Shown here in pieces: positions 1-64,000 of a stretch of DNA of 64,000 bases; the stretch's first letter is position 1; every line of letters starts with the position of its first letter. The notes beneath the pieces are model-generated. The model was not told where the DNA came from. It was given only the letters and a program-made list of their open reading frames with translations, and searched no databases. Source of the DNA: Squalus acanthias (taxonomy: Eukaryota); NCBI GenBank assembly GCA_030390025.1, contig CM059432.1, forward strand, positions 54,190,001 to 54,254,000, in the 5' to 3' direction. Both the position numbers and the translations under genes were made by a program.

Positions 1-910
1 TAGCATGCTGGCATCTGTTATTTCGGCTTAGGCAGCTCCACATTGCGGGCTCCGCGACACTTGCGTGGTCAGGTTGGTGGTCAGAGTGAAAGGAGGCCAG
101 AGAGTTATGTCCATTGTCTATCATGTGTTAAGAAGGAGCCAAGCACATGTGCCACAATGGGCAACCTATGCAAATCTGGCCAGGATGAGTGCATTCCTTG
201 CACGATGTGCTTCCATGCGCTGGCGCCTTCTGCCCTGTGCAGCATCAGGTGGCTGAGCAGGAGGTTGGGTCTCCTGCTGCTGTTGCTGCTGAGTTGCCTG
301 GTTCTGCTGCTGCCGTGGCTGCTCCTCATCCGAATCTGAGCTCCATGGTGAAAGGAAATAAATGGTTCCCATGGTGCTGGCAGATACCTCCGTTGGGAAA
401 GCGCTCAGTCCAAGCGGGGAGAGGGTCTTTCAAGGAGGTCCCACATTTGAGAGATAGAATCTGCAGCACCTCCGACTTCGGTAGGCCTGCTAAAAGTACT
501 GAAAGACCTTTGGAACAAAAGTTCTGCCACCTGCAACTGCTCCCTGATAAAAGCTCTATTTTAATGGTGGAGCTGCAGCTGTGAGGAGGCCACCCACTTG
601 TCAACCCACCAGGATTAGCTGGCGTGGTTTAGGAGGGTTGTGCAACACGCTGAAAATAAGATAAAATAACGAAGGCCTGTCAAAATAGGATAATAGAGGC
701 CCTTAACTAATATTTAAGCGTCTTAACTACCTCTCCCGACTGATGGAAGAGGGACCGAATCGCACCCATCAAACCCGCCTCCGGCAAAATTGCGCGGAGG
801 CGGGTTGGAGGCGGGTTGGAGGCGGGTTCCGAACCCGCCCTCAGTTTTCGCCATTTTGCCAACTGTCCCGCCTCCAAACCCGCCTCTTCGAGGCTGGGAA
901 AATCGCCCCC
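1..910 (-). mobile_element. Partial non-autonomous Harbinger-derived element (one end outside the window)
   Basis: Ends in AAAATCGCCCCC (~899-910), like the GGG...ATTTT TIRs of other MITEs here. Minus ORF 166-372 ends ...AHRARNALILARFA, resembling the transposase C-terminus ETARAVRQRLIASRF of 7331-8491. GC-rich subterminal AAACCCGCCTCC motifs. Confidence 0.55.
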
Positions 911-922
911 ATAATTATAATA

Positions 923-1670
923 AAAAGAACAATTTACATCGAGTCTACAGCACAGAAACAGGTCATTTGACCCAACTGGTTTATGCTGGTATTTATGCTC
1001 CACACGAGCCTCCTCCCACCCCTCTTCATCTAACCCCATCAGCATATCCTTCTAGTCTTTTCTCCTTCATGTGCTTATCTAGCTTTCCCTTAAATGCATC
1101 TATGTTATTTGCCTCAACTACGTCTTGTGGTAGCGCATTCCACATTCTTACCACTCTTTGGGCAAATAACTTTGTGCTGAATTCTCTATTGGATTTATTA
1201 GTGACTATCTTATATTTTTGATCTCTATATTTGGACTCCTCCACAAGTGGAAACATTTTCTCTGTGTCTACCCTATCAAACCCTTTCATTATCTTAAAGA
1301 CCTCTATCAAATCACCCCTCAGCCTTCTCTTTTCTAAAGAAAAGAGCCTCAGCCTAATCAACCTTTCCTGATAAGTATATCCTCTCAGTCTGTTATCATT
1401 CTTGTGAACTTTTTCTGCACCTTCTCAAATGTCTCTATATCTTTTTAATAATATGGAGACCAGAATTATGCACAGTACTCCAAGTGTGGTCTAACCAAGG
1501 TTCAATACAAGTTTAACATAACTTCTCTACTTTTCAATTCTATCCCTCTAGAAATTAATCCCAGTGCTTTGTTTGCTTTTTTATGGCCTTATTAACCTGT
1601 GTTGCTACTATTAATGATTTGTATATTTGTACTCCTAGATCCCTTTGCTCCTCAACCCCATTCAGACTCT
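923..1670 (-). mobile_element. CR1-clade LINE 3' fragment (resumes at ~5361-5412)
   Basis: ORF 1026-1361 has LFSLEKRRLRGDLIEVFKIMKGFD...RVVRMWNALP, the CR1 ORF2 C-terminus. Confidence 0.9.
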
Positions 1671-1672
1671 GA

Positions 1673-4600
1673 GGGTGGAATTTTAACCTCCAAAAATGGG
1701 TTGGTTGGGGTTGGGTGAGATGTAAAAATTTTTAACATCTCAAACCCGACCCCAACACACCCACTTCCGGGTTTAACGGAGGCAGGACAATGGACAAGCA
1801 GTCAACCCACTCCCAGGATGTAGGTTGGCTATTTAAATATTATATTGAACATAAGAACATAAGAAATAGGAGCAGGAGTAGGCCATTCGGCCCTTCGAGT
1901 CTGCTCCACCATTCAATGAGATCATGGCTGATCTTCTGCCTCAACTCCATTCACCGGCCCTATCGCCATATCCCTTGATGCCTTTACTAGTCAGAAATCT
2001 ATCGACTTCTGTTTTGAATATACCCAATGACTGAGCCTCCACAGCCCTCTGGGGTAGAGAATTCCAAAGATTCACCACCCTCTGTGTGAAGAAATTTCTT
2101 CTCATCTCAGTCCTGAATGGCCTACCCTTTATCCTGAGGCTGTGGCCTCTGGTTCTAGACTCCCCAGCCAAGGGAAACATTCTCCCAGCATCCACCCTAT
2201 CAAGCCCTGTAATAATTTTGGATGCTTCAATGAGATCCCCTGTCATTCTTCTGAATTCAAGAGAATACAGGCCTAGTTAACTAAATCTCTTCTCATATGA
2301 CAGTCCCGCCATCCCAGGAATCAATAACATGAACCTTCATTGCACTCCCTCTATGGCAAGTATATCCTTCCTTAGGTAAAGAGACCAAAATTGTACACAG
2401 TACTCCAGGTGTGGTCTCACCAAGGCCCTATATAATTGGAGTAAGACTTCTTTACTCCTGTACTCAAATCCTCTTGTAATGAAGGCCAACATACCATTTG
2501 CCTTCCTAATGGCTTGCTGCGCCTGCACATTCATTTTCAGTGACTCATGTACAAGGACACCCAGGTCCCTTTGAGCATTTGCATTCCCTAATCTTTCACC
2601 ATTTAGGAAATACTCTGCCTTTCTGTTTTGTCTACCAAAGTGGATACTTCACATCTATCCACATTATATTACATCTGCCATGCTCTCGCCCACTCACTGA
2701 GCCTGTCGAGATCCCCTGAAGCCTCTTCACATCCCTTCACAACTGACACTGCCACCTAGCTTTGTATCATCAGCAAATTTGGAAATGTTACATTTAGTCC
2801 CCTCATCCAAATCATAGATATAGATTGTGAATAGCTGGGGCCCAAGCACCGATCCTTGCGGTACCCCACTAGTCACAGCCTGCCATCCTGAAAAAGACCC
2901 GTTTATCCCTACTCTTTGTTTTCTGTCTGTTAACCAATTCTCAATCCATGCTAGTATATTTTAACCAATTCCATGTGCCCTAATTTTGTTCACCAACCTC
3001 TTGTGTGGGACCTTATCGAAGGCCTTCTGAAAATCCAAATACACCACATCCACCGGTTCCCCTTTGTCTACTCCACTAGTTACATCCTCAAAGAACTCCG
3101 ATAGGTTTGTCAAACAGGATTTCCCTTTCATAAATCCATGTTGGCTCTGCCCAATCTTACTATTAGTTTCTAAGTGCCCCGTTATTGCATCCTTTATAAT
3201 AGATTCCAGCTTTTTCCCAACTACTGATGTGAGGCTAACAGGTCTGTTGTTCCCCGTTTTCTCTCTCCCTCCTTTCTTAAATAGCGGGGTTACATTTGCT
3301 ATCCCAATCTGCAGGAACCATTCCAGAATCTATAGAATTTTGGAAGATGATAACCAATGCATCCACTATCCCAATGGCCACCTCTTTCAAAACCCTAGGC
3401 AGTAGGTCATCCGGTCCTTGGGATTTATCGACTTTTAGTCCCATTAATTTTGCTAGTACTGTTTTTACTAATAATAATTTCTTTAAGTTCCTCATTCTTG
3501 CCACACCCTTGATTTTCTCGTATTTCAGGGAGGTTTTTTGTGTCTTCCTCCGTGAAGACAGAAACAAAGTATTTATTTAATTTCTCTGCCATTTCCTCAT
3601 TCCCCGTTATAAATTCTCCCGTCTCTGACTGTAAAGGACCTACGTTTACCTTTGCCAGTCTTTTCCTTTTCACATACCTATAGAGGCTTTTACAATCCGT
3701 TTTTATATTTTTCGCTAGTTTGTACTCATATTCCATTTTCCCTTTCTTTATCAATTTCTTGGTCCCCCTTTGCTGATTTCTAAAAAGATCCAAATCCTCA
3801 GGCTGACTGCTTTTTCTGGGAACTTTATGAGCTTCCTCCTTTGACTTAATACTAGCTTTAATTTCTTTTGTTAGCCATGGTTGGATCACTTTTCCTTTTG
3901 GGTTTTTATGCCCTAGAGGAATATATGTTTGTTGCAAATTATGCATTATTTCCTTGAATGTTAGCCATTGTATGTCCACCTTCATACCTTTTAGTGTAGT
4001 CTCCCAATCTACCATGGCCAACTTGTCCCTCATACCCTTGTAGTTTCCTCTGTTTAGATTGAAGACCTTAGTTTCAGATTGGACTACATCACTCTCAAAC
4101 TTAATGTAATATTCAATCATATTATGGTCACTTGTCCCTAAAGGCCCCTTTACCACAAGATTATTGATTAGCCCTTTCTCATTACACAGTACCAGATCCA
4201 GAATAGCCTGTTCCCTGGTTGGTTCCTCCACATACTGATCCAGGAATCCATCTCGTATGCATTCCAAGAATTCGTCCTCCACACCATTAGTGGTAATTTG
4301 ATTTGCCCAGTCAATATGTAGATTAAAGTCCCCCATGATTACCATATTGCCCTTGTTACATGCACTTCTAATTTCTTGATTGATACTGTGCCCTACATTA
4401 CCACTACTGTTTGGTGGCCTATACACAACTCCCACCAATGTTTTCCTCCCTTTGCTGTTTCTTAGTTCCACCCAAACTGATTCCAGTTCTACATCACAAT
4501 CTGCCGAGCCAAGATCTTTTATCTCTACCGTACCGATCTCATCCCTTATTAACAGCGCTACACCACCTCCTTCCCTTTTTGTCTGTCCTTCCTAAATGTT

Positions 4601-5346
4601 GAATACCCTGGAACATTCAGTTCCCAGCTTTGGTTACCCTGCAACCATGTCTCTGTAATGGCAATTACATCATACCCATTTACTTCTATTTGTGCCATTA
4701 ATTCATCCATCTTGTTGCGAATGCTACGTGCATTTAGATAAAGTGCCTTCAACTTTGCCTGTTTAATATTTTTCTGCACTTTGACCCTCTTTACTGTTGG
4801 CCTTTGTTTCTGCTCCCTACTAATTTTGCTGACTACTTTTCTAACTTGCATATTGAGGCTGGGAAGCTCACATTTAACCTGTTTTACAGGTTTAACCCTG
4901 GCCAGCCAAGTTTCCCAGGCCTCGAGGCAACCCGGCAGCTCAAGGGAGGCAAGGAAAGCTTCGATGAAAAGGTTAAGTGCCCTTATAGCACAGCTTGTGG
5001 GCCAGGAGGAGCAGGAGTGCTTCCCCCGGCCCACCAAGCTTACCTGCTTCCCCAGCATCGCACCCTACCCCCATCATCAGACTCCCCCCATCCAGAGACT
5101 ACACCCCGGGTCATGGATCGGACCCCACCCCCTACGCTTCCACTAACTCAGCAGCAGTTCCTTACCTGCTTCTGTGGCTCCGCCCGACTGGGAGCCAAGC
5201 CTGTCAATCAGGCTGGTTTCTGGGCGGGAATCCTGTTAAACAAAAAAGACACATGCTGTGGAGTTAAAACCCCATGACATGCGGGCATACCCAGAATTCC
5301 AGGTTTCCCAACCAAAACTCCGCCCCTTGCTCAGAAAATCTGCCCC
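1673..5346. mobile_element. MITE-like element (GGGTGGAATTTT ... AAAATCTGCCCC) split by a CR1 insertion
   Basis: Joining 1673-1848 to 4857-5346 reproduces the uninterrupted motif CTATTTAAATATTATAATGAGGCTGG seen at ~60993-61018. Imperfect TIRs. Confidence 0.65.
1849..4849 (-). mobile_element. CR1/HER1-like LINE, ORF2 (APE endonuclease plus RT), fragmented
   Basis: Minus ORFs contain YLNARSI, IAITETWL, GVVYRPP, MGDFN, SDHNMI, RPHLEYCVQFW and RVVNLWNSLP. The (AACATAAG)n tail is at 1849. ATATTGA is duplicated at 1842-1848 and 4850-4856. Confidence 0.93.
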
Positions 5347-6110
5347 TGTCAATATCGGGGTCTTATTATCCAAGCAGTATGTGGTCTCCTTATTCTTCCT
5401 ATCAAAATGCACTTCTTCTTCTCTGTACAGTAAGTAATATAAAGCAAGACATTTCTGTCAGCAATATTATTGTACAAATGCTTAGTATTCTTGTATCAAA
5501 TTCTTCTTTACTATTTTAATGGAGGTACTAACCTGTTTAAAGTAAATGGGTTAACAACTCTGTTAAAAAGTTGGAGAGGGAAATTTATATGAGCTCATTA
5601 AGCTTTTGTACAATAAAATCACTGACTGCAATTTCCAGGCTTTAGTATAAATACTTGGAGATTTCCAGAAGTAATAGGTTGTTAGGCTGAAAAGCACTGG
5701 TATATTTAATTGTTCCACAAGTGCACAAAGATCATATTAAAGCTGGACATCTCCCAAAGAAGGACATCAGATAAGACATTAGACAGCAATCTTGCATTTA
5801 AAATATTTTCCTAAATTCTAAAATTATAGCATGATATTTAAAGCTGATGCTTTGCCCATTCCATTTCTATGATGTCAACTTAGATTTGGAAATGGGAGTG
5901 ATCTTGTACCAAGATGGTAGAAAGTGTTCTGCAACATGATCAGTTCAGTCTTTATTGGCTGAATTTATTCCTTGGAATTTACCACAAGGCTTGCTTTTTA
6001 GGGATAAGTCAGAGGCAACATTGTCCTACATTACAGTCATAATCTTCATTTTGACAATTTAGCACAACAGTGACAATAGGGAATACCATATTGATTTCCT
6101 TTAGTGATAT

Positions 6111-6785
6111 GGGGTGATAACTTCGCCGGGGCGCTACTTTTAGCGCCCCAAAAAAGTTAGCGCCCCTGCACCCGAAATTCAATGGTACCGCCCCAAGTAG
6201 GAGGCTGAGCGATACTGAAACGGTCCCCCTCCCTCTTGGGGCGCTCCCATTGAATATCATGGTGCCACATGCAGCAGCGCCATGTGCGTTGGCACGTAGC
6301 GCCGTGGTACTACAGGCCTCCCTCCCCTGATTAAAGGGGAGGGGCCTAGCGCAGCACGCACCGGGGCCCTGCTGGACCTCTGGGGAGCAGAGTGCCAGGC
6401 TGATGGATCCCGGCTTGCACCCTGCAGCAGGAGGCCAGAGGGGGCAGGTGCTGGCAGGCGGCATGAAAAAATGGCCACCCGGCACCTGCCTTTTAATTAT
6501 CGCCATCGCAGCCGCAAAAACGCCCCCCTGACCCTGTCGGACATAGCGTCTGGCAGTAGGCCAGGGGACGCGAGCCAAGTTTGCAGCCAGGGTGCTGCTC
6601 ATGGTGATGACGTCTTTGCCAGAGACGCAGCGCCACAGGGCGCTACCAGCTACCGCCACCACCAACCTCCCGCTGAATTTCGTGGGAGGCGTTAGCGGCA
6701 CCGTGCCCAGGCGCTAGTTGCTTTGCATCCCGTTAGCCCCCTTGGGGTGCTAACGGGAGGCGCAAAGCAACCAAAGTTTCCCCCC
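6111..6785. mobile_element. Non-autonomous Harbinger-type MITE
   Basis: TAT flanks both ends (6108-6110, 6786-6788). Imperfect TIRs GGGGTGATAACTT / AAAGTTTCCCCCC. The right subterminus is an inverted match to the left end of 6820-11038, and internal motifs are shared with 26220-27037. Confidence 0.75.
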
Positions 6786-7330
6786 TATAGTATAACTATT
6801 TGTTAATCTTCCATATTAAGGGGTAAAAATTCAGTTGGTTGCGCCTCCCGTTAGCGCCTTAAGAGGGCGCTAATGGGGCGCAAAGCCGCTAACGCCCGGG
6901 CGCAGCGATGTTTGCGCCGCTCGGGAACTTAACTAGAGATTGTGCGGCGGCGCTAAAACTTACCGCTGCGACCACCTGCGCGCGCAGATTGTGACGTCAT
7001 TCCATGGTGCAACGCCCTTGTGGCGCCCCGGAGCGGAAATTGAGTGGCGCCCCCTGCCTTACCGCCTGGCACATCCAACGACCGGAAGACTGGAACGCTA
7101 TCAATCGCTGTGGGGCTGGGGGGGTCGCTATTTAAAGGGGGCCTCTTCCTGTCTTTTTCTGTGGTCGACATTTTTGCACCACTCATTCTGAGAGAGAGAG
7201 AGAGATTCGGAGAGAGAGAAAGAGAGACTTCTGCATTGACTCAACGCTTTGTGAGGTAGTTTTGCCTACTGATCCTAACTTCGCTGGTACTTTAGTTGCT
7301 GTCCTTCATTACTTTGCTTGCAAAGAGAAT

Positions 7331-8491
7331 ATGGGGGCTGCACTGATTGGGGGCGTCGTCCTGCTCCAGCTGAATCGGAGGATACAGAGACGCAGAGAGA
7401 GAGTGGCAATGATGGCCAGACGGAGGAGGGCCAACAGGCGTATGTACAGGAGAGCTTACCCTCCCAGGGTATATCGTGAACAGCTCTCCTACATTCATAT
7501 GTCTGAGGAGCTGTGTTTGCGAAGGCTGCGATTCAGCAAGGAGGTGGTCACTGAGCTCTGCCACCTGCTGCAGCCAGATCTGCAGCCTCAACTGAGGTCC
7601 AGGACGTCTCTGTCGGTGGCAGTGAAGGTCACAGTGGCTCTCAACTTTTACGCTACTGGCTCATTTCAAGCTGCTGCTGGGGACCTCGCCAATATCTTCC
7701 AGTTTGCGGTGCATTGCTGCATCCGGCAGGTCACAAATGCCCTCTTTAAAAGGAGACGAGAGTTCATCTCTTTCCCCATGACCCCAGACAAGCAGCGTGA
7801 CCGCGCTCTGGGCTTTGCGAGGGTAGCGGGCTTCCCCATGGTGCAGGGCGCCATTGACTGCACGCATGTGGCTTTGCGTGCTCCGCATGAGAATGCCGAG
7901 GAATTCCGGAACAGAAAGGGGTTCCATTCCTTGAATGTTCAGTTGGTCTGTGACCACAGACAGCTGATACTCGCTGTCAATGCCCACTATCCTGGCAGCT
8001 GCCACGATGCTTTTATCCTGCGCCAGACTACTGTGGCAGAACTTTTCGAGGCACCGCATCAGCCAGTTGGTTGGCTTCTCGGGGACAAGGGGTATGCATT
8101 GAGCACCTGGCTGATGACACCGCTCCGCACGCCCAACACCCCTGCTGAGCTGCAGTACAATGAGAGCCATCAAGCTACCAGGAACATAATTGAGCGCACA
8201 ATCGGCGTGCTGAAGCAACGGTTCCGCTGTCTCGACCATTCTGGAGGAGCCCTGCAGTACTCGCCTGAGCGAGTATCCAACTTCGTAGTCGTGTGCTGCA
8301 TATTGCATAACATGGCAATCCTCAGGACCCAGCCAATGCCACCAGGCCTTGGAGCACCACCAGAGGAGGAGGAGGAAGAGGAGGAAGAGGACGAGGAGGA
8401 TGATCATCAGCAGCACCAAGGCGGGAGGGCGGCCCACAATGGTGAAACTGCAAGGGCCGTCCGTCAACGGCTAATAGCAAGCCGCTTCTAG
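7331..8491 (+). CDS. Harbinger (HARBI1-like, DDE_Tnp_4) transposase, 386 aa from the first ATG, intronless and uninterrupted
   Basis: Motifs GAIDCTH, NRKGFHSLNVQLVCD, PGSCHDAFIL, WLLGDKGY, YNESHQATRNIIERTIGVLKQRFRCL and CCILHN; acidic C-terminal tail. The open frame extends upstream to 7262. Confidence 0.95.
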   Translation: MGAALIGGVVLLQLNRRIQRRRERVAMMARRRRANRRMYRRAYPPRVYREQLSYIHMSEELCLRRLRFSKEVVTELCHLLQPDLQPQLRSRTSLSVAVKVTVALNFYATGSFQAAAGDLANIFQFAVHCCIRQVTNALFKRRREFISFPMTPDKQRDRALGFARVAGFPMVQGAIDCTHVALRAPHENAEEFRNRKGFHSLNVQLVCDHRQLILAVNAHYPGSCHDAFILRQTTVAELFEAPHQPVGWLLGDKGYALSTWLMTPLRTPNTPAELQYNESHQATRNIIERTIGVLKQRFRCLDHSGGALQYSPERVSNFVVVCCILHNMAILRTQPMPPGLGAPPEEEEEEEEEDEEDDHQQHQGGRAAHNGETARAVRQRLIASRF

Positions 8492-8620
8492 GGCCCCTGC
8501 TGTGGAAATGGCTTCTGCCATTGCTAACAACATTAGTGAACCCAGCACGCAACCCCTAAGCCGGCCAAGGCACCAATAATTCCAACCACCAACCATGTAT
8601 ATTTTGAATACAGAAACTTA

Positions 8621-8676
8621 TTTATTTTACAAACTCTGTGTGTGTCAATTCCTCATGACAAACTCATAGAAATAAA
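8621..8676. promoter_or_regulatory. Opposed polyadenylation signals between the convergent Harbinger genes
   Basis: TTTATT at 8621-8626 (AATAAA on minus) and AATAAA at 8671-8676 (plus); a further AATAAA at 8771. Confidence 0.5.
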
Positions 8677-8803
8677 CACAAAAAAACAGTCAATAACATA
8701 ACTGGTTCTCACAACCTGGAGATAATGTCCAAAACACTAAACAAAAGTTGGACCATGAACCTCGACCTTTAATAAAAAAATGACCAGCATTTTGTCACAC
8801 CTC

Positions 8804-10679
8804 CTACTTTTTGCCCTTCGAGGGTGATCTCCTTCCCTTGCGCACTTCCCCCCTTCTAACCCTACTGCTCCTCCGTAATGGGACCTCAGTGGCTGCAGCA
8901 AGGCTGGTGGAAGGCTGCTGCTCGTCAGACCCTGACACTGCAGATGCCCCTGAAGGACGGCCTCGACCACTTCTGGGCCTGGAGGGCCCGGCTGCAGACT
9001 GCACCAACTCTGCATGGGCGGCAGCAGTCTGTCCTACAGGCGGTGGCAAGTGCAGTGGAGAAGTGACAGTGTTGGCAGCAGGAATGCTGTCATCGTGAGA
9101 GAGGACAGCAACTTCCTGCTCGCCCGACACACTGGCACTCCCACGGGGCAGCACTTCAGCATCCGGAGCAATCTGCTGGAGAACAGATTGCTGGCCTGCT
9201 GCGGCGTGGTGACAGCCCCGGGGACATGTGCATGAACCATCGAGGTTGGCAGCAGTCTGTGCTCGCGTGGCCTCAATCTGAGTCTGCATGAGAGCAGTCA
9301 GAGATGGGATCACGGCAGCCAGTGACTGAATTGCAGCACTAAGCGTTAGTGTGGCATCTGCCTGTGCTACAGCGAAGTGCTCCACACTCCTTGCCAGTGA
9401 CTCAATGCATTCGGGCACCCTTCCCACTGCACCCATGAGCTCAGTGTGCATGCCCACCGCCTGGGTGTTCATTTCTGCGATCAGCCGCTCCTCCTCTGCG
9501 TCCATTGCAGTAGGAGTGTCTGGCATACTCTCCCTCTGGGGAGAAGGCCCCCGTTCTTCCCTACCCCCCCATGGCGTTGCTGCAGCCCGCTGGGTCCTGG
9601 AGCTTCACCCTCATCAGACCCTTCCCCCCTGCTCCCCTCCAGGGAAGGCGTGTTCCCAGTGTGGGCATGGGCTTCCTCGGGAGAGGGTGGCACTGATGCT
9701 CCGGCTTCCTCTTCCTCCTCGGCTGCAGCATCACTCCCAGTGGCAGCTTCAGGGCCCGTCTCCTCAGCTGGTGAATCACCATCTGAAAGCAGGGAGGTAC
9801 AAGAGTGGCTTTAGCGTGAGGACAGGGTGGCAGTAAGGGAGGAATAAGTGCAGCGACTTAGCAAGTTGGATTGAAAGTGTCAAAGGCTGGTGTTGTGAGG
9901 GACAAGTGGAAGGACAGAGGACAAAAAGGTGATGACCTTACCATTGCTGTCCAGAACGGGGTCGGCGTCTCCAGTGGCGACGGGACCGATCACCCGGCTT
10001 GCCACAATCCTGTGGACGTGCTCCTCAAGATCGCTGAGGGGTTGCAGCTGAGGCCGCCCTCCACATGTCCGTTGCTGCTGTCTCCGATTATGCGCCAGCT
10101 TGGCCTGTAAGAAAAAGGACAGCATCTGAGTAAATATACAGCCATGGTCTTGCCTGATGTGCCTCCCATAGGTGAATAGCCCTTACTGTATGCAGCCATG
10201 GTCTTGCCTGATGTGCCTCCCATAGGTGAATAGCCCTTACTGTATGCAGCCATGGTCTTGCCTGATGTGCCTCCCATAGGTGAATAGCCCTTACTGTATG
10301 CAAAGTGTGGAATGTGTGTGTGTGTTTCATGAAAGGGCCATAGGTGTTGGATGAGTGTTGTGCATTGGGGTTTTAAGACCCTCTGGCCATAGAGTGAGGT
10401 TGAGATGGAGGGATGGAGAGGTATTGAGAAAAAGCCACTCACCCTGACGACCCGAGTGAGGTCGTTGAACTTTTTGCGGCATTGAGTATGGGTCCTGGGC
10501 ACCATGCTCCTGGAGGAGACGCTCTGAGCCACCTCCCTCCACACTCTTCTGAACTCGCATGGCAAAGGCCTCCTGCCACTCTCAGGGAAGAGCATACATC
10601 TTCTGCGCTCCACCGCGCCAACCAGAGCATCCAAGGCCCGCTCTGTGAAGCGATGAGCTCGTTCTCTCACCCTCTCCAT
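8804..10679 (-). CDS. Harbinger Myb/SANT-like (trihelix, NAIF1/MSANTD-type) DNA-binding protein; exons 10679-10443, 10104-9942, 9782-8804; one frameshift near 9564-9570
   Basis: Exon 1 encodes RAHRFTERALDALV...WREVAQSV...RTHTQCRKKFNDL. GT-AG sites: AGG|GTGAGT, TTTCTTACAG|GCC, ATG|GTAAGG, CTTTCAG|AT. Exon 2 encodes AKLAHNRRQQQRTCGG. The basic C-terminus lies in ORF 8804-9526. Confidence 0.85.
10139..10302. repeat. Three perfect 54-bp tandem repeats in intron 1 of the Myb-like gene
   Basis: CAGCCATGGTCTTGCCTGATGTGCCTCCCATAGGTGAATAGCCCTTACTGTATG x3. Confidence 0.95.
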
Positions 10680-11374
10680 GCTTGGCAGCAAAATGGATTC
10701 ACAGGTCTCTCCAGGCCGAGATTCAAGGCTGCAATGAGCAGGGTGTGGCTGGGGAGCAAGTTGGCCCCCCCCGCTTTAAGAAGTGGCCGGCGCCAGTGTG
10801 TCTGTGTTCCCTCGCTAACTGGCAGCAGCTGCGCTGCGCTCGCGCGCTGAGTTAGCGCCTCACTGCTCGGCCTTTGCGCCTTAAGACCGGTGTGCAGCGC
10901 CTGATTTAGCGCTCCACTCACCTCCCGGGGCGGTAAAAGTGAAGTTTCCAGTCAGTGCCGATAATTAGCGCCAGGCGCTAATATTTGCGTCCAGACGATA
11001 TTTGCGCCCCAAATGGGGCGCGACCTAATTTTTCCCCCTAAGTGTTTTAAAGCTATTAGTCTGAAAATATGCAGATTACTCCTGAAATTTATGTATTCTT
11101 TTTCATAATAATCCATTGATTGATCGTGAAAATATCAATGTGGCTGTCTGAGGTATTTCATTGAAACATTAACAATGCTAGCGGATGAATGTAATTGAAT
11201 TCTTTCATGAGGACATTTGCTTTTTTGACTGCATATATTTTGGACGTTGGAAGCTCAGTATATTTGAATACTTTCTTTCTAGTCCTCTAGGAGCTGGTTT
11301 TGAAGTTAATCCAGACTGGAAATGATGCATCCTCTCCTTGATAGCTACCAAAGGTCATAAAAAATTTAGGTTTT

Positions 11375-12232
11375 TTTTCATTCACGGGGTGTGGGCATCG
11401 CTGGCAAGGCCAGCATTTATTGCCCATCCCTAATTGCCCTTGAGAAGGTGGTGGTGAGTCGCCTTCTTGAACTGCTACAGTCCGTGTGGTGAAGGTACTC
11501 CCACAGTACTGTTAAGGAGGGAGTTCCAGGATTTTGACCCAGCAACGAGGAAGGAACAGCGATATATTTCCAAGTCAGGAATGAGTGTGACTTGGAGGGG
11601 AACTTGGAAGTGGTGATGATCCCATGCGCCTGCTGCCTTTGTCCTTCTAGGTGGTAGAGGTCACGGGTTTGGGAGGTGCTGTCGAAGTAGCCTTGGTGAG
11701 TTGCTGCAGTGCATCTTGTAGATGGTACACACTGCAACCACGGTGCGCAGGTGGTGGAGGGGTGCTGATCAAGCGGGCTGCTTTGTCCTGGATGGTGTCG
11801 AGCTTCTTGAATGTTGTTGGAGTTGTATTCATCCAGGCAAGTGGAGAGTATTCTATCACACTCTTGATTTGTGCCTTGTAGATGGTGGAAAGGCTTTGGG
11901 GAGTAAGGAGGTGAGTCACTCGATGCAGAATACCCAGCTTCTGACCTGCTCATATAGCCACAGTATTTATGTGGCTGGTTCAGTTAAGTTTCTGGTCAAT
12001 GGTGACCTCCAGGATGTTAATAGTGGGGGAGTCGGAAATGGTAATCCCATTGAATGTCAAGGGGAGGTGGCTGGAATCTCTTTTGTTGGAGATAGTCATT
12101 GCCTGGAACTTGTGTGACAAGAATGTTACTTGCTACTTATCATCCCAAGCCTGAATGATATCCAGGTCTTGCTGCATGCAGGTGCGGACCGCTTCATTAC
12201 CTGAGGAGTTTCGAATGGAACTGAACACTGGT
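11375..12232 (-). mobile_element. LINE 3' fragment, second family ('family B', CR1/L2-group)
   Basis: HLLTPQSLSTIYKAQIKSVIEYSPLAW; 3' end GGGCAATTAGGGATGGGCAATAAATGCTGGCC is shared with 56434-57891, 28757-29187 and 62405-62772. Confidence 0.88.
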
Positions 12233-12609
12233 AGTTCATGTAGTCAAAATCCATCTTCCCAGTGAACATCTGTACAAAATTGCTGTTCATAAAAAAGATG
12301 CAACAGGGCACAAACTGGAATTAATTTGCAATTAAACTCAAATAGCCAACAGAGAAATGCTCTGTCTTGCCGACAGGACGCAATCTCTACCAGAAGTGTG
12401 GCGGGACAGGACTCCTGCCTGCCCAGCACTAGGGTGCAATTATAACATTGAGGGTGAGCTCCAGATAGTATAAATGCCTTTAATTGGGAACTCGCCTGTT
12501 TGGGGGGTAGTCAATAGTGTACTGCTGTAGGATTTAAATGGATGCAGCAATGTAAAATGGCAGGCATGTTGAAAACTATTTGTTACTGTAAAATATCTGT
12601 TCGTTCTGC

Positions 12610-14200
12610 AGGAGAGCACAGACCACCAATGGTCTCCAAGAAGCAGTGGAAGCACTGCTTTCTCAAGTGAGACAGAGGAGGGATGCTCCCAAAGACATCT
12701 GCTCAGGCCCACTGAAAAAAGATGGCCAGGACAAAGACTGCCAACTCCACACATGCATGCATGCTAACTCTCAAAATGTTTAGTGACCTTACCAGATCAT
12801 TCAAGGTAGGAAGAGCCAACTACACCTTCCAAGAATTAAATGTACTAAGTGTGTCTGTTACTTACAGCCACTTCCTCCTTACTATGTTATAGTGCTTGAA
12901 GTGCTAGTCATCAATGTTCAAGTAGCACGAGGCTTTTTACATTTCCAGCTTAAGTGTTTCTTTATATACAGTCTTATATGCGTGCACTCCTTTAAAAGCC
13001 TCACATAATATGTAACTAATGGTTCATTAACTTGTCACTACTCCATTCTGTTCTGTATGCTGACATCTGGGTTTGACTGCATCTCATGGCAACCAGATGT
13101 TATTCTTATTTTTTACATTCCTTTTAAAGGGGAAAATCAAACCATAAAACCAGAACGAGATCGGTGACTGGTGGTGGACCCCATATGAGGAGGACATTTT
13201 GGAGCTCTTGAAGGTGAAGCTAGTAGATGGAGTCAGTGATGGTGAAGTAGGTTCATCATGACATTCGGTTTCTGTTCTTTGTCACCCCACTCTGCCCCAC
13301 ATTATCTGTCAACATAAACTCTCATGTCACTCTTTCTTCTGAAAGTTACATCTGAAGTCTGCTTCTCAGAAACCCATTCTAACCTCTCAACAGGTTGTCC
13401 TCCTCAAGATGTGCAAGATGAAGAAAAAGCAGAGGAGAAAGAAAATCAGGCTGGCCCCACTGCTTTTAACTTTTCCAGCAGTTCATTATTCTGTGTATGC
13501 CCCTGCGGCTCACTCTCTAATGCCCCTGGGTTATTGGCTCAGGACTGGTGCTTGGGAGGAAGCAAGTGATTGACTGCATTAGAGTGATGCATTAGAGAAT
13601 GAGCCACAGAATAGTGCACAGGATAATGCACAGAGCATGATTGGCAAAAGGAACTGAGGTAGAACATGAGGAAGGTATTGCTGACCCAAGGGTCAGAAGA
13701 CATCATCCCTCAGCTGAAGAGCCTGTGAACCTAGATATCATGTTTTGCTTTTAAAATAAGAAAGCTTGCAGATCATGAAATATATGTGCAGGCAGTAAAG
13801 ATGTGCAGCAGATGGTGGGTCAGTTGGGGAAGTCCAGTATCTGCATCAGTGGCACCCTGATGCAAGGTTTCTCTGGATTGCAGTCCACTCTGGCGTATGT
13901 GGCAGCTGAAGTGAAAGGCGCCATGACAGAGGCAATAAAGACAGTTTGACTCGAGGTTGGAGAGGATAGTCTCTTCCGGTCTCCAAGTGACTGGAGCTGG
14001 GATATAGAAAAGTATCTCTCAAGACTCGTTGATCTCATTGGTGACATTAGACCTGCTTTCTGACAGATCAGCAGCCATGCAGCACCAGTGCCAGTACCAA
14101 TGACATGGCAGGAATGTGCTCAAGCTGACATGAAACAAGACCTATTTCAGTTTTAAAAGGCTTACATTCAGAGACAGCAGCCGGTCACCTCACATTCCTG
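12610..14200 (+). pseudogene. Decayed Harbinger Myb-like gene remnant
   Basis: Plus-strand translation gives QEAVEALLSQVRQRRD (~12637) and KMFSDLTRSFK|GTAGG (~12774-12810), paralleling ALDALVGAVERRR and KKFNDLTRVVR|GT. A TGGGP...EEDILELL-like segment occurs at ~13165-13210. Confidence 0.55.
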
Positions 14201-14784
14201 CATTTTTGGTAACACCTAGCAAGAACATGAGATTTAACAGCTGAAACCTTATGCATTCGCACCAAGGGGAAGTGCAGTGGTAAGAAGTAGGCACTCATAC
14301 AGTATGAGATGTAAGTAAAATTATGGTCGCACTAATGTTGGTTACATGCAGACATTGTTTTTGACAAAGTTTAGAAGTGGCTTGGATTAGGTCGGATAAA
14401 TCGAAAGTTTGCGAGTTGCCGTGCACGTTGGGTCTGTAAATGATGCCACATCTGTGGTGAGAAGGTGGAAGATATAGACGGGACTGTTCATGCAGTGGCT
14501 AGATGTGGTAGTCAAGAGAGGGTCTTCCATATCAGATCAGATCAGCACAAATGTGCTTTGCAGCTGGCAACAGGTTGTCAGAAAATTGATTCCAATTATA
14601 ATGAAGTTGTGTTCACAACATAATTTTGACTTTAAAAACATATTAATGTCAACAAGGATAAAAGTATTATACCATGAAATGCTCAATCTATTACTACCAA
14701 AATGCAGCTTTGTGTAACCTGGTGCAGCCCTTTAAGACCACAAGGTCTAATTGCTGTGCTTTCCTGAGGTCATTTGGAGGCTAA

Positions 14785-15394
14785 GGGCTGGATTTTGATA
14801 CTGGGGCGGGTTGGGGTCGTGTCATCCACTTTTCGTGTTATCCACCCGACTGCAATTGGATGTGGGAGATTGATGCGATTTTCACCTAATTGGGCAATTG
14901 AGTTCCAGCATGTGGGAACCCATGAACCAATTAGTGTTTTCAGTCTGAAAGTCGCCTCTGATGATGTCATCATTGCTGCTGCATTGAAGGTCTGCAAAGA
15001 CTGTCTGGCCTTTGCTGTGAGAGGACCTGGATGCAAAATGAGCAGCAGCCCTAAGTCTGCTCCCAGATATTTTTGCACCACCACTCCCAGATATGTCTCT
15101 TCCACCACTCCCCGCCAGGTTTCACATTTGTGGTTCAGAACAGGCGTGCTTCACGTAGAAAAAGGGTTAAAATCACAAAGGCCTTTCAAAATGGCATTAT
15201 AGAGGCAATTTAGTGCTTGTTAAGGGCCTTAACAGCCTATCCCGCCTCTTAGAGGCGGGACGGAGTCGGGACCAGCAGACACGATTTAATGAAAATTGCA
15301 TGGAGGCGGGCTTGTGCCCGCCCGCCAGTTTTCGCAATTTTAACCCCCCACACGCCTCCAAACCCACCTCCACAGGTCAATGAAAATCCAGCCC
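14785..15394. mobile_element. Harbinger-type MITE
   Basis: Perfect 12-bp TIR GGGCTGGATTTT / AAAATCCAGCCC, with flanks TAA and TCA. It is an inverted homologue of 17674-18420. Confidence 0.85.
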
Positions 15395-17061
15395 TCATAA
15401 ATGTTCTTAGGTAGATCTGATGTCAATTAGAAGTCAGAAGGAACAGCAGGAAATGTTTGACTTTCTTATTTTTTTTACTGTGTGGCATCTCATCTCTTCT
15501 TTTAAATTTGATCTCAGAATGTGGTCTTGCTGAAAAGGCTGCAACTATTACCCATTCCTAATTATCTTGCAAGGTTGATGGTGGGCCATCTTCAAACACT
15601 GCAGTCCTTGTGGTACACTATGATGGTGCTATTTTCTGTTGCTGAGTGACTTTGCTTGTAGATTGGAAATGATTGGCTTCCATTTGCTCTTTTTAAAAAA
15701 AATGTAAGTGTGATACAGAAAATTGATGTTTAATAGTGTGGCACTTGAAGTGTGATGGATACCTCTCAAATTTTTTATATTAATCGATAGAAATAGCATG
15801 AATGATTACATTGTGAAAGTGAGATTGAACTAATTTTACCAGATTACACATATCATTCTCTCTTTGAGGAATCCTTATTGGAGATACCCTCTGTAGTATC
15901 ACCCTAAGAATGAAGCAACTTCTCAATCATAATTACACAGGATGCTGCCTAAAACACCTCTTTCAATAGGTTTCAACTGACTCTATGCAGATCTGAATGG
16001 TGACAGCACAGCATGGTAAATCAGTAGAGTGACAATGGTTGCCTTTGCACAACAGATACTAATCTGAGGCAGGTCTCTGTATAATGCACATTTTATCTGG
16101 CAGTCCTGAGTTATACTCCAGCTTACACCTTACTGTACATCACACTGTGTCAAGGCAGCATAAAGCTTAGCATATTTTTTTACAACTTTGCACTTCTTAA
16201 ACTGAGCTTCACACTGGGCTGGAGTTACACTAAAACTGGTTCAAAGTCCTAGTGATATAAGACAATTTACTGGAGGTGCTCTAACAACTTTTGCTTTAGC
16301 GCAGTTGGGGGTCAGATAGCAATGTACTGATATTCACATCAATGTGCACCAGCAATCGCTTTGTATTGGTGTGAAAATGGTGCTATAATGGCATCCAGAG
16401 TCTCACCAGTGAATGCATCACATAACTAGAAAGATGGCATGCAGCTACTCGCCTCTGCCGTATGAGGTTATGTTCTCTTGTATGCACAAAGGAATAACAC
16501 AGCACGTTCCTTCTATATTGATTGAAAGACCAATACACTTGTGGCTTTACCCAAACATATTTATCCAAACATGGCATTTCTTTCTGGTATTAAAAATTCA
16601 GGTTTCTGATTAATTAAAAACCAGATGTCCGTATGGTAATGGTAGTACGTTTGTTTCCTAATTACTTAAACAATCAGTGTAGTAGAATGGAATTATAGAA
16701 AACTGTTTTATTCTTTATGCAATTGTTTTAGAGGGACTTAATTAGAATTATAACTTTACATATATTTGCATACATTTTTAAACAATCCTTAATTTATTCT
16801 TTAGAGAATTGGAGTTCAAAAAAAGCAATTGCTTGGCTGACTATTCGTGACTCAGCACATTACATACACCTCTGTACAATCAACAAATGTAGCTAACAAC
16901 TGGGAATGGGTCAGTGACAGATTGAAAGACAGTTGGCAGTTCTATAAAGTTGTTGTGCCATGCATTATTGGCAGACATTCTCATACTTAGAAGACAGAAG
17001 CTTCTATGAACAAAGAAATGTATTAGCAACTGCTTATAGTGGCTGTACATTGTATATATAA

Positions 17062-17510
17062 GGGCAACACGGTGGCATAGTGGTTAGCACTGGTGCCTCA
17101 CAGCGCCAGAGACCCGGGTTCGAATCTGGCTTCGGGTGACTGTCTGTGTGGAGTTTGCACATTCTCCCCGTGTCTGCGTGGGTTTCCTCCGGGTGCTCCG
17201 GTTTCCTCCCACAGTCCAAAAATGTGCGGGTTAGGTTGATTTGGCTATGATAAATTGACCCTTAGTGTTAGGGGGGGATTAAATATGTGGGGTTACAGGG
17301 ATAGGATGGGATATGTTAGGGGGAATTAAATACGGGGATAGGGTGGGATATGTGTCGGTGCAGGCTCGATGGGGATTCTGTGTGAGAAAGCAGGGACAGG
17401 GTACTGGATTTGGATGATCAGCCATGATCGTATTGAATGGTGGAGCAGGCTCGACGGGCCGAATGGCCTACTCCTGCTCCTAGTTTCTATGTTTCTATGT
17501 TTCTATGTTT
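17062..17510 (+). mobile_element. tRNA-derived V-SINE (HE1-like)
   Basis: A box TGGCATAGTGG, B box GGTTCGAATC, V-domain GTGTGGAGTTTGCACATTCTCCCCGTGTCTGCGTGGGTTTCCTCCGGGTGCTCCGGTTTCCTCCCAC, CR1/HER1-derived 3' end and (GTTTCTAT)n tail. Confidence 0.92.
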
Positions 17511-17673
17511 AATCCAATGGGATCTATCAAACACATCATGCTAGTGGAAATGATAAAGGAACTTGAAACGTATGGAAGATTCAAGGCCAAAATACTGGTG
17601 TAACTTATGTCAATAGCACCAATGTGGCTTTAATATTTACAAAGCAAAAATAGCAGTGAAGAGAATACACAGG

Positions 17674-18420
17674 GGGCTCGATTTTGCCAGGCCCGAGGAG
17701 GTGGGAATGGAGGCGTGTGGGATGTTAAAATTGCAAAAAATGGCGGGCGGGCCCGACCCCACCTCCAAGCAATTTTCCCAAATGTGTGGTTACTGATCCC
17801 GTCACCGTCCCGCCTCCAAGAGGCGGGATTGGCCCTTAAGGCCCTTAACAACCACTTAATTGCCTCTATAATCCCATTTTGAGAGGCCTTTCTGATTTTA
17901 AGACTTTTCCGACGTGATGCACGCCTCCTCTGAAACACGACGGTGAAACCTGGTGGTAGCACACTTGGATTGCTGACTATCAGCTGCAGGTCCACCATTA
18001 AGAAGGAGATTTGATCAATCATCATTCTGGGGGAACTTTTGCAGTCATAACCATTGTTGTGGAACTTTGGAGCCTGGACTAGTAGTAGTAGTAGTGGTGG
18101 TGGTGGTAGTGGTGGTGGTGAAAAATTCTGGGAGCAGACTTAGGTCTCCTGCTGCTCATTTTGCCTCCAGGTCCCTCTCATAGCAAAGGCCAAAAGCTTC
18201 CCAGTCTTTGCAGACCTTAAATGCAGCAGCAATGATGACATCATCAGAGGCGACTTTCAGACTGAAAACACTAATTGGGTCATGGGTTCCCACATGCTGG
18301 AACTCAATTGCCCAATTAGGGGAAAATCGAATAATTCTCCCACATCCAATTGGAGTCGGGTGGCTAACACGAAAAGTGGATGACACGACCCCAGCCCGCC
18401 CCAATGACAAAATCGAGCCC
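17674..18420. mobile_element. Harbinger-type MITE, same family as 14785-15394 in opposite orientation
   Basis: Perfect TIR GGGCTCGATTTTG / CAAAATCGAGCCC; AGG duplicated on both sides; about 270 bp near-identical to the reverse complement of 14785-15060. Confidence 0.88.
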
Positions 18421-18514
18421 AGGGAGTATGCATGGATACAAATAATGGTGCAATATACAGGCAACATAGCTTTGACATTGAATTAGATGTAGCTCAGTCA
18501 ATAACCCACACTAA

Positions 18515-19998
18515 GGGCTGAATTTTGCCGGTGCTCAGAGCGTGGGTTCAGAGGCGGTTCCGCTGTCAAAATCCAAATGATATCCCGCTCTAAACCCGCC
18601 TCCTTGTGAGTTTCCCTAGTGGCGGTTCTGCCTGCCATTCCATCAGCATCGGCGCCTTTGAAAAAATCTCACCTTGGTCCTCAGAATCCCAACACGATCA
18701 GCCCCAACACCAGCACCACCTACATCCACAACAACCTTCTCCGCAATCAACTGATGCTGCACTGGACACAGGGCATCATCACCCGTGCACATTGTTGCCC
18801 GAGATGCCAGCGATGGCCTCACCATATCCAGATTTGCTCCACATGATGCACCAGGTTGGCACCACCCCACACCAGCACCATAAATCATCCCTACAATGTC
18901 CAAGCCATTCCTTTCACACTCATCACCATTGCGGGGTGGTGGGACGTTATGTCTCACCATTCACCGGAACTCACTAAGGTGCACACAAATCTGTCCAAGA
19001 ACACAAAGTGGTGAAAATGAGGATTTCAATGCTTGACAGCACATTAACAGAAATTTTACATGAACATTGGTGAAAACACCCAAGTGCCTACCCTTGTGTG
19101 TTGTTAGTTGGTATGATTGGATGAGGATGAGGGTGAATGTGAGGGGTGGCTAGTGAGATGGGGAAGTGATAATGTAGATAGAGAGGGATGTGTGGAGGTG
19201 CAAGGTAAATTGGTGTGAGTAAGGATGTGCAGGAGTAGGGTACGGAAGGCAGAGTGATGGGGATGTGATGGGTGGCACAGCAGGATGAGGTTGAGTGTGG
19301 CTTTGCAGTAAATTTTTGTGATCTACTGAGAGAGAGATCACTCCAAATACTTCAAAAGTGCATAAAGCTCAAAAGTGGGTTCTGACGTAAGAAAACTACT
19401 AGGCACTTGGTCTAAGCATTAAACAAGGCTTTAATCAACTGTTTTACAACATGGAGATCTAGTTGTCCTTCACTAGTTCCTGTTAAAGAATGTCCTGAGC
19501 AAGCTGGGCCCATGCCCGAGTATTTATACTCTCCCAGGACACCGCCACCAGCAGGCCGCCCAGTATTATGTCATAAGTTATTTCCCATGAATGACAAGAT
19601 TCATGTCAGGTTCTAAATACTGAAGGCTGAAGCTTCTGAGATTGGAAAGTGACCAGTTGTAAAATTATAGCTTTTATACCACTTTTGTAGCTGCCACCTA
19701 ATGAAAGAAATGGAGAGTTGTTCAAAACCCGACATACTTACCTGGCATGATCCCCGAGCAATGGGAACCTCGTGGAAAACTTTGTACCTGGTAAAATGGT
19801 GATTAAATTGCTTTAAACACCCTCTTAAATAGCACGATTGCATGAACCGCCGCTTAGTGCTGGGTCTGCAAAGCGCAGGCTGAACCAGCATTAGGGAAAC
19901 TCACGAGGAGGCAGGTTTAAAGCGGGATACCGCCCCACTGTCAATCTTTTGGATTTTGACAGTGGACCCGCCCTCTGAGCGCCGGCAAAATTCAGCCC
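18515..19998. mobile_element. Non-autonomous Harbinger-derived element with ~105-bp imperfect TIRs
   Basis: GGGCTGAATTTTGCCGG...AAACCCGCCTCCTTGTGAGTTTCCCTA is mirrored at 19892-19998. An internal transposase-C-terminus-like remnant (RDASDGLTISRFA) lies at ~18801-18840. TAA on the left, AAA on the right. Confidence 0.7.
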
Positions 19999-21370
19999 AA
20001 AGTACTTGTTTAATTTCCCTGCCATTTCCTTATTCCCCATTATAATTTTTCCTGTCTCAGCCTGTAAGGCACCCATGTTTACTTTTGTTAATCTTTTCCT
20101 TCTTACATACCTATTGTAAGAATAAAAATGTATGTTTTGTCAAAATTATGATGTGTGATGGACTCGAGACTATTAATATAAGATGTATGTAATAAAGATG
20201 AATTTAATGTGTATGTAGCTCCCCTGGGTGGGCGGAGCTCAAGGCAACGGCGTGAAATTTAACAAAAGAAACCTGCATAACAAGGTAACCCCCACAGCGA
20301 CAGCATGACTTTCAGGGTAACCAAACCCATCGAAAACCCATCGAAACTCACCATCGAAACTCAGAGCCATTAAAAGGTGTTAACAAAACAATTAACTTAA
20401 TCAAGAAATGGCACCAGCCTCTGCAGACAGATACATGAGTAAGGAGAGCCAATTAAGAACTGCCATTAAACTAAGACCCAATCCTGGGGTTTTAGCAATC
20501 TATACTAGATGGACTTAAAAGATATAAAAGCAGGAACCCAAAAGCTCTCTCTCTCTCTCTCTTGATGAGCACACGGCAAAGCAGGAAACCCCCCTCTACA
20601 GACCAGACTAAGAAGAAAGCAAGAAGACCACGTGCATTGCCTGCCTCAGAGGGAAGTATAAGTCTGTTTAAATCTGTAACCCATTACCTTACCTGTTGTA
20701 ATCAAGTAGAGTCCATAGGATACCAGTAGACTGATTGTTTTGTCCAATAGGCTATGTGCATGTGTGTGTGTTTAATAAACTTATTCCAAATTGTTTCAAA
20801 ATAATTGGTCTTGCTGTCAATTTAATGCCAGTCAAAATAAAAAGCTTACACTATAGAAACTTTTACTGTCTGTTTTTATGTCTCTCGCTAGTTTACTCTC
20901 ATATTCTATTTTTCCTTTCTTTATCAATTTCTTGGTCCTTCTTTGCTGAATTCTAAAATCCTCCCAATCCTCAGGCTTACTACCTTTTTTGGCAACATTA
21001 TAAACCTCTTCCTTTAATCTAATACTATCTTTAATTTCTCTTGTTAGCCATGGTTGGACCATTCATCCCGTGGTGTTTTTATTTCTTAAGGGAATGTATA
21101 TTCACTGCAAATTATGAATTATTTCTTTAAATGTTTGCCATTGCTTTTCCACTGTCATATCTTTTAATCTAGTTTCCCAACCTACCTTAGCCAACTCGCC
21201 TCTCATACCTATGTAGTTTGCTTTGTTCAGGTTTAGGACCCTAGTTTTGGACTTAACTAAATCACTCTCAAACTCAACATAAAATTCTATCATATTATGA
21301 TCACTACTCCCCAGAGGCTCCTTTACTGCAAGGTTATTAATTAACCCTGTCTCATTACACAGTACTAGAC
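19999..21370 (-). mobile_element. CR1 ORF2 fragment interrupted by a solo LTR
   Basis: Minus ORFs LGSSDHNMIEF, QPWLTREIKDSI and MGNKEMAGKLNKYF are collinear with 3425-4471. Confidence 0.88.
20115..20850 (+). mobile_element. Solo LTR, 736 bp (ERV or Gypsy type)
   Basis: Begins TGTAAG and ends CTTACA; 4-bp TSD CTAT (20111-20114, 20851-20854); TATA-like GATATAAAAG at 20521; AATAAA at ~20774. Confidence 0.88.
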
Positions 21371-21633
21371 AGGGTATGGGAGTGAAAATCGGCCCTAACA
21401 TACAGATACACACAGACAGTGCATTGTTAGTTGCATTTTTTACTCACTGTCAGAAATGCACAGCTTTAATACACAATTTTCTGAAAGCATGGGTGCATTA
21501 GGATGCACTAAAAGTAATTCACAACTAAGTGGCCAATCAGAAAACAATGGTAATAGCTAATTAAATAGCTTAAGCACCATATACAGTGTATTGTGGGTAT
21601 ATCAGCTGTGGAATGTGTAACTTCTGAGCGAAA

Positions 21634-22345
21634 TGGAGGAGCAGTGCAGACAGAAGAAACCACGATTGACAGGTGAAGATCTGCAAATCATAGTCAGATC
21701 TGTGAGAGCAAGGGAAACTGATGATACCAGAACTGAGAGGTTATGCCTATCAGAAAAGACTGAACAGGCTGGGGCTCTTTACTCTAGAGAAGAGAATGCT
21801 GAGGGGTGACCTAATAGAGGTCTTTAAAATTATGAAAGGGTTTGATAGGGTAGACATAGAGAAGATGTTTCCACTTGTGGTGGAATACAAAAATATGGGT
21901 TATAAATATAAGATAGTTACTAATAAATTCAATAAGTAATTCAGGAGAAACTTCTTTATCCACAGATCGGTTAGAATGTGGAACTTGCTATCACATGGAG
22001 TAGTTGAGGCGAATAGCATAGAAGCCTTTAAGGGGAAGCTAGATAAGTCCATGAAGGAGAAAGGAACAGAAGGATATGCTGATAGGGTTAGATGAAGTAG
22101 CATGGGAGGAGGCTCGTATGGAGCATAAACACTGGCATAGACCAGTTGGACCGAACAGTCTGTTTCTGTGCTGGAAACTCTATGTACTGCCATGATGTAT
22201 ATAGTTAAGTAAGGCATTCCACCATTAACCAGAAAGCCAAGAAGTTTTTGGAGGCCATTGCCCTGATTAACACTGGTGACCATATACAAAGCAACTGGAA
22301 AATTACCAAAAAAAGATGTCTGACTTGATGAAAAGTATTAAAATA
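21634..22345 (+). pseudogene. Decayed Harbinger Myb-like exon 1, split by a CR1 fragment
   Basis: MEEQCRQKKPRLTGEDLQIIV at 21634 resembles MERVRERAHRFTERALDALV. A continuation with Myb-like W..IA / W...KK..DL traces lies at ~22230-22345. Confidence 0.4.
21716..22185 (+). mobile_element. CR1 3' fragment
   Basis: ORF 21721-21939 has LGLFTLEKRMLRGDLIEVFKIMKGFD; same subfamily as 923-1670. Confidence 0.9.
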
Positions 22346-23839
22346 AGAATTAAAGATGACTGATGGCACACACACATATATAAATGTACATATTTGTAAT
22401 ACAAGGGGAAGAGAAATAATAAAGATGATTGAGAACCAGTAAAGCAATCCAAAAGACTGGAAAGATGCCACTGAAAAATTATTCATGTGTGGAAGCACTC
22501 AGTCAGCTCTCAAATGCTGTTAACTTCTCAAACATTCTGCAGACAAGGTTCTTTCCAATAAACTGTACATATGGCCATAAAACTGTGCTGTAAATTAAAT
22601 TGCACAGCACAAAATATGTACTCATTTAATGCATATTTCCTTCTTTTCACAGAAAAAAGGCAGCATACAACAGAAAACACCAACAAAGATATACTCAGCA
22701 GGTCAAATCCCTTACATTCTTCGAAGATGTAATAATGATTGGGGGGGGGTGGGGGGTGGCAGTACATGGTATGGATAACACGTAAACAAGAGAAGAATAG
22801 ACTTCTAGGTTGCAGAATTTAAATTATATAACTTATGTATGCAATTGTCTTTCAGCAGGTGTGAAGCGATAAATATGGCATGCTGCAAAAATGTGTCATG
22901 TAATATCTGCACACCAACAACATGGCAAAGTGTGCGCATATACTTACCAGGGTCGGTTTTCCGAGCCCTCATGAGCAGCAATTTTCTGATGTGACTACCT
23001 CACGCATATAAGGACTCAGAGAATCTCTGTAATCATGTGGACTTCTCTTCTCTGTAAAGATATATCAGAACTACAAGAGCAGCAAGGCAGGCCATCTCAC
23101 CAGCAATCCTCAACACAGTATTCAGCGTCATCAGTACTGAAACCAAGCCCAGAGAGAAACACTTCAGAGGTTTTGCTGATTTAAAGGAAGAAGCAGAGTG
23201 AGTCACTTCACACTGGGAGAGAAAGGGCAAAGGTGGGGACTGAAAAAGGGCTGGTGGCAGCTGAGCAGAAGCCTAGCATTGCCACGATCCCTGTTGATTC
23301 ACTTTGTGATTCAGAGCTCATGGGGTTAGCTATGAAAGGAAGTATATTACAGAAGCACAAACAGGTGCATCAATCACCTGCCTCCTTGCAGAGCAGTTGG
23401 GTGATGCAGTGCAAAAAATGGATACTCTCTACAGACTGCTGTTGAGCAGCATATATACCAGCATCGATGACATCTGTAAGGGAGACGCCAGGCACACAAG
23501 CAGTGAGCACAATTGGAGTTATTTTCATGAATACTCCCACTGATGTTGTCAACACATTGAGGTCAACAATCTAAGATGCAATTATATCAGTACTGGTGTA
23601 ATTTTGGCCCGTACATTCCAATCCAGCAGGAATCTCACTGGATCCTGTGTGTATATGTATGAGATTCGCTCACTGGAACATTTCTCACTGCTAGTCTGGA
23701 GTCCTGTGCATGTATTGTGGTGGAATGCAAGCTGCACAGTAGATCCTGGGAATTGTACCCCACTTCTTTGACACAATTCCTGGGGTGCAGTTGGTTTACT
23801 TTTTCAAATATTAAGTTGATCTTCCATCGCATTGCTCAA

Positions 23840-24075
23840 GGACAAAATGTACAGGTTCATCCATCTGAGGGTCCTAAAGGAGATGGGACAGGTGCTGTGG
23901 GAGGAGCTTATCCATGTCTGTAATAGTTCACTGGTGTCAGGGACTACTTCCTTAGACTGGAAGGAGGATATTGTAGTTCCAATTTTTAAAAAGGGGAATA
24001 AGGCAGAACCTTGTAACTATAGACCCATACGTCAGTAATAGGAAAGATGCTCGAGGCAATCATTTGGGATGTAAC
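23840..24075 (+). mobile_element. CR1 RT fragment
   Basis: DWKEDIVVPIFKKGNKAEPCNYRPI. Confidence 0.8.
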
Positions 24076-24942
24076 GGGGTACGGTAGCAGAATGGTTATG
24101 TTACTGGACTAGTAATCCGGGAGACATGAATTCAAATCCCACTACGGCAGCTGTGGAATTTAAATTCAGTTAATTAAATAAATCTGTAATAAAAAGCTAG
24201 TATCAGTAATGGTGACCATGAAACTACCGGATTGTTGTAAAAACCCATCCTGTTCACTAATGTCTTTTAGGGAAGGAAATCGTACCTGGTCTGGTCTATA
24301 TGTGACTCCAGACCCATAGAAATGTGCTTGACTCTTAACTCCCACTGAAATGGCCGAGCAAGCCACTCAGTTGTAACAACCTGCCACAAGAAATAAGAAT
24401 AAAACCAGATGGACCACCCGGCATCAACTTAGGACACGGCAAAGGCACACCCAACCCAGTTAACCCTGAAAAGTCCTCCTTGCTAACGTCTGCCGACTTG
24501 TGCCAAAATAGGGAGAGCTGTCCCACAGACTAGTCAAGCAACAGCCTGACATAGTCATACTCACAGAATTATACCTTTCAGCCAATGTCCTAGACCCCCT
24601 CCATCACTATCCCTGGGTATGTCTTATCCCACCAGCAGGACAGACCCACCAGAGGTCGCAGCACAGTGGTATACAGTCGGGAGAGAGTAGCCCTGGGAAA
24701 CCTCAACATTGACTCCAGACCCCATTAAGTCTCATTGCTCCAGGTCAAGCATGGGCAAGGGAACCTCCTGCTGATTACCACCAACCGCCCTCCCTCAGCT
24801 GATGAAGCAGTACTCCTTCATGTTGAACACCACTTGGAAGAAGCATTGAGCGTAGCAAGCGCACAGAATGTACTCTGGGTGGGGACTTCAATGTCCATCA
24901 CAAAGTGTGGCTCGGTAACACCACTACTGACTGAGCTGGCTG
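24076..24942 (+). mobile_element. LINE 5' portion with a tRNA-like head followed by a decayed APE endonuclease
   Basis: A-box-like TAGCAGAATGG (~24085) and B-box-like AATTCAAATCCC (~24129); then GELSHRLVKQQPDIVILTE, PGYVLSHQQDRPT, LLLITTNRPP and WVGDFN-like motifs. Confidence 0.75.
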
Positions 24943-25199
24943 TTATGTGTATGGGTGTGTGAGGAAGAACCCGTGTGTGTGTGTGTATATAGAAAAATCA
25001 CAAGAGTGCAAAATAAATTTATAAAATAAAAATAATGAACATAAATTTCAAGTAGGAACAATATTCTAAAGCAATAAATAGCCACAGTAACTGTCTTGGT
25101 CCTGAACAGTTCTGAAAGTAACAGGTACCCCAAGCTACATGTTTGAGTGAAGCATTACTAAAGGATCTATAACGCAGCTGGAATGGAAAAAGTGAAATT

Positions 25200-26172
25200 A
25201 CCTGGTTGCTGCACCACTTAGCTCACGTAATTGCTGACAGATTTGTTCAGCTCAGTGGGACTGCCCTTGCTTGGCTCCACTCTCACCTATCCAATCGTAA
25301 CCAGAACCTACTCCGGAATTGGCTTCTCTTTCCGCCCCAAAACATTAGCTCTGAAATCCTCAAGGATCTATCTTTGGACTTTCTTCTTCCACACCTACAT
25401 GCTGCTTTTTGGCGATATCATCCACAGGCAGGGGGTCAGCTTTCACATGTATGCTGAGAACACCCTGCTTTAAATCTCCACCACCTCTCTCATCTCCTCC
25501 ACTGCCTCTGTTGTCAGATGCTGCAATTTCCTCCAATTAAATATTGGGAAGACCAAAGCCATTGTTTTCGGCCTCTGCCACAAATTCAGCACCCTTACCA
25601 GTGGTTCCATCCTCTCCTCCGACCACTGTCTCAGACTTAACCAGACTGTTCACAACCTTGGCATCCTATTCAACTCCAAATTGACCTTCCAATCCCATAT
25701 CCACTCCAAGACAAAGACTGCATACTTCCACCTCCATAATCTACTTAAGCCCATCTGCAGCTAAAACCTTCCTCTGTGTCTTTGTAAACTCCAGACTCAA
25801 CTATTCCAATGCTCTCCTGGCTGACCTTCCATCCTCCACCCTCTGTAGTCTTCAGCTCATCCAAAATTCAGCTTCCCATATCCTACCAGCACCAAGTCGC
25901 GCTCACCCATCACCCCTGTCTATGCTGACCTGCATTGGCATCTAGTCCCCCAATATCTTAGATTTAATATTCTCATCCTTGTGTTTAAATCCCTTCATGG
26001 CCTTGTCTCTCCCTTTCTCTGTAACCTCCTCCAGCCCTACAACACCCCACCCCACACCCAAACTCCATTTCTCTGAGTCTGGCCTCTTAATGATCCCTCT
26101 CTTCCTTTACCTCATCATTAACAACCATGCCATCACCCACTTGGGCCCCATGCTCTGGAATTCCCTCCCTAA
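25200..26172 (+). mobile_element. Old L2-clade LINE RT fragment
   Basis: LSGTALAWLHSHLSNR, SFHMYAEN (degenerate YADD), LQLNIGKT, SPITPV..LHW and LWNSLP. Confidence 0.8.
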
Positions 26173-26219
26173 CATTCATGAGCAGGTGAAGAAATCCATG
26201 GGTGCCAGAAGGAAACAAT

Positions 26220-27037
26220 GGGCGTGGAATTCGGTTACGCCTCGTTTGGGGACAGTAACCGAGTTAAGGACGGACATTTAGCGCCTAGCGCAGATGTCTG
26301 GCCCGGCTGCTAAATTCGGCTTACCACCCCACACAGGAAGTGGAGTGCAATGTCGAGCGCTCCACTTCCTGGCGGGGCGGTATCCAAGGCGATGTCGGGG
26401 CGCGATCGGCAGTGCTCCGCGTAGGCTCCGCGGAGCGCTGCCACGTTTCAACGCCGCTCCCCTTCAGTTAAAGGGGAGGGCCGCTGCGCATTCTGCAAGG
26501 CCTCCGATGGCCCACACTGGGCCACAAGGGCAGTGTGGTGCCATGGCAGCAGCCCGGTGTCGAGATGCGGTGCTGGGCTGCGTGATAGCGGCCTGGACCA
26601 TGCCACGGCACACCACGGAGGTTTTGACCTGGAGGTGGCCAAAAAAAGAAAATGGCGGCGCGTGTCGCAGCTGCACCTCCCCTTTAAATACCGCCCCACA
26701 AGTGGAGGTCGACCCGGCTCGTGACCCGCGAGGCTGGCGCTGACACTGCCCACGGCAGCCTCGCAGGGTGCAGCTGAATTTCTGCCGTGAGGCAGTAGAG
26801 GGACGCGGCGGGGCGCTAAGAGGTCACTGCGCATGGCGATGACATCATCGCTGGCGGCGCAGCGGCCCGGGGCACTAGCGGCAGGGTGCGGCACTATCGG
26901 GTAGCGCCTCAGCAACGCCCCACCGAATTTCTCTGGAGGTGCTTTTTTCGCCCCCCCCGGGCGATAAGCCCTTTGTGCCCCATTAGCACCCCCTGGAGGC
27001 GCTAGCGGCAGGTGCAAAGGAGCCAAATTTCTAGCCC
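26220..27037. mobile_element. Harbinger-type MITE related to 6111-6785
   Basis: Imperfect TIRs GGGCGTGGAATTCGG / CCAAATTTCTAGCCC. Shared internal blocks TTAAAGGGGAGGG, AAAATGGC...CCTTTAA, CATGGYGATGAC and CCGAATTT. CpG-rich. Confidence 0.7.
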
Positions 27038-27693
27038 ACTAGTGGGTCCAAAATTACTGGCAGAAGAGAAACCACCTGTGGCCACCAGTAACAACTGGTG
27101 GGAGAAGATGCTGCCAGCAAACTGGATGCTGGGATAGAAGCAGTGGATGTGTGACATTCATGTACACGCACCCAGCACTGAGGGGCATTGATGTCCTGAG
27201 TATGTGAGAGGGCTTCCACGGAGGAATTTAGCTAGGGCACTAACTTCACACATGTATGGATGACCAAAAAACACAGATGGAAGGACCAAGTTAAAAAAAA
27301 ACACAGCAAGCATGCCCAAGGCCCTGAAAGTGAAGCACAAGTAGATTAAAATTGTTTAAGTGTGTGAGTATATTGATAAATTTTGTTCAATTCAAATATA
27401 TCTGTATGTGTGTGTGTGTGCACATGTATGTGTGGGAATATAGGTTCCAAAGTGAAATTTTGAAATAAATTGTCTTTATATAAATGGTTGTTAACTGCGA
27501 TAATTTTTCAGTATTGTAAAGTGCACAACTGAGAAATGTTTTATTTTTCAGTAGTGACTTTGGGAAATTTTTACAGCCTCAATGTTATTTACTATTGCTA
27601 ATCAAGCTAGCAGATTGCAAAGAGTAGAATTGTCTCATTAGGGCGAAACAGTTAGGAGAAATTTCCTAAATGAGCTCAGTGACAAAACTGTAA

Positions 27694-28574
27694 GGGGGAA
27701 ATATGCAGTATCGCCCCGTTTGGGGCGCAATTATCGGCCGGGCGCAAAGTTTAGCGCCTGGCGCTAATTATCGCCTCCGACTGCAAACTTGGCTTTTATC
27801 GCTCCTGGAGGTGATTGGAGCGCTAAATCAGGCACTACACATCTGTCTTAAGGCGCAAAGGCCGAGGAGCGAGGTGCTATCTCAGAGCGCTGGCGAAGCT
27901 CATGTGATGTCAGTCAGCAATGGAACACAGACACAATGGCGCCGGCCAGTTCTTAAAGGGGAGGGTTGATCTTGCTCTCCATCCACATCCTGCTCATTGC
28001 AGCCTTGAATCTCGGCCTGGAGAGACCTGTACATCAAATCTGCTGGAAAGAACAATGGAGAGTACCAGGGAAAGAGCTCAGAGTGCAGCCCCCACACTCT
28101 CTTCTAAATAGATGCAAGGAATGGCAAATCAAAATGAACCTGCAAAGTGCTGCTCAGTACCCAAAACTCCTTCACACAGCGTTGAATCTCTCCAGAAGTC
28201 TCTCTCTCTCTCTCAGAATGCGTGGTGCAAAAATGTCACCAACAAAAAAAGGCAGGAAGCGTTCGCCTTTAAATAGCGTTCCCCCAGTCCCTTCCTGACT
28301 GCAAAACGCTCCCCTCAACCTGTCATTGCTAGCGTCAGGCGGTAAGGCAGGGGGTGCCACTCAATATCCGCTCTGGGGCGTTGCGCACTCGACTGACGTC
28401 ACAATCTGCCGGCGCAGGAGATCGTGGCGGTAGTGTTTAGCGTCGCCGCAAAATGTCTGGTCAATTTTGCAAGAGGCGCAGATATCGCCGCGCCCGGGTG
28501 CTAGTTGCTTTGCGCCCCATTAACACCCTCTTAAGGCGCTAACGGGAGGCGCAAACCAACTGAATTTTTCCCCC
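27694..28574 (-). mobile_element. Internally deleted, non-autonomous relative of the 6820-11038 Harbinger (881 bp)
   Basis: TAA TSD at 27691-27693 and 28575-28577. The left part matches the reverse complement of ~10650-11038 including the Myb start (MESTRERAQ vs MERVRERAH). The right part matches the reverse complement of 6820-7250. Confidence 0.93.
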
Positions 28575-28756
28575 TAATTGTTAGCACCATGAAAGTCAAC
28601 ATGAAATCAATGTTTATAATTGTACACAATTGCTCTTAGCTCTCATTCTGTGTGGTGGTGCATTGCCTGATGTATACCTCACAATCTGAGCTCTCTGTGT
28701 CGTGAATCTTGTAAAGTAGTGGGAGCGAAGAGAGGGAACAGTTATTCTACTGAGAA

Positions 28757-29187
28757 TTTTTTTTAAATTCGTTTATGGGATGTGGGCGTCGCTGGCAAGG
28801 CCAGCATTTATTGCCTATCCCTAATTGCCCTTGAGAAGGTGGTGGTGAGCCGCCTTCTTGAACTGCTGCAGTCCCTGTGGTGAAGGTACTCCCACAGTAC
28901 TGTTAGGGAGGGAGTTCCAGGATTTTGACCCAGTGACGATGAAGGATTGGTGATATACTTCTAAGTCAGGATGGTGTGTGACTTGGAGGGGAACTTGGAG
29001 GTGGTGGTGTTCCCATGCGCCTGCTGCCCTTGTCCTTCTAGGTGGAAGAGGTCGCGAGTTTGGGAGGTGCTGCCGAAGAAACCTTGGCGAGTTGCTGCAG
29101 TGCATCTTGTAGATGGTACACACTGCAGCCATGGTACACCGGTGGTGGAGGGAGTGAATGTTTAAGGTGGTGGATGGGGTGCCAATA
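28757..29187 (-). mobile_element. Family B LINE 3' fragment
   Basis: IGTPSTTLNIHSLHHR...WNSLPNSTVG...HHLLKGN plus the family tail. Confidence 0.9.
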
Positions 29188-29305
29188 TGAACTAATAACC
29201 CAAATAGTTGCAGTACTTCCCTTTCAATCACTCACCACTTTAGGGTTATGCTACTATATTGTGTACTAGGCTTTTTGTTTTCTTTAAACAGATTCTTGAG
29301 ATTTA

Positions 29306-29437
29306 AGGGTAGATTTTACAAATTTATACTCTCAGAAAATCCTGCAAGGCATGCTTATCTTGTCAACTGAGTTCTCAATATGCATCTCCGGCACATGAAG
29401 CTCTGTGCTGGAAGAGCAAATTCATAAAATCTACCCC
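29306..29437. mobile_element. Very short hairpin MITE
   Basis: GGGTAGATTTTA / TAAAATCTACCC termini about 130 bp apart. Confidence 0.55.
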
Positions 29438-29680
29438 TTGGTGAAATATAATTCAATTTATGAACTCATTTCAAAGCTTAAGCTTTCAGCTCTTTTTGGT
29501 ACACCCTCTGGATTTTGTCCAGCAGCAGTAATGTTCGTGTGTATTAGCAGTTAATTGCTATAGAAAATCTCAGAATGTTGTGTGTATGTCTGAATAATAT
29601 TAAAAATATAAATAACTGCTTTTATAAGATTGGTGTATCTGTGCCTTTTTTCAGCAGCCATGTTCTAAATTATTGTACCT

Positions 29681-30392
29681 CTACATACCAGCCAAGAGCT
29701 TACCAAATTGGTTGGAGGACCTTTTGTGAAGTATCACTGGAAGGCTACCCAAATCACCTAGTATTTCCTGGTGTATAGCCATCAGCTTTCTTCGGCAGAC
29801 TGGGCTCTTGATGTCAGCATCTGAATACTCTGCAACAAAGCTAGTGTGTGATCTTGCCAACCAGTGATCTGGCCCCTGTGCCATCCTATCACCCTGCCCT
29901 AGCTCCTGCATGCTTTTGCCCGGTGATTTATCGCATGAAGACTCAACCTCTAGCCTACACTCTAAAGTACGCGTGGTGCCAGACTCAGAGCTGGTGCTTG
30001 CCATGGTCTGATTAAGTGACGGTGCATCTTCAGGAAGGCTGGTCTCTTCCCGAAGTGGCAGAGGGGCGTCCACATTTTCAGCATCTGAAATGAAAGAGAT
30101 GGACAAAGGTTAACTTTTAGTGTCAGAGAGATGAGTGGCTGCTGAATGCATCTGCAGTTTATCATGCAGAATGTGTAGAGTGAGATAGAAAGGGAAAAAC
30201 GTAAAAGAGGATAACGGGTGAAGAAATACAGCATAATGTCTCCTCCAGCGTTGCCACTCGCCACGCCCATGACTCATCCCCCTGCCCATGATGTTTAGAA
30301 GGTCCTCCACAAGTGGGGAGAGGGTGTGCAGGCATCCTGTGACGTCTCCGGTCACCACCTCCTGCCTCATGTTGTGCCTAACTTTCTCGCCT
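29681..30392 (-). pseudogene. Decayed Harbinger Myb-like gene, exons 2-3
   Basis: TTTTACAG| followed by EKVRHNMRQEVVTG...LHTLSPLVEDLLNIMG (compare AKLAHNRRQQQRTCGG...LQPLSDLEEHVHRIV), then CTTTCATTTCAG|AT preceding an acidic/Ser-rich frame, as in the intact gene. Confidence 0.65.
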
Positions 30393-32008
30393 GTAAAATA
30401 ACCCATCTGATTATCTTTTCAATATAGGTGTGTGCTTCAACCTGCCCAGTTTTCTGCTAGTTACCATGCCCAGGCTCACTGTATAGTCTTAAACACTCCA
30501 GGCAGCTCTGGGACTTAGCTTCATGTCTAATTAAACTTTGTGAATAATTGGATTTTTTACTCATTCTTTTTTAATTTACATTATTTCATTTTTTATTAAT
30601 GTTTACCTCACCCAAAATATAGTAAAGATATGGCCAAGCAACCTTGTTTACAAACAAATTATATGGGTGTATAATGGATTCATGTTTTTGCTATTAGTGT
30701 GCAATTAGTTTGATCTAAATTATATATTCCAGGGCCCCCATGTACCTTGTCTACTAACAAACAAGGTGCAAATTGCTCTAATTCAGATACATGTATAAAT
30801 ATCTATTCAGTAATCAATTTAATGTTCTCATTGGAATACAAAACCCAGGAGACAATAATTGAGATAATCCTATCTTCTTGAAACAAAGTGAAAAGCACTA
30901 CTCCTTGTTTATTATTTCAGATAGCACACAACTTGTACAACCTGCTCTTGGTATTTTATTTATAATTTGTTATTCTTCACCTTCCAGGCCTGCTCTGTTA
31001 TGACACTAGTTGAGAAGGTCTCTTTCAAATTTTATAATCCCTTTCTTTGCATGTGTGGGCACGTTTCCAGTAAAAGAACAGGGGATCTGTGTAAATGAAT
31101 CCATTGCTCCTTTTCACAATTCAGTCACAGACCAATTTAGAGTCAGATTTATTTGATTTCAAGTGCAAAGTGGAAGCTTTAGGACCACAATGATTAACGC
31201 TGTTGCTAAGTCTGAGAAAATATTCAAACTCCAGAGTTTACCTAAAATATGAAGGAAAGGGCAATGTCACCTGTGGATTCATCAAGCTTTTTTTAAAATT
31301 TGAAACTCTTTCTGTCATGCATTCCCTACCTGTACAGCGCTAAGAGCTCTTACTTTCTAAATCTTCTATGTAGAATATTCATTTACAGGAATGAAAACGA
31401 TAAATCTTCTTCCGGTGTCACCTGAACTACCAGAGTTTTCTGGAGTCGGCGCAATGATTTATTCATGGTTTTAGCTTCGGTTCTGAGAGCTCGCCAAAGG
31501 TGGTCACAGGAAATTGCAGGTGTCAGCAGAGCTTCAAAGGCTGCAGCTAAAATTTAAAGAAATAAGGCGACTTAAAGGTAAATGACTGCATAAGAGGCTA
31601 AACATTGGGTTACACCCTTTACAAAAGCTATTTTAAAAAGTATAATTTAGCCTGTCTAAAGGCCTTATCAGGCAAAAACAAGAGGCAAAAGACAAAAACC
31701 AGTGGCTGGCAAAATAAATGCGGAGGCAGGAGGAAAAGAGCCTCGTGTAGCAGCACCTCCATTTGACAGTTTGATGGCTGGCAAATTGGAGGTGCCGCAG
31801 CACGAAGTAGGCGCGAAAAGCATTTCCCTGTTTGGTACTCACTCTCCACAGAAGACCGCAGTACAGCATGCCCAGCCGTAGGTAGCAGCCAGGGTCAGAG
31901 CTGTGTATACCAGCCGAGCATTGCAGAGGAGGCTGTTTTTGAGCAGGGACTGGGGCCGAGCAGAATCTCTGCCTGCCCCACGTGATGCGCCCCCGACCCC
32001 ATCCCGTA

Positions 32009-32267
32009 CAGGATTGCCAACTTTGGTTGGAGGTATTCAGGGAGGTTTCATCACATGACCGCCCGCCTCCAACTGCCTCGCCCAGCCAAACACCCTTTTT
32101 TTTCCCATCTCCAATATTTTTATAACTAATAAACAAAAGTATTCAGAGAAAATGAAAAAAAAACCCCACAATGATCCCTATGATTTTTCTCCCGTGTTGC
32201 TCACAGCAGTGTCCATAATCTTTAACTCCTGGAGATTGCAAGGCAATCCTGGCAGGTTGGCAAGCTA
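32009..32267. mobile_element. Possible small hAT-type non-autonomous element
   Basis: Termini CAGGATTGCCAAC / GTTGGCAAGCTA resemble (T/C)AGGGTTGCCA-type TIRs; TSD not resolved. Confidence 0.4.
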
Positions 32268-35094
32268 TGTCAGGGGGCGCTTGCAGTCTGGGCAGCATTG
32301 ACAGTGCTGATGAAACACCCAACTTGGCTGGCAGGGGCAGGGGTTTTGCTGCCACACCTTTCCAGTCGAAGTGGACCTGCAGTCCCAGTTCAGCAGGTCA
32401 AAAAACAATTCAGTGCTGCTGCTTTCCCATTAGGTTGGTTTCCTGAATGCAACGATTGCTTTTGTGAAGAAAGCATTTTAATTTTTAAATCTTCCTGAGG
32501 CCCTTAGCAACCCTGGATGCCAGGGATACAAGAAGCATCCCTCGTGCCCAGTAATGCTAGGACACAAATGAAGCAAAATGCTGCAACTGCTTCATTCGCA
32601 TCGTGTCATAATGTACCTGCCCATGGGTACGCAGGCATATTATATGCCCATCCCCATGCCAATCGCAGCTTCTGACATGGAAAAAGAGATGACAACCAGG
32701 CGTGACTAGATTCCGCCCCAACTTGCTCGCTTCAACTCGCCAGCGTGAGGCCCAAGCCATTTTAACCCCCAGGCCTCATTACAATATCCACGACTGCCTC
32801 CCGCACGAACCTGGTGGGTATGACGCGATGCCTAGTGGGCAATAAAGGGACAGTAAGCAGCAGTGGGCCACCACCGGGGACCCAAGGAAACAGTTCCAGG
32901 CAAGGTACGTGACGAGAAGGGTCCAAGCCAATCGCAGTCAAGTGAAGGAACAGGGAAAACCGAGGCAGGGGAGGCCTAAGGATTCCTTGTGGGGCTCAGT
33001 CGAGAGCACCCGCCCTTCCTGACCCACACGGGATCCTTTAAAAAATGTTAAAAAGCACTTACCTGGGTCTCTTCTGGCCCTGGTTGCAACAGCTTCCCCG
33101 GGCGTAGGTGACAATTTCCACGACTCACACAGCCCGGGTTAAAATAGAGTTGGGTTTGAATTATGTCATTGGACCCCGACAGTTGAATATTCAGGAGGCC
33201 CTCGCCTGTCAGCCTCATAATGGTTGTCAGTGCCTCATAATTCTGGGATAAATACGATCTATTCCTGGGGATTTATTTGTTTTGAACCCTTTTAGCCTGT
33301 CTAGAACTTCTATCTAATTTATAATAAAATCATAAATTTTGCTTTGGTTATCTCTGGTTGGGGAAGACATGTTGCTCATGTCTGCCCCAGTGAATTCAAA
33401 ATATTTACTGTCTTGTATTCATCTGCAGTTTTGAGCTCATTGCCATCTATTATGGTTCTCACCTCCTCACTAACTGCCCTCTTACAGTTGCAGTACTGAA
33501 AGAATTCTTTACTGTTATGCTTTGCCTCTGCCACTAAGTTGCTGGGATTCACTAAATGGGGAGAGATCTAACAAAAATGACCTCTAATAATAATTCCAAC
33601 CGACATTTTAAAATGGCGCAATCAAGGCCTAATCCGAATGGTTGGATGGGCTGTCAATCATATCGCGCGCACATTGCCGCCATTTTGTGTGGGCACAAAA
33701 GGAGAGAAAGGGAAAGATAGTAAATGTGGAGGAGAACAAAATAAAAGCTGAGCGATGTTGCGTCGTGATTCATGTCCGTTTGACTGCCAGGTCTATGTGG
33801 GTGACCTCGGAACCAATGGAAACATTCCCTCCCTCCCCATTCCCCGCAGATTTAAAAAACAGCAAACTCACTGTAACATTCAGCTATTTAGGTTCCACAG
33901 CCCCATTATGTACCGCTAGGAGAAAGAAAGAACATTTAAAAACATAAAATTGAACAACTGTTGCATAACTACCAACAAAAATTGTTAACAGAATTAAAAA
34001 ATATGTTGAAAACTGGAAAAACGAAAGCCATTTAAGTAGCATAGATCCAGCCAAATGATCATGTGTCACCAGGCTTAGGGATTGCATTATATTTCTTTAA
34101 CAGCAGTTTTATTTTAAACATAACATCCAAAGCTAATAAAATGTCTAATCTGTCTCTGAATTCATCAGATGCACCCAGGCGAGAGATGCGAGGATCAGCT
34201 TATTTGCAGACAGTGAGTTGTGTTTTGTCAGCTTAGTGCTCTATTTCCTGTTTTATGAGGAATTACCTCACAATCTCCAATCATAAAGCAACTAGGACAA
34301 CATGAGCAATAAAGGGAGAAAAATGCAACTTCCTGAAGTGATTACTACATCCTCTCTGAAATGGCACGTATGCCCCAACCAATTAAACTACAAGGCTAGA
34401 AAATGAACAGACGGGACGAAAACCAATCTGTTGAGCCGTGGTTAATAAATTCAAGAGGAGTTTGGTGTGTGGCACTTTCCAGTTGATTGATGTTTATTTG
34501 AAGAAATAATAAAAACAGATCAAACCATATTACAGTTGGAGTTTATTCACCATTACCCACTGATAACAGGAAGCAGTTACATCAGAAACCATGTACCTTT
34601 GGGAACAATAAAAGCCCTCAACTCATTATACAGAGATATAATTGTAATATTTCTCCATGTTCATTTCCTCTATGCTTTGTGTAGTATCTAATATAACTAC
34701 ACTTTGATGATAATACCATTTTAGACACATAGACACTCATACTGGTTTCCTCCTCACTAAACTCACAATCAGCAGATAGCAGGTTACTCAGGAAGACTTA
34801 TTCCAACTTTATTTGCATTTTATAACCATGCATTTATTTACACAGGTGTCTGTATTTTGTGAAAAAGGTTAAGCACAGCAGAAACAAAACAATATTAACG
34901 TGTAATGAAAATATCAACCGAGTATTTGTTCATTTGTTCGTGTGCAGAGCCCAACATACATCTTCATTTCTGTTTTGGAAAAATAATTATTATATTGTTC
35001 TGTTATTGCATAATTTTACTGTTATAAAGAAGAACAGTTGAGGAAGTGCTCCAAGCATGACAGGCATAACAAGGAGGATTTTAAATAAAGAAAA

Positions 35095-35547
35095 ATAAGA
35101 AGGACTTAGATTTATATAGCATCTTTTATGACCTCAGGACATCTCATAGCAATTCACAGCCAATAAAGTGCTTTTGAAGTGTAGTCACTGTTGTAATGTA
35201 GGAATCGTGGCAGCTTAATTGCGCACAGCAAGACCCCATGAACAGCGATGTGATAATGGCCAGATAATCTGTTTTAGTGATGTTGGTTGAGGGATAAATA
35301 TTGGCCAGGACACTGTGGAGAACTACCCTGCTTTTCTTCAAAATAGCATCATAGGATCTTTTACGTCCACCTGAGATGGCAGATGAAGCCTTGGTTTAAT
35401 GTTTCATCTGAAAGCCGGTACCTCTGACAATGCAGCACTCCCTCAATATTGCACTGGAGTGTCAGCCTAAATTTTGTGCTCAAGTCTCTGGAGTGAGACT
35501 TAAACCCACAACCTTCTGACTCAGAGACAATAGTGCTACCAACTGCT
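35095..35547 (-). mobile_element. Deu-domain SINE (SacSINE1-like)
   Basis: Minus strand has a tRNA-like head (GTTGGTAGCACT...GAGTCAGAAGGTTGTGGGTTTAAGTC), a central GTCCTGGCCAATATTTATCCCTCAACCAACATCAC Deu-like block, and an L2-like tail GATGCTATATAAAT. Confidence 0.82.
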
Positions 35548-35593
35548 ATAGAGATAGACTTGACTGTAGTTGGGAAGGCAGACAAACACATTG

Positions 35594-36232
35594 GGGGGAT
35601 AAATTGGTGGTGCACATGCTGCATGTTGCAGAAGAGGCCGGCCTAAGGACCACCCGAAATTGGTCTTTGGTCCTCATCTCAATATTTTGGGCAAGTTGGC
35701 AGCGCTTGTTGTGTCTCCAGATGCAGTTCCCCCTCCAATTTTGAGCCATCTTCCTTGCCTGCAGCAGCCCTAAGGTAAAATCAGGTGGGGGTGGAGGAGA
35801 ACAGACCGGGGGGGATGAGCGTGGGCCAACAGAGGACTGCACTCGTGCTAAGGAGCTGGGAAGAGAACTGCTGCTCCTCTCAGCTCCACATTAAGTATTT
35901 TATTAAACTTACCTCGTTGGTGGCGGCCTCCAGCGGTTCCTTTAAGGAGCGCTGGTTAGGCCACATGTAGATCAGCTAATCCTGACTGCTGCAAGCCCAG
36001 GGCCAACACATTTTTGGAATGGGTCTTAAAACAGGTGTTAGGCCCCTTATTAGCATATTCAAAGGCCTTGACGCCTGTTTTAGTCAGCCACCAGGGCCGC
36101 CTCTACAGCGCCTGAACCAATTGGACGTGTTTGCAATGCTGTTCGGGTATGGGAGGGTGCCTCCTAAATTGGGCCACTGCGTCCCCATTTTCCGCATGGC
36201 AAATGCGTGCAACGAGGTCCAATTTCACCTCC
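35594..36232. mobile_element. Degenerate MITE-like element
   Basis: GGGGGATAAATTGG / CCAATTTCACCTCC termini; internal motifs shared with 38108-38715. Confidence 0.5.
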
Positions 36233-37019
36233 ATTATGACTGCCTATTAAACTTGGTCTCTTGGTGGCACAAGTCAACTATTGTGCCACTGCATCACTTT
36301 AGCAATTCAATTCACTGTGCAGGCAAAACACAGTGATGCTCTGTAACATCAGTCAGTGAGCAGTGGGATAATACGGTAAAAGCAGTAGGATATCCTTGAT
36401 TAAACTCAATCCAATGCCTAGCTAATTAGGATAATGTATGGGGCATAGCATGGTTCCTGAACTAAAGCAACAATAAATTTTATCAGGATACACGACGCAG
36501 CATTCTCTGTGCAGTAAGCTTGATCTATATCAGCTTATATTTCTTATTTTTAGTTTAATTTTCTTGCAACTATTATTTATTTCATAAACTCTACAGTTGG
36601 TCAGAACTTTAGCTGTACGCTCTGGTGTTACAGCAATTTTGAACCTACGGGCTTAGAAATTTGGGAGCACCCATTTTTGGGCACTCGCCCATGCAGGGTA
36701 TTTACCACAAATAGGAGGGTAAAAGGAGCCCCTGCTACTGGGCCTGGGACCTTATTCTGAGATCAACGGCGCTGTGGGAGGAAGCCAGACAGGTAAGTGA
36801 GAGAAGTTCAGACCGTTGCTAGTGCCACAGTGGCCCACAGGTTAGCGATCGGTGGCCGGAGAGGTATCGGTAGTCTGAGGTGTGAGGCATGGTGGTTGGA
36901 GCTTGGGAGAGGGAGGTGGCAGATCGGGGAGCCTGAGTTGGGTACGGGGTGAGGGGTTGAAGTCGGGAAGGCTGGAGGTCGGGGTGGCAGGGGGAAGGGT
37001 GCAGGGTAGGGTGGTCGGT

Positions 37020-37740
37020 GGTCAGGGCCAGAGCCTGAAGGTCAGGGATCTCGGGGAGGGGGAGATTGGAGGTTGGGGCCAGGGCCTGAAGGTCAAGGAT
37101 CTCGGGGAGGGGGAGATTGGAGGTTGGGGCTAGGGCCTGAAGGTCAGGGATCTCGGGGAGAGGGAGATTGGAGGTTGGGGCCAGGGCCTGAAGGCCAGGG
37201 ATCTCGGGGAGGGGGAGATTGGAGGTTGGGTCCAGGGCCTGGGGGGTCAGGGATCTCGGGGAGAGGGAGATTGGAGGTTGGGGCCAGGGCCTGAAGGCCA
37301 GGGATCTCGGGGAGGGGGAGATTGGAGGTTGGGGCCAGGGTCTGGGGGTCGGGGATCTCGGGGAGGGTGAGATTGGAGGTTGGGGCCAGGGTCTGGGGGT
37401 CGGGGATCTCAGGGAGGGTGAGATTGGAGGTTGGGGCCAGGGTCTGGGGGTCGGGGATCTCGGGGAGGGTGAGATTGGAGGTTGGGGCTAGGGCCTGGGG
37501 GGGTCAGGGATCTCGGGGAGAGGGAGATTGGAGGTTGGGTCCAGGGTCTGGGGGTCGGGGATCTCGGGGAGAGGGAGATTGGAGGTTGGGTCCAGGGTCG
37601 GGGGGTCGGGGATCTCGGGGAGAGGGAGATTGGAGGTTGGGGCCAGGGTCTGGGGGGTCGGGGATCTCGGGGAGGGGGAGATTGGAGGTTGGGGCCAGGG
37701 TCTGAAGGCCAGGGATCTCGGGGAGGGTGAGATTGGGAGT
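37020..37740. repeat. G-rich minisatellite, ~51-bp unit, ~14 copies
   Basis: GGGATCTCGGGGAGGGGGAGATTGGAGGTTGGGGCCAGGGCCTGAAGGTCA and variants. Confidence 0.95.
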
Positions 37741-38107
37741 CGGGTCTAGAACCTGGCAGATATCGGAGAGGGTGATTTACAGTTAAGTTACTTACTTTTG
37801 TTGTGCAGGTTATCTTTGGGGTAGGTTTCCCTGAGTACATCCAGTGCTGGCTGCCTCGTGGCAAACCAGTGTTGCAGCGGGGACCTCAAGCAGGCGTTGG
37901 GCTCCTTATTTGCATATGCAGATAAAGAGGAAATAAAGGGAGTAAAATTCAGCTATGTGGAGGGTGCAGAATGGGCAGTAATGGATTGGCTGCCCATTAA
38001 GCAACCTGTCTGATTTTCCTTACCATTGGTTAATCAATTTCCACCAGTTTTACACCCCCACCGAAGATGAATTTCACCCCATAGTGCTTTTGAAGCATAG
38101 CACACAT

Positions 38108-38715
38108 AGGGATATAAATTGTTATGCATTGTTCTCGGTTTTCATATATAAAACAGGCGTGTATCATACCAATTTAGCAGTGGGATGGCCTACGCCCAAT
38201 CGGCACAGCCGTTGATCCCAGTGCCAAATTCATGGGGCCCATTTTTTAGGCATCCGCCCGGCGTTTGCTCTTTGAATATGTAAATATGGGGCCTAACCCC
38301 TGTTAAAGGACGCCTTTGCAAAAGTAGTAGCTGATAAGCAGGCCAAGTGTCAGGCCTGCCCCACTCAGGATTCTTCAATGGCCTCCATAGGTAAGTATTT
38401 TCATGTTTTTTTCTTAAAATACCTTCCGATGGAGACAGGAGGAGCAGTAGTGCTCCCTGACTGCACAGGAGTTGTGATCACCCTTCTCCAATAGCCTGCA
38501 CAAACCCCCTTCCTGAGACTTACCAGCAGCTGCTGCCAGCGAGCCAGGCAGCCCGAAACTTACTTCTCCTGTTGGGCAAGCTGCCTGTGCAGGCACGACC
38601 AGCGCCAGCAGCTCATCCCAATTATTCAGATGAGGCTCTTGGCCCAATTTCAGGCAGGTCATGGGCCTCTGTTTGGGCATCTGCCTTGAAACGGGCCCAG
38701 ACTAATTTCTACCCC
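38108..38715. mobile_element. Degenerate MITE-like element
   Basis: GGGATATAAATT / AATTTCTACCCC termini; GC-rich interior. Confidence 0.5.
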
Positions 38716-39593
38716 GTGTAGTTTAATAATCAGACAAGCAACACAAAGGTTTTCTTCTTTTGTTTTGTTGAGAGTTTGAATATCATGGAAGTGACAGGTC
38801 AATTAAAATTTGGACAGCAGATCAGTAATTGCACCACAGCATGAATGAAACATTTTCTGACGTGCAGTGCTATGTGGTGATGATGCCCTTGGAGTAATGC
38901 TTTGTTGGTATAGTCACTGCGTTATGACACCATTTTAAGACAGAAACATAGATTGGGGCAAAAGAGCTGTCATTCCCCAAAGCATTAAGAATATGAAATT
39001 CCACTGAGTGATCATTACTCCAATCAATTCTACTGTATTTCAACAAATGGCAAATGTAAATATTCTAATGTACATGGATGATTTATGTGTCCAACACCAG
39101 AGCTATCACTGGGGAATATTGGCCTAGAAATTGGAGGTGTTAGTGCTGGCCGTTAAGGCCTGATTTGGAAAAAAAGATGGCCGTCTCACTTCCGCCTGCT
39201 GCCAGCGGGTCCCGCAGCGGCCACCATTTTCAGCTGTGTGGCAGTGCTGCCGATCTCTGTGCTCCCTAGGGATATGTAGGTTATGCAGATCGTGACGTCA
39301 ATGAGTGTGCAACGCCCACTTGACACCCGATCTGCCATTTTGGAGTGCACCACTCAATTTACCGGCCTGTGTTAATTATGATCAGCTGACCAAGTGTTCA
39401 GCAGCAGGAAGGAGCCTCCAGCAGTGTTATTTAAAGGCATCATCAGCAACAACTTGCAGCTGACATGTTTGTTCAGTTTGTCTGGCTCTGTGGAACTTTC
39501 TGCAACTCTAGCAGCTTTATTAACTTCTTACAAGTTCCTAAGTTGACAGGGAGTGTTGGTGCAAGTGGAGAATGCCTTCATTATTATTTCAAT

Positions 39594-39905
39594 GATGCGG
39601 AGATGCCGGTGTTGGACTGGGGTGGACAAATGTGAGAAGTCGCACAACACCAGGTTATAGTCCAACAGCTTTATTTGAAATCACAAGCTTTCGAGCGCTG
39701 CTCCTTCGTCAGGTGAAGTGAAGAGATGCATATAGGCACAGCATATATAGTCAGAGAACACTGCCAGAAAACATTACATCAAAGACAATGAGGTGAGGTC
39801 ACAAGGGGTCAAATGTGGCAGATGCTGGGGTCTGTATGGAAAACAAAAAACTTTTTTTGCTGGAAATCACAGCAGGTCCGGCCGCATCTGTGTAGAGAGA
39901 ACAAG
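39594..39905 (-). mobile_element. Penelope-like element terminal (pseudo-LTR) fragments
   Basis: Minimal hammerhead followed by AATAAA on the minus strand. 39810-39900 resembles the end of the 45477-46641 element (GCTGGAAA..CAGCAGG....GCATC.GT..AGAGAGA). Confidence 0.6.
39681..39716 (-). ncRNA. Minimal type I hammerhead ribozyme motif
   Basis: Minus strand: TCAC CTGACGA AG GAGC AGC GCTC GAAAGCTT GTGA, giving the core CUGANGA/GAAA, stem I TCAC/GTGA, stem II GAGC/GCTC and palindromic stem III AAGCTT. Confidence 0.65.
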
Positions 39906-40669
39906 CCAACACCATGGAAAATGGTCCGACCCAATTTCAGGTAGAACATTTTTAAGGTGTCCTTCCGGTGCAGGACTTAGTTCCTCTAGATTGGGCCTTG
40001 TTGCGTTCATTTTACAGCTGTAAAATGGGCACAATGTGTTCCAATTTCTGCACCAATTTGTCCCTATTTCCTTTATCACCACTCTCTAAATCCCTTAACA
40101 GAAGCCTTCCTTTCCTGATTGTATCCAGATATTGTTGACACTGTTGTGTTGGATCCTCCGTTTTTACTGAAGCACAAGAAGATATTCAACCTCCTGTCAG
40201 GAAAGTTTCTTGCATTGTAAGTGGTATTCCAGAGCCTTGAGCACCATCACAATCTGTCCGGTTTACACAGAAACTTTATTGTAAGCTGGGTGATAATGTT
40301 CAGAAGTGATTCACAGAGCTGTCCAGTAGTTTCTGATAATCTATACCATTTAAAAGACACCAATCTCACACATACCTGCAGACAGATTTTTGTTTTTTGC
40401 ATTCCACCCCCACATTGACTTTTAAAGTGGTAGCCAGTGCTGACAAACTGTCCAGTAGAAAGGTTAATGGGACTATCCTCTGCTGACTGGCTTCTGGTGA
40501 CTCAACCTCCACTCTCCTGTTACCTGAATTCTCCCACCACACCTCGTCCACCAACCATTGGCTAAATTTTGCAGTCATTGGCACCAACCCCTTCCTCCAG
40601 CCCCCCGCCACACAGAGAGGATTTCCTAGGAGAGATGCAGTCTACTGAATAGCACCCCTTCATGTGTGC

Positions 40670-40858
40670 TTCCTTTCCCCCTCTCCCATTTACCCTCCTT
40701 GCGGTGCTTATGCTTCTCTCCCCATCTTCTCCCTCCTCTTTTTCCTTTTTATTTCTCTTCTCCTTTATTCCTCTCCCTCCTCCTTTTCCTCCTCTCTTCC
40801 TCCTCCTTCTCCTTCTCCCCATACCCCTTCTCCATCCTTCCCTTCCTCTTTCTTGTCT
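40670..40858. repeat. Polypyrimidine (CT-rich) low-complexity tract
   Basis: About 190 bp made up almost entirely of C and T on the plus strand. Confidence 0.85.
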
Positions 40859-43501
40859 TGGACCAATTTTCCACGCCCTCTAACACTGCTTACTTGAATA
40901 CTATCCTTGGTCTTGACCCTTCATCTACAACATCATGAGAGCTTGAATAGTATAAATGAAAAATAGTGACTGTCCACTGTCCATCCTTGTTTATCTGTCT
41001 TTGTCCACTCTAAACATCTGCTTGCTTATGCAAACCATACATGTCAGCTATAATTGGCCTCGGTGTTGTCAATCTGGTGATTAGCAGGGTCCAATCAATA
41101 ACATGACAGCTGCCATCTTTCTCTGTGCTCTCGGCTTTGTGGAGTACAGTGCTGCTTCTAAGGTTTTGCTTGGCCCTCTGTTCTGCCTTGTTCAGTGTTC
41201 AGCCTTGTTCCTGGATATTCCTGGGCCTGTCCTGCTCCTCCAATCCTACAGGTCCCAATTTCATTGCATTCAGGCTGAGCCTTCCCACTTTGTGAAGCCC
41301 AATAGGGGACTCTGCCCTCAGCCTCACCCCTTGCTCACAGCCTAGCACATCTCCACACTCCAATCAGTGGGAGCCTGTGTGTGAAATCAGCTCCAAAAGA
41401 TATTGCACCCAAGCTTACAGCCTGTGGTCATGTCTGTGCTTGGATAAATCTGCAGCCATGCAGAGAAGGAAATGTTTAGAAGGAAAATGTTTCTTTTTAA
41501 AAAGGTGCACTTACTTTTCAACTAAGGTTTAGACAGATGCATGTGCAGAACAAGATCACTTTCTCACAGTATATTACAAAGGAGACAACAAGATCAGTAG
41601 ATTGAGGACCTGATCTAACCTAATGTTTCATCCACCTACAGATTTTATTTAGCTCCTTTGTAGTTCCTTGGTTTCTTCATTAGACTTGACCGGTTCAGTA
41701 TCTTTTGCGAATTTAACCAGTTTAATTTGATGTAAATTAGAAACAGAAGGGATCCCAGCACTAATCCCTGGGGTACCCCAATAAAAACTGATCCAATTCA
41801 GATTCAGAATCTACCAGTTTCTGATTCCTCAATTCTTTGAATATTAAACCCCCTTTAAAAAATGTTAACTGTAAACTGTTTTTTCGGAATGTTATTGTTG
41901 TGCAGGAAGCTTTCCATTGTGAGTGAAATTGATTACGAGGTTTTACAGGTTTATTTCAATAATATTAGCGGCTTCATTTCAAAGCGGTTGGCTTTAGGAT
42001 TGTAATTACTCTGCAGTACTGTTTTGTCAGTAATATCGCTTTCCTTTGAAATTTTGTGACAGCATAAAGCCTGTATCAAGGAAGAATGCACAACACAACA
42101 GTTTATGTGAATTAACTGTCTAAATGTAACAGTACTTTTATTAAATTAATACAGGAAAGACCACAGCTGTCAAGACCTCACACTAACATATGCCATATGC
42201 ATATAACATTTTCATTATTCAGTCACTGAGGCCATCACTCATCTGGAGAAATGCAGTGATTGCAAGGCAAGTGTTTTGTAGGAAATATGTTCCTGTGTTT
42301 AAAAAAAGTGGCAATCTGGTTACCAGGTGCATGACAACAGCAAAATTCTGTCAAGTCAATGTCAATTAAGTATAAGTCTTAAATTGCTAACTTTCAAAAC
42401 CTATTTTAACAAATTGTGAAGATAGTAGTAACTTACAAATTGGTCAATGAACCTTAATCATTGGTGAAGGTGCCTGGTGAAAGGATTAGTGTAATGTCAA
42501 GCCCAGCACTGTGAAACAGTACACTGTGATTCTAATTATTCCTTTTCACTGCCACTTGGTAAGATGTAATGCCTATCAATGTTCAAGTGATTCACAATAT
42601 GTGTACTTTAATATAATTTACTTCTTGGGGTGTAGCATTTATACTGCAATGTAGAAAGAAAGATAAGCCTACTTGCCATGGCAACTGGAACTCGAGGGAG
42701 CAACCTCATATACCCAACAAGGGACCATGTGGGAATACAAGAACAAAGCAAAATGTTATCCTGAAAATATGTTAGCTGGTTAATTGATTTGGAAATGAAT
42801 AATATAACAGCATGATTGCCCAAACATGTCACTTTGCGAACATAGCAGAGTTTCACATTGAATCCACTATAATCCTCCAATAACAAAAATGAATTTGAAG
42901 TTAACATTAAAATTTAATAATAAAGCCCCTTTAAATATTTAACATCAACTCAAAGGTCTCAGCTTTCTTCACCCAGCATGATGTTCTGTCTCCACTGTTC
43001 TTGCGCAAATTAGTGTTCATTAAAAAAAAACTCCACCTGGTTGTACTGCTGCAATGCCATCTCCACACAATCACATTAATCACCCCATTCAGTATAAATA
43101 GCCAAAGAATTTGACTGAGTACTATATTTTGATCATACACAAAAACATGTTTTTTAATTCTTTCGTATGCTGACTAACACATTTATTCCAATATTTCAAT
43201 TTTTTCTTTGGATCTCCTGATTGAGTATTTATGGGCAATTAATTTACACATTGTGAAGTTCTGTGTGTGTGTTTTACGCAAGCTGAAACATCCTCCAACA
43301 ATTCATCAAAAATATGCAAAAGTTTTATAAATAACTGTAATAGCCTCTGTCGTCTGGCAATTGTAGGGTTAACGATATCATGGGAGCTGGAAATTGGATT
43401 GATAATAAAATTAAAATTATCATAAAAGTCAGCAAGACAAAAGGACAAAGAGCTCAATTATTTTAGATACACAATTTATGTGAATGTTGGGGCCACCTTA
43501 G

Positions 43502-43815
43502 AACATAGTATTACATAGTATTTACAGCACAGAAACAGGCTGTTCACCCCATCAGGTCCATGCCGGTGTTTATGCTCCACACGAGTTTTCTCCCATTCTT
43601 CTTCATCAAACCCCATCAACATATCCTTCTATTTCTTCCTCCCTCGTGTGTTTATCTAGCTTCCCCTTAAATGCATCTATGCTGGTCGCCTCAACCACTC
43701 CCTGTGGTAGCGAGATCGACATTCTCACCACTCTCTGGGTAAAGAAGCTTCTCCTGAATTCCCTACTGGATTTATCAGTGGCTATCTTATACTGATGGAC
43801 CCTAGTTCTGGTAAC
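43502..43815 (-). mobile_element. CR1 3' fragment
   Basis: Homologous to 940-1240, with a (ACATAGTATT)n tail. Confidence 0.85.
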
Positions 43816-45476
43816 CCCCTGTGTAAAACTAAAGTGACGTCAGCACAAGGGAAGGCGCTGATTGGTGAGTAGCTGGTGATTTTTTTTTAAGTCTTCAGTT
43901 TATTTCTGTTAAGTTAGTTAACAGTCTATTAAATAGAGGCACGTCAGGGCACCTCAGTCCCGTGGAATGCACATCTTGTGCCATGTGGGAACTCCAGGAT
44001 GCTTCCCATGTCCTGGAGTTCCCACATGTGCAGGAAGTGTGATCAGCTGGAGTAACTCGAGCTCGGGGTTTCAGAGCTTGAGCAGCAGTTGGCGTCACTG
44101 CGGTGCATCCGTGAGGCTGAGAGCACATTTCAGGAGGTGGTCACCCTGCAGCTTAAGAGTGTGCAGGTAGAGAGGGAATGGGTGACTGCCAGACAGAAGA
44201 GGAGGACCAGGCAGATAGTGCAGGAGTCCCCGGAGTGTATCTCACTCTCTAACCAGTATTCAGTTCTAAATACTGGTGAGGACGATGGTTCCTCTGGGGA
44301 GTACAGCCTAAGCCAAGTCCATGGCACCACGGGTGGCTCAGCTGTACGGGGGTGGGGGGGGGGAGGAGGAAGATCGAGGAAGCAATAGTGATAGGGGATT
44401 CAATAGTAAGGGGAACAGATATGCTTTTCTGTGACCACAGACGTGATTCCAGGATGGTATGTTGCCTCCCTGGTGCCAGGGTCAAGGTTGTAACTGAGTG
44501 GCTGCAGAACATTCTGAGGGGGAGGGTGAACAGCCAGAGGTCGTGGTCCATATCAGTATCAACGACATAGGTAGAAAGAGGGATGAGGTTCTGCAGGCAG
44601 ATTTTAGGGAGCAGGGAAAGAGATTAATAAGCCAGACCTCAAAGGTAGTAATCTCCGGATTGCTCCTGATGCCACGAGCTGGTGAGTATAGAAATAGTAG
44701 GATAGAGCAGATGAATGTGTGGCTAGAGAGATGGTGCAGGACGGAGGGCTTTAGATTCCTGGGGCATTGGGACCAGTTCTGGGGGAGGTAGGACCTGTAC
44801 AAGCCAGACAGGTTGCACCTCAACAGAGCCGGGACCAATATCCTTGCAGTGGGGGGGTTTGCTAGTGCTGTTGGGGAGGGTTTAAGTTAATTTGGCTGGG
44901 GGATGGGCACTAGGATGTAGCATTAGAAGGGAGAAACAAGTTGCACAAAGGATTGGGAGAGACAGATAGCACTAGAGTAAGAAATACTACAGTATTAGGT
45001 GGGGTCAGACTAAGAGAGAATGCAAGAAGGTCTAAGATAGGTTTACAGTGCATGTGTGTAAACGCACAAAATGTGGTAAAGAAGGTTGGTGAGCTGCAGG
45101 CGCAAATAGCCACAGGGGAATATGATGTCATGGTGATAACGGAGACCTGGCTCAAAAAAGGGCTGGATTGGGTACTAAATATCCCTGGATATAAGGTGTT
45201 CAGGAAAGATAGGGAAGGAAAGAAAGGAGGTGGGGTGGCTGTATTGATTAAGGAGAATATTACAGTATTGATATTAGAGAAATACAATGTTAGAGAAAGG
45301 ATGTCCAGGAGGGTTCATGGACAGAATTTATTTCGTTAGAGTTAAGAAACTCTAGTAGGTGTACTGAATAGGCCAACAACTAGTGGGAAGGATATAGAGG
45401 AGTAAATTTGCAGGGATATTACAGAGAGGTGCAAGAACTATAGAGTAGTCATAATGGGGAACTTCAATTATCCTAA

Positions 45477-46641
45477 ATAACAACAGAAAATGCTGGAAAA
45501 ACTCAGCAGGCCAGGCAGCATCCGTGGAGAGAGAAACAGAGTTAACGTTTCAGGTCGAAGACCTTTCGTCAGAACTGGAAATAGCAGGAAATGAAATAGA
45601 TTTAAGGCAAGGATAAAGCTGGGAAAAGGGGGAGGGGATGAAAGAACAAAAGGAGAGATTAAGAGACATTGAGAGACATTAAGAGATGATCAAGGCAAGA
45701 GGTGGTGTTAATGTGACAGGTTGAGGCTAAAAGAAGTGTGAAATGCACTGGCAGAATGAAGGACAGCTGCCAGCTTCTGGGAGGGGAAAAAAAAGGGGAG
45801 GGGGGGGGCCAAACAAAAGGGTGGATGAAAAAATAAAATATAAATGTGATAGGGGCTGAGGTTATGATCTAAAATTGCTGAACTCGATATTGAGTCCACA
45901 GGGCTGTAGCGTGCCTAAACAATCTGCGTTTGGTCTCCCCAATGTAGAGGAGACCACATCATGAGCAGCGAATACAGTATACTAAATTGCAGGAAGTTGG
46001 GTGACCGCTTTGCGGAACACCTCCGTTCAGTCCGTAAGGGGGACCCCGAGCTCCCGGTGGCCTGTCACTTTAATTCTCCGCTCCACTCCCACTCTGACCT
46101 CACCGTCCTCGGCCTATTACACTGTTCCACGGAAGCGCAGCGTAAGCTCGAGGAACAGCACCTCATCTTTCGTTTAGGCACGCTACAGCCCTGTGGACTC
46201 AATATCGAGTTCAACAATTTTAGATCATAACCTCAGCCCCTATCACATTTATATTTTATTTTTTCATCCACCCTTTTGTTTGCCCCCCCCCCTCCCCTTT
46301 TTTTTCCCTCCTAGAAGCTGGCAGCTGTCCTTCATTCTGCCAGTGCATTTCACACTTCTTTTAGCCTCAACCTGTCACATTAACACCACCTCTTGCCTAG
46401 ATCATCTCTTAATGTCTCTTAATCTCTCCTTTTGTTCTTTCATCCCCTCCCCCTTTTCCCAGCTTTATCCTTGCCTTAAATCTATTTCATTTCCTGCTAT
46501 TTCCAGTTCTGACGAAAGGTCTTCGACCTGAAACGTTAACTCTGTTTCTCTCTCCACGGATGCTGCCTGGCCTGCTGAGTTTTTCCAGCGTTTTCTGTTG
46601 TTATTTCGGATTTCCAGCATCCGCAGTATTTTGCTATCGTA
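45477..46641 (+). mobile_element. 5'-truncated Penelope-like retroelement with inverted terminal duplication; GIY-YIG endonuclease remnant
   Basis: ORF 45961-46230 reads RFAEHLRSV...PVACHFN..HS...RKLEEQHLIFRLGTLQPCGLN. An inverted VYCIRC..CGLLYIGETKR segment is at 45921-45988. Arms 45475-45920 and 46172-46606 are reverse complements. 14-bp TSD TTCAATTATCCTAA (45463-45476, 46642-46655). Confidence 0.92.
46505..46541 (+). ncRNA. Minimal hammerhead ribozyme motif (mirror copy on the minus strand at 45540-45576)
   Basis: AGTT CTGACGA A AGGTC TTC GACCT GAAACGTT AACT: core boxes, stem I AGTT/AACT, stem II AGGTC/GACCT, palindromic AACGTT stem III. Confidence 0.75.
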
Positions 46642-49600
46642 TTCAATTATCCTAATATAGACTGGGATAGTAATAGTGTAAATGGCAGAGAGAGGGAAGA
46701 ATTTCTGAAGTGTGTTCAGGAGAACATTCTTGATCAGTATGTTTCCGGCCCAACAAGGAAGGAAGGAGACATTGCTGGATCTGGTTCTGGGGAATGAGGT
46801 GGGTCAAGTGGAGCAAGTGTCAGTAGGGGAACATTTAGGGAACAGTGATCACAGTATCATAAGGTTTAGATTAGCTATGGAAAAGGACAAGTAGTAAAAA
46901 TACTTAATTGGAGGAGTGCCAATTTCAGTGGGTTGAGAATGGATCTGGCCCGAGTAAATTGGAATCAAACATTGGCCAGCAAAACTGTAATCGAACAATG
47001 GCTGCCTTTCAAGAGGTGACGGTTCAGGTAATGTCGAGGTATGTTCCCACGAGGGGGAAAGGTAGGGCAACCAAAGCCACAGCTCCCTGGATGAAGAAAG
47101 AGATAGAGACTAAGATGAAGCAGAAAAAGGGGGCATATGACAGATGTCAGGTTGAGAATACAAGTGAGAACCAGGCTGAATATAGAAAGTTCAGAGGGGA
47201 AGTGAAAAAGGAAATAAGAGGGGCAAAGAGAGAGTATGATAATAGACTGGCAGCTAACATAAAAGGGAATCTAAAAGTTTTCTATACGCCTATAAATAGT
47301 AAACAGGTAGTAAGAGGAGAGGTGGGGCCGATAGGGACCAAAATGGAGACCTACGCATGGAGGCAGAGGGCATGGCTGAGGTACTAAATGAGTACTTTGC
47401 ATCTGTCCTTACCAAGGAAGAAGATGCTGCCAAAGTCATAGTGAAAGAGGAGGTAGTTCGGCCCCTCGAACCTGTTCCGCCATTTAATGAGATCATGGCT
47501 GATCATCCAAATTCAGTACCCTGTCCCTGCTTTCTCCCCATATCCCTTGATCCCTTTAGCCTTAAGAAATATATCTAACTCCTTCTTGAATATATTTAAT
47601 GAGTTGGCCTCAACTGCCTTGTATGGTAGAGAATTCCATAGGTTCACCACTCTCTGGGTGAAGAAATTCCTCCTCATCTCAGTCCTAAATGGCTTACCCC
47701 TTATCCTTAGACTGTGACCCCTGGTTCTGGACTCCCCCGCCGTCGGGAACATCCTTCCTGCATCTAGTCTGTCAAGTCCTGTTAGAATTTTATAAGTTTC
47801 AATGAGATCCCCTCTCATTCTTCTAAACTCTAGCGAATATAAGCCTAATCGACCCAATCTCTCTTCATACGTCATTCCTGCCATCCCAGGTATCAGTCTG
47901 ATGAATCTTCGCTGCACTCCCTCCGCGGCAAGAAAATCCTTCCTCAGATAAGGCGACCAAAACTGCACACAATATTCAAGGTGTGGTCTCACCAAGTGGT
48001 ACAACTGCAGCAAGACATCCTTGCTCCTGTACTCGAATCCTCTCGCTATGAAGGCCAACATACCATTTGCCTTCTTAACCGCCTGCTGCACCTGCATACT
48101 TACCTTCAGCGACTGGTGCACAAGGACACCCAGGCCTCATTGCACTTCCCCTTTTCCCAATCTATTGCCGTTCAGATAATAATCTGTCTTCCTGTTTTTG
48201 CCACCGAAGTGGATAACCTCGCATTTATCCACATTATACTGCATTTGCCATTCATCTGCCCAATCACTCAACCTGTCCAAATCATACTGGAGTTTCTCTG
48301 TATCCTCCTCACAGCACACACGCCCACCCAGCTTTGTGTCATCTGCAAACTTGGAGATATTACATCTAGGTCCCTCGTCTAGATCGTTTATATATATTGT
48401 GAATAGCTGGGGTCCTAGCACCAATCCCTGCGGTACCCCACTAGTCACTGCCTGCCACTCGGAAAAAGACCCGTTTATTCCAACTCTTTGCTTCCTGTCT
48501 GCCAACCAGTTCTCTGTCCAAGACAGTACCTTACCCCCAATCCCATGTGCTTTAACTTTGCACGCTAATCTCTTATGTGGGACCTTATCGAAAGCCTTCT
48601 GAAAGTCCAAATACACCATATCCACTGGTTCTCCCTTATCTATTCTACCAGTTACATCCTCAAAAAATTCCAGTAGATTAGTCAAGCATGATTTACCTTT
48701 TGTAAATCCATGTTGAATTTGTCTGATCCTGTCACTGTTTTCCAAGTGCTCTGCTATTACATCTTTTATAATGGACTCTAGCATTTTCCCCACTACTGAT
48801 GTCAGGCTTACTGATCTATAATTCCCCGTTTTCTCTCTGCCACCTTTTTTAAATAGTGGGGTTACATTAGCTATCCTCCAATCCATGGGAACTGTTCCAG
48901 AGTCTATAGAATTTTGGAAGATGACCAGCAATGCACCTATTATTTCTAGGGCCACTTCTTTAAGTACCCTAGGATGTAGATTATCAGGCCCTGCGGATTT
49001 ATCGGCCTTCAATCCCGTCAATTTCCCTAAAACCATTTCCCTACAAATACTGATTTCATTCAATTCCTCCGTCTCATTAGACCCTATGTTCCCCGACATC
49101 TCTGGGAGGTTATTTGTGTCCTCCTTTGTGAAGACAGAACCAAAGTATGTATAATTGGTCTGCCATTTCTTTGTTCCCAATTATAAATTCCCCTGATTCT
49201 GACTGCAAGGGACCTACGCTTGACTTCACCAATCTTTTTTCTCTTCCCATATCTTTAGAAGCTTTTACAGTCAGTTTTTATGTTCCCTGCATACTTACTC
49301 TCATAATCTATTTTCCCCCTCTTAATTAATCCCTTTGACCTCCTTTGCTGAATCCTAAACTGCTCCCAATCTTCAGGTTTGCTGCTTTTTCTGGCCAAAT
49401 TATATGTCCTCTCCTTGGATCTTATGCTATCCCTAATTTCCCTTGTTAGCCACGGTTGAGTCACCTTTTTTGTTTTATTTTTATGCCAAACAGGGATGAA
49501 CAAATTCTGTAGTTCATCCATGCAATCTTTAAATGTTTGCCATTGCCTATCCACCGTCAACCCTTTAAGTAACGTTCCCCAATCCATCCTAGCCAACTCA

Positions 49601-49890
49601 TGCCTCATACCATCATAGTTTCCTTTATTTAAATTCAGGACCCTAGTCTCTGAGTCAACTACTTCACTCTCCATTTTAATGAAGAATTCTATCATATTAT
49701 GATCGCTCCTCCCAAGGGGCCTCGCACAACAAGATTGCTAATTAATCCTTTCTCATTGCATAATACCCAGTCTAAGATGGCCTGATCTCTAGTTGGTTCC
49801 TCGACATATTGGTCCAGGAAACCATTCGTATACACTCTTGGAATTCCTCCTCCACAGTGTTTTTACTAATTTGGTTAGCCCAATCTATAT

Positions 49891-50617
49891 GGCCCAAAAA
49901 TTCGTGAGGAAGCCTTCGTGCGAGGGATCTCTCACTGCGCGTTGGCTTTTTCAGTTCCAGCTCGCACGAACTTGATGTTCTGGACAGCTGCTGTGCTGGG
50001 CTTGCGTATCCCACAGGCGTAGTTAATTCGTGCGAGCTGTGGGATCACGTGACTCAGTTAGAGCCAATGGCAGCACACCATCTTCCATTCATAACTTTCA
50101 CGTAAGTGCTGTGAAAGCTATGAATACTATAGCCCCCCAAAAGAACAGCTAAACCTCAATTAAATTTAAAAAAAACCATCACATTAATAAAATAAGTATA
50201 GTTAAATAAATTAATCATTTTAAATAAAAAATTAAATTTTTGAAAAAATTTAAAATCTTTTAAAAAGTTATAAAAATAAACTTACCTGTCTTTAAAGTCT
50301 CTAAAAAAGATATACCTGTTAAAAAAAATTCAAAATAATACTTAATTCACTACTTACCTTGTTAAAAGTGGGTCTTACTCCTCCTTTTTTTATGTGTAAA
50401 ATCTTCCGTACTTACCTGCGCGTTGAAACCACTAAGTGCACTGCATGCGCGCAGCCTGTAGCGCGCACGCGGTTCAGCTAGGAACCGCCCCCTTTTCCAT
50501 TCACCAAGTGCCGGTTTTCAGCGCATGCGCAGTGCATGCAGAAAACCGGCAATTGGAGACAGAATACGCGAGAGTACACAGTGTGTACTCTCGCGTAGCG
50601 GCACTAATTTTTGGGCC
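49891..50617. mobile_element. MITE inserted in the CR1 endonuclease region
   Basis: Perfect TIR GGCCCAAAAATT / AATTTTTGGGCC; TAT(AT) duplicated at the flanks; AT-rich core with CpG-rich arms. Confidence 0.88.
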
Positions 50618-51038
50618 TATATGTAGATTAAAGTCACCCATGATAACTGCGGGGCCCTTATTGCACGCGTCTCTAATTTCCCATTTAATGCCATCCCCAA
50701 CCTCAGCATTTTTGTTTGGGGGTCTGTATACAACTCCCACTAACGTTTTCTGCCCCTTGGTATTTCTCAGCTCTGCCCATACAGATTCTACATCATCAGA
50801 GCTAATATCCTTCCTTACTATTGTGTTAATCTCCTCTTTAACCAGCAATGCTACCCCACCTCCTTTTCCTTTTTTCCTGTCCTTCCTGAATATTGAATAC
50901 CCCTGGATGTTGAATTCTCAGTCTTGGTCACCCTGGAGCCATGTCTCCGTAATCCCAATTATATCATATCCGTTTATATCTATTTGCGCAGCTAATTCAT
51001 CCACCTTATTACAAATGCTCCTCGCATTAAGACACAAA

Positions 51039-51929
51039 GGGGGAGAAATTCAGTATCGCCCCATTTGGGGCGCAATTATCAGCCGGGCGCAAAGATTAGC
51101 GCCTGGTGCTAATTATCGCAACCGACTGCAAAATTGACTTTTATAGCCCCTGGAGGTGATTGGAGCGCTAAATCAGGCACTTCACACCTGTCTTAAGGCG
51201 CAAAGGCCGAGGAGCGAGGCGCTACCTCAGAGCGCTGGCGAAGCTAATGTGATGTCAGTCAGCAATGGAACACACACACAATGGCGCGGGCCAGTTCTTA
51301 AAGGGAGGGTTGATCTTGCTTTCCATCCACATCCTGCTCATTGCAGCCTTGAATCTCGGCCTGGAGAGACCTGTACATCAAATCTGCTGGAAAGAACAAT
51401 GGAGAGTACCAGGGAAAGAGCTCAGAGTGCAGCCCCCACAGTCTCTTCTAAATCGATACAAGGAAGGGCAAATCAAAATGAACCTGCAAAGTGCTGCTCA
51501 GTACCCAAAACTCCTTCAGACAACGTTGAATCTCTCCAGAAGTCTCTCTCTCTCTCTCTCAGAAAGTGTGGTTCAAAAATGTCACCAACAATAAAAGGCA
51601 GGAAGCAGTCGCCTTTAAATAGCGCTCCCCCATCCCTTCCTGACTGCAAAACGCTCCCCTCAACCTGTCGTTGCTAGCGGCAGGTGGTAAGGCAGGGGGC
51701 GCCACTCAATATCCGCTCCGGGGCGATACCGGGGCGTTGCGCACTCGACTGACGTCACGATCTGCCGGCGCAGGAGATTGTGGCGGTAGTGTTTAGCGCC
51801 GCTGCAAAATGTCTAGTTAATTTCGTGAGCGGCGCAAACATCGCCGCGCCCGGGCACTAGATGATTTGCGCCCCATTAGCGCCCTCTTAAGGCGATAACG
51901 GGAGGTGCAACCAAATGAATTTTTCCCCC
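51039..51929 (-). mobile_element. Second copy of the internally deleted Harbinger (same structure as 27694-28574)
   Basis: Collinear and highly similar to 27694-28574; termini GGGGGAGAAATT / AATTTTTCCCCC; imperfect flank duplication AAA/AAG; interrupts CR1 ORF2. Confidence 0.92.
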
Positions 51930-53349
51930 AAGTCCTTTTAGAATTATTATTTACTGTGGCCCTGTTTGATTTACACCCTTGATTTCTCTGCCTTCCACCT
52001 TTGCTTTTCTGCTTCCTGTCTTTTGTTTCTATCCTTGCTTCCCTTTCCTCTGTCTCCCTGCACAGGTTCCCAACCCCCTGCCATTTTAGTTTAAACCCTC
52101 CCCAACAGCACCAGCAAACACTCCCCCTCGGACATCGGTTCCGGTCCCGCCCAGCTGCAAACTGTTCAGTTTGTACTGGTCCCACCTCCCCCAGAACCGG
52201 TTCCAATGTCCCAGGAATTTGAATTCCTCCCGCTTGCACCATTCCTCTAGCAACGTATTCATCTGAAATATCCTTCTACTTCTACTCTGACTAGCACGTA
52301 GCACTGGTAGCAATCCTGAGATTACTACCTTTGAGGTCCTATTTTTTAATTTACCTCCTAACTCCCTATATTCAGCTTTTAGGACCTCATCCCATTTTCT
52401 AGCTATATCGTTGGCACCTATATGCACCACGACAGCTGGCTGTTCACCCTCCTCCTCCAGAATGCCCTGCAGCCGCCCCGAGACATCCTTGACCCTTGCA
52501 CCAGGGAGGCAACATACCATCCTGGAGTCCCGTTTGCGGCCGCAGAAACGCCTATCTATTCCCCTTATAATAGAATCCCCTATCACTATAGCTATCCCAC
52601 TCTTTTTCCTCCCGTCCTTTGCAGCAGAACCACCCATGGTGCCAGGAAGTTGGCTGCTGCTGCCTTCCCCCGATAAGCCATCTCCCTCAACAATATACAA
52701 AGTGGTATATCTGTTTGAGAGGGGGATGGCCACAGGGGACCCCTGCACTACCTGCCTGCGCCTACTACTCTGCCTGGCGGTCACCCATTCCCTTCCTGCC
52801 TGTGCAGCCTTTACCTGCTGGTGTGACCAACCCATTAAACGTGCTATCCACGATGTCCTCTGCATCGCGAATTCTCCAGTATGTATCCATTCGCAGCTCC
52901 AGCACCGCAATGCGGTCTGCCAGTAGCTGCAGCTGGATACACTTCCCGCACACATGGTCGTCAGGGACACAGGAAGTATCCCTGATTTCCCACATAGCGC
53001 AGGAAGAGCATGCCACGGGGCTGAGCTGTGCTGCCATGACTTACCCTTTAATTAATTTAAATTAAATTAAATCAAATTAATACCACGAATTACACTACAA
53101 TTAAATGATATACTCAAGGGCCCTTGTTTACTAACACTCCCCGCTACACAACAGAGACCTTAGAAACTATAACCACAAAAATTAAGACCGTCTAAACTTT
53201 ATAAACTATCAATCTTAACTGTCAAACTACAGAGTAGTATAAATACTCACCTGGCCGTACTCACCCAATCAGCTGCTTCCTCTTGCCCGCGTCACTTTTT
53301 GAATCGTGACATGGCTCTGGAACGCCGCCGCCAGTCTGTGAGATTGGTA

Positions 53350-53652
53350 AGCCTCTGTAAAAAAGCCCGCAAAAGTGAGTATTATTACTCAACGGCTTCT
53401 CCCGACACTGGGCCTCTGAAAAAAAGCCCGCGAAAGTGAGTATAAGTACTCACCGTCTTCTCCCGACACTGGGCCTCTGTAAAAAAGCCCGCGAAAGTGA
53501 GTATTATTACTCACCGGCTTCTCCTGACACTGGGCCTCTGTAAAAAAGCCCGCGAAAGTGAGTTTAAGTACTCACCGGCTTCTCCTGACACTGGGCCTCT
53601 GAAAAAAAGCCCGCAAAAGTGAGTATAAGTACTCACAGGCTTCTCCCGACAT
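53350..53652. repeat. About five copies of a 61-bp tandem repeat at the 5' end of the CR1
   Basis: Unit CTCTGTAAAAAAGCCCGCGAAAGTGAGTATTATTACTCACCGGCTTCTCCTGACACTGGGC with an internal palindrome GTGAGTA-N4-TACTCAC. Confidence 0.92.
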
Positions 53653-54959
53653 ACTGGTTAAGAAAGAACATAAGAACAAAGAATTAGGAGCTGGAGTAGG
53701 CCATATGACCCCTCGAGCCTGCTCCGCCATTCAATAAGATCATGGCTGATCTTCAACATCAGCTCCACTTTTTTGCCCGATCTCCATATCCCTTGATTCC
53801 CCGAGAGTTCAAATATCTATCTACCTCAGCCTTGAACATACTCAACGACTCAGCATCCACAGCCCTTTGGGATAGAGAATTCCAAAGATTCACAACCCTC
53901 TCAATGAAGAAATTCCTCCTCATCTCAGTCCTAAATGGCCAACCCCTTATCCTGAGACTATGCCCCCTAGTTCTAGACTCTCCAACCAGGGGAAACAACT
54001 TCTCAGCATCTACCCTGTCAAACCCCCTCAGAATCTTATATGTTTCAATGAGATCACCTCTCATTCTTCTAAACTCGAGCGAATCTAGGCCCAATCTTCT
54101 CAATCCCTCCTCATAGGATAACCCTCTCATGCAGGGACCTTCGTTGCAATGCCTCTAAGGCAAGTATGTCCTTCCTCAGATAAGAGGACCAAAAATGTGC
54201 ACAGTACTCCAGGTGTGTTCTCACAAAAGCCCTGTACAATTGTAGTAAGACTTCCTTATACTTGTAATCCAACCCACTTGCAATAAAGGCCAACATGCCA
54301 TTCGCTTTCCCAGTTGCTTGCTGTACCTACATGCTAACTTTTTGTTTCCTGTACGAGGGCACCTAAATCTCTCTGAACACCAACATTTAATGGTTTCTCA
54401 GCATTTAAAAAATATTCTGAGTTTCTTACCAAAGTGAATAACCTTACATTTTCCCACATTATAATCCATCTGCCACCTTATTGCCCACCACTTAACCTGT
54501 CCATATCTCTCTGCAGGCTCTTAGAGTCCTCCTCACAGCTTACTTTCCCACCTAGCTTTGTATTGTCAGCAAACGTGGATACATTACACTCGGTCCCTTC
54601 ATCTAAGTCATTAATATAGATTGTAAATAGCTGAGGCCCAAGCACTGATCCTTGCGGCACCCCACGAGTTACAGCCTGCCAACTGGAAAATGACCCGTTT
54701 ATCCCTAGTCTCTGTTTTCTGTCCGTTAACCAATCCTCCATCCATGCTAATACATTACCCCAACCCCGTGAGCCCTTATCTTGTGTAACAGCCTTTCATG
54801 TGGCACCTTATCGAATGTCTTTTGGAAATCCAAATATATTACATCCATTGGTTTCCCCTTTATCTACCCTGCTAGTTACAACCTCAAAAAACTCTAATAA
54901 ATGTGTTAAACAAGATTTCCCGTTCATAAAACCATGTTTACTCTGCCTAATCATATAAT

Positions 54960-55719
54960 GGGCCAAAAATTCGGCCCTTGCCGGATGAGTACGCACTGTG
55001 TACTCACCCGTAAGGCTTCCTGAAGTGCCGGTTTCCTGCATGCACTGCGCATGCGCGGGAAATCGGAACTTCTGGTCTGGTGAAGGGAGCGGTTCAGAGG
55101 TGAACCACGTGCGTGGTAGAGGCTGCGTGCACGCAGCAAACTTAGGGGTTTTTTCAGGTTTCTCCGGGAGGGTAAGTATTGAAGAACTTGCGCTTTTAAA
55201 AAGGAGGCGCAGGACCCGTTTTCAACAAGGTAAGTGGTTAATTAATTATAATTTTTTAAAAATTTCAACAGGTTTATCTTTCTTAGATACTTTAAAGAAA
55301 GGTAAGTTTATTTTTAGCACTGTTAAAAAGTATTTAAATTTTTTCAAAAATTTAAATTTTTGTTTAAAGTAGTTAATTTATTTAACTTATAGTTATTTTA
55401 TAAATGTGATGTTTTTTTTTTAAATTTATTTGAAGTTTAGCTGTTCTTTTGGGGCCGATTTCAATTCATAGATTTGACTTCCTGTCAAATCTATGATTGA
55501 AAGATGGTCTGCTGCCATTGGCTCTCCATGGCCCACGTGATCCCAGGGGACGCATCGCACTAACTACGCCCCTGGGACACGCAAGCACTGCGCGCCGGCA
55601 CTTGGAGCAGGCCCAGGAGCTGAAGTTCCCGTGGGCCCAGAGGTCAGCGGCAGGCGCGGTAGGTAAGTGCACGCGCGATCCTTACCCCCGCGGCAAGCCG
55701 GAGAGGCGAATTTCAGGGC
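54960..55719. mobile_element. MITE related to 49891-50617, opposite orientation
   Basis: Starts GGGCCAAAAATTCG and ends CGAATTTCAGGGC. Shares the GAGTAC..C.GTGTACTC and GCATGCACTGCGCATGCGC blocks as reverse complement. Interrupts the CR1 RT frame. Confidence 0.8.
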
Positions 55720-56433
55720 TATTGATTTTCTAAGTCTCCTGTTACCACCTCCTTAATAATGGATTCCACCATTTTCCCGATGACTGATGTCAGGCTAACT
55801 GGCCTGTAGTTCCCGGTTTTCTCTCTCCCTCCTTTCTTGAATAGTAGGGTTACATTTGCTACCTTCCAATCCAATGGGACCATTCTAGAATCTAGGGAAT
55901 TTTGAAAGATCACAACCAATGCATCCACTATCTTTGCAGCCACCTCTCTTAGAACCCTAGGATGTAGGCCATCAGGTCCAGGGGATTTGTCAGCTTTTAT
56001 TCCTATTAGTTTCTCAAGTACTTTTCGTCTACTGATATTAATTACTTTAAGTTCCTCACTCTCATTAGCCCCTTGGTTCCCCATTATTTTTGGTATACTT
56101 TTATGTCTTCTACTGTGAAGACAGATACAAAATATTTGTTTAAAGTCTCTACCATTTCCTTATTCCCCATTATAATTTCTCCTGTCTAAGGGACCAATGC
56201 TTATTTTTGCTACTCTCTTCCTTTTTACATACTTGTAGAAGTTCTTACAATCTGTTTTTATATTTCTTGCTAATTTACTCTCATATTCTATTTTCTCCCT
56301 TTTAATCAATTTTTTGTTCATCCTTTGCTGGATTCAAAAGCTCTCCCAATCCTAAGGCTTATTACTATTCTTAACAACATTATAAGCCTCTTATTTTAAT
56401 GTAATACTATCTTTAACTTCTTTAGTTAGCCAC

Positions 56434-57891
56434 TGTTCCAGTACAGCTACAATACTGGCATCTATCCGATAATGTGGAAAAATGCCCAGGTATGTCCTGT
56501 CCACAAAAAGCAGGACAAATCCAACCTGGCCAATTACCGCCCCATTAGTCTACTCTCAATCATCAGCAAAGTGATGGAAGGTGTCATCGACAGTGCTAGC
56601 AAGCGGCACTTACTCACCAATAACCTGCTCGCTGATGCCCAGTTTGGGTTCCGCCAAGACCACTCGGCTCCCGACCTCATTACAGCCTTGGTCCAAATAT
56701 GGACAAAGGAGCTGAATTCCAGAGGTGAGGTGAGAGTGACTGCCCTTGACATCAAGGCAGCATTTGACCGAGTGTGGCATCAAGGAGCCCTAGTAAAACT
56801 GAAGTCAATGGGAATCAGAGGGAAAACGCTCCACTGGCTGGAGTCATACCTAGCACAAAGGAAGATGGTTGTGGTGATTGAAGGTCAATCATCACAGCCC
56901 CAGGACATCGCTGCAGGAGTTCCTCAGGGCAGTGTCCTAGGCCCAACCATCTTCAGCTGCTTCAGCAATGACCTTCCCTCCAACATAAGGTCAGAAATGG
57001 GGATGTTCGCTGATGACTGCACAATGTTCAGTGCCATTCGCAACTCCTCAGATAATGAAGCAGTCCATGCCCGCATGGAACAAGACCTGGACGACGTTCA
57101 GGCTTAGGCTGATAAGTGGCAGGTAACATTCGCGCCACAGAAGTGCCAGGCAATGACTATCTCCAACAAGCGAGAGTCTAACCACCTCCCCTTGACATTC
57201 AACGACATTACCATCGCCGAATCCCCACCATCAACATCCAGAAACTTAACTGGACCAGCCACATAAATACTGTGGCAACAAGAGCAGGTCGGAGGCTGGG
57301 TATTCTGCGGCGAGTGTCTCACCTCCTGACTCCCCAAAGCCTTTCCACCATCTACAAGGCACAAGTCAGGAGTGTGATGGAATACTCTCCACTTGCCTGG
57401 ATGAGTGCAGCTCCAACAACACTCAAGAAGCTCGACAACATCCAGGACAAAGCAACCCGTTTGATTGGCATCCCATCCACCACCTTAAACATTCACTCCC
57501 TCCACCACCGGCGTACCGTGGCTGCAGTGTGTGCCCTCTACAAGATGCACTGCAGCAACTCACCAAGGCTTCTTCGGCAGCACCTCCCAAACCTGCGACC
57601 TCTTCCACCTAGAAGGACAAGGGCAGCAGGTGCATGGGAACACCACCACCTCCAAGTTCCCCTCCAAGTCACACACCATCCTGACTTAGAAATATATCGC
57701 CGATCCTTCATCGTCGCTGGGTCAAACTCCTGGAACTCCCTACCTAACAGCACTGTGGGAGTACCTTTACCACACAGACTGCAGTGGTTCAAGAAGGCGG
57801 CTCACCACCACCTTCTCAAGGGCAACTAGGGATGGGCAATAAATGCTGGCCTTGCCAGCGATGCCCAGATCCCATAAACAAATTAAAAAAA
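56434..57891 (+). mobile_element. Family B LINE, RT and 3' end, inserted antisense into CR1
   Basis: [36 protein letters not shown] and MFADD; A-rich tail. Confidence 0.93.
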
Positions 57892-58854
57892 AGGATGGAT
57901 CACTTTTCCCATAGAGTTTTTATTTCTCAATGGAATGTCTATTCGTTGAGATTTTTGGAATATTTCTTTAAATGTTTGCTACCGCTTATCTACCATCATA
58001 TCTTTTAATCTAATTTCCCAATCTACCTTAGCCAACTCGCACCCCATACCTATGTAATTAGCTTTATTTAAGTTTAAGACTCGTTTTGGACTTGGGTATT
58101 TCACTCTCAAACTCAATGTGAAATTCTATCATATTATGATCACTCTTCCCCAGAGGAACACTGCACACATTGTAAAAACTCTATTCCCTGTACCTCTTTC
58201 ACTACTTCACCTTGCCAGTTTATTTGGGGGTAGCTAAAATCTCCCACGATTATTATTCAATGTCCTTTACTCATTTCACATATTTGCTTACACATTTTTT
58301 TCACCACCTCCTTTCCTCTCTTAGGTGGTCTGTAATATATCACTATTAGCATGATCAATCCCTCCTTATCTTTTATCTCAATCCATATGGATTCTTTTTC
58401 TAACCTTCTGTTGGTTACTTCACTTGTTTCCACTGACATAATGTTATCTCTAATTAGTACAGTTACCCCAACCCCCCTTTTCCTTCCCTATCCTTTCTGA
58501 TTATGTTATAACCTACAATATTTAGTTGCCAATCCTGTTCTTTATGTAGCCATGTTTCAGTTATTCCTACTATATCTGGTTCCTCACTACGGATTATTGC
58601 CTCCAGTTCCCTCGTTTTATTTTGGATGCTGTGTACAGTGCTGTGCAGGCAGTTTAATTTGTCTTTAATAGTTGTTCCTTTTACTTTATTTTTAACAATC
58701 CATTTATAGTTCTATTTTATAACTGTATTTGTTCCTTGGCCGTTTAGTTCAGGGCAGATTTTGCGTTCGTCAATATGCAAATGAGCTTGATCTTGTTCCT
58801 GACCTTGGTCTGACCTTTACTCTCATCTGCTATTTCTTTGATCTTCAGACTTAT

Positions 58855-59568
58855 GGGGGTAGAGTTTCTACTTTGGGCGCAATCAGCCCCCCTCCCCCAA
58901 GTTTCTAATCAAACTCATTTGCATATCGCTGAATGCAAAATCTGCCATGAACTAGCACAATCGGGCAGTGTTTTAAAACTTAATTTTCTTTTAAAAAGAA
59001 ATTTGCTTTAAAATATTTCCTTCATATATTTAGGAGTGGTAACTTGGTGAAGTTTGATTAAAACAGCTGAAAATAGGTTTATCACAAAAAAAAAGCATTT
59101 TTAATCACGGTGTCAATCCACCACCTCTGAGTAACCCGATTTTAAATTACTGAAATTCACTTTTTAAAAAATCTATAAAACAATTTTCTGGTTATATTGG
59201 GATACAGTAGTTAGTTTCTTAGTAAGTTAAAACAAAAGTTACATTCAAAAGCTTTTAAAACATACCTTTTACTGTCCTTGTGCCAAACGATCCAGCTTAA
59301 TTTTTGAAGCCTCCCTGAAGGCCCGCAAACGAGCGCAATTAGCGGAAACTCCCAACGGTGATTAATTTACCCTGGGGGCGTGGTCAATTTTGTGGGCGGG
59401 GCCTTCTTCCAGCTCAATATTTTTAAAACTAGCCCAAAAGATTGCAGAAACTCGATTTGCATTGAATGCAAATTGTGCTTAAAATTCCACGATCTTTTGC
59501 GCCGGTTACACCGATTTCGGCCGAATTGTGCTGAAAAAACCAGCGCAATCAAGCGGAAACTCTAGGCC
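58855..59568. mobile_element. MITE-like element
   Basis: GGGGGTAGAGTTTC / GAAACTCTAGGCC termini; repeated GCGCAAT..AGCGGAAACTC motifs. Confidence 0.6.
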
Positions 59569-59879
59569 ATGTTATTTTCACCAGATTCGTCCCCCCTCAC
59601 CCCTACCGCCCCCCCCCGCCCCCCACCCCCGTCTTACCAGTTTAAAGTCCTATTGACAGCCCTATTTATCCTTCACGCTAGGACACTGGTCCCACTCCGG
59701 GGATATTATCAAATATTTTTGTGCCAAAGCACTCAGCTTGTATTTTAGAATTAGCAATGGCACCTAAATTTGTAACAGTCTTTGACTACATAAATCCTTA
59801 ATTACACTTCAGGCACATTACTATGCTAAACCTAATCCCGGAGCCAGAGAGGAATGACTTCTGTAATTAAATAAATAAA

Positions 59880-60270
59880 CAATACTTGCATTTATATAGA
59901 ATAGAAATATTTCAAAGCTCTTCATGCAATGATTTACTTCTAGAGTGCTTTGACTGTTGTTAACTATGTTTTCCTGCACCAACAGCCCACAAACAGCGAT
60001 AAGATGAATAGCCAATTATCCTATTGTTTTTGCTGGTATTGGTTGAGGGAGGAATATTGGCCAGGATACTGAGGGAACAGCCGGCTCTTCCTGAAATAGT
60101 ACCATGGGATCTTTACTGTCTGCCTGAACCAGTAGAACAAGCAGACGAGAACTCCAACAATCCAGCATTCCCTTCGTACTGAGCTGGCATATCAGCCTAG
60201 ATAATGCCTCAACATCCTGGATGGGGCTCAAACCCACAGCCTTCTAACAAAGAGGCAAGAGTGCTAACAT
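59880..60270 (-). mobile_element. Decayed Deu-domain SINE
   Basis: Collinear with 35095-35547 (GGTTGAGGGA..AATATTGGCCAGGA.ACTG, CATGGGATCTTT, CAGCCTAGAT, AAACCCACAGCCTTCT). Confidence 0.7.
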
Positions 60271-60947
60271 GTCTTCTCAATCCTTCCCTTTGTCTTTTAG
60301 TATTTCATATTAAAGAGCCAATTTCCTATTCAAAAAAGATAAATGTCTCGGAAGGGTAAATTCTATAATTCAGTACTCCTGCTGTAGAGCTTCACGTGAC
60401 AGGAAGTTATATCTGGAATTCAGGCATGGAAGGCCTAGTTCCCCAAATGACTAACAACCATTAATTTTAATGTCTGTCATTGACCTCTGTGCCTGAGTTC
60501 CTGACACGTGCAAAGCCTGCACCAAGAGCACTAAATTGTAAAAATGGCCTGATTGTACTGCGATTACTTCACCAGAATGAAGCTTTGCCTGTAGTGTTAA
60601 GGCATTGCCTCTGCAATAGGATTTTTTAAAGCATGTACAATGTAGAGGTCTTTCTAACATCGAAATGAGTAACATTTAAACGGCTCTAAGACCTCATAAA
60701 TGGTCAACCACATAACCTATCCTATACTTCAAAAAACAATTAAGAATGTAATAACAACAACAACTTGCATTTTTCTAGTGACTGTAATATAATAAAATGG
60801 TGCATGGTTTATGATGTAAAAGAGTGCCGACCCTGAGCAGTACTAGGAATTAGGAGAGAGAATGAAAGCACGTTCAAAGGCATTTTGAGGGAAGTAGCAA
60901 GAAATGAGGGAGCTTCCAAGAGTGGAATCATAGTGACTGAAGACTCT

Positions 60948-61490
60948 GGAGGGAATTTTAATCAGCCAACCCACTGCCAGGAGGCGGGCCATCTATTTAA
61001 ATATTATAATGAGGCTGGAAGCCTCTTCTTTAACCTCCATTTTGTCTTTAACTGTAGCTGGTCGGGTTTTCCACACCTCATAAAACTTGCCGGCTACAGC
61101 AAGGCGGAGACTGCTGCATCCAGGAGGTAAGTGCCTTTACACCTACCTCCTGGATCCAGGGTCCCTGCCTAACCCACCCCCCCCCCCCGTGATCGGAGAC
61201 TCCCCCAGGCCTCTGATTCCCCACAAGGCATCCCCCGCTCCCAGGCCTTCGATCACTCCCCCCCAATCATGCCACCAATCCCCCCTCCCCCAGGCCTCTG
61301 ATCCGCCACGAGGCCTCCCCGCCCCCAGGCCTCCAATTCCTCCACAAGGCCACCCCCCGCCCCCGCTCCTCCGGCGTTCCTCGTGCTGCTCCCAGCCCCC
61401 AATCGTTTCAGACCCTGCACCCCCGCCCCCCACCTGCGCCTCCGGCCGGCCCATCACCCACAGTCTTCTGGAGACCCCTCCCACCTTCCA
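60948..61490. mobile_element. Left part of a MITE of the 1673-5346 family with C-rich degenerate repeats
   Basis: CAACCCACTGCCAGGA...CTATTTAAATATTATAATGAGGCTGG matches the reconstructed junction of 1673-5346. Confidence 0.55.
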
Positions 61491-62404
61491 CGTGATCATG
61501 ATCTTCTGGATAATCTCATGTAAGATGTATGGTTACTGCAACCGCCACTTTCACTTTGTTTTGTAGTTAGGAAAAAAACAGCAGTAAGTGGATTTTTTTT
61601 AACATCATCCCACAATTAAAAGAAACCTATTTGATCTCTGTTTCCTGTAGGGAATGATGATTTTCTAATACAGTGTAACATTTACTTAGCTTGAAGACAT
61701 GCATCTTAGATTGAATACTTGATTTCTTTATACCTGAATGGCTTAAGAAATCTACAGTCACAAATGAACCACTGTGCAGTGAATAAGCCACAGATTTAGT
61801 AGGGTCTTTCAAGCTTCACTTCCTGTTTGAACCTTCCTATACATTGCAAAAGCAATCCTGGCAAACAGCCACTTTAAGCATTGCTTCACGCTTACTCTGT
61901 AGGTTAAACTTCAAAGAACTTTTGTATAATTGTTCCATGATCCTTGTAAATTTTTCAGTATCATACACTGGTATGGCTTCAGCAGAAAAAGTTACGGTCA
62001 CCGCATAATGGATCACTCAGACTATTGTGAGTAGCTTGCAAAGTTTGTTTATTTGAACAGGACTTAAATTCTGGTGGATTTTCGAACAAAAATGGGAAGA
62101 TATCAAATGGTGAGCAGGTTAGACAGACTGGAATATTTGAGGGCTTAGTGAGCTGTGTGAAATGAAACCTTAAAGAGTTCCAGCTGGATTCCACTCATCA
62201 CTACTGCATCTCAAAATCTCTCAGCATCACTGCAATGGTGAGCATTTTCCAACGGCTTACTGATGGGGGTTAAATGAATTGAGACTGATTAAAAATGCAT
62301 CTTGAGATCACCCTCTGGTTGGGTACTTCCTGTGTATGGTTCCCAATTCCGCTATGCTACATTTTGCATGTTTACTATTTAACAAAGGCTTGGCTTCACA
62401 ATGA

Positions 62405-62772
62405 TGGAGCTACCATCTACAAGATGCACTGTAGCAACTTGCCAAGGCTTCTTCTGGCAGCACCTCCCAAACCTGCGACCTCAACCACCTAGAAGGACAA
62501 GGGCAGCTGGGCGCATGGGAACACCACCACCTCCAAGTTCCCCTCCAAGTCACACACCATCCTGATTTGGAAGTATATCGCCGATCCTTCATCGTCGCTG
62601 GGTCAAAATCCTGGAGATCCCTCCCTAGCAGCACTGTGGGAGTACCTTCACCACATGGACTGCAGTGATTCAAGAAGGTGGCTCACCACTACTTTCTCAA
62701 GGGCAACTAGGGATGGGCAATAAATGCTGGCCTTGCCAGTGAAGCCCACATCCCTTCAACGAATTTTTAAAA
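62405..62772 (+). mobile_element. Family B LINE 3' fragment
   Basis: Near-identical to 57535-57890. Confidence 0.9.
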
Positions 62773-62834
62773 ACCCCTGACAAAATGTGAGTATGATTGG
62801 TAGCCCTGTTTTGTTTTTGCTCTTCAAGCTTTAA

Positions 62835-63427
62835 TCGCGATCTTGTTGAGACCACCCCTGCTCCTCCCGGCCTGCGATCTTTTTGAAACCCCCTCCCCCG
62901 GTCCTCCCGGCCTGCAATTTTGTTGGAACCCCTACCCCACCCCGGGCTGCTCCTGGCCCATGATCCTGTTGAGACCCCCGACCCCCCCCCAAACCCGTGC
63001 TCCTCCGGGCCCGCAATGTTGTTGGGACCCTCCCACCACCTGTGCTGCTCCCGGCCCATGATCCTGTTAAGACAACCCACCCCTCTATGCTCCCCCGGGC
63101 CCGCGATCTTGTTGCGACACCCCCACCACCCGTGCTGTTCCCGGCCCGTGACCTTGTTGAGACCACACCCACTACATGGGCCGGCTGACCCTGGCCCACA
63201 TGCAAACCCTCCCTCCCTTCTCTCTTTAGCCTAGTGCCGCAGGCCTGCCCTCCCGGAGCCAGCCAGCCTCTCAATCTGGCTGGCTGCGGGTGGGAAACAG
63301 AGGCTTCCCATGCAAATCAGGCTCTGCTGTTAAATTCAGCAGGGCCTGATTTCCCGGGCTTCCCGACCTCTTCGGAGTCCCCCCATCCCCTCACTCTCAA
63401 CCCGCCTTTCCCATTAAAATTCAGCCC
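62835..63427. mobile_element. Right part of a MITE with ~40-45-bp degenerate tandem repeats (62840-63170)
   Basis: Repeats of CTCCCGGCCC..GATC.TGTTGAGAC; ends TAAAATTCAGCCC; 63245-63300 resembles 5180-5235. Confidence 0.55.
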
Positions 63428-64000
63428 TCTGTCACTGATTGAGTAGTGGTGGTAAGGGGAGGTATGGTGCATCGGAGGCCAGAATCGGAGGACCAAAGGG
63501 AGCAGGCTAGGATGTAGAGGTGGGGAAGGTTGGAGAAGGATGGTGGGTCAAAACAACTAATGGATTTGTAAGCAAGGAAAATTACATTTTATTCAGTGCT
63601 TTGGAGCAGAGTGAGCACACATCGATAGTGAGCTTAACACCACATTATATTAGAAAGACTACCAAATATGCTCCAGCGAGTTGTGTCCCCTCATTCTGAA
63701 GTTAGAATCCAGCTGAATTGTTCGGGCATAGTAAAGGGAGACTTGACTTGGAAGTGCTTGGTGCTGACTGGGTTTATTTTATTTTTATAGAGGTGAATCC
63801 TTACCTCAGAGTTACATAAAATATACTGCACAGAAACAAGCCATTCGGCCCAACTAGTCCATGCCAGTTGGTGTTCAATCAAGCTTAAGAGGTATTACAC
63901 AAGTGATATTGGAAACACTGCATAATTTCCCAGGCTGCAGAGAGACCTTCAGTCAGTCTATGCCAGTCTTGGGAATTCTTAGTGTGGAGTCTGTGATACC

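Follow-up and report, generated by a model that had tools for sequence, protein, structure and literature searches.

Organization of the element

The window, a stretch of 64,000 nucleotides of the Squalus acanthias genome, carries at positions 6820..11038 a full-length PIF/Harbinger DNA transposon whose features are collected in Table 1. The TAA target-site duplications and the terminal inverted repeats announced in a preliminary description of this DNA are both present. The repeats, GGGG(T/G)AAAAATT, match at 11 of 12 positions and diverge beyond; fish Harbinger repeats are given as 25-50 bp, longer than the 12 bp here (PMC9179366). These ends are no chance match: 73 of 80 genomic copies sampled in order of position carry them. 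Perfect 3-bp target duplications accompany 54 of these 73 copies, none of the 54 with a CWG centre, and were found in 70 of 100 copies. The target matrix (70 sites) is symmetric, with A at -5 and T at +5 reaching 1.3-1.4 bits. The retention of CpGs, also noted earlier, was borne out by observed/expected ratios of 0.56 for the whole element and 0.83-0.98 for its ends, against 0.34-0.42 in the flanks. By analogy with Harbinger3_DR, the TTAGCGCC/GGCGCTAA motifs at both ends are where the Myb-like protein is predicted to bind (PMC2836001).

Table 1. Features of the Harbinger copy and its target site in the window
Feature	Position	Strand	Evidence or remark
Left target-site duplication TAA	6817..6819	+	Sequence
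Left terminal inverted repeat, 12 bp	6820..6831	+	Same end in 73/80 sampled copies
Left subterminal CpG-rich region, repeated TTAGCGCC/GGCGCTAA motifs	6832..6990	.	Motif positions
DDE transposase gene, intronless, open, 386 aa	7331..8491	+	ORF, Pfam, closest relatives chondrichthyan Harbinger transposases
Predicted exon 3 of Myb-like gene, acidic linker and helical C-terminal part; frame lost in this copy	8804..9782	-	
C7 run shifting the Myb-like frame	9564..9570	+	
Predicted exon 2 of Myb-like gene	9942..10104	-	Splice sites conserved
54-bp tandem repeat, 3 copies, predicted intron 1	10135..10302	.	1-5 copies in other elements
Predicted exon 1 of Myb-like gene, Myb/SANT-like domain	10443..10679	-	Pfam PF13873 (Myb_DNA-bind_5), E 3.4e-8
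Right subterminal CpG-rich region, TTAGCGCC/GGCGCTAA motifs again	10840..11026	.	Motif positions
Right terminal inverted repeat	11027..11038	-	Sequence
Right target-site duplication TAA	11039..11041	+	Sequence

The transposase is uninterrupted and has all the DDE-region motifs, as described before: it matches Pfam DDE_Tnp_4 (E 1.7e-40) and keeps the acidic residues D176, D226, D252 and E288 in GAID, HDA, GDKGY and IER. It differs from the majority of its subfamily by four changes, of which three are private. A single-sequence fold gave a pLDDT of 40, too low for use. The best protein relative is chondrichthyan, with 66% identity, and a quick tree of the best 120 of 339 matches places the transposase in a clade of 33 rows, all chondrichthyan except one; the earlier reading as a young PIF/Harbinger of a chondrichthyan clade agrees with this placement. 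The search of metagenome and viral contigs returned no relative, which is weak evidence for an animal element.

A predicted frameshift in the Myb-like gene

The second gene had been described as a spliced Myb-like partner completing a two-gene element. The Myb/SANT exon is there, and the GT-AG sites of the three predicted exons are conserved in 26-27 of the 27 closest copies. The splicing itself is a prediction: contigs of one putative RNA run cross the predicted introns, with no splice joint among the contigs listed. Compared with longer proteins, exon 1 had one match (Narcine) in 140 candidates.

Under the three-exon model, the C7 run breaks the reading frame, which C5 or C8 would keep, and a stop at 9483-9481 ends the protein after 233 of the 458 aa of the intact form. 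The claim of completeness holds for the ends, the transposase and the Myb/SANT exon, but not for the Myb-like frame, which is open to 458-459 aa in 18 of the 27 closest copies. Family-wide, C5 occurs in 2,195 copies and C6 or longer in 1,435; C8 is the most frequent of the long states, with 66 among the first 100 matches listed, and C7 is possibly an assembly slip instead of a true frameshift. As assembled, the copy is predicted not to be self-sufficient, its Myb-like protein being truncated, so that another copy would have to supply the helper for it to move.

A large family with probable recent movement

Two words from the transposase, the first a 20-mer, match the genome exactly 7,992 and 3,541 times, and their reversed controls have no match. 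Natural copies often retain coding capacity, both frames being open in 18 of 73. In subfamily Z, the newest, 11 copies are identical over 2,721 bp and lie in 11 different flanks; the newest copies of the family, being identical at scattered sites, likely moved very recently. An initial conclusion that the family was extinct, drawn when no identical pairs were seen, was wrong: the first search word had missed the newer subfamilies. One near-identical pair (L043/L044) is a duplication, with flanks 98.8% alike and 32 kb apart. The proposal of a candidate active element is sustained at the family level, for a newer subfamily that lies about 5-6% from the copy in the window, but not for that copy.

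A ladder of successive subfamilies

The alignment covered 136 of the approximately 8,000 copies: 109 came from the first 75 Mb of a single chromosome, and the other 27 were picked by likeness to the copy in the window. These copies fall into a single ladder, whose successive subfamilies are called old, W, Y (to which this copy belongs), C8 and Z. Substitutions along the ladder backbone amount to about 15-18%, over a time in which inserted copies aged 1-3%; the backbone thus changed some 6-11 times as much as inserted copies. Backbone depth is inversely related to terminal length (Spearman -0.73, n=130). Relative-rate counts of derived sites against outgroups are one-sided (3 vs 97 for Y vs C8, 9 vs 65 for C8 vs Z), intermediates are nested (14/14, 47/48 and 53/53), and derived sites are spread over the whole length of the element. 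CpG decay accounts for 24 of 304 backbone changes, vs 478 of 1,549 terminal changes.

The steps of the ladder also bear the mark of selection. Summed over them, the transposase shows 74 nonsynonymous and 75 synonymous changes, with a pN/pS of 0.17-0.50 per step (about 0.3) and of 0.09-0.30 in its core. The terminal changes have a pN/pS of 0.67, slightly below the 0.76-0.81 expected under neutrality. The Myb-like tail has 18 nonsynonymous changes to 1 synonymous in the last step, which may reflect conflict with the host. A fast, selected, L1-like source lineage is unexpected, because PMC7070016 describes DNA transposons as neutrally evolving in vertebrate genomes and as dependent on host jumps; for the LINE-1 transposon, purifying selection within the host is cited in the same work.

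Interpretation and alternative explanations

The reading that we favour, with a probability of about 65%, is that the copy at 6820..11038, taken alone an ordinary Harbinger, is a relic of a past wave of a huge family, that the family's source lineage likely survived and went on evolving within the shark lineage, and that this copy would move only with a Myb-like helper from outside. The wider proposal of LINE-1-like survival is more tentative, and we place it somewhat short of even odds: one continuous source lineage in the shark genome, a transposase selected without host jumps, a clock about 6-11 times that of the host, a fast Myb-like tail, and natural, unrepaired copies that are still mobile.

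In the first alternative, the lineage would evolve in a faster, poorly methylated outside host (a parasite, prey or virus) and reseed the shark genome repeatedly, each wave being a snapshot. The low CpG decay and the fast backbone would suit such a history, and the purifying selection too would come from another host, selection on DNA transposases having been tied to horizontal transfer (PMC7070016). Sequencing runs of other organisms moreover contain 57-64% of the element's words, but in two of these runs the depth is 5-40, flank is scarce and the letters are consensus-like, as expected of trace DNA. We rejected horizontal transfer from these runs (B and D) as a finding, trace DNA or a low-copy relative fitting them alike. 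The many nested intermediates within this genome, the chondrichthyan protein relatives, at 66% at most, and the empty metagenome and viral searches make re-invasion unlikely.

Slightly less probable still is that the ladder is an artefact of recombination or gene conversion among a few old, coexisting subfamilies that burst at similar times. Copies L026 and L011 are mosaics, the W-to-Y intermediates are nested only in part, with interleaved W and Y states, and terminal branches are short in every group. The mosaics and the partial nesting indicate that recombination contributes; however, derived sites that are one-sided, nested and spread along the element, and the steady drop of terminal length along the ladder, argue against it as the source of the pattern.

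That the copy is itself autonomous and active at present, as first proposed, is very improbable. Its transposase is open with all acidic residues, its ends and duplication are intact, and the C7 run may be a misread C8. Against this stand the frameshift as assembled, the existence of two newer subfamilies, and 25 differences that separate it from the majority of its 27 closest copies; among the best 40 of 3,495 candidates of its subfamily there was neither a near-identical sibling nor a set of identical copies at independent sites. The claim that it is autonomous or recent is wrong or unsupported in view of the frameshift, the four transposase changes, and its distance of 0.55% from the subfamily Y majority and 0.75% from its nearest sibling. 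One other DNA run was compared at this locus: none of the 15 entries listed out of 100 was an empty-site joint, and in one contig the element's right end, with 21 letters, is joined to the flank. Finally, a domesticated gene pair of the HARBI1/NAIF1 type, suggested by the automatic name 'putative nuclease HARBI1' of database matches, is refuted by copy number: the element is not host HARBI1, as had been argued, because the transposase 20-mer matches thousands of times instead of marking a single fixed copy, and these dispersed copies have terminal repeats and varied duplications and decay near-neutrally.

Proposed mechanism and implications

If the shark element works like Harbinger3_DR, the Myb-like protein would bind its ends and recruit the DDE transposase; the element would then be excised and would integrate at a weakly palindromic target, with 3 bp duplicated. 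Copy number likely grows through repair of the donor gap off the sister chromatid. We infer that the source lineage consists of fresh, unmethylated copies in succession, gaining changes over repeated transposition and repair, that only copies with a working transposase would carry the line on, and that inserted copies would be methylated and would decay slowly, at the rate of the host.

The family bears on the persistence of DNA transposons in the absence of horizontal transfer and offers a densely sampled counter-case to PMC7070016, testable on existing shark genomes. The slow host clock exposes the element's own rate of change, and divergence between subfamily consensuses overstates age. Harbinger-type elements have already been catalogued in a reef shark (PMC12498223), and PMC9179366 left open whether, apart from the elephant shark, Harbingers occur in cartilaginous fish, a question answered here for one genome. 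'Harbinger' is absent from the main text of bioRxiv 10.1101/2025.06.08.657570, whose supplements may list such families. The literature that we searched, in which subscription papers are thinly covered, yielded no described shark Harbinger family and no fast, selected DNA-transposon ladder. For a two-component assay of a vertebrate Harbinger, candidate elements occur naturally in the newest subfamily.

Comparison with known systems

Zebrafish Harbinger3_DR was reportedly reconstructed by Sinzelle in 2008. Like it, the shark element has two genes, one for the transposase and the other Myb-like (PMC2836001, PMC3016246), both proteins being needed for transposition in Harbinger3_DR and in Ping/Pong (PMC2836001). 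Both elements have a 3-bp core in a palindromic target, and the shark target resembles the AAACAC...TTT arms of Harbinger3_DR (PMC3016246), but it is less strict: its 3-bp centre is A/T-rich, and CWG does not occur among the 54 perfect duplications. Whereas Harbinger3_DR had to be rebuilt, natural shark copies with both frames open are common. The sea krait Harbinger-Snek, with hundreds of intact two-gene copies, is likewise a large vertebrate Harbinger expansion, but it is described as a single rapid burst that followed transfer from a marine invertebrate (PMC8437027), whereas the shark family is a long ladder nested among chondrichthyan transposases. The element shares a clade with the Harbinger transposases annotated as 'putative nuclease HARBI1' in Pristiophorus, Narcine, Mobula and Heptranchias, but identities of at most 66% mark these as separate families. 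Mammalian LINE-1 evolves as a single, ladder-shaped lineage. The shark family resembles it in shape, with one source lineage, successive subfamilies and a conserved enzyme, but unlike LINE-1 it transposes as DNA, by cut-and-paste and without an RNA step.

Structure of the main element

The main element, a PIF/Harbinger transposon, shows all the defining features of this type of transposon that we tested. Its flanking TAA triplets, termini matching each other at 11/12 bases and open DDE transposase establish that the element is real, as the preliminary description had stated, and the defining features of HARBI1 and NAIF1, the vertebrate genes domesticated from Harbinger elements, were not found in it, which bears out the view that it is not one of them. 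The transposase carries the acidic residues D176, D226, D252 and E288; its nearest protein relatives belong to sharks and rays, and in a quick tree of 40 rows it nests within a chondrichthyan clade, which makes a shark the likely host. The GT-AG sites of the predicted Myb-like gene are conserved in 26-27 of 27 close copies. A TTAGCGCC motif recurs close to both ends, and these repeats are likely binding sites. The CpG observed/expected ratio is 0.56 in the element vs 0.34-0.42 in the flanks.

Other Harbinger-type elements are present in the window. A non-coding one stops 34 bp before the main element, with an end 76% like the main left end, and the left-end match in a GC-rich stretch is probably another remnant.

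Harbinger-type features of the window
Feature	Position	Strand	Description
Main element	6820-11038		TAA triplet on each side
Transposase frame		plus	open, 386 aa; Pfam DDE_Tnp_4, E 1.7e-40
Myb/SANT-like domain		minus	Pfam, E 3.4e-8
Predicted three-exon Myb-like gene	10679-10443, 10104-9942, 9782-8804	minus	
Non-coding Harbinger-type element	6111-6785	opposite to main element	675 bp; TAT on both sides
Internally deleted relatives (two)	27694-28574, 51039-51929		about 885 bp; terminal repeats; 73-82% to both ends
GC-rich stretch	26001-27000		61% GC; 70-bp match to left end at 26948-27017

Condition of this copy

Exon 3 of its Myb-like gene holds seven C at 9564-9570, where the frame needs five or eight, and the predicted protein ends after 233 aa; 18/27 close copies reach 458-459 aa. 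The two-gene completeness proposed earlier thus holds for the open transposase and is lost in the shifted Myb-like frame, and as assembled the copy would not be autonomous. Genome-wide, 2,195 copies have five C at this site and 1,435 have at least six. By hand count, the first 100 listed with at least six had runs of 8 (66 copies), 9 (19), 7 (10), 10 (4) and 6 (1). Because length 8 prevails among these long runs, this copy probably lost one base from a C8 run, through a slip either of the germline or of the assembly.

The suggestion that the copy is recent is not supported either: it lies 0.55% from the majority of its subfamily, with four departing transposase residues, and no near-majority sibling was found among the best 40 of 3,495 candidates, all at least 16 changes off over 3.3 kb (30/40 aligned). 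At the mutation rate given for a different species, the epaulette shark, in PMC10587355 (7e-10 per generation, with a wide interval), 0.5% divergence means millions of generations. In one further DNA run of the same organism, a contig links 21 letters of the right end with the flank, under the bridging threshold; the 15 contigs listed, of 100 from that run, held no empty-site joint at this locus. One run guessed to be RNA, whose contigs span the predicted introns, gave no splice joint. This copy is an ordinary Harbinger and likely non-autonomous.

Family size and target sites

Two transposase words matched the genome exactly 3,541 and 7,992 times, the latter count taking in some relatives near 80% identity, and a left-end word 8,317 times (controls, 0). 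Among the first 80 matches of the 3,541-match word, on one chromosome, 73 copies had both ends; 54 of these carried a perfect 3-bp duplication. The transposase frame was open in 28, that of the Myb-like gene in 40, and the two together in 18. Perfect duplications flank 70 of 100 sites, and from these 70 the target is symmetric, with its strongest signal at A -5 and T +5; it resembles the arms of the site of Harbinger3_DR, the zebrafish two-gene Harbinger, as presented in PMC3016246. Seventeen of 100 insertions (sampled copies L002, L003, L010 and 14 more) lie within an 8-bp tandem repeat ending another repeat.

Several of these 17 have a second Harbinger end nearby. Separately, L043, L049, L056, L070, L099, L184 and the deleted copy at 51039-51929 are inserted, in both orientations, into a single abundant repeat, at one position or at two some 30 bp from each other; the deleted copy has one such position at its left and the other at its right, as if the intervening stretch had been lost. 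Runs X7 and X9 (organisms B and D) yielded low-depth, consensus-like element contigs with almost no flank, reflecting either trace DNA or a low-copy relative.

A fast, selected source lineage

We aligned 136 copies, 27 chosen by likeness to the main element and 73 + 18 + 18 by position. They form successive subfamilies, old (including old1), W, Y (holding the main element), C8 and Z. Across 130 copies (after removal of the root row and of five others that were rearranged, partial or duplicated), backbone depth, the change along this succession, correlates at -0.73 with terminal length, the change private to inserted copies: depth climbs from 3.5 to 21.1% and terminal length drops from 3.3 to 0.23%. 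From old1 to Z, 14.6 points of depth stand against 1.3 of terminal length, and the backbone/terminal ratio is about 6-11. Against outgroups, derived sites number 3 in Y vs 97 in C8, and 9 in C8 vs 65 in Z, with equal terminal lengths in Y and C8 copies (0.45 and 0.42%). Intermediates are nested at 14/14, 47/48 and 53/53, and at 42/48 and 4/7 for two other pairs. CpG decay makes up 24/304 backbone changes vs 478/1,549 terminal ones. Transposase pN/pS is 0.17-0.50 per step (core 0.09-0.30) and 0.67 in terminal changes, the neutral expectation being 0.76-0.81. Together, these data show that the family has an unusual source lineage, both fast and selected. The N excess in the Myb-like tail (50 N : 11 S summed across the five steps and 18 : 1 for the final one) is a hint only. 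Two observations speak against a ladder without breaks: the mosaic copies L026 and L011, with tracts from a different subfamily, and the patchy W-to-Y intermediates.

Such a ladder could also be built by repeated re-invasion out of an outside host or by recombination among old lineages. We prefer an account by fresh unmethylated source copies. Transposition would be a two-protein cut-and-paste on the Harbinger3_DR model, as outlined in PMC2836001, with fresh unmethylated copies acting as source and substrate at once. Changes would accrue through repeated transposition and gap repair, source copies would be filtered for a working transposase, and inserted copies would become silenced and then slowly decay.

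The newest subfamily

For one Z copy, the best 40 of 2,059 candidates included 11 full-score matches (the copy itself among them) and 15 that differed by a single change; the 2,721 bp compared take in the entire transposase. The 11 identical copies are spread over seven chromosomes and their left flanks are all different (11 of 11). In one, the 386-aa transposase frame is open and matches that of the main element at 353/386 residues. Under a slow clock, such identity across 2.7 kb is compatible with an age of some hundred thousand generations; the Z copies therefore record very recent movement of the family and do not prove that it moves today. Under the three-exon model, the Myb-like gene reads through in 1/7 sampled Z copies. 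L162, L163, L166, L170, L172, L175 and L177 carry one or two extra 87-bp units in exon 3, with long C-runs, and most sampled Z copies are out of frame at these units; this may be an inherent weakness of the region or a fault of the assembly.

Comparison with known systems

Harbingers are given as not detected in elephant shark and as listed in grey reef shark in PMC9179366 and PMC12498223, respectively. Among vertebrates, sea kraits are known to have undergone a large Harbinger expansion that left intact copies (PMC8437027), and an active family with split roles is described from a nematode (PMC13668399). Among the papers listed in our literature searches, none described this Harbinger family or such a ladder. 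In PMC7070016, DNA transposons are presented as neutral inside vertebrate genomes, whereas the dynamics of the shark family differ, with a source lineage that is fast and selected.
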